Source of the DNA: Corallochytrium limacisporum Hawaii
Taxonomy: Eukaryota > Protista > Pluriformea
Length of the DNA stretch: 55,283 nucleotides
Reading direction: 5' to 3'
Assembly (NCBI GenBank): GCA_002811645.1
Contig: PDIP01000030.1
Span: 329,236-384,518, forward strand
In this document: positions 1 through 55,283 of the stretch, in pieces
Layout: the number at the start of each line of letters is the position of its first letter
How positions within the stretch are numbered: the first letter of the stretch is position 1
The notes under the pieces: model-generated
Told to the model about the DNA's origin: nothing
What the model saw: the letters and a program-made list of their open reading frames with translations, nothing else
The model's database searches: none
Made by a program: the position numbers and the translations under genes

Positions 1-61
1 AACGAAGCTTTCAAACCATAATGTAAATTGTGCACTTTTTTATTGAACAGAGGTTGGTACT

Positions 62-2221
62 TTATAAAACCAGGTGGCGAACAGTCATACTCTGTTTAGC
101 GGTCCTTTGATATGCACGAGATACCCAGATGTAAAAATTGTCGACGGGACCGTATGGGATGTGCGTATCAATCCAGACGCGATGCTTGGCAATGCTCAGG
201 GTCTGATCCACAATTTGGGCATCGCTTGTCTCGTCCCATTGTACGGCCCTGGTTATGAGCGGTACCTTAGAGAAGAAAGATGCAGTGCTCTGGACTTCGG
301 TGTCAGAGGGGGCCAGCAAATCCCAGAGTCCAGCGGGCATCGAATCCAGCAACAAGTGGACTTGCCTCTCAAGTCCCACGTCTCCCATAAGTTTGGGCAT
401 ACGGAATGACTTGTGGCGTAGGATCACCTGCCCGATGCGTATTCCTTGGCTGCGTAGGGTCGCCAATCGCTCTGTGAACAGCTCGTCACTAGCATACGGT
501 CTACCCCAGATGACGATCTGATTGAAGCCAAGCCAGCGCAAGAGTTCCATGACGAAGATTCTTACATCCTTGCTATTGTACGCCTGAAAATGAGAATCAA
601 TGTGCTTGAGAGAACTGTCCTTATTGCACATCCACATGATGCCCTTACGGCGCTTTACGTACGTCCACACGGGATTCACCTTGTCATCTTCGGAAAAGCA
701 TGGCAGGAACGAGAACAGGCTTCTCCGTGTCGCTGTAGGAGCAAGCCTTTCAATTTGCTCACGAGACAAGGATGGACTCATGACGTAGAAGGTGGCCTTG
801 AGGCCATCTCCACAATGGACTCTTGAATAGAAGTCGTCCACGGCGAGCCAATTGACACTTGATAAGATGTGCAAAGGGTACATGTCCAGCTCTTGGTATC
901 CCAAGACTGCTGATCCCTTCTTCTTCCGGTAGCTGTCCTTCATGTTTGCCCACCAGTCGGTCTGGTCCTCCCAATTTACATGCTCCAGAGCATTTTGTAA
1001 CCGAGTGAGGTACACCTTCACGGGTGTGCGGTCGGCAACGGGCACATTGTACGGACTAATGTCATGCGGGGTTGCGCTGCCGCAGGCTTGCAGTTGTTGA
1101 ACCACGATCTTCATAAAATAGTCAGGCCATGCGGAGAAGGTCTGCTTGGGCTTGATGAGTCCCACCCTCAGGAAAGACAGGGATCGAAACCAGTCAATGC
1201 TTGGGATTACATCTTTCTGCGGAGTGAACCTTGCCAAATCATGCAAGTTCGGAACGTTCTGGGCCTGCACCACTCTCGTGGCCTCCTCTATTCTTTCCTG
1301 GTTTAGGATCTTGGTAACCTGCCGCAAGGCACTCATGTGTATGGGGTTAGATTGGAAAATCGTGAGCAGCTCATTGCTATGGTGGACATCGAATTCGTCC
1401 AGTCTGGCATACACCAAGTGAGGCTTTTTAAAGGTCCACATGGTAGCCTCCAATTTGTGCATCCACAGTGATGCCGTAATATCTTCCGATACATACTCAT
1501 CAGGTCCCTCCATTTCAGTCACCTCTTTGGCAAGTTCGTAGGAGAACCCATACAGCCCCCCCTGCATCCAAGAAGGCCACATCGCACCCGGATAGTGCCA
1601 TTCAAAGTATTTGTCAGTCTGTACGTGCCTTGTTTTTTCTAGATTTGGGTTCGCAACAGGCGACGGGCCGTGCTCCCAGCCGAAATAGATTCTGGGAACC
1701 ATGCACATAGTGTTACGCATGAGCTCCTTTACGCGGTCCAGAAAGACAATCGTGTCATCATCCGTCTTCAGGAAAAATTCGAACTCAAATTCCTCTTCAA
1801 CAAAGTAGTCCACACAGTATTTTGTCTTCTTCGCCAAATGGCTGTAGTTTTCCTCCACAAGATCCACAATGAGAATGTCCTGGAAATACGCTGCTTCCGC
1901 CTGTAAGGTTTCGACCTCTTCCTCGGTCATTGAGCCATCCAAGCCCACTGCAAACGCATATACCACTTGTTCGTAGTCTTGTGCCTCTGAACTTAGCCAG
2001 AACTGCCGCCAGGCATTTCGTTTGAAATGATTCGACCATGTTGAGTGGACACATACAGCAGCCAGATATTCAGCGCCTTTACAGTATGACTTCTGTAGTT
2101 GTAAGGCGGCCAGCATCTGCCTCAACGCCAAGACGATAAATACGAGAACAGACATGTGACTGGCGAGCTTGATCCATTTTCGAGTGGGACAAATACCCGT
2201 CAGTCCTGTGCGTACCTGCAT
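62..2221 (-). CDS. Glycosyltransferase family 31 (beta-1,3-galactosyltransferase-like), type II membrane protein with long C-terminal extension
   Basis: 719-aa ORF. N-terminal hydrophobic anchor (SVLVFIVLALRQMLAAL) and GT31 motifs: 'LQAEAAYFQDILIVDLVEENYSHLAKKT', 'FFLKTDDD' (DxD), 'WPSWMQGGLYGFS', 'SEDITASLW'. True start may be the downstream Met (MSVLVF). Confidence 0.85.
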   Translation of the reverse strand: MQVRTGLTGICPTRKWIKLASHMSVLVFIVLALRQMLAALQLQKSYCKGAEYLAAVCVHSTWSNHFKRNAWRQFWLSSEAQDYEQVVYAFAVGLDGSMTEEEVETLQAEAAYFQDILIVDLVEENYSHLAKKTKYCVDYFVEEEFEFEFFLKTDDDTIVFLDRVKELMRNTMCMVPRIYFGWEHGPSPVANPNLEKTRHVQTDKYFEWHYPGAMWPSWMQGGLYGFSYELAKEVTEMEGPDEYVSEDITASLWMHKLEATMWTFKKPHLVYARLDEFDVHHSNELLTIFQSNPIHMSALRQVTKILNQERIEEATRVVQAQNVPNLHDLARFTPQKDVIPSIDWFRSLSFLRVGLIKPKQTFSAWPDYFMKIVVQQLQACGSATPHDISPYNVPVADRTPVKVYLTRLQNALEHVNWEDQTDWWANMKDSYRKKKGSAVLGYQELDMYPLHILSSVNWLAVDDFYSRVHCGDGLKATFYVMSPSLSREQIERLAPTATRRSLFSFLPCFSEDDKVNPVWTYVKRRKGIMWMCNKDSSLKHIDSHFQAYNSKDVRIFVMELLRWLGFNQIVIWGRPYASDELFTERLATLRSQGIRIGQVILRHKSFRMPKLMGDVGLERQVHLLLDSMPAGLWDLLAPSDTEVQSTASFFSKVPLITRAVQWDETSDAQIVDQTLSIAKHRVWIDTHIPYGPVDNFYIWVSRAYQRTAKQSMTVRHLVL

Positions 2222-4188
2222 GATTATCTTAGTGGTCCTTTCCGTTAACCAAGTAATTCAACCACAATTCTTGCTTCATATACTCTATCGACACTCTATG
2301 ACAATGCCTCTCGCTGCGGGTTAGTTCCGAACCGTGATTATAGTCGAATGTGAGCGATTTAGTGACTACGTCATATTTTCAGTACGTAACCTGAGTGCTG
2401 CAATGCGTTCGCTCAATATCAGTATTCCTACATGTGTAAAGATTTCGAGACCTGTCGATTGTCTGGGTAATATAGCTGAATCTGTAGTCAGTGTCCGTTG
2501 GACTAACTGCGACACTTTTTCTCTAAAAGAACCTGTTTATGACTCACTGTCCATGGGTAGAGTCACTTACCAGCAAGGAACACAGTTTTGTGCCGGTGGT
2601 ACTTTGAGGAGCCCTGCAGCGTATACGGAAATAATTCCCCATCATATGAGTTCCTCAGAACCGCGCGGAAGGCCCATTGTATACAGCGAAATGACACTTG
2701 GCTGAGGTCGTAAGCTTGGTCCCCGCTCTCCCTCTGCTTGTTGGACGTATGACCCCATACCACGAGGCAGTTACCATTTACGACACCTATACGGAAGGAA
2801 AACAGAAAGGCAGAAGAAACCTGTAGACCTTGGTATTCTTTTCCGACAGAACTCGGCCACGTATCCATTAAATAACGAATTACAAAAAAAGTAATACCAC
2901 TCCATGTCTTGGAATATTGCGCAGAATCACCTAGAATGAATCTGGTTCGAATCCGGTACACAAAGGCCTGGAGCTTTTTGCGAGTTCAATCTCAGCTTAG
3001 TCGACTCTATTCCTGAGTGAAATGTACCTGAGAGTGTAGGATAAAAAAAAATGGCGCATCACTTCTTTTACTAGCCATCACCGAACGGTATTGAAATATA
3101 CCGAACCGTTTTCGTAATTCTCAGCGTAGTCGTATGGCACAGAATTTGCGTATCGTGGGAAGAACGGTAGGGACCTTGTCGACACGAAACCCGGTGATGA
3201 AAAGCTTAGGGTTAGGTAATGAAGCGATGGATAGCTGCTCACAGAGGTCCTTAACTCCTGTAAGACCAACCTTGTTAATCTTGCGATCAATCGCTGCAGT
3301 CTTCTCCCACTTCCTTTGGATGAGCGCTTGTTCAGCAACTTGCTGCGACCTCGAACCCATGCATTAAAAAACTTTCTGCAAATTCCCCATAGAAAAGAAG
3401 CAAAGATAAGATGCCGGAACTCGGCGATCCGGAGATGTCTTTAAGACCAGATACCCGATGCGCACAACTTTGTCCTTCTATGGTCCTTGTTCATGGGTCA
3501 TATTTTCACCGACCAATATACCGTACAGCTATCCCACTATCGCGGTCACAGAGGCCACAGGGCCATACAACGGAGTAAGTTTGTGACCAGTCTTATCGCC
3601 TCGACTGTATCCCCCACAAGGTAGTTGGCCGGAAAGGTACTTCCGCTAGGTAGCGCACTTTCTAGAGAGGTGAAGATTTGCATTTCCGTTCATGTTGTGA
3701 ATAGTTTGTTCTGTCTCAAGTGCCACCAGTCCACAGCAAAGACGAGTGTATTCAGACACGCGTGAAAGGCATGGGAACAACAATGAAGTTTTTCCAAGAG
3801 ATTTAGATTGGGGGTTTCCATACTGGGAAAGGCTTGTTCCCCCGTTATAGTAGTAGTTCTTTTAGTGGGTTTGCGGTAGAGGCACGTAGGTGAATAAGAC
3901 CGGTGCGGTAAAACTTTGGGACAGGGTGCGCACCACAGCCTTTGTCGCGGAACGGGGCGAAGTCGTTAGTAAGCATGCTACGAAAAATATAGTTCAAGGA
4001 TACAAGGAGAATGAAGTTTGTCAAAATTTGCACCAGCCAGTATTTGTGGAGATAGAAGTGCATTTGAGCGAAACGAAGTTCAGTCGATGGCGCTGAGTTA
4101 CTGTCTGGTCTTCGGCTGTTTACGAACCGTACGATCACCACAAGCATCTGGCTGCATGGTTAGGTTACCGCGATATGTAAGCTGATGC

Positions 4189-5664
4189 TTACATATCGCC
4201 CAGGACCGCAAAAGTGTTAGAAAGGCAATTGCTCTCCTCGCGCATCCACGCGCGCAGGCCCAGCTGATCGGCCACAAAGCGCGCCGCGCGGCGAATGCCC
4301 ATCAAATTACCGGCATCAGGCCCAATGGAGAGGGCAGCTAGCGCACCGACGACAAACAACCGCTTGCACGTGCCCCACTGGCAGTACTGGGACAGCAATG
4401 GTATGCCATCTGAGAGCTCCACGGGATGAGACTGGACCAACCGGACCAGAAGACCGTCAGCGGGAACGGTGCAATCGATAGTGGTCCCGCAAGCGCAAAC
4501 CACCGCATCAAACACGTACCGGTGGCCCTCAATGCTCACAGCGATTGCCGGTGACTCAAGTGTCGAGTTAGTAAAGGGGCTCTGCAGTTGTGCTTCACCC
4601 ACAACCACGCGAAGAGTCCCAAGCTCGGTCTGTCTCTCGAGCTCCTCGAGGTAAACTGGCGGTACACTACCCCCGTGTCGCGTCTGCGCGATGAAACCGC
4701 GGCGCTCGTCAACGGGGGTTTGAAAGAACTGAAACATCAGGTGGTTGACTTTGCGACCATCCATCCACTTGAGAGGAACGTCAAAGTGTTTGCGCGACAA
4801 ACAGCGACGAGAGCACAGAACGACCTCAGCGCAGCCGCGACGGACGGCCAGGATTGCTGTTTGAACAGCCGTCAGCCCTCCCCCAACAACAAGCACTCGC
4901 TGCCCAAGCCGCAATTCGTGAAGCCGTGAGCCTAGCGCCTCGAACGGCGACGAAAGGAGGCGTGATCTGGATAGATCATGGAGCTCACTGGGCACAATCG
5001 ACGTGCCTGGGCTACCAATAGCCAACACGACGGCCGATGCGCATAGCTGCTGGTAGCCACAGTCCCCAGCATTGCTGAGGGACGCTGGTGCAGCCGCATG
5101 GGGAGCAATCTCGACAAGGAAATCACCATCCGTGCCAGTGACACGTTGTGCTGTGCCACGCACCCAGGTTACTGCGCACACGTCCGCAACCTGCTCGGCA
5201 ATGTGGTCACAAAAGTCAAGGAAAAGCTGATTTGACGGCAGGCGGAGCTGGCCCGAGTGCACTGCGGGCAGCGAGCGAAGCTGCTTTACCTGGTCCAGTT
5301 GCGTGTCCAGCAGCTCGTCCTGTCTGCCCCGCTGGTAGGCAAAAGACACAAGCGATTCAGAGTCGAACATGTCGGGATGTGCCGTAGCGGGCGATCGCAA
5401 GAAATTGATCTCCAAGCTGGCGAAGCGCTGGCGCCACGCCTTCATCCAGCTGCCGAACAGGTCCACTACGACCACTCGTATCTTCTTCTGGCCCCTGCCT
5501 TTGGCGGTTTGGGTCCGAGCACGCTGCAATCTCTGAATCTGCTCCTCAGTAAGACCTTCGTTAGAAAATGGATTTGCTAGCGCGCTGAGTACAGCGAGGC
5601 CTGCGGGACCACCGCCCACAATGCAAACGTCGCAGTCCAACACATCCGCGTTGAATTCGACCAT
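4189..5664 (-). CDS. FAD/NAD(P)-binding oxidoreductase (flavin monooxygenase / pyridine nucleotide-disulfide-like fold), substrate unknown
   Basis: Two Rossmann GxGxxG/A motifs (CIVGGGPAGLA; VLVVGGGLTA), 'LRSPATAHPD' and C-terminal 'LFVVGALAALSIGPDAGNLMG'. First ATG is at 5664; the ORF track start at 5712 is TTG. Confidence 0.8.
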   Translation of the reverse strand: MVEFNADVLDCDVCIVGGGPAGLAVLSALANPFSNEGLTEEQIQRLQRARTQTAKGRGQKKIRVVVVDLFGSWMKAWRQRFASLEINFLRSPATAHPDMFDSESLVSFAYQRGRQDELLDTQLDQVKQLRSLPAVHSGQLRLPSNQLFLDFCDHIAEQVADVCAVTWVRGTAQRVTGTDGDFLVEIAPHAAAPASLSNAGDCGYQQLCASAVVLAIGSPGTSIVPSELHDLSRSRLLSSPFEALGSRLHELRLGQRVLVVGGGLTAVQTAILAVRRGCAEVVLCSRRCLSRKHFDVPLKWMDGRKVNHLMFQFFQTPVDERRGFIAQTRHGGSVPPVYLEELERQTELGTLRVVVGEAQLQSPFTNSTLESPAIAVSIEGHRYVFDAVVCACGTTIDCTVPADGLLVRLVQSHPVELSDGIPLLSQYCQWGTCKRLFVVGALAALSIGPDAGNLMGIRRAARFVADQLGLRAWMREESNCLSNTFAVLGDM

Positions 5665-6556
5665 CGCTGAGTCAACCCTGGTTTGTTTTCGATTTTGTTG
5701 GAGTGTAAGCAAAGAAATTCGTTGAGATCAGGATGGAAGTCGGGAAAATTAAAATTTTTCCAACAAAGCTGTGAAAGTCGCCCGCTGATCTGCCTGTCTG
5801 TGTACACAATCTGGCCCCCTTGTTGTCGGGATCGACCCAAATCGATTTAGTAAGTGGCGCGAACCATGCTAAACATTCCTTGACGTTAATAACAGCAATG
5901 ACCCGCTGCATACATGGATGCTGACTCTTTAGGAGCAAGTAAGCTAAGAAACGTTGAGAGCACGATGACCAAAGTGGCTTTTGCCCGGAGCATTTGTACG
6001 TGGGTGCTGGGATTGAAAGCCTTCGCAACGGTGGCGGGTCACTTGCAGGGTTTACCCCGGGTGCAATGCGGGGGCAGTACATTTAGTATAGTAAACAATG
6101 TCGGTCGCACGGCGGGCGTCGCGCGCACGTCGACCCCGTAAATGGCGGGTCTGAGAATGCTGTTCCTGAGTGCAATGCGTGTGTGGCTCATTGAACATGG
6201 AACTTAATGTCGGTCGCCATTTGGTGTCCTTTGGAATTGGCATCGTTGGTTGTGTAGACAACTATTCGTACGTAAATCACATCCAAACAAAATATTTTGA
6301 CTATCCCAGAAAATGTTGACATATCAACACGAAATTGTAAGCAAGAAACAGAGATCACACAATCTGAGTCGCTGAGGGATGAACCCTTGGCTTGCATTGT
6401 TCTCGAACATAAATGTCGGTCGCTGATATTTTCAGTACCACGGTACTGAGAAATGAAGCAACTCTTTGCTGACTCCAAGGCTCTGTGCAAAGTGCGTTGG
6501 GGTCTTTTGTGGCTCCAGTACGCAATGTTTCGTTCCCCTCCGTTTCCCTTCGCTGA

Positions 6557-6599
6557 CCCTAACCCTGATCCTAACCCTAACCCTAACCAGAATCCTAAC
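6557..6599 (+). repeat. Short degenerate (CCCTAA)n telomere-like tract
   Basis: ccctaa-ccctga-tcctaa-ccctaa-ccctaa-ccagaa-tcctaa: seven hexamer units, three of them perfect. Confidence 0.65.
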
Positions 6600-7101
6600 G
6601 GTTTGTCCGTGGTCAACAGCCCAGCTCGCCTCCCTTCCCCCTTAATCCCGGCGGGAGGCGGCGCCGTTGGAGGACTGAGAAACCTAGTATGGATAACTCT
6701 GCTCTACCGGGCCAGCGCACCGAGTTAAGGCCAGAAACTATTACTGTTGTGGTCCGTGAGGGAAAAAATACTTAAAGGCGATTGGATACACTCCAAGGAC
6801 CCCTTCCCGCTTTTCCATGGGGGAGGGGTCGAAGTTATGGACTGGGGTGAGGAGTGCCAGTCGCGTCTACCTAGCTGTTGTGCACACCACTTGACGCTTT
6901 TGTTCTCAGTGCGCCAAGTTTTTTTTTTAAAAAAAAACTGGTTGGTTACTTTAGTTGAATTGGACAAGCACTTGTTTTAATTCACTTCATAAGCGACGCA
7001 GACGCCACATAGGGTATGTAAAGTCCGCGTACTGTGCGGACAGCTTCAGTCTCACACATCTTTGTTCGTGCTCCCCACGAACTTGGAACCGAACATGCAC
7101 A

Positions 7102-7674
7102 ATGGAGCAAACGGTGGAATTTTTAGAACAACTTGACAATCAGTCAAGTGATGTGAGGAAACTAGAAAAGACCCTCTCTAGTGAACTGTTTTCAACTGTG
7201 GCAAAGTTGTACATGCGGTTATTGCTAAACAGTCAGGACCGCGCTCAACAGGAATCATGGGACAGTAAAGAGGCATTCATGTACGAAGCGGAGAACGTAC
7301 ACGCGGCGGAAGTAGCTACAGAAGCAATTCTAGCGACAGTGTTTCTGCGGGAAAAGGATATTATTTTGGAACGTGGAAACGGAGGCTATGGATTCAACAT
7401 TATTGGAGGGGCTAATATTGGGACCCCAGCCCATGTGTACAAGATTACACCAAAGGGACCTGCCGACCTTGAAGGTAATCTCAGGAGTGGCGACCATATT
7501 CTGGCTATAAATGACGTGGAATGTGATTCTCTCAATCATGCGGACGTCATTGAGCTAATAAAAGAGTCAGATGATGAACTCAGGCTTCGAGTAAAACACG
7601 ATCCGATCAGTATGAAACGGACAGAAGATTTCCTGAAACGGCAGAAGGCTGCCTCAATTAACGCGTCAAAGTAA
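7102..7674 (+). CDS. LIN7: LIN-7/Veli/MALS-like scaffold protein (L27 + PDZ)
   Basis: PDZ domain 'ERGNGGYGFNIIGG...ITPKGPADLEGNLRSGDHILAIND...HADVIELIKES...LRLRV'. N-terminal 'VEFLEQL...LEKTLSSELFSTVAKLY' resembles the LIN-7 L27 helices. Linker 'VATEAILATVF' and tail 'HDPISMKRTEDFLKRQK' parallel LIN-7 'ATAKATVAAF' and 'YTPKVLEEMEARF' (recalled comparison). ATG at 7102. Confidence 0.75.
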   Translation: MEQTVEFLEQLDNQSSDVRKLEKTLSSELFSTVAKLYMRLLLNSQDRAQQESWDSKEAFMYEAENVHAAEVATEAILATVFLREKDIILERGNGGYGFNIIGGANIGTPAHVYKITPKGPADLEGNLRSGDHILAINDVECDSLNHADVIELIKESDDELRLRVKHDPISMKRTEDFLKRQKAASINASK

Positions 7675-7719
7675 CAATTACAGAAATAGAAAACTATGTT
7701 AGAGCAAAAGACAACCCCA

Positions 7720-8664
7720 TTAGAGGGCTTCCCACTCAATCGTAGGCCTACCCCATTTGGCTAGCTGCTCATTTACCATACCAAAGTGGCCGCAGCCGAA
7801 GAACCCTCGATGGGCGCTCAGAGGTGATGGATGGGCACTGGTCAAGACCCTGTGCCTTGTTCGGTCAATGTTGGCCCCTTTCTTCTGAGCATGGGCCCCC
7901 CATAGTAGCCACACTATGGGCTCGGGGCCCTTGTTGAGGCACTCCACAACGTAGTCCGTGAAGTCCTCCCACCCTTTATTTGCATGACTCATTGGAGTGG
8001 CCTTACGCACAGTCAAGGTTGCATTGAGCATCATCACCCCTTGCTTTGCCCAACTTTCTAGATTTCCATGTTTGGGGGTTTGGAAGTTTGGCACCTTAGG
8101 ATCATGGTTCAGCTCTTTGTAGATGTTCACCAAAGACTTTGGGATGGCTACACCGCGGGGTACACTGAAACTAAGGCCGTGAGCCTGCCCCGGGCCATGA
8201 TAGGGATCCTGTCCAATAACTACCACCTTAACTTGAGTTGGATCAGGGCAGAATTTGGCCCAAGAGTAGATGTTCTGTTTCTCCGGGTAGACGATCGTAC
8301 CTTTGCCCCATTCGTCTCTCAAGAACTTCTTCAGGTCCAAAAAGCTTCTCCTATTGATAGCCGGCTGCAACAATGTCAACCAAGCCGACGGCAACTCCGT
8401 CTTTTCCAGTCTTAGCAACGATGCTCTGTCTTTCTTAGCTAGGGCTATCTGCCTTTTTTGCCTCAAAATTTCCGCTGCATCATCAGGCGGACTACTAAGG
8501 CCCGCGTCTGACGCCGTCCGTTTACTCGATCGCAGTGTGTCGCAGGCGGTGCTACCCACTGCTACTGCTCCTGCAACTTTGGTGGACTGTGACAATGCAC
8601 GTCCAGACGTTGCATCAGGGGCATTCTTCTTGAAGAAAGCGCCCAGAGTTTTCTGTGCAACCAT
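7720..8664 (-). CDS. UNG: Uracil-DNA glycosylase, family 1, with N-terminal PIP box
   Basis: Catalytic motifs GQDPYH, GLSFS, MLNATLTV and HPSPLS. N-terminal QKTLGAFF resembles the UNG2 PCNA-binding PIP box. ATG at 8664. Confidence 0.97.
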   Translation of the reverse strand: MVAQKTLGAFFKKNAPDATSGRALSQSTKVAGAVAVGSTACDTLRSSKRTASDAGLSSPPDDAAEILRQKRQIALAKKDRASLLRLEKTELPSAWLTLLQPAINRRSFLDLKKFLRDEWGKGTIVYPEKQNIYSWAKFCPDPTQVKVVVIGQDPYHGPGQAHGLSFSVPRGVAIPKSLVNIYKELNHDPKVPNFQTPKHGNLESWAKQGVMMLNATLTVRKATPMSHANKGWEDFTDYVVECLNKGPEPIVWLLWGAHAQKKGANIDRTRHRVLTSAHPSPLSAHRGFFGCGHFGMVNEQLAKWGRPTIEWEAL

Positions 8665-10229
8665 TATGATAGGTGTTAACAAAGCCTGTAGTGATCAAAA
8701 CCGAACTTCCGCCAACGGACACCGAAAACGCAAGCCACTGAGTCCAATAAGTACCATTACTAGCTGTGGATCTCATGGGCTGAAAGCACCCTTTCAGAAT
8801 AAGTGAAGTCCACAAGGATTCTGGCGACCGAACAAGACAGTCAAACTAATATGCGGTATGGTATGACCAATTTTTATCTTTTTCGCGCCATCGCTTAGTA
8901 CGAGTTCCCCATTCCCCGGTGTCCGATCCCCAACTCTGCCAAAACGTGAAAGCTGAGTTCTTCCCCTCCCCGGTGGCCACACACACACACACCGTAAGTC
9001 AATGTCTTTTCGATTTGGAAGGCCTAGCGGACTGGGGACCTGTGAGCGTGCCTGGTGTCTGGGTGGGCCGTTTCACCCGCGCAGGGATCGAACTCAGTGT
9101 CGACGAGCGCCATCGAAATGAATGCGTACCCACTTACGGAATCTCATTATTAAGCTCGTGTCATCCAAGTCAACAAAGGTGACAGCGTTGCTCACTCACA
9201 AAGCAGTCGAAGTCTTTGCCACGAACACCATCGGTGGTTCATCACCCGCATCATGTTCACTACACTTGTTCGGGATGTATACAACTCACCATGGCCCGCA
9301 ACCTTGGTGCCAGACGAGGCATGTCATGCATCATCGCCAGCACCTCACATAAGCAAAGATCCTCTTCATCAATTTATCCCTGAGCATCAGTACAGAGAAG
9401 GTGCCCGTTCGCCTGTGACGAAGTCTTGGATGGCTTGCCCTACACCACCCCCCCCCCTTCCGGCCCCCAGGGCCCAACTGCACCTTTCCAGCCAATCATC
9501 GCGACCTACGTGTCAGGGGTATCATCGGCCACTACACAACAATATCCTCCAGTTTTTTACAGTTCCTTCCTTGTTCCAGTATGGGAAAACGGCCGCCTTC
9601 AAGTGGTAGGGGTATGCTACAGTATGCATTTTCTACCTTCCACGGTGCTGCCTTCCCCTTCGACCCTTGGGGCGGGGGCCTTCCACGTTCCTGAAAATTC
9701 GTGCGATTTGCGGGCTCAAACACACCTGGCCGGGTTTCAGAAGGGGTCTCACTCGCACACACTGCCTCTGCCACTGCAAACGCAATGTTGATCAGACAAG
9801 CAGCATGGAAATTGAAATTAAAAACATTGTCAGGTGCACTACATTTAATATGTAAATTGTTGAGGTGGGGATGAGCTGTTCGATCCGGAATCAGCCACTT
9901 CGGAAGCGGAGAACTTCCGTGAGCTGGTGCGGCCACCGGTTATTTTGTGACAAAGGCCAGGCTGGATGGAGATACTACGAAAGTTTCTGTGCCCAGACTT
10001 CGCATAAAGTCGATCTTTCGAAGCTGTCAGTCTGGGGTACTTCATGATCGATGGCAGAATATACAAATGAATGCTGATGGCCTCTGCACGCACGATCCAT
10101 ATTGAGAAACAACCTGAGGATCAAACATGAAAATTTAGGGTTTCGTTGGCGGGTAGACGAGCAGAGACTTTCTAGGTTTGGTTCATTTGTTTGGAAAAGT
10201 ATTTCTAGAGGATTTTCATTCCATTCAGT

Positions 10230-13007
10230 ATGCGTTTACTTACGGTGGTCGTAACTTTGTGCTTCTTTGGGCTCTTTGTGGATACAGCGCTCGCTGTATC
10301 CATCATCGGTGTCGATCTTGGTCTGGAATGGTTCAAGGTAGCCCTGGTGAAGCCCCGTGTCCCTGTTGAGATTGTTTTGAACGCAGAATCGAAGCGTAAA
10401 ACGCCTATGTTTGTCAGTTATGACAAGAACGAGTTGGCAGTTGGCTCTCCTGCTATGGTAGTCAGCCAGAAGAACCCGGGTAAGGCCTATGGGTTCTTCC
10501 TAGAGCTCCTCGGTCAGGATATGGACTCTGAGGTGGTGCAGGCCTATCAGGCGCGTTTTCCTCACCACACCATTGAGAAGGCTACCGGAGGCCACGGCGT
10601 TGTGTTCCGTCACGACGACGAACATGTCTTCAGCCCGGTCGATCTGCTGGCGCAGATCTTAGAATTCTCCCGGTCCATGGCCGAGGTCACGGCGGAGGAG
10701 CCGATCGGTGGTGCTGTGCTGGCAGTACCCCCATGGTTCACACCGACACAGCGCGTGGCAGTTCTCGAGGCTGCAGAGGTTGCCGGTTTGAAAGTTTTGG
10801 AGATCATGGACAGCAATGCAGCCGCTGCCCTTCAGTTCGGTGTCTTCAGTGGCATCGCCCCGCAGATTGAATCGGGTGAGGTCGAAAAAACCTACGCCTT
10901 CTATGACATGGGCGCCGGATCTACTACGGCGTCAGTCGTGCATTTCAGCCGCAAGAGCGAAACAGAAAAGGAGGTAATGGTGACCGTTGAATCTTCGGCC
11001 AGCGACGATGGGCTTGGAGGTTTCATGATTGATCTGCGCCTGCGGGATCTCCTCTCTGAAAAATTCATGGCCAAGGCAGAGAAGAAGGGCTGGAACCTGA
11101 AACAGCCTGTGTCTGAGAACCCGAAAGCTCTGGCCAAGTTGTTGAAGGAGGCCAATCGTGTGAAGACCATTCTTAGTGCAAACCAGGATACCCGTGCTCA
11201 GGTGGAGACTTTGCACGAGGGCGAGGATTTCGCCAGCAAGGTGAGCCGTGCCGAAATGGAGGAACTGGTGGAACCCACACTGCGGGAGCGTGTGCCTGCT
11301 GTGCTGCAGGAGGCGCTGGAGGGAGCTGGGTACTCAGAAATGTCCCAATTAGATGGCCTAATCATTGTCGGTGGGGGTACGCGTGTACCGAAGGTGCAGG
11401 AGTTGCTATTAGAGGCTAATGGCGGTCGGGAACTGGGAAAGAACATTAATGCTGACGAAGCCACGGCCATGGGTGCCTGTTTCCGTGGTGCTGAGCTGAG
11501 TAAGGCCTTTCTTGTGCGCAAGGTACACGTGAGACAGAAACTGAGCGACTCTGTCTACCGCAGCGAGAGTGCGACCAACTTGGAGGCAATTGGCAATGGG
11601 GGTGATCTCATAGCCAACGACGATGTCGTGGTGTTCCGTGCCTCTGAGGACTACCGCCCTGTGCGTCGTCGAATTTCGTTCAAGGACATCGATGGGTCTT
11701 CAAATGAGTTCGCCTTTGTGCTCTTCCGCGAGACCGAGGACGGTGGTAAGGCTCACGTTGCGGACATTACAGTTACCGGCTTGCACAAGGCTCGCGACAA
11801 CTTCCCTGATCTCAGCATCAGCGCTGTTAATGTTACTGTGGACATGGACAATGGAGGCTTTATCTCCATCGGCGATGTGGTTGCTGTTGTTGAGGGCGAG
11901 GAATCCTACCAGGTGCGCGTCAAGAAAACCGTGGACGACGAGCCTGCAGCTGAGGAACCTGAGGCTGCCACTGATGAAGAGGCTGGTGCGGATGGGGACG
12001 AAAAGGACGAAGGTGCGGCTACCGAGGACGGTGGTGCCCCTGATGCCGAGGAAACGACTGAAACCGCTGAAGAGAAGACCAAGAGCGAATATGTAATGGA
12101 GACTCGTACTCGTGAGGTCACACGCAAGGTCACTCTGAAGTCTCAGGTGAGCGGCCAGGCAAGCGTGTTGGGCGAGGACAAAGAGGAAGCAATTGCGCGT
12201 TTCGAAAAGATTAAGCAGGAGCAGAAGGAGCGCGTGGCAAACGAAGGCGCTCGCAATGCACTGGAAGCCTTCGGCTACGAAATTCAAGGTTCTGTTGAGG
12301 AAGACATGTTCGTGTCCTGCAGTACCGCCGACTTGCGCGATGAGATCAAGCAACTCGCGTCCTCTGCGCTGGACTGGCTCTACAGCGACACTGGTCTCTC
12401 GGCTAGCACATCTGAACTGCAAGAACGTCGCCAGGCGATCGTCGAGAAGGTGGAGCCGGTCAAGCGCCTGATCGCTGAACACTCCACTCGGCCCAAGGCT
12501 GTGGAACTGGTGAACCAGCTCATCACTATGGTCCGCGGGTGGGTCTCTGCAATGCAGGCCAAGGCTGAGGAAGAGAAGTACCATGTGGAGGAAGAGTTGC
12601 AAGGCTTGCTGGAGAAGGTGACGGAGGTGGAAGACTGGATGGCCGATGGACTCAAGGAACAGGAAGAGAAGGACCTGAGCGAGGAGCCTGTTTTGTCATT
12701 GAAGCAGTTCTCCTCCAGGATGCAGGAGTTGAAGTCCCTATGGGAGAAGCAAGAGAAGAAGAAGCCTCCAAAAAAGCCAAAGGTTACGCAGGAAACCCCC
12801 AAGGACGAGGAGAAAGCTCCTGAGGAACCGAATAGCGAGAATCCCGCTGATGAGCAGCCTGTGATGGACGGGGAAGATCCCAACATCCGCAAAGACTTTG
12901 ACGAAGACGCTGACATTCCGGACGACTTTGAGGAGGACACTCCCGATGACGAGGACAATGTCCGCGAAGGAGATCGAGCCCATTTGGACGACCATGATGA
13001 GCTCTAA
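10230..13007 (+). CDS. HYOU1: ER-luminal Hsp70-family nucleotide exchange factor HYOU1/GRP170/Lhs1
   Basis: Signal peptide, 'IIGVDLGLEWFKVALVKP', 'LNAESKRKTP', 'FYDMGAGST', 'VGGGTRVPKVQ', 'INADEA', acidic insertion and C-terminal HDEL. Confidence 0.96.
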   Translation: MRLLTVVVTLCFFGLFVDTALAVSIIGVDLGLEWFKVALVKPRVPVEIVLNAESKRKTPMFVSYDKNELAVGSPAMVVSQKNPGKAYGFFLELLGQDMDSEVVQAYQARFPHHTIEKATGGHGVVFRHDDEHVFSPVDLLAQILEFSRSMAEVTAEEPIGGAVLAVPPWFTPTQRVAVLEAAEVAGLKVLEIMDSNAAAALQFGVFSGIAPQIESGEVEKTYAFYDMGAGSTTASVVHFSRKSETEKEVMVTVESSASDDGLGGFMIDLRLRDLLSEKFMAKAEKKGWNLKQPVSENPKALAKLLKEANRVKTILSANQDTRAQVETLHEGEDFASKVSRAEMEELVEPTLRERVPAVLQEALEGAGYSEMSQLDGLIIVGGGTRVPKVQELLLEANGGRELGKNINADEATAMGACFRGAELSKAFLVRKVHVRQKLSDSVYRSESATNLEAIGNGGDLIANDDVVVFRASEDYRPVRRRISFKDIDGSSNEFAFVLFRETEDGGKAHVADITVTGLHKARDNFPDLSISAVNVTVDMDNGGFISIGDVVAVVEGEESYQVRVKKTVDDEPAAEEPEAATDEEAGADGDEKDEGAATEDGGAPDAEETTETAEEKTKSEYVMETRTREVTRKVTLKSQVSGQASVLGEDKEEAIARFEKIKQEQKERVANEGARNALEAFGYEIQGSVEEDMFVSCSTADLRDEIKQLASSALDWLYSDTGLSASTSELQERRQAIVEKVEPVKRLIAEHSTRPKAVELVNQLITMVRGWVSAMQAKAEEEKYHVEEELQGLLEKVTEVEDWMADGLKEQEEKDLSEEPVLSLKQFSSRMQELKSLWEKQEKKKPPKKPKVTQETPKDEEKAPEEPNSENPADEQPVMDGEDPNIRKDFDEDADIPDDFEEDTPDDEDNVREGDRAHLDDHDEL

Positions 13008-13932
13008 AGTCTTATTGGCAAAGGGCAGTATTTGTTGGAGATACAGGTCCTCAGGTGGCAATTTGGAAAGACCGGCTAGCACAGTCGCGTGGAATGCCTC
13101 TTACCACCCCCTGTCGTTCTTGCGCCCCATTGTGAAACCATGGGAAGACCTTGTTGTGTGCCGGTACTCCAACTATGACGTAAAGAACAAGAACAGAATC
13201 TTAGCATCGTTAGCAACATGACGTATTCAGCAAAAAGTACATCACAATATACGAGACACCTACGTACACACAGTACTTGAAATTGAGCGTTCCCTTCCAA
13301 ACTGCCTGCAACTGCGCCCGCGTTATCGCTGTCGTGCCCAACCAGGGTCTACGACCCTCAAACCCTCTTCTCCTTTTCCGTTTGTCCACCAGTAGCGGTC
13401 TCCACCGAGCGACTCACTGTTTGCGCCACACAGATGGCGGTGTTGCCCTATGGTTAAGGACATGTTTTGGTAACGAGGGTGGGTGCGCCGCACCTCAACA
13501 GCATCCAACCGTTCCGGACCCCGGCAAAGGGTCCTGATCACAAGAATCCCCCCATCCCGGGGCCTCCCTGGAACCGTTCTCCCCCCCCCACCCCCCGCCC
13601 TTCCAAACCCCTGCCGTTCCCAACCCTCCCGCTCCGTTCCGCCGCCCCGTCTCTGCCAACCGGCAAGAAACCGAGCCACTAAAGAATCCCTAAGGCGTCG
13701 AGGCCCGGAAAAGGCGAAAAAAAACCAAAAATTAGTGGGCCCCCAACCATGCCTTTCCACCATTGGTCCCTTCCACCGCTAGTGGCGGTATTTTTGGCCA
13801 ATCAGACCACCGGATGCGGTTGTTCGCTGTATGGAAACCAACCAAAAGGGAATGTTGGTGGGGGGGGGGAGGGGAGAAGGTGGGGAAGGGAAGGCAGGGG
13901 AACACACAGCCCGAACAAAGGAGAAAAAGAAG

Positions 13933-13934
13933 AG

Positions 13935-13984
<50 letters not shown>

Positions 13985-14069
13985 NNNNNNNNNNNNNNNN
14001 NNNNNNNNNNNNNNNNNNNNNNNNNNNNNNNNNNNNNNNNNNNNNNNNNNNNNNNNNNNNNNNNNNNAG

Positions 14070-14118
<49 letters not shown>

Positions 14119-14340
14119 GGAGGAAGGGGTACACTAACCAGCAAAAGGATGGGACCCTCAAGGACCCGCGGGGGTGGGTGGTGGTGAGAGGAAACCAACA
14201 AACGACCAGAGAGCAAGAGGAAAAAGTAAATCCACTAGAGAGAGAGACACAGACAGACAGAGAGAGACACAGAGAGAGAGACACAGAGAGAGAGACACAG
14301 AGAGAGAGACACAGAGAGAGAGACACAGAGAGAGAGAGAG
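13933..14340 (+). repeat. (GA)n microsatellite spanning an N-gap, followed by a compound (GA)n/CACA minisatellite
   Basis: GA runs flank the gap at 13985-14067. Repeated 'gagagagacaca' units at ~14240-14340. Confidence 0.9.
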
Positions 14341-16689
14341 GGAAGACGGACGGGTGAAGGAGAGAATCGAGACGCTGTGGCCATGAGTTCTTCATGATTC
14401 ATAGGTATGCAAATTATGCATTAGATCTATTTATATGTTGAATGAACTTGCAATTATCCAGGTCTGCCAATATCCTCACAGACACCACAAGCACAGTCTT
14501 TCTCACCGGACCCATTCCGTCGCGAGACTCCTAAAACATACTCTCTTCCGGGCCGACGGCTTATCAATGCCAACAAACGGTGGTTGCGATCCCGGTCAGT
14601 CCCTGTCAAATGATTTTAAAGCGCCATTACCCGCGACTGAATGCTCATACGCTCAGCACGAAAATCATTCACTCTCTGACAAGACCACGTGTCCAAAAAT
14701 GGCTTCACCAGGGCACAGTCTGCGGGCGCGGCAGAAGATTCCGTGCTATTCCAAACCCCCTCCCTTCCCCCTTCGCAACAAACTGGCTCCGTGTCCATGA
14801 TCTGTGCAACTGATAGAGAAAGTGTGCGGTTTTTTTCGATTCATTTTTGTAATGCCCCCGTTCTCGGTCTCGCTCATTCAGGTCATAGGATGCAGGCGCA
14901 CCGGCGAAAGTAGAGGAGGGGGACGAGAGCGCCCAGACAGCCCAACGGCAAGACAAAGCAGAAAATGCATAATGTATAACGAATGTACTGGATTTAGCCT
15001 GATACGGCAGGGCTATCTCGCGTTGGTACTGGTAATCACACTCTCGTGGTCTTCCGTCTCTTCCAAAACGACAGATAAAGGGACTGAAAGAAAATTTCTT
15101 CACTTGGTCCACATTGGCTTTTGGTTTCCAGTAGTTCTGTAGTAATAACCGGCCACCGCTTGCTGCAAGCGACCCACCCCGTTTGCTTGGTTATAGGAAA
15201 ATTGACAGTGTGGACCCACACTAGAGAAGGCCCACTCCCATTCTCCACCGCATTCGATAAATACCTCTACTACGCAAAAGAGGGGAGCGAGAGCGAGATA
15301 GAGAGAGAGAGAGAGAGACATAGGGAGAGAGAGAGAAAGATGAATAAGAATGGGGCCAAGGGAAATTTTCTCAGCTTTTTTCTTTCTTTCTTTCCGATTT
15401 CCCTTTGTACCTGCATTGCTCGTGGCCTCTCTTTTTCTCCCCCTCCCCCCCTTTTTTTTTCTTGGCCGTCCGGTCATGGTTCTAGCCAACCACCGGTCCG
15501 GAATGGGACGACGATTTCCTCGCAATAAATCTTTAAAAGAAATGACGAACACACCGACTGTGTGGTATCCAACAGAGCATATGGTCCAAAGGGGAGCCTA
15601 CGACACAAAACGCGCAAACCCAAACAACGCGCGGCTCCCGTTCCTTTTTTACGCACGAACGCGCGCGCAGCACACCGACAAAACCTCAACCGGGGAAACC
15701 GATTTATCCCATACATCCATCATACAAATGTCCAATACCTCGACCCCTTCCCTCCTCGCCCGATCGTCCCCCAGTGCGGGTCATGTTTCGTAGTCTTGCT
15801 AACCACCACCACCACCACCACTCCCACTCTAACCGGCTTGCCCTCAACGTCGGTGTTCTGTGCTTGCCGTGATTCCAGGCTGTTAACAAGGGGACCGATT
15901 GGAAGGAAATACTGCACCCATTCGTTCCATAGCACCCCTCCCCCCAACTGTCGTGCGTGCTAGCGGCGTTGACGGAAAAAAAAACTTGGCCACCCGCGCT
16001 ATTCTATTTTTTCCCCGTATTTCTCTACCTTTTTTTAAGTTTTGTTGGGAACCAACGAATTCCGGAAATCATGTCTGGTTCTTCTTGGAAACCAAAGGAA
16101 CGATAAAATATCCAAGGATTCACGGTACTCCAAATTAAGGAAAGGGAATGCTGCACTGTGCGGTCCTGCTTAAAATTAACTCTCGCTCTTTTGACGGTCG
16201 GTCGCTATCTGGAAACGTTGGTGGGGCGTATCTTTTAGTTTTTGGGAAGAATAAATAAAACAAAAAATAAAAGAAAAGGGGGAGAGGAGTTGCAGAGATT
16301 GGCGGTTGGCTGAGAAAGGTGTGAAGGCGCGCATGGCAGTGGGAAATGACGCCTGTGTATCAATAGCGTAGTCGAAGGCGGCAGAAACACAGGGTCCCGA
16401 TTTCGGAATGAAAATAAAAAAGAAAGAGGGAGAGGATGGAGGGGGGTGGGGTTAAAGAGAACAACAAAAAGAGAAACGGCGCCAGTGAGAAAAGCACGAA
16501 CGCGAGACCGGGCCTTCCGTTTCGCAGTTGATGAAATTCGAACCTCACCGGCGGCGCGGAGGTTACTTCCCTATATGTTTAGTATGGACACAATCGGTGT
16601 CGCGGACACCCAAAAAAGTGTTCTGTGTCTCGCGCCGCTTCTTCCCCCCCCCCCCTTCCTCTTCCCCGGGGTCTCCCTCCCAACCTAAG

Positions 16690-16884
16690 GTAACCTCTCT
16701 CCCTATCTTTTATTCTATCTCCCTTCCTCTCTTTCGCCTGGGGTGTATTGTTGACTCATCTGAACTCTCTCTCTCTCTCTCTCATCACTCCACAACGACG
16801 CACATTAAGCGCCACTGACTCCAACGACTACCCCCTTTTTTTTTTTTCTTTTTGTTTTATGTGGTGCTTCGTCTTTGGTTGCAG
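16690..16884 (+). other. Putative spliceosomal intron in the 5' UTR of the G-alpha gene
   Basis: AAG|GTAACC donor at 16690, branch-like CACTGAC at ~16813, long pyrimidine tract at ~16831-16860 and TTGCAG| acceptor at 16884, about 325 nt upstream of the ATG. Confidence 0.4.
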
Positions 16885-17210
16885 GGACTTTCGGAACCAA
16901 TTCCAGTCTCCGCATGTGACGGACAGCTTTCGTTTCTTGTAAACATGATCGTTGCTTCGGGTTACTGAAGGTAGAAGAAGTTTGAGTTCTACCATGCAGT
17001 GGAATCTGTTCCGGTATTCTGAACGTGTGTAGGCGAATCCGCGTCACAAAGTTTGGACTGAGTGTGTGACAGGGAATACTGGGCAACCTTTGAACAAGGT
17101 AACAACGGGCCCGAAAGACTATCCACAACTGTGTTTAAATCCCACAGAGGCGGAAACGGAGATAACTTAGCGTACGTACAGGGTTTCTGTTCAATCTTCG
17201 CGTCGTCAAT

Positions 17211-18275
17211 ATGGGCTGCTCTATGAGTGCAGAAGAAAAGGCGGCCCTTGAGAGGTCTAAGGCCATCGACCAGGAGCTGAAGGGTACCAAGCAGAAGCTC
17301 GAGAATGAAGTCAAGTTATTGCTTTTGGGTGCTGGTGAATCCGGTAAGTCCACCATTGTGAAGCAAATGAAGATTATCCACGAGTCTGGTTACTCTGACC
17401 AGGAGCGCAAGGGCTACAAGGATGTCGTGTACAGTAATACTATCAGCGCCATGCAGACCATTATTGAAGCCATGAGTAAGCTGAACATTGAATACGGAAG
17501 TACAGAAGCAAAGGATGCCTCCGATGAACTCATGACTTTTGGTGACCAACTTGACGACGATGTCTCCTTTACCGAGGAGGTTGCACCCTTGGTCCGCAAG
17601 CTGTGGGCTGACAAGGGCATCCAGGACTGCTACGGTCGTTCCCGTGAGTATCAGCTGATTGATTCTGCCAACTACTACTTTGAAAACCTGGACCGCATTG
17701 CCGATCCGGACTATGTGCCAACCGAGGAAGATATTCTGCGGTCCCGTGTGCGCACTACCGGTATTATCGAGACTCACTTTGACTACAAGGGTCTGCATTT
17801 CCGTATGTTTGATGTCGGTGGTCAGCGCAGTGAGCGTAAGAAGTGGATCCATTGCTTCGAGAATGTAACTGCCATCATCTTCTGTGTGGCCCTGAGCGCG
17901 TACGATCTGACACTCATTGAAGACGAGAGCCAGAACCGTATGCAGGAGTCTTTGCAACTCTTTGACTCTATTTGCAATTCCAAGTGGTTCGTGCGCACCA
18001 GCATCATTCTTTTCCTGAACAAGACTGATTTGTTCAAGAAGAAGATTGGCAAGATGCCCCTGACTGTGTGCTTCCCGGAGTACACCGGTGCCAACACATA
18101 CGAGAGTGCATCCACTTACATCCGCGATCGCTTTGAAAGCGTCAACAAATCCACACAGAAGGCCATCTACTCGCAGTTCACGTGTGCAACAGACACGAAC
18201 AACATCAAGTTCGTCTTTGCTGCTGTAACGGATATTATCATTCAAAACAACCTGCGGGACTGTGGTCTCATCTAA
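17211..18275 (+). CDS. GNAI: Heterotrimeric G protein alpha subunit, Gi/o class
   Basis: MGCxxS myristoylation/palmitoylation start, [28 protein letters not shown] and C-terminal DCGLI (Cys at -4, typical of Gi/o). Confidence 0.96.
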
Positions 18276-20084
18276 ACATTCTGAACACTTACCTGTGTTT
18301 TGTTAAGGCATCGGTCGAAGAGTTGTTCCTGCTGATTGTGTTAGGGAGGGAACATCCGAAGAGTTGAAACATTTTGGATGTATCATATCAGAAAACTTTG
18401 GGAGACTCACAAGAGCATGGCACATAGTATAGTATTGAATCTTTCCTTCGTTCGCTGGTCAGGTACATGCTATGATAATGCCTGAAGAAGACAAGAACCC
18501 CTTCAAGATGATTGGGACCGTTGAATTCTGCTCCTCATCAAATCCAGATGGCACAACTCCAAATACTCCCCAAGATGAACACTCTAATCGGACCATGCCC
18601 AAGTGAGAACACTGAACTTATTTTGACGTAAAATGAAATACATCATGAGGCTTTCTACTATCAAAGTGCATCTTCCTCGGACCATGTCCATCGGCAACCG
18701 GGCTCCAATCGAGTTAGTCAGAGCTCGTCTTTCTGCTGCTGATCCCTTTTTTCCCATCTGCACCAACAGAAGAACCCCATTTCCGTGCACTGCATATTGA
18801 GGTACACCCCGACTTTCAGTCATACATAACATACTTCCTTAAGTTCCGTATAGTATTCAAATCAATCCGCTGGGATGTGATAAGAAGCGCTCTGTGGGGC
18901 TTCCCCGTTCCCTCAATATAGACATCTGAGCTCTCAATGCTGGTGGCAAGTCACAATTTCAGCTCGACCCCAGTCGCCTCAATCATTTTCCCTGCCCGTA
19001 CTGAATGTACCATAGCCCGCGTGGCCTCGGTTGTCATGGGTAGCTTGCGGGGCCGTACTTTCACTATTCTGAGCAGCCGAGATCAGGGGTGGGTTAGGTT
19101 TTCTCCCTTCCATTCCCCCCCCCCCCTTCCCTTCCCAATCCACCAATGTTTCTTGGTGGTGTCGTCCCGGGTANNNNNNNNNNNNNNNNNNNNNNNNNNN
19201 NNNNNNNNNNNNNNNNNNNNNNNNNNNNNNNNNNNNNNNNNNNNNNCCCCCCCCCCCGGCTTCCGGCAGGAAGGAGAAAAACCCTCCCTTCTCCCGTTGT
19301 TCCAGTACTCCATCGATGGCGTGCTGTACTAAGCACAGGGCGAGTGCGCGTCCGAACGCAAAATCTTTGAACAAGAAAAAAATAGTGGGTGTGTTGAAGG
19401 TGTGGTAGATTGTAGCCCAGCTCACCCAAAGGCTACTGCGACCGAGACCTGGGAAGAGGGACAAGTGAGCAATCATCTGCGAAGCACTGAGGAAGCAGAC
19501 CCCCCGGGGGGGGGGGACATCGCAGAGATTGTCAGTGGCCAGTACCCACGTCACTAATTTGCTCACGTTTGTGAAGATCTGAAAAACATATCAATATATT
19601 TAGTATTACACATGGAAGACATAAATATATGCCCTACGGAAGAGCATTCGGGAACTAGCGAGCGAATGACCAGAATACTGAATCCGTCGTATCTTGCGTG
19701 GGTCCCCTTTTCAAATGGCATGCGCGTGTCCTCGACCGATTCAATGCCGAACGGAGTGTGTAAGAATCTGCTGTAGCGGTGCGCAGAAACAGATTCAGTG
19801 GTGGTAGCTGCGTTTAAGACATGGGTACATCATCCCGAAGTGCAAACTGACACCTTGTCTTTCTTGCTCCTGAATCGGATATCGTATTTCAGGGACAATG
19901 GACATGCCCCTCACAAGCAACCCACTTGGAATCAGATGAAGAAACTTATGCATGTTCATATGGCGGGAAAGCGCAAAAACATGGATTGAAAACAAAAACT
20001 GTAAGCATAACACCGAAAATTGGCAGTGTGGACATCTAATCAAGGTAGTAAACCTCGTCTGTACCCCTGTCACTCATCAGCACC

Positions 20085-21818
20085 ATGTCAGGCGCAGACC
20101 TTGGCTTATCGATGGGCCTTCCCGGTGTACCACCGGCACCGAGTTCACCTTGCCCGGCTAAAAGCACACCAAATGTAAGCAGTGACATTGAAACGAAAGA
20201 GAAGACTAGAAAAGAGAGCAATACGCTCAAAGCTCACATAGAGGCGGCATGGGCAAGCTCTGAACGCAGCTACGCGAGCCTCAGGGCGAGTCCCTCCGAG
20301 GTTTACATGGTCTTCATGACCAAGCTGCTGGGGTCATTTTCTTCTTTTCTGGTGTGGTACAATTTGACCTCCTTCCTGACTGAGGAATTCGGCTTCGATG
20401 ACGTTGCAGTAGGGTGGATTTTTGCGCTACTCGGTGTTGCTATGAGCCTTGGAGGGATCCTGCTCGGCAACTTTATCGACACGCACTCCGTCCACACCAG
20501 TTTGTGCATCGGTGCATTTTTCCAGGTGGTCAGTCGCGCGGCATTCTTATTTGCAAGGACATCCTTTACAGTTCTCTTCTCCCTGTTTCTCTTGCTGCCT
20601 TTGAGCGAGGGGTTCATGTGGCCAGTGCTGGCAGTGGCCATCCGTAGATACACGCCGCGACCGGCCCGTACGCTCAGTTACGGCATCTTTAGCGCGGCAA
20701 TGAACCTCGGTGCGGTGTTAGCAGGACTGTTGACTACTCTCTTCCTCACGCAATTTGGATGCCAGGATAATGGTGCAGCCATGGACGAGGCCGAAATAAT
20801 GGGCGATACCGGCGCACTTTGCCCCCCAGAGGACACCGGTGTTCAGATCGGTCACCTCCACCTCTCTGCGAGGCGCCTCATCTTCTTAGCCGCCACAGTG
20901 GCGTCGCTGCTGTACACTTGCTTCATGTTCATCGGCTTCCGAAACATTGAGGTCATGGGTGATTACAGTATCCGCCCATACCAGCCCAAGCAACGTCAAA
21001 TGGTGTCGTATACTAAGCGTGTGCTCAAGGAAAAGAATTTTTGGCGTTTGGGTGTGCTTGTGGCATGCCTCACCATGGTGCGTCTTATTTTCCGTCACTT
21101 GGATGCTACTTTCCCAAAGTATTTTAAGCGTGCATTCAAGTCGGAGGCGTGGGGTGCGGTTATCAGTGTGACTCCCGGTCTGGTCATTTTCCTGGCTCCG
21201 AGTGTGGCCCTGTTCACGAGCCACATGGACCACTATTACATTATTCTCGCTGGCGCCGTCGTGGGTGCCGGATCCGTATTCTTCCTGCTCCTGAATACAA
21301 TCCCTGCCACCGTGCTATTTGCCATTGCTCTGGCCATTTCCGAGGCCCTCTATGTACCCCGTCTGTTCGACTACGCAATGACGGTGACTCCAAAAGGTGA
21401 GGAAGGTCTATACTTGCAGCTCGCCAACATGCCCATGTTCCTAGCCAAGTTGGTGGTTGGCCCCATGGGGGGTTACCTTCTGGAAGCGTACTGCAGCCCT
21501 CGTCCTGACGACCCCACTGATTATTGTCCAGACCCGCAACGTATGTGGTTATACATTGGCTTGCTGTCGGCGACCGGTCCAATAGCCCTAGTCATCTTCA
21601 AGAGCTTCATCATGCCTCCAAATTACAAGGAAATGCTGTATGCCAAGGAAGACTGTTACGGAGATGCCCTAGACAGTTCAGCAACCCTTTCTATCTCTTC
21701 CAAGGCGGACCTGGCGGACAGTACGGAGGTAGTCGACGTTGCGTCCGAGCCCAGTGTCGGTACTACATCCTCTGACTCCGTTAATCAACCCAGCAAAGCA
21801 GAGGATATATACCAGTGA
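20085..21818 (+). CDS. Major facilitator superfamily transporter, substrate unknown
   Basis: 577 aa with ~12 hydrophobic segments in two bundles. MFS motif-A-like 'GNFIDTHSVH' and 'YGIFSAAMNLGAVLAG'. Confidence 0.85.
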   Translation: MSGADLGLSMGLPGVPPAPSSPCPAKSTPNVSSDIETKEKTRKESNTLKAHIEAAWASSERSYASLRASPSEVYMVFMTKLLGSFSSFLVWYNLTSFLTEEFGFDDVAVGWIFALLGVAMSLGGILLGNFIDTHSVHTSLCIGAFFQVVSRAAFLFARTSFTVLFSLFLLLPLSEGFMWPVLAVAIRRYTPRPARTLSYGIFSAAMNLGAVLAGLLTTLFLTQFGCQDNGAAMDEAEIMGDTGALCPPEDTGVQIGHLHLSARRLIFLAATVASLLYTCFMFIGFRNIEVMGDYSIRPYQPKQRQMVSYTKRVLKEKNFWRLGVLVACLTMVRLIFRHLDATFPKYFKRAFKSEAWGAVISVTPGLVIFLAPSVALFTSHMDHYYIILAGAVVGAGSVFFLLLNTIPATVLFAIALAISEALYVPRLFDYAMTVTPKGEEGLYLQLANMPMFLAKLVVGPMGGYLLEAYCSPRPDDPTDYCPDPQRMWLYIGLLSATGPIALVIFKSFIMPPNYKEMLYAKEDCYGDALDSSATLSISSKADLADSTEVVDVASEPSVGTTSSDSVNQPSKAEDIYQ

Positions 21819-21929
21819 GCATCAAGGAATGGTACACCTTGAAGTGACCAGGCAGTGGTCCTTGCGGAGCATCAGAAACAACGATCAGAATCAAAGTCCA
21901 TAGAATTTGGGTTATAGTAAGTCCATTGT

Positions 21930-21935
21930 AATAAA
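21930..21935 (+). promoter_or_regulatory. Candidate polyadenylation signal of the MFS gene
   Basis: AATAAA about 110 nt after the MFS stop, just before the edge of the riboswitch array. Confidence 0.35.
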
Positions 21936-21949
21936 AAAGGTAGTCTTAA

Positions 21950-22036
21950 GATTCAGCTCCCTCCGTAGGCGTTAACCTAATCAGGTTCAAAGAGTATTTC
22001 TCAGCTGTGCCAGAGACACAGCACCCCTGCTGATAC
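21950..22036 (-). promoter_or_regulatory. TPP riboswitch aptamer A6 (most distal)
   Basis: GUAUCAGCAGGGGUGCUGUGUCUCUGGCACAGCUGAGAAAUACUCUUUGAACCUGAUUAGGUUAACGCCUACGGAGGGAGCUGAAUC. Confidence 0.93.
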
Positions 22037-22166
22037 AAAGAGTAACCGAGGTAAGGAATCTAACTAAACTTCGGCCATTAAGAGTCTTGGACTTGATGCA
22101 CCTGAAAATCATAACCGATATGCTGCGCCAGGCTCAGCCACAGGTGACTATGGAGACGGGTCAAAG

Positions 22167-22255
22167 GATTCAGCTCCCTCCGTAGGCGTTAACCTAATCA
22201 GGTTCAAAGGGTGATTTCTCAGCTATGCCAAAAGACAGAGCACCCCCGCTGATAC
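22167..22255 (-). promoter_or_regulatory. TPP riboswitch aptamer A5 (most divergent)
   Basis: GUAUCAGCGGGGGUGCUCUGUCUUUUGGCAUAGCUGAGAAAUCACCCUUUGAACCUGAUUAGGUUAACGCCUACGGAGGGAGCUGAAUC. Contains the canonical CCCUUUGAACCUGA segment. Confidence 0.92.
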
Positions 22256-22365
22256 AAAGAATAACCCGAGGCAAACGATCTTAACCAGCCTTCAGCCACA
22301 GGTCTTGGACTTGACGCGCTGTAAGGCATATGATCTCTGCAAGGCGACAAAAAAGTCGATGAAAA

Positions 22366-22452
22366 GATTCAGCTCCCTCCGTAGGTGTTAACCTAATCAG
22401 GTTCAAAGAGTATTTCTCAGCTGTGCCAGAGACACAGCACCCCCGCTGATAC
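22366..22452 (-). promoter_or_regulatory. TPP riboswitch aptamer A4
   Basis: Identical to A1 over the 87-nt unit. Confidence 0.92.
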
Positions 22453-22552
22453 NNNNNNNNNNNNNNNNNNNNNNNNNNNNNNNNNNNNNNNNNNNNNNNN
22501 NNNNNNNNNNNNNNNNNNNNNNNNNNNNNNNNNNNNNNNNNNNNNNNNNNNN

Positions 22553-22623
22553 TAGGTGTTAACCTAATCAGGTTCAAAGAGTATTTCTCAGCTGTGCCAG
22601 AGACACAGCACCCCCGCTGATAC
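22553..22623 (-). promoter_or_regulatory. TPP riboswitch aptamer A3 (3' end lost in assembly gap; may be the same copy as A4)
   Basis: 71 nt identical to 22382-22452 on the other side of the 100-N gap. Confidence 0.7.
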
Positions 22624-22752
22624 AAAAAAAAACCGAGGTAAAAGGGATCAAGCACACCGGATACTAGACAGGTTTTGGACTTGAAACAATTGGGAAGATC
22701 ACGATCAATGCAAAGCTCAGAAGTCAAGATGACAAGAAGTCAAGGCTAGAAC

Positions 22753-22844
22753 ATTCAGCTCCCTCCGTAGGTGTTAACCTAATCAGGTTCAAAGAGTATT
22801 TCTCAGCTGTGCCCAACAAAAAGACACAGCACCCCTGCTGATAC
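22753..22844 (-). promoter_or_regulatory. TPP riboswitch aptamer A2 (expanded P3 loop)
   Basis: Same core as A1. P3 is GCUGUGUC-UUUUUGUUG-GGCACAGC and the 5' side reads CAGCAGGGGUGC. Confidence 0.92.
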
Positions 22845-22955
22845 AATAGCCAAGGTAAGGGTCCTTACCAGACTTGAAAACTTGAACTAGAATCATCTGC
22901 AAGATCATGGATCAGAACAGCTTAACAGAAAGTACAACACGATTTCGGTTAAAAA

Positions 22956-23042
22956 GATTCAGCTCCCTCCGTAGGTGTTAACCTAATCAGGTTCAAAGAG
23001 TATTTCTCAGCTGTGCCAGAGACACAGCACCCCCGCTGATAC
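22956..23042 (-). promoter_or_regulatory. TPP riboswitch aptamer A1 (first after the stop codon)
   Basis: Minus strand: GUAUCAGC GGGGGU GCUGUGUC-UCU-GGCACAGC UGAGAAAU ACUCUUUGAA CCU GAU UAGG-UUAACA-CCUA CGG AGG GA GCUGA AUC. Has P1 UCAGC/GCUGA, P2, P3 hairpin, UGAGA J3/2, P4 CCU/AGG, P5 UAGG/CCUA with UAA loop and CG in J5/4. Confidence 0.93.
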
Positions 23043-23085
23043 AAAAAAAAGACCGAGGTAAAAGGGATCAAGCACACCGGATACT

Positions 23086-24621
23086 TCACATATCGTAGTC
23101 TGTCTCAGATGGGTCACGCTTCCTGCTCTTGTTCACAAAGTAGTGAATGAATGTAAGCATCGCTACACCGCCCTGAATCACACCGTAGCTGACGAAGCGG
23201 TTGTACGTGCTGGCACCCTTCTGGTTCTCTACGAATTGTAGCAGAGATTGCAGAGCGACCGAAATGAACATGTTAACGGCAAACACGAGAGCAAAGTCTT
23301 TCTGACCCTTCCTTTGCATCATGATGGCCACACCGGCGGCGAAATGGGCAAGCAAGAAGTAGGAGACTGCCTCAAAGATGACGTAGGCAGTGAGGTAGGC
23401 TCCTGGGTTGGGCATCCAGGCCTGGATGAAGAGCAAGGCCGCAGCAATCAGTTGCAACACACCAATCAAGATGGACACATTGGGGCGCATGAGACGCTCA
23501 CCGAAGTGACCAGGCAAGAGACCGGTCACACCACCGAGACCCCAGCCAAGACAGGACACAGCTCCATTCAGTCTCAGTTCGGGATTGCGTTCCTGCCAAA
23601 TGGAAGCACCGTAGCCCTCGCACATCATGATACTAAGGTAGGTCAGACTCCATTGAATAGACCACATGCTATTGTCGAAGGTGCTGTAGCAGACTTTCAG
23701 GGTGGTCCAGAACTCCACGGCCAATTCTTTCGGAGTCCGTCTCTTGTTGGGGGGCGGCACAGCGGCGGCGTCGAGGTCGGGGCTACCAGAGGCAGCTTCG
23801 ATGAAGCTCACACGTTCCTCAAAACGAGACGGTAGTTCCTTAGCCTGCACACCGTTCTTTGCGTTGCCTTCATCCGCGTACCTGGAAATGTCAACATCCT
23901 CATCGCTGCTAGTCTTACGAAGAGCGATAGCCTCACGAGCTTCGTCCTTCTTGCCCTTCGACAGAGAGGCAGAGGACTCGGATACTTGAAAAGTAGAGAG
24001 TTTCGCCGAACCAATGATGCGGACCATGACAAAGATTGCAATGGAGAGTGCAGCGGCAACGCAGATGCTAGCCAGAGAAATCTGCATGAGCACATACAAG
24101 TTGATATCATCGAGACTGACCAGTAGCTGTCCCAAAAGACTTCCAATCAAATGACTGAAGAGACCAGTGCCGTTGACCATACCGGTCAAAGTTTGGAAGA
24201 TATGGTGCGGGAAGAAACGGTAGAGGATAGTGTCAAACGCCACTTTTCCTGACTCGGCCAGACCAAAAGTAACCTGCATGAGCTGCATGTGCCACAACTC
24301 GGTACCGTACAACAACAACAGACGGGTGGCCATCTGACCAACGCAAACGCTAATCATTAGCACCAGCTCATAGCCCAAAATCTCGGCTGTCAGGCCCACC
24401 AATGGCAGAAAGACAAGCCATGCGTAAGTGTACACGGTGTAAATGTCATTGTTGATTTGATCCATGGTGAATCCCTTGTTTTCGTTGAGGTAAGTAGTAA
24501 TGTACGGTTCCGAAGGCTTCATTTCGTGAAAGAACCCAAGGGAAATCACCAACACAACCAGCCACCTTAGGTAAGTGTTGGTGTAGGAGTACAACTCCTT
24601 CAGATCTTGTTTAAGTCCCAT
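23086..24621 (-). CDS. SLC19A: SLC19 / reduced folate carrier family transporter, probably a thiamine transporter
   Basis: 'LGFFHEMKPSEPYITTYL...INNDIYTVYTYAWL', 'MQLMQVTFGLA', 'LIGSLLGQLLVS', 'LNGAV' and 'FALVFAVNMFISVALQSLL' match SLC19A1/2/3 signature segments. ~12 TM with a large central loop. The TPP aptamers downstream point to thiamine as substrate (inference). Confidence 0.92.
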   Translation of the reverse strand: MGLKQDLKELYSYTNTYLRWLVVLVISLGFFHEMKPSEPYITTYLNENKGFTMDQINNDIYTVYTYAWLVFLPLVGLTAEILGYELVLMISVCVGQMATRLLLLYGTELWHMQLMQVTFGLAESGKVAFDTILYRFFPHHIFQTLTGMVNGTGLFSHLIGSLLGQLLVSLDDINLYVLMQISLASICVAAALSIAIFVMVRIIGSAKLSTFQVSESSASLSKGKKDEAREAIALRKTSSDEDVDISRYADEGNAKNGVQAKELPSRFEERVSFIEAASGSPDLDAAAVPPPNKRRTPKELAVEFWTTLKVCYSTFDNSMWSIQWSLTYLSIMMCEGYGASIWQERNPELRLNGAVSCLGWGLGGVTGLLPGHFGERLMRPNVSILIGVLQLIAAALLFIQAWMPNPGAYLTAYVIFEAVSYFLLAHFAAGVAIMMQRKGQKDFALVFAVNMFISVALQSLLQFVENQKGASTYNRFVSYGVIQGGVAMLTFIHYFVNKSRKRDPSETDYDM

Positions 24622-27600
24622 AATGAATGATTAGTTTCTTCTTTCAAGCGGTTCAATTTTCTTAAACAACGCTTGCTGTTCCCGTTATTAGTCTACAAGA
24701 AAAAACCTATTACGTCATATAAGTTTTTCCTCTAACTAGATTGTTCTTTGTCTGAGATTGACAGATTCACTGGGAAACAGTTTTAAATACCAACTAGCAT
24801 GGATTCTCACGGGTTTTAATGACTTTGTGCTCCATGAGGGGCATCGGACTCAACGCCTTCCACAGAAGTGCGGGTTCAGGTGCAGCTGCACAAGGTATAC
24901 GGGACTGTGGCTGCCCCCCGGGGGGGAGCACCGCAGGGAATGTGTGTATATATGAGTGAGAGTGTGTGTGTGCGTCTGTGCGAGCCTGTGGGCTGCGTCA
25001 CCCTCGGTGGTACAGGAACCAAAGGGGCAGACGGGAAGGAAATAGACCAGAGAGGGGGGGGGGAGGAGGGGAGGGGAGGGCCGGGGGTGTGGCTCCCGAT
25101 CGAAGCCTCGCAGAGCGAATAAAGATTTCCTCCCTCCTTCCCCCTTCCCCTCCGCGCAACTCCTCACACCCACACCGCCGTCCCTCCGTTCCCTACGGCT
25201 CTCCCCCTGTGACTTCCCACGCACTGGCACCAACTCCGCCGAAGACTGTCGCTAGTGTCGTATATTTTTGATAGAAATCAGAGTTCTGGGGCTTACCGAC
25301 ACCACCCCCCGGGAAAGGTGTCCCATGTTCTTGTTGATATAACATATTTATGTGAGTTCTCGTTCCCATTGAGTCTTGCGGAGACGGAAGAGACACTGTG
25401 ACGTTGGACTGTACAACCAGAATCCATCACAAGTTCGGCATTGTACGCATGGAGAGTAAAGCGCGAGCGAGCCCAGGGTAACCGCCATCATGTTCTTGAT
25501 GAAGCATTCCCGGGCATGCTCTCTGGCTGCTCCCACTTAATGTACGTCAGAGGCATCCGACAGAGGGGAGTGTGGAGGAGACACAAGGGAGCTGTGGGGA
25601 GAGGTCACATCGTGAGCGGGAGGGAGTTATGGAGAACCCTATCGATGCGCCCATGCGCGTTATGTTTACGGGAGACCGAAACTTCACAGTGCATGGGAGA
25701 CAGTCGCAGAGAGCTGGCAAAGGCGACTGAGGGCCGCCAACGTATGTGTGCGTACATGGCGCGGAAATACCATGGTAGTGCTGATTCCCCTAGTACCATT
25801 GGATCCTTTTGCTGACCTATATAGACCGCGCAATAGATAGCGCAGGCTGCGGGCGCCCTTTACCGTGACCCACCGACCGTGAATGGATTTATGCATGGAC
25901 AATACGCGAATAGTCGATTTGAACGGTCGTGAGGTTCACGGATGTGCGTGTTGGATGGCTTTGCGCGGAATTTCCTTAGACGTGTTGCGTGCTGAGCACC
26001 GAATGCGGAACAATGATTTGAGTCCTGCAACTGCTCGAACCTTGTGATGAACTGCTCTGCTGATCATTAATCACAGGTAGTGGCTGCGTAATGGATACGT
26101 AACATGGATAGTAATAATTGAAATGATCATGTGCATGTGCCGATGTAATTGCCAAGGTCCTCTGATATGTTTACGGAGAGGATGAAGAAACGGATGATGC
26201 TTATGGAAACACACCACAAAAAGTCCAGGGTCCACATCGGAGCCGCCTCCGTCAAGTAAATTTTTTTTCCATTTGTTTCCTCGTTCGTTGCTGTTTCAGG
26301 AATGTGCCATACATTCAATACTGACATTAAGAGAGCTGCCCCGTCCAATCGAAACAGTCGAGAGTGAGAAAGGCGGGCTCGAGTGAGCGAACGGCAGGTG
26401 TGTGAGCGGGAGAGGGAAAATACCATCGCCTACCATCACCGATCGTTGGTAGTGTGTAGAAACGAGCGCCGCAAAAGGGAAGAAATATTAGGGATACGAA
26501 ACGGAAGCTTCCGGGTGTGCGGGCGATTGGAGGTAAAAAAAAAGGTGAGGAGACGGGCGTCCCCGGAGGGGAGGGGGGGAGTGGGGAGCCCCCGGGTCAA
26601 GGAGGGGAGAAATACCTAAACTCAAGAGAGGCCCTAACTCGGAGATGAGAAACAAAAAAAGTGGCTCGAAACCGACCAGTTTCCGGCGATGGACAGAGCA
26701 TGCAGGATAAAACGGAACCCGCACAGGACCCCTCCCCCCCCCACCCAAACCGGACCGTTTAAAATTTGGTTTCGGTGGAAGAAAGCGCATGGGGGTGAGA
26801 ATATGGGCCATGCGCACGGGGACACAGCAGTGTCAGTTTTTCTTTCTTTTTTATTAAAAAAATACAAGATACAGAGTGTTCGGATCATCGCGCGCTGGTG
26901 CGGCCCCGATGCGTAACGGCGATGCATAGGGGTACACACGCAGCAAGGCAGAGCAGGAATGGTGTGAAAAAAAAATCCGCATTTTTGGTGAACGCACGCT
27001 TTGTCATCAGCGTTCGTCGCGTAACTCTTTGGACAAATTTGAGAGGTTGCTGCGCTTGTGCGGGACATCTTGTCGTGCATGGGACCGTTTATTTTGTGTA
27101 TTAGAGCACTGGAAAAGAATGCACGAGGAGGAAGTTTGGAATCGTGCTTCGGCACGCTCGGACGATGGCGTGCGGCTTCCGGCGCAGCAGCCACACAGTG
27201 CTGTCCCAGTGCGAGTGACACTCCACACTTGCGCAAGAGTTTCCAAAATTTGCGGTCGATGGGGTGGCGCAGGGGCTCAGAAGGGGGGGTGGGGGGGCCT
27301 AAGTTGGCCGCGCCGGCGAGACTGCGGACCCTATAGTACTAGTATGAGACCCATTTTCATAAATTTCCGTATATATCGAACATACAGTACGAAAGCATAA
27401 TTAGCTTCCAGTGAACCTGTAGTGTGTGCAGCGGAGTATATAGATAAAGCGGGTCTCACTGGGGGGGGGGACCCGGGGGGGTCTCGAAATTGGCGCGAAC
27501 CCTACTACCCGAGCGGGCAGCAGATGGAGGCAAAAAGAAAGAAGGAGGGGGGGTACTTTGGGATGTGCGCAGGACCGGCCGCTGTGATAGATCCGGGTTG

Positions 27601-27688
27601 GTGCCATGATGCTCGAGACGAGCCGGACGGGACTATCTGGGAGGACCAGGTTACCATGAGGTAACTGGATATCCTTATTCGTGTGAAA

Positions 27689-29287
27689 ATGCCCCGTGAA
27701 AAGAGGCCGACTCGCACAAGCTTCGGCTTTATGGGACGAATGGGAGAGGTGCCAGGTGTGATATGCGACCACTTTGAAACAAGGGATCATTTGCGAGCAG
27801 GCAGTGATCCTCCGATTTTTTTCCTATCCCATGTCCATAATGATCACCTAGTGGGTATGAACTCACTTGGACGGTACATTCTGCGGGAAAGCCGCCAATG
27901 GAACAATAAGGACATCACCGTCTACGGCACTCAGCAGTCCAAGGACATGTTGCTTGCTATGTCCCAGGAAGAGCGTATTGCAGTCGGAAAGATCATGAAG
28001 CCGATTGACATAGAGGATCCAATGATCCTGTATCTATCAAGCGGTATCACACTGCGAGTGACTGCAATAGATGCCGAGCACTGTCCCGGGTCAGTAATGT
28101 TCCTCTTTGAGAGTTCGGACCGACGAACAGTTCTGTACACAGGGGATTTCCGATACTGCTCACGGAATCGACTGCCCAAGTCTTTACAAGAGATCGCAGG
28201 AAACATAGATGCAGTTTATCTCGATACGACCTTTGCAGAGCCCAAGTACTTCAAACGGATTCCACCACGGGAGGAGAGCATCGCAGCCACGGTTGAGGTG
28301 CTTCTGAAACACACGAGGTTTGTCATGGCCCAAGAAGACACTGGCTGGTGTGTACAGGCAGCATGTCCCCTTCATCCCATGGATATTTGGTTCAGCCGTG
28401 GTACAGGTTACGGCTACGAGACCTACATGATGGGCATTAGTGATCTACTGAGCAAGGTGTGTGGCCACCGCCACCTGATCCATGTCGAATCCAACGTGTT
28501 TGAACGGTACAGAACCATGCCAAATTTCCAAAGCTACTTGACCAAAGACAGCAGTAAGGCCACCCTGCATGCCTGTTGCCAACAACGCTGTCCCCGGCTG
28601 GCCCAGCGCGACAAATACGTTGAGATCATCACCAGTACTATCTTCTTTGCCCACAGTCGAAACATGATGCCACCTCGGGGTGCACTCATGCGCGAGGAAG
28701 GGACAATCCACGTCGCTTTCAGCATGCATTGTGACATGCTGGAATTGCTGCACTTTATCAAGCACCTGAGACCGAATCGTGTACATCCCTGCGTGGTGCC
28801 GTATGGAGGCCGCAGTAAGCGGGAGGTTACAGAACTGTTTGCGCCGTATTGCAGTACCGCTCGGGCCAATTCACCTCACAAGACAGTTCCTGCGACTCGG
28901 CCACTTGGTCAGTATAACATGGCCAAAGTTCAGGCTGCAGCAGAGTTCCTGGCAGAAAAGGCCCTGGGAGCTGGACATCATGAGCGTAAGAAACAACGTA
29001 CACTGACCGATAGTCAACCTAATGTGACAGCAGGCAGATCGTCACGGGACCCAAAGACGACAGTGGCAATGCGGTCGTCAGCCCCTTCCGGCACGACCAA
29101 CTTTGTCGCTCTAAATTTTGGTTTCTCTCAGTCTACCACCAGCGCCGTGGTGCAGGCACCCCGGGTCTTCAGAAACTCTTTAAAGGGTGCCCCAGTGTCT
29201 CCAGCCACCGCCAAGAATCGTGGAGGGTGTTCCGAGCAACGGTTTCGCGAGCTCATGCACCTTTTCTCCACATCACCCCAACAATGA
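27689..29287 (+). CDS. DCLRE1C: Artemis-like (SNM1C) metallo-beta-lactamase/beta-CASP nuclease
   Basis: FLSHVHNDHLVG (HxHxDH), HCPGSVMFLF, VLYTGDFR, VYLDTTF..P...IPPREE, GYGYE and FSMH. The N-terminus (FMGRMGEVPGVICDHF) and GYE/MP..L segments resemble Artemis more than SNM1A/B. Disordered C-terminal tail. Confidence 0.88.
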   Translation: MPREKRPTRTSFGFMGRMGEVPGVICDHFETRDHLRAGSDPPIFFLSHVHNDHLVGMNSLGRYILRESRQWNNKDITVYGTQQSKDMLLAMSQEERIAVGKIMKPIDIEDPMILYLSSGITLRVTAIDAEHCPGSVMFLFESSDRRTVLYTGDFRYCSRNRLPKSLQEIAGNIDAVYLDTTFAEPKYFKRIPPREESIAATVEVLLKHTRFVMAQEDTGWCVQAACPLHPMDIWFSRGTGYGYETYMMGISDLLSKVCGHRHLIHVESNVFERYRTMPNFQSYLTKDSSKATLHACCQQRCPRLAQRDKYVEIITSTIFFAHSRNMMPPRGALMREEGTIHVAFSMHCDMLELLHFIKHLRPNRVHPCVVPYGGRSKREVTELFAPYCSTARANSPHKTVPATRPLGQYNMAKVQAAAEFLAEKALGAGHHERKKQRTLTDSQPNVTAGRSSRDPKTTVAMRSSAPSGTTNFVALNFGFSQSTTSAVVQAPRVFRNSLKGAPVSPATAKNRGGCSEQRFRELMHLFSTSPQQ

Positions 29288-32200
29288 CTGATATGGGAGT
29301 CTATTTTTCCTCACCACTGTTTTAGTAATATTGATTATATATCTCCTAGTTGCATTTGTAAATGCTCAATACTATGAATCCATTGAAAATCAATTCCATG
29401 AGGTCCGTCCCGGGCGAGTCCAGAGTGCCTCTTTAGCCCATGCGGTCCAATTTTATTTTGCCTGGTGTCCCCTGGAAAAGACTGCTAACTCAACTGTTTC
29501 CCGCCAAAAGATCCTCCCTGCAAAATGAAGAACGGACTGACCATTTGCCCCGGTTTCACATGCATTTCATTCTTGTCAGAGTTATTCACTGGATCACAAA
29601 GCCAATGCCACTTCCAACTTTTTTGCTGCCTCGAGTACTGTTTGTCTCGGGCAGGCCCCAACCCAAAATCCCCTAACTGTCCCACCGGATAGAAGAATCG
29701 ATGAGAATGAAAGGTAAAATATCAAAAGATTGAGTCTAATTTTAGTATCATATGATTATATGTATTTTATGTGCGACCCCGTCTATCGCTTAGGCGTTTG
29801 CGATGGTTTCAGTAATGAGTATATTACGCGATCGAGGAGGTCGGGGGCTCACAATACGCCCCTCAACTACCAAGTGGTTTGACAATGCGCGTCCCAATTG
29901 CTTTAGTATGCCATAATTAAACCACACCACACGGAAGAGTCGTAAAGTGGAGGATCGCGTGGTACCCCCGTGTGGCTGTTCTCTGTACCCTTGACCTTTC
30001 TGTCCGCTCTGTTTCAGGTTCTCGTAGCTCAGGTGTGTGTACTGGACGTTTTCCGTACCAAGTTAGTTGCAAACTGACATGGAGCAGGACCGCGGTAGGG
30101 TGGGACATTGCAAAAGACGCTCTACATATCATGTGGTTACCTCCTAGTCCTATGATGTCGATGGGAACCGGAACCCTCTTGCTGATGGGAGTTCTCTGGT
30201 CAACTCCGTCTGCTTGACCAGGATGCTCATCTCCTTCATCTCTGACCACCTTCGTTTATCGGCTTCCCGCGTCCTCCACTGCCGAAGGGAGCGAACAATC
30301 TGTCGGGACTCAGCGAAAGGGAGATGACAGGTAGCGTATCCCTTGTCCACACTGAATGTATGACAAAAGCCGTACCTATCAACACCGCTATCAATCCCAT
30401 CAATCTCACCTGTCTCATCCTCCTATCAATCTTCCGTAGATTGGTTGTGAGGGATTACTTCATCAACCCAACCCCCACGGAAGTCAGTATTTGGTCGGTC
30501 TACCTGCTTTTTTTCCTTTTGTGTAGTCGTGGGTTTTCATACTAAACATATGAAAGTTGCTCATGGAATTGAACGCAATCAGGCATGTCGAAGCGTCATC
30601 ATGATGACACACACACCCACGCCCACAATCTCTGCCGGTGGTGTTTCACTCCAATTTGCCTTGTTCCAGTGCCTGTGGTCAGCTCTTGTTTGTTTGAGCA
30701 GATCGTGGCGCGGTTGCCAACGCACACCCATTCAAAATACACCACAGAGACCCTTCTTCGACAAGCGGGAGCGAGGGCGAGAGAGCAAGCGCCGAAAGAG
30801 AGTGAGGAAGGACGCGCAATGGGGACAGTAGGGAGGAAGTCTTCAAAATCTCTCGCTGATAATTTCTCCTTCCGACAGTTCAGCTGCGGAAAGCCAACCG
30901 GCGGGATCGGGTACCCTGGTAAGCTCTCTCCCTTGGTCATCTACACTCATCTTTACTTCCAAGCGCGCGCGCGGGTTTTACCGCCGCTCGGGTGGTCGGG
31001 AGCATGCAGCACATTCCGGCGGTGTCCTCCAATCCAGCAGTATGCCCAGGCCGTAGATGATAAGTGCAGGTCGCTTCTCGATCTCTCTTGCCCCACCGAT
31101 TACAAGGAGGAGATGTAAGCAAGGAGCCGTACTCATGGCTGGGGAACTGCTTGCCATGGCTTGTGCAGCCGTCAGAAAGGAACTCGGAGTTAGGTCAGAC
31201 AAAATCAATGCCCAGTGTCCCTTTGGACTGGATCTCCTACGAACTCGTCAATTGAAAAATTTTAGCCAGTCTCAGTAGGTAAACTTCCGCTTCCCTGCAA
31301 TCCCACAATGCTTTAGGCTAGGTAAGTGAACGGAGCATTTCGGATCAGGCTATGGTTTCTTGTCCTCATTTCATTCCGCCCTCCCTTAAAAGCGAACTGT
31401 CATTTTGGGACACAGGTGCCCGGGTTCTATTGTCATGGAGAATCCGTGAAGACGAGCTGGGTGAGCTTACACGCACAGCACTTAGTTGATGAAGTCAGCC
31501 ATGCCAGCCACAAGGGCAAGCAGTAGTCGTCAATCCCCTTGCTTGTCTGAGAGAGACGGAGACGTACTTCATCCCCGACGCGTGGTGATGCGAACGTGTG
31601 TCGATAGAACCACCACGGAATTGTTTTCTTTGTAGAAACTAAGACTGTTCGCATTTATTGAATCATCCCCTCGTCACACCACCGGCCTCACCACCAGCAA
31701 TCTACCGTACATAGTACATCGCTATGGTAAATCCCCATGTGTTTGTTTTGCATATACCTGTACATATGTCAAAATAGTTAACATTGTTTCCTAAGCATGG
31801 TAAAACGCGTGTTCGTGTCCCACTCACCCACATACACATACACACACGCAGCACACACTCACACAGAAAGCCATTTTACTCCGTACACTCCGGGAACCCA
31901 CGCTTCAGTGATTCTTGTTGATCAGCCCTCCTTCGCGTGGTAGAAGCACACAGTTGCACGGTGGTGGAGTTTCTGTGCATTCCGGCACGTACGTGTACCA
32001 CCACATACCTCGGGATTATTTCCCAAAAAGCACACGCCTCGCCAAGAGAAAACTGTCCCCTTTCGTGCCAGGTTCAATTGGGCTGGCGTCCCTCTGGGCA
32101 TTAATTCATTCATTGTTCCCGTTCGGACACGGAAGAAAAAGAAAAAAAAAAGAAAAGAGAGAGAGTGCGAGAGAGTGGCAAGACACACACCCTGCCCAAG

Positions 32201-32445
32201 AGAGAAAAGTGTGAAATTGGTGAACCGGGGGGAGGGGTATGAGGGGGCGGGCGAGAAGAAACTTTTAGACACGGCCGAACAGAGAACACAGAAGAATTAT
32301 AACTGAAAGGCATCGAATGAAATTCCTGAACCGTTCTCGGAGGAAGGCGAGGAGAGGCCCCGGCACATAGTTCAGCAACCAATCTAAGTTTTCTTTTTTG
32401 GCCAAGTGGGTGGGGGAGGGCGGATAGGGAGAGGCGGGGGGGGGG

Positions 32446-34586
32446 NNNNNNNNNNNNNNNNNNNNNNNNNNNNNNNNNNNNNNNNNNNNNNNNNNNNNNN
32501 NNNNNNNNNNNNNNNNNNNNNNNNNNNNNNNNNNNNNNNNNNNNNNNNNNNNNNNNNNNNNNNNNNNNNNNNNNNNNNNNNNNNNNNNNNNNNNNNNNNN
32601 NNNNNNNNNNNNNNNNNNNNNNNNNNNNNNNNNNNNNNNNNNNNNNNNNNNNNNNNNNNNNNNNNNNNNNNNNNNNNNNNNNNNNNNNNNNNNNNNNNNN
32701 NNNNNNNNNNNNNNNNNGTGGGGGAGAGTAATAGGGCGAGGAGGAAGATAAAAAGAACGAAACTGCCAAAGATTTTCCTGACCGTCCGCAAAAAGAAAAA
32801 ACCGCCCAGCTATGAACTATTGGCACCACTCTGTTTTCGTTTTCACGTGTTTTTGTGCTCGCAGTGGCCACAAAATTCACACTGTATCACACTCTTGGGG
32901 GTTTTGCGGGGTAAACTGACGTAGAACCGTTCCCCCGCGACGAAAAACCGGTACTGAACACACGGTCAATGTCCAGGGAGGAAAGTGGACTGCTGCTGAC
33001 ACGGTGGTGTTCTGTTTACAAATGTTTTTCCTTTTCTTCTTGTCTTTGACCTTGGTTTTTATTGCAATATAAAAGATGAGACAATTTCTTGCAAATTTCA
33101 TCACTCGGTGTTCTGCGAGGCACACCGTTGACCGTCATTCGAGGGCCGGCAGTGCGCAGTCTACGCACTTTCCCTGAACCTTCTTCGCAGACCCCGGTCG
33201 ATTGTGCCATACACTGATTATGGGAAACAATTCACTACCAGGCTCTCTCGTCGACTACAACGATCTCTCCTCGCGGTGTCTTGGGCACAATTCTTGTGCT
33301 CACACACGCGTCCGGACCTGGGGATGGAAGGAATTGGGGAAAAAAGTGTGATTCGGCTCCCCCCCTAAACAAAAAATTAAAAAACAACAAAAGCCCCTGG
33401 GCCCCCACACCCCCAGAAAACATTTTTTAAAAAAAAGAAATAGGAAGTCCTGTGCCATAGTGAATGTACCCCTCCAACCCCCCAGTCCTCTCCTTCTCCG
33501 GTCGGGCCCCGGTTGGTGGCGTACCTAGGCTTCGGCACTGACAGTCGCCCGATACTCAATCTGCTGCCAAAAATAGCAGCAGATCTCTCTCCGTCAAACC
33601 GGCTTGGCTTGGTGGGCACACTATCGGCATGGTGGAGCACCGGAATTTTGCCGTCCAAAGTTTGTACCAACGGAACAGACATTCGCGCCCACTATGCAAA
33701 CAAAGGTACATGGGGCGACTTGTCCTTCCATACTGCCACTATTGTGGATTCCTATGATGGAATTAGGTCCCCTCGGATGGCGTACCGAACATAATTGTGG
33801 AAGTTTGGGAACCTGAAAATATCGATAAACTTTGGGGGGTTCCAATTCTTATACTATCCTCTGAGTTGAATGTATACTCCGTATCCAACCAAAATTTTCG
33901 TTCGAAAATATNNNNNNNNNNNNNNNNNNNNNNNNNNNNNNNNNNNNNNNNNNNNNNNNNNNNNNNNNNNNNNNNNNNNNNNNNNNNNNNNNNNNNNNNN
34001 NNNNNNNNNNNNNNNNNNNNNNNNNNNNNNNNNNNNNNNNNNNNNNNNNNNNNNNNNNNNNNNNNNNNNNNNNNNNNNNNNNNNNNNNNNNNNNNNNNNN
34101 NNNNNNNNNNNNNNNNNNNNNNNNNNNNNNNNNNNNNNNNNNNNNNNNNNNNNNNNNNNNNNNNNNNNNNNNNNNNNNNNNNNNNNNNNNNNNNNNNNNN
34201 NNNNNNNNNNNNNNNNNNNNNNNNNNNNNNNNNNNNNNNNNNNNNNNNNNNNNNNNNNNNNNNNNNNNNNNNNNNNNNNNNNNNNNNNNNNNNNNNNNNN
34301 NNNNNNNNNNNNNNNNNNNNNNNNNNNNNNNNNNNNNNNNNNNNNNNNNNNNNNNNNNNNNNNNNNNNNNNNNNNNNNNNNNNNNNNNNNNNNNNNNNNN
34401 NNNNNNNNNNNNNNNNNNNNNNNNNNNNNNNNNNNNNNNNNNNNNNNNNNNNNNNNNNNNNNNNNNNNNNNNNNNNNNNNNNNNNNNNNNNNNNNNNNNN
34501 NNNNNNNNNNNNNNNNNNNNNNNNNNNNNNNNNNNNNNNNNNNNNNNNNNNNNNNNNNNNNNNNNNNNNNNNNNNNNNNNNNNNNN
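32446..34586. other. Region containing two assembly gaps (32446-32717 and 33912-34586)
   Basis: Runs of N. The other gaps are at 13985-14067, 19174-19246 and 22453-22552. Confidence 0.99.
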
Positions 34587-37500
34587 CGGTTGGCGCGAAT
34601 TTCTCCCTCCCTCCTTATTCCGGTTGATTAAATATGATTTGGATCAATATTTCGACGCAGAGGATAGTATCTTCCTCTCTGAATCAACTCTCTGAAGATG
34701 TCTATTACTTAGGGTAATAGATATTGACGACCGATGGAATGGGACCGACCAAATTGCACCACCAACTTTCTGACGACTTGAACAAAATTCCTTGAGATAT
34801 AGGACACTCACCGCCATCACACCTTTATGATGAGCATGTACATGTCCGTCATGTTCACATGCACTAGGCACTCAGTGGTTTGTATGTGTCTGTACGTATG
34901 CATGATCGTTTGCTGATGCCCTATCGGAGCTGGCTCTTTGGGGCGGTAGAAAGCGTGCCTTACACAATGGGCCAAGAAGGCTGCTTGCCCACACACGCCC
35001 TGCACTCGCACTCACACTCACATTCACTCTCACACCAATGTGACCTGTCCGACAACCATCGGACGGCGAACTAACGCCACGAATACACACACCCCATGTG
35101 TTTGCTGGCGATCGATTTGACATTGACATCAATCCGCCGGGCTTGGGATCGACCACACCATCTTTTCCATCTTGTCCTCTCACACATGAATGAACATCCA
35201 AGACCTACGATTGGGTTATGTGAGAATGGGGTGGCTTCAAATGTCTATGGACTTCGTGTAGAATGGGCCACACAGAGATTTAGCCTTGAGTCCGACATCA
35301 TCAATCGTTCTCCGCGTTCGTTCAGCGTCCCCCCATTTCAGAGGGAGACTGAATAAGATATTCCTTCTAAAGATGTGTTTTAGTCACCGCAACGAAAGCC
35401 TAATTGCCCGAGGCATACAGGCCCATTTTCCATCCCCAAATCTACTCTGTACCATGAACATACCATGCTCTAGAGCCATTGCTCAACGGCAGATAAAAAT
35501 AGCCAGCTAATGACTAATCTGTAGTGGCCATAACTTTTGCCTTGTCCCAACCATCAAAGAATTCAATCCCTGTGTGAGATACTGTGACTTTTCCTTCGGA
35601 TCTCTCTCATGTTTGAGGATCAAGAGCGTCAACACTTCGATCCCACCTTGCTTGCAAAATCGCCACTTCAGCCAATGCCGTAAAAGGAGCCACCACGGAA
35701 AATTGGACAAACCACCGAAGGCCGCGCTACAATCGTGTCCATCCCCCACCCAATTCGCGAATAGCGAAATGGTTATAGATGCGCCGCTGCCATAACCTTG
35801 AACCTGTACCGTCCTCCCGTTTTCGGGGTCGAGGGAGACCCTTGCCGGTCGTCGCGGTTCGCACTCGACCCAAACTGTGACACCACTTCGAACCACACAC
35901 CTACGCACAAAGATGCCAACTCCGATCAAAGTACCATGCTCAAGGGACCTTAACTGGCTGTTGGTGTTGGTCGTGTTCGCGCACGTTTTCCGCGCACAAC
36001 TAGTGACGAGACCTTCTCACATAATAGGTACTGAAGAACAATCCCCGTGCTGCTGTACTTCCCGTTGCGCGCTGGGCCAGGTAAGTTATCTCAACCCCAG
36101 CACCGCCGCATATTGATTCTAGGTTTTCAGTCAACACTGGTTGGCTGCCACTGTGCGTGCATACTAAGGACGAACTTAGAACGGGTCCCCGTTCTTACTA
36201 TTGCGTGGGCCTGTTTCCTTTTTCCCTTTATGCTTCGTATCGTCAGTTTGAAATATTAACAAATTACCATCATTGGTGTTGTGCTTTTGCGGTAGCGGTT
36301 CGAGATCGGCGAGCATAGACGGACAGCAAGTCTCGATGTTAATGGATTGTGTTGGAACACACCCACAAGATGGGTGGGATCCCCGCACAAAACATCCTCA
36401 CACACTGCTTACCCGGCCAGAATATAGGCATAGATGATGGGAATGGCCAACACCAAGAAAAAAAAAATCATGCTCAGTCACGTAGATTTCAGCAAGGACA
36501 AACAGAATGCAGCAGAATGCAGCAATCGCATGCGAAGTCAATTGCGGTGGGAAACAACAGTACTCCCACCTACAGTAGTGGAAAGGGGTGGGCGGGAAGA
36601 GATGAGCGGGGCTCACGAAAAAATGAGCAATATGACCAGCACCATGGCCCCAGGGCACCGAAGGGAAACAACACCCGAGATCGCCATCCGAAACATTAGG
36701 AAAAGGAAAAGGGGGACTATAGTGAGAAAGTTTCCTGCTCGTGTTGGCATGGTATTTTCTTAGTATTGAAATCATCGTTCCTCCGTCGATGTTAAACACG
36801 CTCGCTGGTGTAGGTCACACCTTAAGTACTTATCAATACTGTTGAATGATGGATCATGTGAGGACTGGCTGTTTTTTCACATGTGCCCCGGCCTGAGAGT
36901 GGAACAAAACAGGTGTGAAAGTCGAGTTTACATTCGCTAACACCCCAAACCCCCCCCCCCTTCTTTCTTCCTCGAGGGCGTCTATCGAGAGAAGAAAGAG
37001 TCCACCAGCCCGAGTGTGGGAGCACCAAATCACTGTGTGCCCAGTGAGAGTGAAAACCACCTGAGCCCGCAAAGAACGATGCGAAAACGTGGCTGGAAAC
37101 ATCGTGAATCCGAAGAGTCGAAAGATTCCAGACGACTCCTGCCATAGTGAATACGAGCGCACACCTTGGGGACGCTAATTGAAGAATATTCATTTGTTGG
37201 TACCCACAGGGCACACACGTCACCGACACCTTCGAAAGCATTCTAATGCCCTTCATCGCGAAGGTGGGCAATGCTATTCCTCGGGCTTCTATTGCTATTA
37301 GCGGCGGTCTTCGCTTACTTTGGAAACTCAACCCCCGGAGGATCTCTTCAAACGATCCGGCGCCGGCACACACAACACAACAGCGTCTTCAACATGAATG
37401 CCATACGTAGTGCACGCTCCGGCTAGCAACGTTTCACCCGTCGCTCGTCGCCGCGTCGTTGTGTTCTAAACCTAAGCAGTCGAGAACCAAACGCGGCATA

Positions 37501-39078
37501 CTAAAACCGACACCTCTCCTTCCGACGAAGACACTTTTTGCTAAACAAATGCAGAGAGGATGCCTATAAAAAGGGGGAACGTAGGTTATGCCAGGCGTGA
37601 AACGGGAGCGCAAAAGTGTGGCGTCCGCGTCGTCGCAACAAACACAACGCAGCTCCGAGTCTTAGGGTGCTTCTTGATCTGGAATCACTGTTTTGTTTGC
37701 AGTGCATACATTTCGGCTCGGTGCTGTTGTCCACACTGTTAAACAATGGGACAGATGTCCTCACACGTTGGAGTGTTTTGAGTCGGAGAGTTTCTGCTGC
37801 GGAATGCGTTGGCACTGCCAACAACAAGGTGCTTTTTTAACTGCTATCCGAGACGCGCAATCACTCTTTTAGGATCACAGACACTGTTTGTAGACATGTT
37901 GCTATTTTCACATCCAACAATCTCATCTTAACAAAGAGGAAGAAAGCGCTCTGCGTCCCTGTAACGAAAGGGAGCGGCCGCCGATGCTGCTCAAGCACCT
38001 CGTGATGGTCGGATAGGTGTGTATATTGATGCTTCGCAATTGCGGACAGCGCTAATTGATCACAACTGTTGTCCTCCATAGCAGTCGACGACACTGCAAG
38101 GAGTTTTGATGCCCATGAGGGAGTCTGCGGCGCTGCAAAGCAGTTGAGAGAGGTTGGCATGTTATGTACATGTCCGTGGATTACTGCTACCGGTGAAGTC
38201 TCATGAACCTACCTTTTGACAGATGCACAGGATTCATCTCAGGAGGTCATTGCTCACCACTGAGCATGTTTCTTGACGATGGTGAGACGATCAAGCGATA
38301 GTGTGCAAGATGTCGGTGGTAATCGTCACACAATGTATGCATGTGTGCTCTTAATGTCTGGAGTGGGAGCTTCACGCAAGAAAGTTCCATGCAATTCATC
38401 TGTTGTTCCTGTTCCACTCATTACTTCCAGTTTATGTAGAAGCTAAGTCCTTGTAGCATGGTGCTTCTACCGCATCCGACTTCTGGTCATGGTACGCAGT
38501 GCGCAATGGTGCTTAGCTGACGGTCAATTAACTTCGATGATTTTGCATAAAGTCATGTGCCCTTTGTTCCACACATTTATCCTTGAACCTGCCCTCCACT
38601 ACACTCGTTCCAAAACTACCGCCAAATCCTGTACTGGCAGTACTTGGTCCAAGGTCCTTTTGACATGGAAAGAATTATCATCTCCACTCGTGAAAGGTCC
38701 TGTGTTAACCACACGTTGCATTTTGTTCCCACTACAGAGCTCAGATATATCAAATCTATGAAGATTATATGAATAAAAATTGCAAATTTCTTCACAAGAT
38801 AGTTTCTTCTCCCCATGGTTGTCACAGGTTAAAAAAATGTTCGCAGCCCCAACTCAACACGAGTGGATATGGAGCAACTTGGTCAGCATACACTCAAGCC
38901 ACACTCCACGTGGTACTCGCTCAATTACCGTCACTGGACATCGAACCTGTTGCAGTCGGAGTCCAAGGTGTATCTGTGGTACCAGGACACACACACACGC
39001 ACTCAACTCACATACTCACACACACGGGGTAAGGGGCGGCGGGGACTTTTGGTTGTGGTGCGCGCGCACAAGGCACGG

Positions 39079-39143
39079 CGAGAGAGAGTGGGCAGAGAGA
39101 GGAGAGAGCGAGAGAGAGGAGAGAGCGAGAGAGAGAGAGAGAG
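39079..39143 (+). repeat. Imperfect (GA)n microsatellite
   Basis: Visible GA-rich tract. Confidence 0.8.
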
Positions 39144-42100
39144 TCAGTGCGTGTGTGTGAGGAAACAGCTCTGACTGTTTGACAATGAAAGCTCATGCAT
39201 TTCTTTGTTGGCTTTGTCTTTACCCATGAGTGATTACTGTGTCAAAGAATGCGACGGTTGACTTCGAGTTCTGGAAGCATGGCGTAGTCATGAAGACCCA
39301 CGACGAGTGACGAAGGCGCGCAATTCCGGAGGAGGGTTCGGGTTTGGTTTGCACCCTGGCGCTTCCAACAAGAACTTGAGGTAGTGCAAAAAGTACTAAG
39401 GATGGTCCTTCGCGAACGCGGTGTTGTTGTTATTCTGCAAAATGGAATCCATGGGGAGATTACTTCTATGTAAATTCTATATTAAAAAAAGAACCCCACA
39501 CCTGTGTGTACCGGTATGAAAGATGGACCCAACAATTTTGCCTTACCTCATGCAAATCTACAGCTGAAGAAATACGCCCGTATAGTGAATACATAGGTGG
39601 AGAAGGCAGGTAGTCCGGAGATCTCCCTCTTGGTGTGTCATTCACGTCGTGTTTCACTGGTCTGAGTATGGGCTATGGGCAGGGAGGTTACCTGAAGGAT
39701 GGAAAAAGAGTAGTAAGCCGGTGTGAATGGAAAGCGGATATCTGTCCATTTCCACACTCAATACGAACAATGACTATAGCCAGCGTGGTCATGTGGAGAG
39801 ATAGTTGCTCAGCCTTGTGAGGAGGGAACGACACGCCTCGTTCTAGAAAACTGTCCACGATGAAACAAACTCTGAGATTACAGTATAAGTTCTACGGTAA
39901 GAATATTCGCAATGTTGCTGAATAGGGCCAGATCCGTCCACACTTGGTTGTACTGATGCCGTAAGTAGAATCGTCGAAAAAGAGAACGAAATCTTGCAAT
40001 GTGTGTTCATGCCCGAGTAGAGACGAAGAGAATGTACCAATATCAGAAAGCAAACCACTCGCTAGACGAGCCTTTGCTTTCAGTGTGTGTGATCACGCCG
40101 GCGGGGATGGCTGAGAGGGTGGTATGAATAAAAAAAAACCAGAGAATTGGGACAGAGGTACTGGAGGTCGGGCTACGTTGGGGCATTCACGCCGTACATT
40201 CAGTAAGCACACCAAGCTCTACGAATCCTTATGAAATTAGGGACAATAAAAGCTCCGCCGTGAACGTCCGGACAGAAATCAGGAGAGTCATAGTCAGGTA
40301 GTCCACGCAAGACGCGCCCGCCGTGTGAGATGGGTCGGAGCGGTGTGATGGGAGCACAGGCAAATATTTCTGAAGCGTAAGCAACCGTGGTCCGGAATGA
40401 AAGCCACTCCCATATCGTACATCTGTGCTCCCTGCGTCGTCTCTTCTGCCCTCGACGCGCATAATGCTCCGGTGTGAAACATGCGGTTGGGCAGAAGCAA
40501 TCTTTGATGAATTCGTTTTGTCCGCTCTGGTATGTAGATGCTGTGGCATGGCGGTGTGATAGTATGGAAAACAAATGGGACAGCGCCCGCATGTGGTCCG
40601 AGGAATGAACCGATGGCAACATCTGAATTGCCACTGAGGTTGTTCGCAAACTCTACTCGATTTTGCTTCGCGAGACATCCAGGAGTGTATACAATTTATA
40701 TGGAGTTCGCTCCCTTGAAAAGCAAACTGCTGTCTTTTTTCCACCGTGGTGGACTTTTTTTTTGCCGAAACTAATTCACGTCACCCAAAGCGTCCATACT
40801 TAATGTATAGGGAAATGCAACACAGACAGCCCAACAGCGAAGCACACAAAGCGGACAACGGGAGGTCAACACAAGCGGCCGGGCTAACCGAAATAGAATC
40901 AATTTCTGCCGGGTTCCACCACTGCTACGGCAACCTCCGATCAATTTGTACTGATGGCGCTCCCTCCCCCGGGGGGGGTCCGCTGGTGGCGGGATGCCGG
41001 GTCACCGGCAGTACCCTGGATGTTCATCATTTGATAGCCACAGGCGTAGCAGTCACTGAAACGACGCCTTCAGCATGCTCAGTAATGCTCCCGTATGAGT
41101 GTTGAGGATGAGCAGCGATGTAGCCAAAAATAGCAACGAGATTACAAATTTCGTATATCTGCCAGTGATGTTTATGCCGGTAGAAATCCGATTTTGTTCG
41201 GGGACGGTGGTGGCTTGTCCGTGAGCCACAGCGGTTTAGCCACTTTGTGCGTAGGCACAAAGAAAGAAAGAAGACACTGCGTAAACAACACGGTCTGTCA
41301 AGTTTCTCGAACGACCCACTACAGTAAGGAAGTTTAAAGTACAGCGTGTGTCAGTATCGGCGGGATGTGCTTCGGTTGGTAACCAACAAGGACTTCATCT
41401 TTCGTGCGGGAACGCTTGTGTTGCACCCATCTACTCGCTCATCCTTTGTTCCAATGGCCTTATTCCTTGGTCAAGTCGGTCAACTCCTGCTGAGGCAGTG
41501 CCGGTGGATGTTTGCTACCATGCAAGTGGGTTATCTCTGTGGGGAACTGTGTACGGAATCATCATCTATATCAAATCCTTATAAAATACGTGGGTACCTA
41601 GACGCCTATTACTGCGGATAGCATTCGCATTCATAACACTTGCGTAACATCTAGCAAACATCCGTACCTCCGTTCTTATCGAGCATCAGAGTAGTTGCAC
41701 ACCATTGACTCGTGTGGGCCCTGAGTGGACATGCCTTGCGCAACCTCAATGAGCATGATTCTATATCCGACCAATGAACAATGTCGGTGCATCTACATTG
41801 TTGAGGACACCGTAAACACTTATCTTGAGATGTCTGAGAAAGACAATGTGAACTACGTTGGGATCTTCACAAGAGGATGTGACCACCCTGAATGAATGAG
41901 CGGTGCTAATACGTGGACGAATATTGAAAGCGTGCGTTGTGATGTGGATGCATGTGCCTGTGATCCTAATCGATTGTAGGTTTTCGCTAGTTCTTGGAGA
42001 TCACCTCCACTGCTTGCGATGACAGTAACCCTTCTCTTCAAGATCCGACGATGCAGGGATGAATTTGATGTCTGTGTCCTTCTGTATGCCTATGGTATCA

Positions 42101-44130
42101 GTGAATAAGGTTCCAACGTAGAGCACGAAGGCCTCCTGTGTTCGACGTCCACTCACAGAAAACATCCCTTTTCCCCTTGCTCACGAAAGCCCTCTAGCAT
42201 TCGTCAACCCATTCAGTCAAAAGGGTAATAGAACGGCTATACTGTGCCGTGCTCACTACTTGTCGAATAACACTATCTCTCCGAAATTTTCACGCCGGGG
42301 GAAAAGCGGGTAGGAGGGAAAGTGGCGAAGGGAAGCAAGAGGGGGCATTCTCATTTTACCCGGTTCCAGCCTATCCCCGGCAAATCTTATCCATAATATA
42401 TGGCACCTTGTGTGACGACAGGGAGTGTACTTTTATTGTTTGCTTGTGATACCGGAGTGTCGGTTCCGCGGTGGTGTGTGCCGGTGGGGACGTGTGGGTG
42501 TGTGATCCATGTGATGCTCAGCATGAAGCTTCGAGAGTTTCTCTATCCCGTGTTTTGCCTTACACTTACACGTAGTTTCGGCATCTCTGCGCCACCTACA
42601 ATAGAAGACTCGTCCGCGCACGACAACAAAGAATCACATCAGAACCGCACCACATACCCCAGACCGAAACCTCGTGGGTTATCCAATCAGTTGCTATAGC
42701 TCTCCTATGATTTCAACTTCGGGCATGAAAACTCAGACACGCTACAGACAACACAAAACGGAACTAACCAACCTAGCATGAACGATGGCAACCGTGATCA
42801 GCAAACCAGTTCCTGCCCGTCCTCACCTGGCCACCGTCCCACCGTCCCAAATGATTGGGGGCGTGTCGGCAAACATTAATCATACTGGGGAAAGGCAGAA
42901 GTTTTCCAAAAGGTCCAGTACTCCAGCGGTAGAGATACAACGTGTAACACAGTTTGCACACAACTCCCGCGCACACATTCCGCCCACTACCTCGTCATCA
43001 CTCCCCCATCTGGCCGTTCATGTGCCATGCATTCGCATTACTTAGCGTGCGAAGACCGAACATTCAACTGACTAGGAGTCAATCCTTCTCCGCGCATGAC
43101 ATGTGAGAGAAAGCGGGATGATGGGTATGGTTTTTTCAAACTAGTGGGAAAATGATAAAGATATTCATACATTTACTATCGGTTTAAGCTGTTTCAAGAA
43201 AGCTCCCCGTCGAGCCCAATTGACTGATGTATCCTTTGTTTCTGACGACGTGTGTGAGAGAGTTTAGTCGGGAAGAGAGTGAATTACGTGCGCGCAGGTG
43301 TGAGCGTAGTGTGTGTCTTGCGTTCTTTTTGTTGGTGGCGAGGTGATACCAAAGGGAGAGGGGTCGGCGGGGGTTTGTTGGTGGCAGTGGATGCCGGGCG
43401 GCCTTTTGGGTCCAAACTGCAAAACTCTGGCGCGGGCCTCCTCCCCGGGGCGGGAGAGTTGGAGGGGGGGGGTTGTTCAGAGCGGGGGAAAAGGGACACT
43501 TCCACTCTCCCTCTCCCGGTCCTCCCCCCCTCCCCCCACTGCCCTCTCACCCTTCCATCACAACCGTCCCTAACGAAGGGGCGGGGGCCACGGGGTCTTG
43601 GAAGTCCAAGTAGGCGCGGAGAAGGAGCGCAAAAAGCAGGAGAAGGCCCCCCCCCGGGAGGGGGGGGAGAAAAGGGGAGGAGGGGGAAAAGGGGGAAAAG
43701 CTCGCTCTCTGTTTTGCCCAAGCGGCAAACGCCCAATGCCGAGATATACATAAGCCCCCTCTCCTCCTCTCCTCCCGGGCCCAAGAAGAGCAAAGATCCA
43801 AAAGTGTGTTTCCGGCAACGCACCACCACACACACCCAGAGCGAGCGAGAGCGGTAGTGGGGAGGCCGGGGAGAAGGGAGGGGGGAAAGGGGGATCCGGG
43901 GAAGGAAGAACTCGGTTGGATAGAAGAAGCCTGAAGTGATCAAGGGGAAGAATCAATCGGTTAGCTCGCTGTGTTCGTGTGCGTAAGGTTCTGTTTTGTT
44001 TCTTGGGATCAAACTGTCACGCAGGGACGAGGGGAAACAAAGGGACACAGACTAGAAGACGCAACAAGCGTTGGAGTTTAGGAGCAGAATCCCCAGTCGA
44101 GAACAGATGGACTGGGCTGGCCACGGAGGG

Positions 44131-44140
44131 GTATTTAAAC
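44131..44140 (+). promoter_or_regulatory. TATA-like element upstream of the secreted Cys-rich protein gene
   Basis: TATTTAAA in a GC-rich context, about 95 nt upstream of the ATG at 44229. Confidence 0.35.
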
Positions 44141-44228
44141 CGGACAGCTCCGAGGGCACCTGTGAGCAGTCGATCTGATCTGTAAGTCCAAGTACTAGTT
44201 AATGTTCTTATAGCTAGCATTAGACAAC

Positions 44229-45884
44229 ATGAAGTTCTACAACAAGTTTGTGGCCATGATGGCCCTGTTTGCTCTTGCCTTCCTGGCTGCGCTGGTCGTT
44301 GCCGACGAGGAAATGTCTACTGAGCCCATGACTGGTGACGAGCTCGACGAAGCCGTCTCGGCAATCCCTGAAGGTCAGCATGGAATCTACAGCCTGCATC
44401 GCGTGGCTTTCCTCGAGGCTCTGTACGCTGAACCTTGGGAGGGTGCCCCCACGCCCCAGGACGAGATGGAGGGTGACCAAGTTGTCGACGAGAAGACTGT
44501 CTCTCGCCGCGACAATGCCTACACCAAGACTGGCTCTGGCTGCAAGTGCTGGTGGGATCTCAGTCGCTCTGACTGTGCCTGCTGTGAGGCTAGCCGCTGC
44601 CAGTGCTCTTCTGACAAGAAGGGCCTGTGTGGTGTCTGCGGTGACAACTCCACCTGCAAGGCTGGTAGTTCTGGCTCTGACTCTGATGGTACCAACGAGT
44701 ACACCAAGACTAGCTCTGGCTGCAAGTGCTGGTGGGACGGCAAGCGCTTTGACTGTGCCTGTTGTGAGGCCAACCGCTGCCAGTGCTCTTCTGACAAGAA
44801 GAATCTGTGTGGTGTCTGCGGAAATAGCTCTACTTGCAAGGCTAGCTCCAGCGGTGGCGGCTCCGGTGGTAACTCTTACACCAAGGCCAGCTCTGGCTGC
44901 GCTTGCTTCTTCGATACCGGTCGCAAGGACTGTGCCTGCTGCCATGCCGGTGGCTGCCAGTGTGGTACCAGCAACATCAACCTGTGTACCAAGTGTGGTG
45001 ACTCCTACTCCTGTGGATCTGGCGGCGGCTCTGGCGGCGGCTCTGGTGGCGGTAGTGATCCTGCCCCTCCTCCTTCCGGCAATGTCCCTGGTGGCTCTCC
45101 TTCTTCCTTCGGTCTGGTCCTGGCTGGCTCCATGGCCGACAACATCAACAAGATTGCCTCCTCTCGTGTTGAATACGCCGTGACTTCCTGCCAACACTGG
45201 AAGAACAACTACCTGACCTCTTCTGAAGTGTCCCGCATGCGTGGCTCCAACAACAAGAAGCTGACCTGCTACATCTCTGTCGGTGAGGCCGCCTCCAACT
45301 TCTGGTACTTCAACACTGGAGCTGACTACATGGACTCTGCGAATGGCGCCTATGGATCCTACCGTGTGCGCTTCTGGTACAGCTCCTGGCACAACATTAT
45401 GAACCAGTATGTTAACGAGGTTATGTCCCGGGGTTGGGATGGTATCTTTATGGACCGCATTGACACCTACGAGTGGATGGCAAGCGCCGGTCGCCTCGGC
45501 CGCCAGGACGCCGCCAACAAGATGATCCAATTGGTCGATATGATGACTGGTCAGGCTAAGAAGTACAAGTCCAACCCCTACATGACCCCCAACTTCGGTC
45601 TCAACATCCTGAACGATGCTTCCTCTGGCAGCCTCAGCAACTACATGTCCAACATCAAGGCCATTGTTGCCGAGACCACCTACTTCCCTGGTGGCAGCTA
45701 CAACCCCTACACCTACAACATTTCGCTCCTGCGCCGCTTCCGGGACGCTGGCAAGCATGTGTTCCTGATCGAGTTCGGCTTGAACTCTTCTCAGCGCTCT
45801 CAGCTTCTCTCTGAGGCTAACAAGGAGGGCTTCGTGCCTTTCGTCTCCAACTGGGGCCTGAGCGAGTGGAACCCTTATGTCTAA
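44229..45884 (+). CDS. Secreted protein: signal peptide, acidic pro-region, three 10-Cys repeats, G/S/P linker and a GH114/PelA-like TIM-barrel glycoside hydrolase domain
   Basis: Hydrophobic signal peptide and three YTKxxSGCxCW/FW/FD..CACC..CQC..C..C..C repeats. C-terminal 'LTCYISVGEA', 'YRVRFWYSSWHNIM' and 'GWDGIFMDRIDTYE' resemble endo-alpha-1,4-polygalactosaminidase (GH114/GH166-type) motifs. Strong C/T-ending codon bias. Confidence 0.8.
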   Translation: MKFYNKFVAMMALFALAFLAALVVADEEMSTEPMTGDELDEAVSAIPEGQHGIYSLHRVAFLEALYAEPWEGAPTPQDEMEGDQVVDEKTVSRRDNAYTKTGSGCKCWWDLSRSDCACCEASRCQCSSDKKGLCGVCGDNSTCKAGSSGSDSDGTNEYTKTSSGCKCWWDGKRFDCACCEANRCQCSSDKKNLCGVCGNSSTCKASSSGGGSGGNSYTKASSGCACFFDTGRKDCACCHAGGCQCGTSNINLCTKCGDSYSCGSGGGSGGGSGGGSDPAPPPSGNVPGGSPSSFGLVLAGSMADNINKIASSRVEYAVTSCQHWKNNYLTSSEVSRMRGSNNKKLTCYISVGEAASNFWYFNTGADYMDSANGAYGSYRVRFWYSSWHNIMNQYVNEVMSRGWDGIFMDRIDTYEWMASAGRLGRQDAANKMIQLVDMMTGQAKKYKSNPYMTPNFGLNILNDASSGSLSNYMSNIKAIVAETTYFPGGSYNPYTYNISLLRRFRDAGKHVFLIEFGLNSSQRSQLLSEANKEGFVPFVSNWGLSEWNPYV

Positions 45885-48867
45885 ACAACGTGTGTGTGTT
45901 GTGGTGGACCCTGGGGCAATCAATCGATGGAGTGCTCTGCCCGCGCTGATTGTTAAGGTGGCTTTGTGTCATTTTTCTGGAGCTTGCTCCGAATTTATCT
46001 AAATCTTTTGGACGCAAATACCGTGCCATTTCGCATTGCCATTCGCGTGTCCATATCAAAATCTTTCCTTGGGCTTTGCAGGTTCAAAGCCCCCATTTAC
46101 TGCCATCATACGCTGGCCGCATGAATGCAACTCCACCTTCTCTAGTATTCTTTTTTTGAATAATAAACAAACGGCAACACTTTATGCCTTCGTCCACCAT
46201 TCAAAACTCTTCCCAACCGGATCCCACTTGGTTTTCTCACTTACTCTTTTCTTGTTACACTCTGTGAACCTGCTCTTGTCTCTTTGACTTCTTCAACCTC
46301 ACTCCTCCCTCTTGGCCAACTGAAAAGGCCGGTGATTCGTGATCCAAACGGCCTACATCACATACGACAATCTAATCTGTATAGCGGCAGTGCCGGGTCA
46401 CCTCCCGTGATATACGGACTCAATTCGGGGCCTAATTTCATTCCCTTCCCCTGCGCGGGAACAGATGGCCGGTGGTGTGCAGGCATGATATCAAATGTTA
46501 CTAAAAATAGTTTTATACGTCAATAAAGATGGATCACACCTTTGGGTAATGAAATTCACTGCAAAATCGGATAACCTCGTTGTGGTACTATTGCTATGAC
46601 CATCGAGATGTGACAGTATCAAGGGACCGAATTTCGAAAGGCCCAACTAAGGAACACATGGAGTTTTCCGTACGGCCCTGTAGCCAACGGAATAATAAAC
46701 CAGACTACGCACCACGGTCATCTTTATCGTGGTTTGCCATTCCATCTTTAGGCGTTACGAGTGCCCCAATTCCATACCGTCGGAAGCTTTTGGCCACTTT
46801 CAGAGTTTTGTGATCCTGGCAAGTGCCTTCGTCTGAGCATCACATCACAGTTTTTCTCCACACAAGCCGCCAGACCTTCATTCTCTGTGTGATTTGGTAC
46901 TTCGTCTTGTCGTGCAGAAGAAACCTCAGCGTGCAGGAGAACATTGGGCGACCAACAAACGTACAGAACATCGAAAAGGCCCAACTGCCACATCCCCGCC
47001 ATGACCGCCACCCACCAACCCCCGCCACCCCACCCCTTCAAATCCCTCGCCCCACCCGTGGTAGTCTGATCCCGTACAGAGTGCACGCTATCTACAGAAC
47101 ACCAAGCCGACTCGCTATCAGTGGTTGCCTGTGAGCGTCAGTGGTATACACCCCCTCAGATAAGCACGGTCTTAGAACACACCCCTCATGTCTTATCGTT
47201 TTGTGTGTAATGGGCATCCTGGGAGTGTGCAACAAGGTGCCATAACCCCCAATGGAGATGTCTCCGTATTGCGGGCGTAAGAATATCGACTAGTTAGCTC
47301 TGACTCCTTCAACCGAGTTCATATCCATACTTAGGACGTTGATAAACCGTCATGTGAAAGGTGGATACATTGCGCAAGATATGGGTCAGTACTGGACTTA
47401 TTACTTTTTGTCGGTAATACACACGGAATGGGACAATATACTGGCAGCGCCGTACTGTGTGTGCTCGACGTCCCGTTCTTGTTGTTTCGGCAGTGCAAAT
47501 TCTACAGCGGCCCTGATCTACAATCTACATGAGAAAAAATATACTTTTCAGATGGAACGAAAATACTGATTGAGATCGTTGGCCGCCTCAGGTGGACAGA
47601 AACCGGTCATTTACCAAAACGTGTGTCCAAAGAATCTAACTGTCCGTCAAGATTATGCAATTCACTCATTAGTCCGAGTTCCGCACATCGCATGTGTCTT
47701 GAATCAAAGCTTTCATGGGAACGATTATACCGTGTTTGAGCACTTTCTAGCTGATAAGTACGCATATCGTGCGTTTGACCTCAGGCAAGAACCATGATGA
47801 TGTCATGGCCAGCCAAAGTAACTTTGAAACCACCGCAAAGGAAACGGGAACAACTTGTCCGTTTCAAACAAAAGGTGTAAGCTCCGCTACATGAACATGT
47901 GTGAAATGAAGGAAGGACAGTTCCCAACGGATCAAACATGATCCCCAGACAAAACACAACCAAAAAATCAAAGAACCCACCAGGCAACCGCCGCGGGGTG
48001 TGTGGTACACTTTTTTTCTAGTGCCCGGACAAAGCAGCAAGGCGAACAGCGGAAGCAGATATCATAAACACTGTTTCCTTGAAGTCCCGGCAACTTCTAT
48101 ATGCCCGCAAAGAACAAAGGGCACTATCTATACAACGGAGCGCACCAGACCGTTGGACCATTGCGCCACTTTCCTCTCTCAAACCGACTGGTACACATAC
48201 ACTCTCAAGACAGTGGTACACAAGGAACATGCACAACCGTGGCAGCTCACATGCACCGATCGTAGTGCGCACCACCGTTCAAGTACTCTCGAAAGCCTCG
48301 AGGGAGAAGAAAAACATTCGCTCATCATTGCGGGATATGAGAAGAGGGTGCAAGATGGTGGAACGTTTCGGATTCTTCTCCTTGCATATAGAACTTTCTT
48401 ATACAAGGCCGTTAAAGCCAAAACCCTTCCCTGTCAACTGTCGTTTGAAGGCCAATGAGGATGCGATGATCATGCTCATTCATGGTTCACCGGATTTTCA
48501 TCAAGCACAGGTCCTTCCTCCCCGAAGGGGTTCTACGTTTTATTGATTATATTTGGTCAGAACGGCCCAGATTAGTGAGATTGTTCAGAACTAAAATTTA
48601 ATCAATAATTTTATGATCCATATGCGGAAGGTGGCGGTGGCAGGGTATTCTCACCGCCCGCCCATAGCCCCACTCCCACTGTCAACACTCACCATCAGAT
48701 TGTGAACCTTGGTATCTTTACAAATGCTAACACTTTCCATGTTTATGCGAAATGACATGTTTCAAGTGATTCATATGCTCGTCTATGAATATCGAGCTTT
48801 GTGTGTTCTCTGTGTCCGGCTGTGTCCGGCTATGTCGTATTTCAAAACTACTGACCTGACCGGCCAC

Positions 48868-51063
48868 TTAGACCCCGCCACCGCTGCGCTTGATGCTCCG
48901 CAGACCTCTTGAGATGGCCTCTTCGTGGTGGGAGGTGTCACCATCCATAGCTGCCAACTTCTTGCGAATGGTACCGATACGGCTGGAGGCAACGTTTCCG
49001 GCCTGGTGGGCATCCATAAAGGACAGAAACTCAGTCTCATCGACCTTGCCGTTGTGGTTCAGGTCGACCTCAGCTAAGAGTTCAGCGATGTCAGCATCAC
49101 TCATCTCCTCTTTGAGCTGATTCAAAACTTTACGCATGTCCTTGATGGTAATGCTACCATCGCCATCCACATCCATGCGAGCGAAGGCTCTGCGGTACTT
49201 GTCAATGTCTTCCGGAGACAAATTACCTGACGAAAAGCTGACGGCTTGGCGATGGCGCAGTCCCATGGTCTTCAGGAACTCAGCCGCCAATTCCTTCTCT
49301 TCTTGGATGCGCTTCTTATCCCAACCCAGTTCGGGGGCCATGATGGACACAATCGGTTCGATAGCAGCTTCGGCAGCTTGTGCATTGATGAAAGCGAGGC
49401 GAGTCCGCCGTGCCAGGATATCGACCAGGCGGTTGGCGTATTCCTTTCGCACACTGTACAGGACCTCTGCTTCAATATAAGGGTACTCAGGAACCAGGCG
49501 GGTACCGCAAACGGGCCAGCGCTTGCCAGTCATCTTGGCCATCGATGCAACCTCAAATGCCAGTGTACCGTACTCCCGACTCAGATGCTTTGCGACTTCC
49601 ATGTCTAGACCGTATTCCTGTATCAGCGCAATGAAATTGGTAGGTTCCCAGCCCTCACCACCTACCAACATCAGACCTTCGGTACGGGATGGCTTAGCAT
49701 GGGTCAATCCAGCGCTCTTCACAGCAGCATTCACGGCATCCGCGGCCATGGCACGATAAGTGGTCCACTTACCACCGGCAATGGTGATTAGACCGGATGG
49801 ACTCTCCGTTATTACGTGGTTCCGACTCAGGCTCTTGGTGTCCTTCGACTCAGGGTCAGTGACCAGAGGCCGAATACCTGCCCACACACTCAACACATCG
49901 CCACGGCGGACCTGCAGGGAGGGTGATAAATAACGCTTAATCTCTTCAAGGATGAAGATCACATCGCTCTCGTCTGCTTCGGGTTTGTCCTCAACTTCAC
50001 ACCTTGTGTCCGTGGTGCCGGCTACGGTTGCCTTCATCCACGGGAGGAAGAAAATAACCCGACCGTCGCTAGTGGCGGGGTCAAGCAAACCCATACCCCG
50101 AGGTGAGTAATAGTCTGGCAGTGTCAAATGTACACCAGCAGAGGGCATAACAATTTTGTGGATGTCGGGATCATCCATCTGACGCAGAATGTCAGTGAAT
50201 GGTCCCGCAGCAGTGATTACACACCTAGCCTTGACTGTGAATTGCTCTCCCGTGATATTGTCCCGTACGACTGCACCATTAACCTTGCCCTTCTCATCCT
50301 TGGTCAGCTGTATCACCTCAGTATAGTTGCTGACAGTCGACCCCTCGCGAGCCGCTGTCAGGGCGACGCTGACGTTCATGCGGGAGTCGTTGTGTTGTCC
50401 GTCGTAGTAAACCATTGCACCCACCAGGGAATCCGCCCGCAGGTGTGGAAAACGTTCCAGAGCGTAGCGCTTAGTTATGAAATAGCTACTTGGAACCCCT
50501 TTGTTACCGCTCAGGGACGCTACAAAGTCGTAGGCCTTCGATCCAGCCCAGAAATAAGGAACCTGATACCATTTGTAGATGGGAAGCATGATGGGTAGAG
50601 GATGGCTCAGATGGGGAGCAATGGCCAGCAGATTGGCACGTTCATGCAGAGCCTCCTTAACCAGAGCAAACTGGCCATAGTCCAGCCTCTCAAAGGCAGC
50701 CTGGAGGTAGCGCACTCCCCCGTGGATCAGTTTTGTGGAGCGGCTCGACGTGCCGCTACTGAAGTCTTCCCGTTCAACCAGTGCGCACGACAGGCCGCGA
50801 GTAGCCGCATCGACAGCAATCCCTGTACCAGTGGCACCACCACCAATCACCAAAATATCCCACACTTTCTCCTCATCCTTTAGCTTGGCTAGCTGCTCAT
50901 TGCGCGTAGGTACTTCAAGCTTCAAGTCCCGTAGCTCTGCCCGTGTCAGGTTGCTGCGCTCAAGGAGCAGATTTTCCTTGCTGACAGCGTAGGTCAACCA
51001 CCCACCGTAGCCAACAGCGGCACAAACCGCGACGGCACGCACGCCGCGGATGCGATTCATCAT
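48868..51063 (-). CDS. GPD2: Mitochondrial FAD-dependent glycerol-3-phosphate dehydrogenase with C-terminal EF-hands
   Basis: DILVIGGGATG, SSGTSSRSTKLIHGGVRYL, GGKWTTYR and ARRTRLAF. Two EF-hand loops (DVDGDGSITIKDM; DLNHNGKVDETEF) and C-terminal RSGGGV. Confidence 0.97.
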   Translation of the reverse strand: MMNRIRGVRAVAVCAAVGYGGWLTYAVSKENLLLERSNLTRAELRDLKLEVPTRNEQLAKLKDEEKVWDILVIGGGATGTGIAVDAATRGLSCALVEREDFSSGTSSRSTKLIHGGVRYLQAAFERLDYGQFALVKEALHERANLLAIAPHLSHPLPIMLPIYKWYQVPYFWAGSKAYDFVASLSGNKGVPSSYFITKRYALERFPHLRADSLVGAMVYYDGQHNDSRMNVSVALTAAREGSTVSNYTEVIQLTKDEKGKVNGAVVRDNITGEQFTVKARCVITAAGPFTDILRQMDDPDIHKIVMPSAGVHLTLPDYYSPRGMGLLDPATSDGRVIFFLPWMKATVAGTTDTRCEVEDKPEADESDVIFILEEIKRYLSPSLQVRRGDVLSVWAGIRPLVTDPESKDTKSLSRNHVITESPSGLITIAGGKWTTYRAMAADAVNAAVKSAGLTHAKPSRTEGLMLVGGEGWEPTNFIALIQEYGLDMEVAKHLSREYGTLAFEVASMAKMTGKRWPVCGTRLVPEYPYIEAEVLYSVRKEYANRLVDILARRTRLAFINAQAAEAAIEPIVSIMAPELGWDKKRIQEEKELAAEFLKTMGLRHRQAVSFSSGNLSPEDIDKYRRAFARMDVDGDGSITIKDMRKVLNQLKEEMSDADIAELLAEVDLNHNGKVDETEFLSFMDAHQAGNVASSRIGTIRKKLAAMDGDTSHHEEAISRGLRSIKRSGGGV

Positions 51064-51381
51064 TTGTCTTCAACACTTCAGTAGGGTTTGGAACCTAGTT
51101 TCCCATCCTAAGAAGCTCTGCTCCGTCTCTTCGCGTGGGGTTACTCCAGAGCAGTTCGAGACAAGACCCACAACCTCTTGAGTTCGATACATTCATAGTA
51201 ATGCTTCATTAATACCACAGTGAACCAAACAACCAAGGACTTGTACCAGTGTCCTAGACATGAAGCTCATGCAAATATTCCCCATAACTGCCCAACGCGC
51301 ACACACGTCCGTCCCGTTGCACCGAAGCCCGTCCCAAGAGGGGCTTGTCGTCCCACCAAACGGGGTCGTCGGTATGCCCGC

Positions 51382-51383
<2 letters not shown>

Positions 51384-51417
<34 letters not shown>

Positions 51418-51438
51418 ATACACACATACACATACACA
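51384..51438 (+). repeat. (CA)n microsatellite
   Basis: acacacacac... tract upstream of GPD2. Confidence 0.9.
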
Positions 51439-53253
51439 CCTCACCACCAACCTCCCCCGGGGGAGGGGGGGGGGAGGTTCACCTACCTCTCTCTCCAGCG
51501 AGAGAGCGAAATACTTTCGGTCCCTGCGTCTCTAAGCACACAGCTGTATAAACACCACCGAGGTGGGGTATCAGACGCCCGCCACTTCTTTTGTATAGAT
51601 CCTGACGTGTCTGACATGATAACTGGCTGGACGAACATGGTGTATGTCAGCGACTCTGCGAGCAGGGGAGAGTGGTGTAGACCACCTAAGTCACACAACA
51701 AAAAACGATAAAAAACAAAGTTGTCCATGATCGCGGTGTTGTGCTGTCGCGGTGTCGGTTGGTCCTTGGTTTATAAGTCACGTAAGCGCTCTCCTTGCGC
51801 GGCTCCTTTTGTTCGGAGAGCCCCCCCGCCGGTGGGGGTCCCAAGTTTCCAAGTCAGGACGTCAGTAACAGTGAGACCCGAGACGGTGGCCCCCGCGGCA
51901 CCCGCGCACACGGTGCAGCAACTGGCGATTTGTTAAGGGGCAAACACCCGAAGATTTAGTATTGAGCAACGCAAACCCGTGAAGACAAAAGAAGGGGGGG
52001 GGGGAGGTGGTTGTCCCCTCTCGCCCTCTGTCTCTCTCCAGAGAACTCTATCTCGTATCGGTTGTTTTACTTTTTATGCCAGAGGGGGTAAGAGAGAGAA
52101 AGAGAGATTGGGAGATGTGATGAAGGGACACGCGGGATGGACACCAAAAAAATGCTCCAGATCGCAGGGATGGATGAGAAAGGGGGTCAAGGGGTAAAGG
52201 GGAAACAGCGGGCAAACCCCTGGCCCCCGCCAGCCGACGTGTGTTTTGGAGATTATCTCCGCCTTTATTTTTTTTTTCATTTTTTTTGGTTGGTTTGCGG
52301 GAGGTGGGTATCAGGCCAGAGGGACCCCTGCCCCACCACAGCCGGGTATCCCTGCTCTGCAAAAGGGAATAAAAGAAATCAAATCACGTGAAACCTCGAA
52401 CCTCTCACTTCGGTTGCGAATGTATTGACTACCGCATCAAAACCCGGCCGTCTCACGGCAGATGCCGTAGACAGAGACAGAGAGAGAGAGAGAGAGGGAG
52501 GGGGAGAGAGTCTCCTGTCCGTGGCAGAACGGGCTCAGTGCCCCGTGTTTTGCTGCGCGCTCAAGTGTACGGTTTATGTCGACGGGTGCTCGACACATGC
52601 TTGCTCGCGTTTTCAATTTGTTGGTTCTATCTTTTCGGTGCTCGGGTATGTTTTCCTTCTCTTTTTCTTTCCTTTTATACTTTCCTTTGTTTTTTCTTTT
52701 TGGGTGCGCGCTTGGGTTGATAAAATTGGCGGGGGGCACCGGCGGGCTTCTTGGTCCGGCTGAAACTGTGGTAGGCGAGGGCGCGGCGGACCCTGAGGGA
52801 GAGAGTACCAGGCCGCCCCCCCTCCTCCCCCCCTCGTGTGGTGGTGCTTCACGGCGCCAGCAAAGGGGGGAACCTCTCTGAATTTAATATCCGGCTTATC
52901 GTGCATTTTGGTGGCCGAGAAGAGAAGAGGGAAGGAGGGGGGGGTTGGGCCGCCCTACCGGGCTAAAATGTGTGATCCGAGGTCCCGCGTTTGCAAGTAA
53001 AAACGGGAGCGGCTGTACATTTTGTTACGGCAGAAACTGTTTTGGCCAGCTGTGTGATGAAGTTGTAAAACGTCCGTATATTAGATAATCACATTTTGCC
53101 CATTGTCCATGGCTACCGGTGGATCAGGTGCGTGTACTTGGTCGCTATAGTTTGATGCGGGTATGCTTCTCTATACAAAATTGCTAAACTGTGATGACTT
53201 ATCCTTGACTATCAACATACAGAGGACATGTACAGGCAATGGTTGACGTTTGT

Positions 53254-54324
53254 TTATGCCTCCTTGGCAATGATCAAACCTTGCATCAGATCCACGGATG
53301 TGTTGTCTGGGTGCAGAGTAACTGTTTCTCCGCTGTCCAGCTTGGCTTCGAGGAAACCATCCTTGGTGATGCCCGTGATAGTGGACGGTACCTTTTGACC
53401 CTTTTGGTCCTTGATCTGGACCTTCTGGTTCGTGTGCATCCAACGTTGCATGTATGACTGGTTGAATTCCTTGAAACCAATGGAGTTCAGCATGACCATA
53501 TCATTCTCGAAGAAGCTGAGGAAACTCATGAGGATATCCTCCCGCGACATGTTTGTGCGCAGTTCCTTGTTGATGGCAGTAGTAGGCTGCTCGTTGTCCA
53601 CATCCAGTCCGATTCCGACAGCGACCTGGAAATGGTCCATCTGCTCGCGCCAGTCACTGTTGCAGATGATGCCACCGACCTTGGTATCACCGCAGTAGAT
53701 GTCATTAGGCCATTTCAATTTGAGCTTCACAGCTTTGTCGTAGCCAATGAGCGCTTCAATACCCTCCAACATGGCAATACCTGCCACATATTGAACAAAT
53801 ACAAGCCGCTCTGCCTTCGTCACACTGACCTTAATGGTGAACGCCAATTGACCTTCAGGAGTTTCCCAGCTGTTACCAGTCCGACCACGTCCCTTGGTCT
53901 GCTTGTCTGCGATACACAGTGTTCCCACTGGCAGTTCCTTAAACGTTTCAGCGACAATTTCCTGAGTAGAGTCCAAGGTGGGAGCATACAGAATGCAATC
54001 GCCGTGTGAGCGGGTGCTCAATTTTTGAGCAAACAAACTGAGCTTAAAGCCTCCGGGAACCAGCGGGTACTTGTCTTCGCCAAAGTCTTCCGCGTCGATC
54101 ACATTGAATTTTGCACCCTCTGCCGCATTGGTTGCATCAAAAAATCGCTCATGAGTGGGCTTATCCACAGGGATCTTGTAAAGAACGTGAAGGTCCGTTT
54201 TGTCAGACATGGCCCGTGCGCTAGCTGCAAAGAAACGTTGTGTCTGCTGATTTCTGAAAGTTCTCGCAGTTGAGGCTGCCGAAATGGTTCTAAGTAGCCG
54301 AGTGCTCGCCACTCTCAAGGTCAT
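53254..54324 (-). CDS. Biotin--protein ligase / holocarboxylase synthetase (short form) with putative mitochondrial presequence
   Basis: STQ, QTKGRGRTGNSW, KWPNDI, KVGGII and C-terminal SH3-like domain (ITGITKDGFLEA...LHPDNTSVDLMQGLI). Arg/Ser/Ala/Thr-rich N-terminal 38 aa with no acidic residues. Confidence 0.94.
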   Translation of the reverse strand: MTLRVASTRLLRTISAASTARTFRNQQTQRFFAASARAMSDKTDLHVLYKIPVDKPTHERFFDATNAAEGAKFNVIDAEDFGEDKYPLVPGGFKLSLFAQKLSTRSHGDCILYAPTLDSTQEIVAETFKELPVGTLCIADKQTKGRGRTGNSWETPEGQLAFTIKVSVTKAERLVFVQYVAGIAMLEGIEALIGYDKAVKLKLKWPNDIYCGDTKVGGIICNSDWREQMDHFQVAVGIGLDVDNEQPTTAINKELRTNMSREDILMSFLSFFENDMVMLNSIGFKEFNQSYMQRWMHTNQKVQIKDQKGQKVPSTITGITKDGFLEAKLDSGETVTLHPDNTSVDLMQGLIIAKEA

Positions 54325-55283
54325 CGAGAAACAAAGTCTAGACGACTTACAATGGCTGGTTGTACAGTCGAAAAGAGGTCATGTATCACCTCCAGTGAAA
54401 GGTATGTTGGGGTCGATATGTATGAAATATTCATCTGACGTTTGTACCAAATACCTCCATATCTCATCGCTCTTCGCACGATGCCACTCCCCTAAAAGCA
54501 TCGAGCCCAGGAGTTGTGCGCAAGCCGTTTCCAGTGGTCAGCAAAGGTATGGCTCACGACGTCTTGTACACCGATGGTCGAGAGTGTGTGTATTCGACCC
54601 AACCGAGCCGAAGCAAGGAATTGGCAGTGGAATGCACAGACAATAAGGGGGCCCACCCAGAGACATATCCGTCGGTGGGGCGTGGTGTGTGTGTGGTACT
54701 GGAGCCACGGTCCTTTGTCCAACGCTTTCGATATAACAATGCGACGGTGCGAGCAGCCACAAAGCACACTGGGAGAACGTTGAGCTGAATCTCCCCGCTG
54801 TAGGCGGGGGTAGTTTCAGTACAGACCAGCGGAGTATATTGCCACAACAATGGTCTCGGAATTGGGACGAAGGGCCCGTGGTCAGGAAGCAAAGTTTTTT
54901 GGCCCCCCCCCCCCCAACCTTCCCTTTGCGCTTCTGTTTTATCAAAGCCATTTTGTGGCCCGCCTACACCGGACCGACGCTTTGCCCGGAGGGGGGTTCT
55001 AAAAATACTAAGAGCCGCAAAAGGCTACTACTGGGGATTTCGGTACATTCAGTATGGAAACAGGGGCCACAACGGCGGTATTTTATATACCGCTCGGTCC
55101 GCATAAACAACTAGGTAGATAACCAGCCTAGAATATATCATTCGTAGACTATATAATATACCGACAGTTATGAAATTGCGTAGGGGTCGTCCGAACGCGA
55201 AGCTGCTCATCCCCACTATTTTCTGTGGGCGGTACCACCCTCTGTCTGGGAATATTGTATCAAATCTACTCTTTTTGATTTAG

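Follow-up and report, generated by a model that had tools for sequence, protein, structure and literature searches.

Does a close unicellular relative of animals use RNA that senses TPP directly to control its uptake of thiamine? Riboswitches are regarded as essentially bacterial, and TPP is the sole riboswitch class validated in eukaryotes. The validated cases come from fungi, plants and green algae, and other algae have predicted TPP aptamers. [quoted passage not shown] We analysed the 55,283 nucleotides surrounding this locus (GenBank assembly GCA_002811645.1, contig PDIP01000030.1, positions 329,236 to 384,518), hereafter the window, whose internal numbering is used throughout.

The gene upstream of the array is an intronless ORF of 511 amino acids on the minus strand (23086–24621), and its proposed SLC19 identity is corroborated by a full-length match to the Folate_carrier profile PF01770 (E 4.9e-57, profile positions 6–395 of 412). 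Against this protein the human thiamine transporters SLC19A2 and SLC19A3 score 115–118 bits, compared with 80–84 bits for the folate carrier SLC19A1. The animal SLC19A2/SLC19A3 proteins (PDB 8z7z, 8s4u, 8xv2; PMC11447181) belong to the same Pfam family and align with it over the full length, although they are only ~28% identical to it, so that the residue comparison with SLC19A3 (contact residues taken from PMC11447181) is uncertain in the C-terminal half. According to this alignment, Glu32 (E38) and the aromatic clamp of Phe56 (Y61), Trp59 (Y64) and Tyr113 (F119) appear to be kept or conservatively replaced, whereas Glu110 (Q116), Trp94 (R100), Asn297 (G336) and Glu320 (S356) are changed. The protein is thus nearer to SLC19A2/A3 than to SLC19A1 and may be regarded as a putative thiamine carrier that has retained part of the contact residues. 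The genome contains two SLC19 paralogues; the second, on contig C199, is ~50% identical and has no aptamer. The nearest non-self homologue among 1.84 billion representatives is 33% identical, and no TPP aptamer was found on the contigs of five distant SLC19 homologues.

A cmscan search of the whole window with the Rfam TPP model (RF00059, gathering score 54.3 bits) gave exactly five matches that exceed this threshold. They lie without exception on the minus strand (66.4–72.3 bits, E 2e-12 to 7e-11), each covering model positions 1–105, in agreement with the earlier proposal of full aptamers on the SLC19 sense strand. The alignments place a three-way junction composed of P1 (UCAGC/GCUGA), P2, P3, P4 (with one non-canonical pair in all copies) and P5 (UAGG/CCUA); the covariation of P5 with respect to thiM, pointed out before, is real, yet adds little. 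The binding-core words CUGAGA, ACCUGAU and CGGAGGGA are intact in every complete copy, and the first two also in the single partial one, so that the pyrimidine sensor (CUGAGA) and the pyrophosphate sensor (ACCUGAU...CG.AGGGA) occur in all complete copies. The P3a hairpin is absent, its 11 model positions being deleted in every copy; eukaryotic TPP aptamers are not known to carry P3a. The units are, judging from their sequence, eukaryote-type TPP aptamers, predicted to bind TPP.

All units, as well as a further aptamer elsewhere in the genome (see below), share a conserved flank, with a TCAAGTCC box ~60 nt upstream of the aptamer and a GATCC..TTACCTCGG motif ~30 nt upstream, continuing with a U/C-rich tract and then a CAG inside the P1 5′ strand; a yUnAy-like word is also present in the flank. 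Read from the SLC19 stop codon along the minus strand, on which linker, aptamers and spacers all lie, the array opens with a linker of 43 nt (23043–23085) carrying the flank motif (23053–23069) and a U8 tract, exactly the distance from the TGA that had been given. It leads to aptamer 1 (22947–23044, 71.3 bits), which begins GTATCAGC. Spacer 1 (22847–22946) contains a GGTAAGG/CCTTACC hairpin (22854–22869), in which the flank motif is paired with a 5′-splice-site-like word, and is followed by aptamer 2 (22743–22846, 71.1 bits), whose P3 loop is 6 nt longer than in the other copies. Spacer 2 (22633–22742; box 22673–22684, flank motif 22633–22649) precedes the partial aptamer 3 (22553–22632), 71 nt of which (22623–22553) are identical to aptamer 1 before the sequence runs into an assembly gap of 100 N (22453–22552) in the array interior; because of these Ns it was not reported by Infernal. 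Beyond the gap lie aptamer 4 (22357–22454, 70.5 bits), identical to aptamer 1, spacer 4 (22258–22356; box 22303–22314, flank motif ~22266–22280), aptamer 5 (22158–22257, 66.4 bits), with a C.U mismatch in P3, spacer 5 (22039–22157; box 22085–22096, flank motif 22046–22060) and, as the last in the array, aptamer 6 (21941–22038, 72.3 bits). An ORF of 148 amino acids at 22281–22727 was rejected as a gene, as it crosses aptamers and the N gap.

The repeat period is ~200–220 nt and comprises an aptamer of ~87 nt and a diverged spacer of ~110 nt. In this respect the preliminary description, with its unit of ~87 nt repeated six times, needs correction, as the units do not follow one another head to tail. 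The array is not reported by Tandem Repeats Finder. Between copies, the aptamers are 86–100% identical and the spacers 40–51%; the few variable aptamer sites belong to P3, to one wobble pair of P2 and to the loop of P5, the core being spared.

Contigs of two probable RNA-seq runs, mapped to the window, extend from the SLC19 coding sequence into aptamer 1 and join the two directly. Spacers 4, 5 and 2 are likewise covered, at a depth similar to that of the coding sequence after allowing for k-mers admixed from the second locus, and no RNA contig covers spacer 1. No single RNA contig covers the entire array; the link from the coding sequence to aptamer 1 and the coverage of the spacers come piecewise. 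The array is nevertheless probably transcribed together with the SLC19 gene, as had been anticipated. No spliced or alternative forms were seen in the contigs of the two runs, with spacer 4 unspliced in both and spacer 5 unspliced in a contig of run X4, which comes from a second strain. The contig depth of the SLC19 mRNA is 41–62, as against 1385–1948 for the other aptamer-bearing mRNA; since the former is thus ~20–35 times rarer, the suggestion that it serves as a TPP sponge is unlikely to be correct.

That other mRNA stems from the only further TPP locus in the genome, a single 5′ UTR aptamer that ends 8 nt short of the start codon of a membrane protein with high expression, with a short uORF adjacent to the aptamer; aptamer 5 is the array copy most similar to it. 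As for thiamine metabolism, a thiamine pyrophosphokinase (TPK) is present in the genome, ThiE and ThiC were not found, and a true THI4 was not detected, the search yielding weak partial matches only. From this gene content C. limacisporum appears unable to make thiamine and dependent on its import. An NMT1-family gene is present as well, and auxotrophy is therefore not certain.

The explanation that we favour, and hold to be probably right, is that the SLC19 3′ UTR is a series of TPP riboswitch units, five to six in number, exerting TPP feedback on a putative importer; with thiamine synthesis apparently lacking and import apparently needed, feedback is the most likely role. Each unit would be a P3a-less aptamer preceded by the conserved flank. 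We infer that, at a high cellular TPP level, the aptamers would fold around TPP and importer expression would fall, with several independent units making it likelier that at least one of them fires. Our best guess for the output, by analogy with other eukaryotic TPP switches, is a ligand-dependent processing or decay of the 3′ UTR, possibly mediated by the splice-acceptor-like flank; the two genes checked for the splice consensus of this organism, encoding the ribosomal proteins S3Ae and L15e, are intronless. A more far-reaching scenario, which we find doubtful, would have TPP riboswitches already present in the common ancestor that animals share with their unicellular relatives, followed by a loss along the animal stem, with the Corallochytrium units working independently of splicing: the 3′ UTR array and the aptamer 8 nt before a start codon would then act, for example, through ligand-dependent mRNA decay or by blocking scanning ribosomes, and the five to six units would together read the cellular TPP level as a multi-site, near-digital sensor and adjust thiamine uptake accordingly.

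The feedback explanation has to be weighed against several rivals, the least credible of which is that the assembly collapsed or mis-scaffolded a repeat, giving a false copy number, and that the true locus holds one or two aptamers. The N gap inside the array and the fact that DNA contigs break at every aptamer would fit such a view; however, five distinct spacer-to-aptamer and five distinct aptamer-to-spacer junctions occur in DNA contigs of two runs, in part also in RNA contigs of another strain, and the contig depths at one aptamer site add up to 4–6.7 times the single-copy depth. Given the distinct junctions, there are at least five aptamers on one strand in a stretch of 1.1 kb, and six as assembled. 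The estimate of "5–6+" units made at the outset is accordingly secure for five, whereas the sixth, involving the partial, gap-cut copy, is real only if that copy and the complete copy behind the gap (aptamer 4) are separate units. The gap, crossed by no DNA contig from the two DNA runs and by one RNA contig only, from another strain and possibly chimeric, may conceal the remainder of aptamer 3 together with one spacer. It may also hold additional units or, should the contig ends overlap, no sequence at all. It is also conceivable, if improbable, that one or a few units matter and that the others arose as a side effect of tandem duplication, their likeness being maintained through gene conversion and unequal crossing-over and not through selection on each copy. 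Consistent with this are a higher-order repeat of 420 nt within the array, the identity of aptamers 1, 3 and 4 (aptamer 3 over its 71 nt) and the lack of any compensatory stem changes between copies despite spacers at 40–51% identity. Moreover, the 43-nt linker matches the end of spacer 2 (22624–22670) at 94% identity, with the linker plus aptamer 1 and the end of spacer 2 plus aptamer 3 being 94–100% identical over at least 114 nt, and here, in the 3′ half of spacer 2 just upstream of aptamer 3, the RNA contig of strain X4 differs sharply from the reference. This combination points to gene conversion, possibly recent, and the likeness of the copies is therefore no proof of selection on each of them. 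On the other hand, every scored copy reaches 66–72 bits with an intact binding core, variation keeps away from the conserved core (roughly 1 of 8 variable sites lies within the 41 strongly conserved model positions), and the spacers have diverged nearly to saturation, so the units cannot all be young.

The remaining rivals concern the target and the activity of the array rather than its size. The convergent gene on the plus strand (20085–21818), included here as context only, encodes an MFS_1 transporter of 577 amino acids, and the array might control it if TPP-dependent read-through from SLC19 ran antisense into it. We consider this very improbable: the two genes do converge, and aptamer 6 ends ~120 nt from the MFS stop codon and 58 nt from the end of the MFS RNA contig (near 21883), but no RNA contig of either RNA run lies over 21884–21949, nothing connects the MFS protein with thiamine, and any terminator-like or poly(A) logic would be conjectural. 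A more serious objection, although in our view still not a likely one, is that the aptamers are real and conserved without forming a thiamine-responsive switch on SLC19, being instead, for example, structured 3′ UTR elements for stability or localization, or responding only outside culture conditions. Precedents exist, as the 3′ UTR aptamers of diatom THIC and SSSP genes are equally well conserved and yet showed no response to thiamine in qPCR, 3′ RACE, reporter and mutant tests (Llavero-Pasquina 2022), and the absence of alternative isoforms from the RNA contigs is in line with this possibility. So is the fate of a candidate expression platform: minimum free energy folds of three units suggested pairing of the flank with the aptamer 3′ strand, but this anti-aptamer helix is not supported, its duplex energies being no better than those of shuffled flanks (z −0.85 to +1.13). 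Speaking for a switch, in contrast, are the confinement of aptamers to two loci, including a transporter gene from a thiamine-carrier family, in an organism that looks dependent on import, and the flank that all units have in common with the second locus.

How does the array compare with known systems? The searchable literature yielded no report of a riboswitch in Holozoa or on an SLC19 gene, and none of an array with more than three copies, which agrees with the initial impression that no equivalent had been described. To our knowledge, no riboswitch has been reported for the animal SLC19A2 and SLC19A3 genes. The exact aptamer pattern had no matches in metagenome contigs, and a version degenerate in P5 had five, all single, long (105–123 nt), bacterial-looking TPP aptamers, one of them on a contig also carrying a SAM riboswitch. 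The closest parallels are the switches of plant THIC, diatoms and prasinophytes, likewise eukaryote-type aptamers in the 3′ UTR of a thiamine-related gene. Plant THIC (Wachter 2007) reportedly works through a 3′ UTR intron that holds a processing site, and the algal 3′ UTR aptamers include those of the putative uptake genes SSSP and FOLR-like ATS1 (McRose 2014, PMC4260697; Llavero-Pasquina 2022). These, however, are single aptamers per gene in photosynthetic organisms, on THIC, SSSP or FOLR-like genes, as opposed to five to six units on SLC19 in a holozoan. Fungal and oomycete switches (NMT1, THI4, DUR31; PMC5882874, PMC5997356, PMC3597705), the fungal ones likewise from opisthokonts, resemble the Corallochytrium units in lying beside splice-like signals, and some of them control transporters; at the second Corallochytrium locus the likeness includes a short uORF beside the aptamer, and this locus is reminiscent of the fungal "type IV" arrangement (a 5′ UTR aptamer of a single-exon gene). 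Fungal switches are, nevertheless, single and located in the 5′ UTR or in coding-region introns, none being on SLC19 or forming a 3′ UTR array, and the only eukaryotic double TPP switch found in the literature is that of Saprolegnia NMT1. Several complete TPP units in series are otherwise familiar from bacterial tandem riboswitches, which mostly have two units and rarely three (2–8% of cases in one survey) and are credited with a sharper or wider response (PMC12452182); they reside in 5′ leaders and act through terminators or by masking the RBS, whereas the Corallochytrium units follow a eukaryotic stop codon.

The TPP riboswitch as a kind is thus known, and what is new, as far as the literature found goes, is the holozoan host, the SLC19 gene and the 3′ UTR array of five to six units. 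A transcribed array of aptamers with predicted TPP binding on an animal-type SLC19 gene would mean that RNA senses a vitamin directly in a neighbour of the animal lineage and would attach this sensing to the gene family used by animals for thiamine uptake. Without a described counterpart, five to six units in one 3′ UTR also offer a natural test of aptamer multiplicity in a eukaryotic mRNA, and since Corallochytrium is reportedly stably transfectable (bioRxiv 10.1101/2020.11.12.379420), the function of the array is open to experiment. The protein encoded at the second locus, Clim_evm4s22, belongs to an uncharacterised family that also occurs in echinoderms and annelids; its only Pfam match is a sub-threshold one to PPC, a PDB sequence search returned nothing and the ESM Atlas gave UPF0669/PPC leads only. 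The aptamer in front of its start codon suggests a connection of this family with thiamine and so offers a lead to its function.

When the full 55 kb were scanned against Rfam, five matches to the TPP riboswitch family (RF00059) exceeded the gathering score; each lies on the minus strand and spans the full model, with a score of 66.4-72.3 bits (cut-off 54.3 bits), and no other Rfam family exceeded its gathering score there. For the complete units this agrees with the preliminary description, which had anticipated a significant minus-strand match per unit. The aptamers, numbered in the direction of transcription, lie at 23044-22947 (aptamer 1), 22846-22743 (aptamer 2), 22454-22357 (aptamer 4), 22257-22158 (aptamer 5) and 22038-21941 (aptamer 6), whereas aptamer 3, from 22623 on the same strand, is partial, its first 71 nt being those of copy 1 before a gap of 100 Ns (22453-22552) intervenes. 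The row does begin 43 nt past the TGA of the SLC19 gene, as the coordinates confirm (TGA end at 23086, minus strand). The proposed six repeats of an ~87-nt unit hold for the length of the aptamer but not as head-to-tail 87-mers, since the period from start to start is 197-221 nt, i.e. an ~87-nt aptamer plus an ~110-nt spacer; the array is absent from the output of Tandem Repeats Finder. The array itself is genuine and lies far outside chance expectation.

To how many aptamers the array amounts was considered by placing contigs of four public sequencing runs on positions 21700-24750. Each aptamer is a breakpoint for the contigs of both DNA runs (X1 and X2), and no contig of either run crosses the gap. 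Five distinct spacer-to-aptamer junctions (from the linker between stop codon and aptamer 1, and from the spacers following aptamers 1, 2, 4 and 5) and five distinct aptamer-to-spacer junctions (into the same four spacers and the tail) were found, and the array therefore holds at least five aptamers, in keeping with the earlier count of five to six or more. A sixth can be counted only provided that the partial copy on one side of the gap is a separate unit from the complete copy on the other. Taken literally, the 100-nt gap gives a period of 171 nt versus 197-221 nt elsewhere, a rough fit to one hidden spacer. The summed contig depth at one aptamer site is 4.0-4.3x (X2) or 5.8-6.7x (X1) the single-copy depth, which leaves the copy number undecided. 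A contig of run X4 leads from spacer 2 through one aptamer to spacer 4; it may be chimeric, because its path crosses 55 nt common to several copies and the run represents another strain, with four differences in the coding sequence (within 23518-23935).

The gene 5' of the array, an uninterrupted ORF of 511 codons (24621-23086, minus strand), indeed belongs to the SLC19 family (Pfam Folate_carrier PF01770, E 5e-57), and an MFS_1 transporter gene (Pfam) on the plus strand converges on the array, with its stop at 21818. Compared with solved human structures, the protein scores 115-118 bits against SLC19A3 and SLC19A2 and 80-84 bits against SLC19A1. Among the residues reported to contact thiamine in human SLC19A3 (PMC11447181), Glu32 is kept (E38 here) and the aromatic character of Phe56 (Y61), Trp59 (Y64) and Tyr113 (F119) is retained, while Glu110, Trp94, Asn297 and Glu320 are replaced by Gln, Arg, Gly and Ser, respectively. 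Given this partial retention and the scores nearer SLC19A3 and SLC19A2, thiamine is a likely, though not established, substrate. The nearest database relative is a EukProt protein of C. limacisporum itself (49% identity). It is matched at 100% by a paralogue of 566 aa, Clim_evm2s170 (contig C199:4480-6177 of the genome assembly, plus strand; ~50% identical to the array-bearing carrier), whose flanks are free of TPP aptamers for 1.5 kb in both directions. Judging from sequence, only one of the two SLC19 carriers is under a riboswitch.

The genome encodes a thiamine pyrophosphokinase (94 bits, C13:49671-50036) and one ORF of the NMT1/THI5 family (113 bits, C7:11221-11895) with no aptamer nearby; neither ThiE nor ThiC finds a match in it, and THI4 finds only weak, partial ones of the Rossmann type. 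Since the kinase is present, ThiE and ThiC are unmatched and THI4 is matched only weakly, C. limacisporum probably depends on imported thiamine or its precursors, thus looking like an importer or salvager, as animals are, and feedback on uptake would be sensible.

The other two of the four runs, X3 and X4, are labelled RNA only by guess but behave like RNA-seq: their contigs amount to ~13 Mb versus a 24-Mb genome, contig depths span 4 to 1948, and the contigs of the coding sequence end ~105 nt 5' of the ATG, where a DNA contig runs on for kilobases. In each run a single contig (23004-24725 and 22988-24730) reads without a splice from the whole coding sequence over the stop codon and the linker into aptamer 1, of which it takes in 41-57 nt, and the start of the array is thus probably co-transcribed with SLC19. 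Further RNA contigs lie on spacer 4 in both runs and, in X4, on spacer 5 as well as the first half of spacer 2; the spacers so covered are unspliced. The spacer 4 contigs have mean depths of 605 and 189, and at 22214, 22228 and 22230 they carry exactly the letters of an aptamer at a second locus, which makes them graph chimeras; by contig depth the second-locus mRNA is 20-35 times more abundant than that of SLC19. When this mixture is allowed for by a simple calculation, the depth of the spacer 4 part falls to about that of the coding sequence (62 and 41); array spacers therefore occur in RNA at approximately the coding-region level. This fits, but does not prove, that array and coding sequence share one mRNA. 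Spacer 1 is represented by no contig in either RNA run, although holes in such coverage prove nothing.

Pairwise identity is 85-100% among the complete aptamers, the second locus included, and 40-51% among the spacers. Each complete unit is a full TPP aptamer, as had been proposed, with no variation in the core words CUGAGA, ACCUGAU and CGGAGGGA. No copy has the P3a hairpin that the Rfam model includes; this is the eukaryotic form. Variation is confined to the P3 loop, one P3 pair, two P2 positions, one P5 loop base and the tail; the P2 positions alternate between G-C, G-U and A-U with pairing preserved, and copy 5 and the second-locus aptamer have a C.U mismatch in P3 in common. About one in eight variable sites falls within the 41 strongly conserved model positions, marginally below chance expectation, and no stem has a compensatory double change among the copies. 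Selection on every copy is plausible, if unproven. Gene conversion or recent duplication adds to the sameness, because the linker with aptamer 1 and the end of spacer 2 with aptamer 3 are 94-100% identical over at least 114 nt, and the X4 strain differs from the reference exactly there (17 mismatches and 10 indels). The differences in X4 at 22597-22692 comprise a strongly divergent sequence just upstream of aptamer 3 and changes in the aptamer; in the X4 aptamer, as read from the difference table and not from the contig, the 3' strand of P3 is altered and pairing would persist via G.U.

An alignment of the 70 nt preceding each aptamer, the second locus included, revealed two conserved blocks, TCAAGTCC(A)AGA ~60 nt and GAT(C/T)C..TTACCTCGG ~30 nt upstream, the latter leading into a tract rich in U and C and then GTATCAG, with its CAG inside P1. 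The second block holds a yUnAy-like word, and has the same letters as the conserved 5' end of U1 snRNA. In spacer 1 (22854-22869, minus strand) a perfect 7-bp hairpin, GGTAAGG...CCTTACC, pairs a consensus 5'-splice-site word with the conserved flank motif. As these features resemble those of other eukaryotic TPP switches, they suggest a candidate splice-acceptor-like or splice-site-masking platform. Two observations fail to bear this out: the flank pairs with the 3' strand of the aptamer no better than shuffled flanks do, and the spacers represented in RNA contigs are unspliced.

A whole-genome RF00059 search found one aptamer outside the array (72.7 bits; C22:17077-17174, i.e. L007:5078-5175, minus strand). 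Its 3' end is 8 nt short of the start codon ATG of Clim_evm4s22, an ORF of 657 aa (L007:5069-3096, minus strand) with a signal peptide, four repeats weakly resembling PPC/UPF0669 and a C-terminal membrane anchor. Uncharacterised homologues occur in the starfish Acanthaster and the sea urchin Diadema (42% identical) and in an annelid (39%). Because a riboswitch precedes the gene, a thiamine-related role is suggested for this animal-shared family. The mRNA contigs, the deepest of all those placed, join the aptamer end to the ORF. The locus recalls the fungal NMT1-type uORF/splicing design; unlike it, the RNA contigs are unspliced here. A five-codon uORF, ATG TTT GAA GTT TGA (L007:5201-5215, minus strand), lies between a TCAAGT box and the flank motif, and two branch-point-like TACTAA words (L007:5073-5086, minus strand) between aptamer and start codon.

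The host is a unicellular holozoan, a close relative of animals as had been assumed: the assembly, at 24.11 Mb, matches the published size for C. limacisporum and encodes two EukProt proteins of this species at 100% identity. PMC5560861 describes the genome as compact and intron-reduced, and its assembly as made with SPAdes out of short reads. The ribosomal-protein genes S3Ae and L15e are intronless, and their upstream regions have in common the word CAAGC(.)AGCTATTTGGATC (L019 ~1330-1360 and L020 ~1390-1420, plus strand), which may be a ribosomal-protein promoter element.

Characterised eukaryotic TPP switches, from fungi, plants and green algae, are single elements that all act via splicing. 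Single TPP aptamers have been predicted in diatom and prasinophyte 3'UTRs, on THIC, SSSP and FOLR-like genes, and those of diatoms did not respond to thiamine. Tandem arrangements in bacteria are doubles, seldom triples (PMC12452182), and Saprolegnia has two TPP aptamers in one leader; the present array differs in having at least five units, in 3' position. In the full-text literature searched, whose coverage is incomplete, we found no riboswitch reported for Corallochytrium or Holozoa, no paper coupling TPP riboswitches with opisthokonts by name, no riboswitch on an SLC19 gene and, as the preliminary description had supposed, no described equivalent; given that coverage, the absence of a report does not prove novelty. 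For the proposal of a multi-aptamer TPP array on the mRNA of an SLC19 carrier in a close relative of animals, the evidence supports the identity, place, lineage and transcription, and the array would be a putative sensor on a thiamine-carrier mRNA. Of the words sampled from the stretch of SLC19 plus array, 7-9% recur in two other runs, X5 and X6 (one a metagenome of a microbial mat, one from another organism); they may stem from aptamers of a relative or from conserved parts of the coding sequence.
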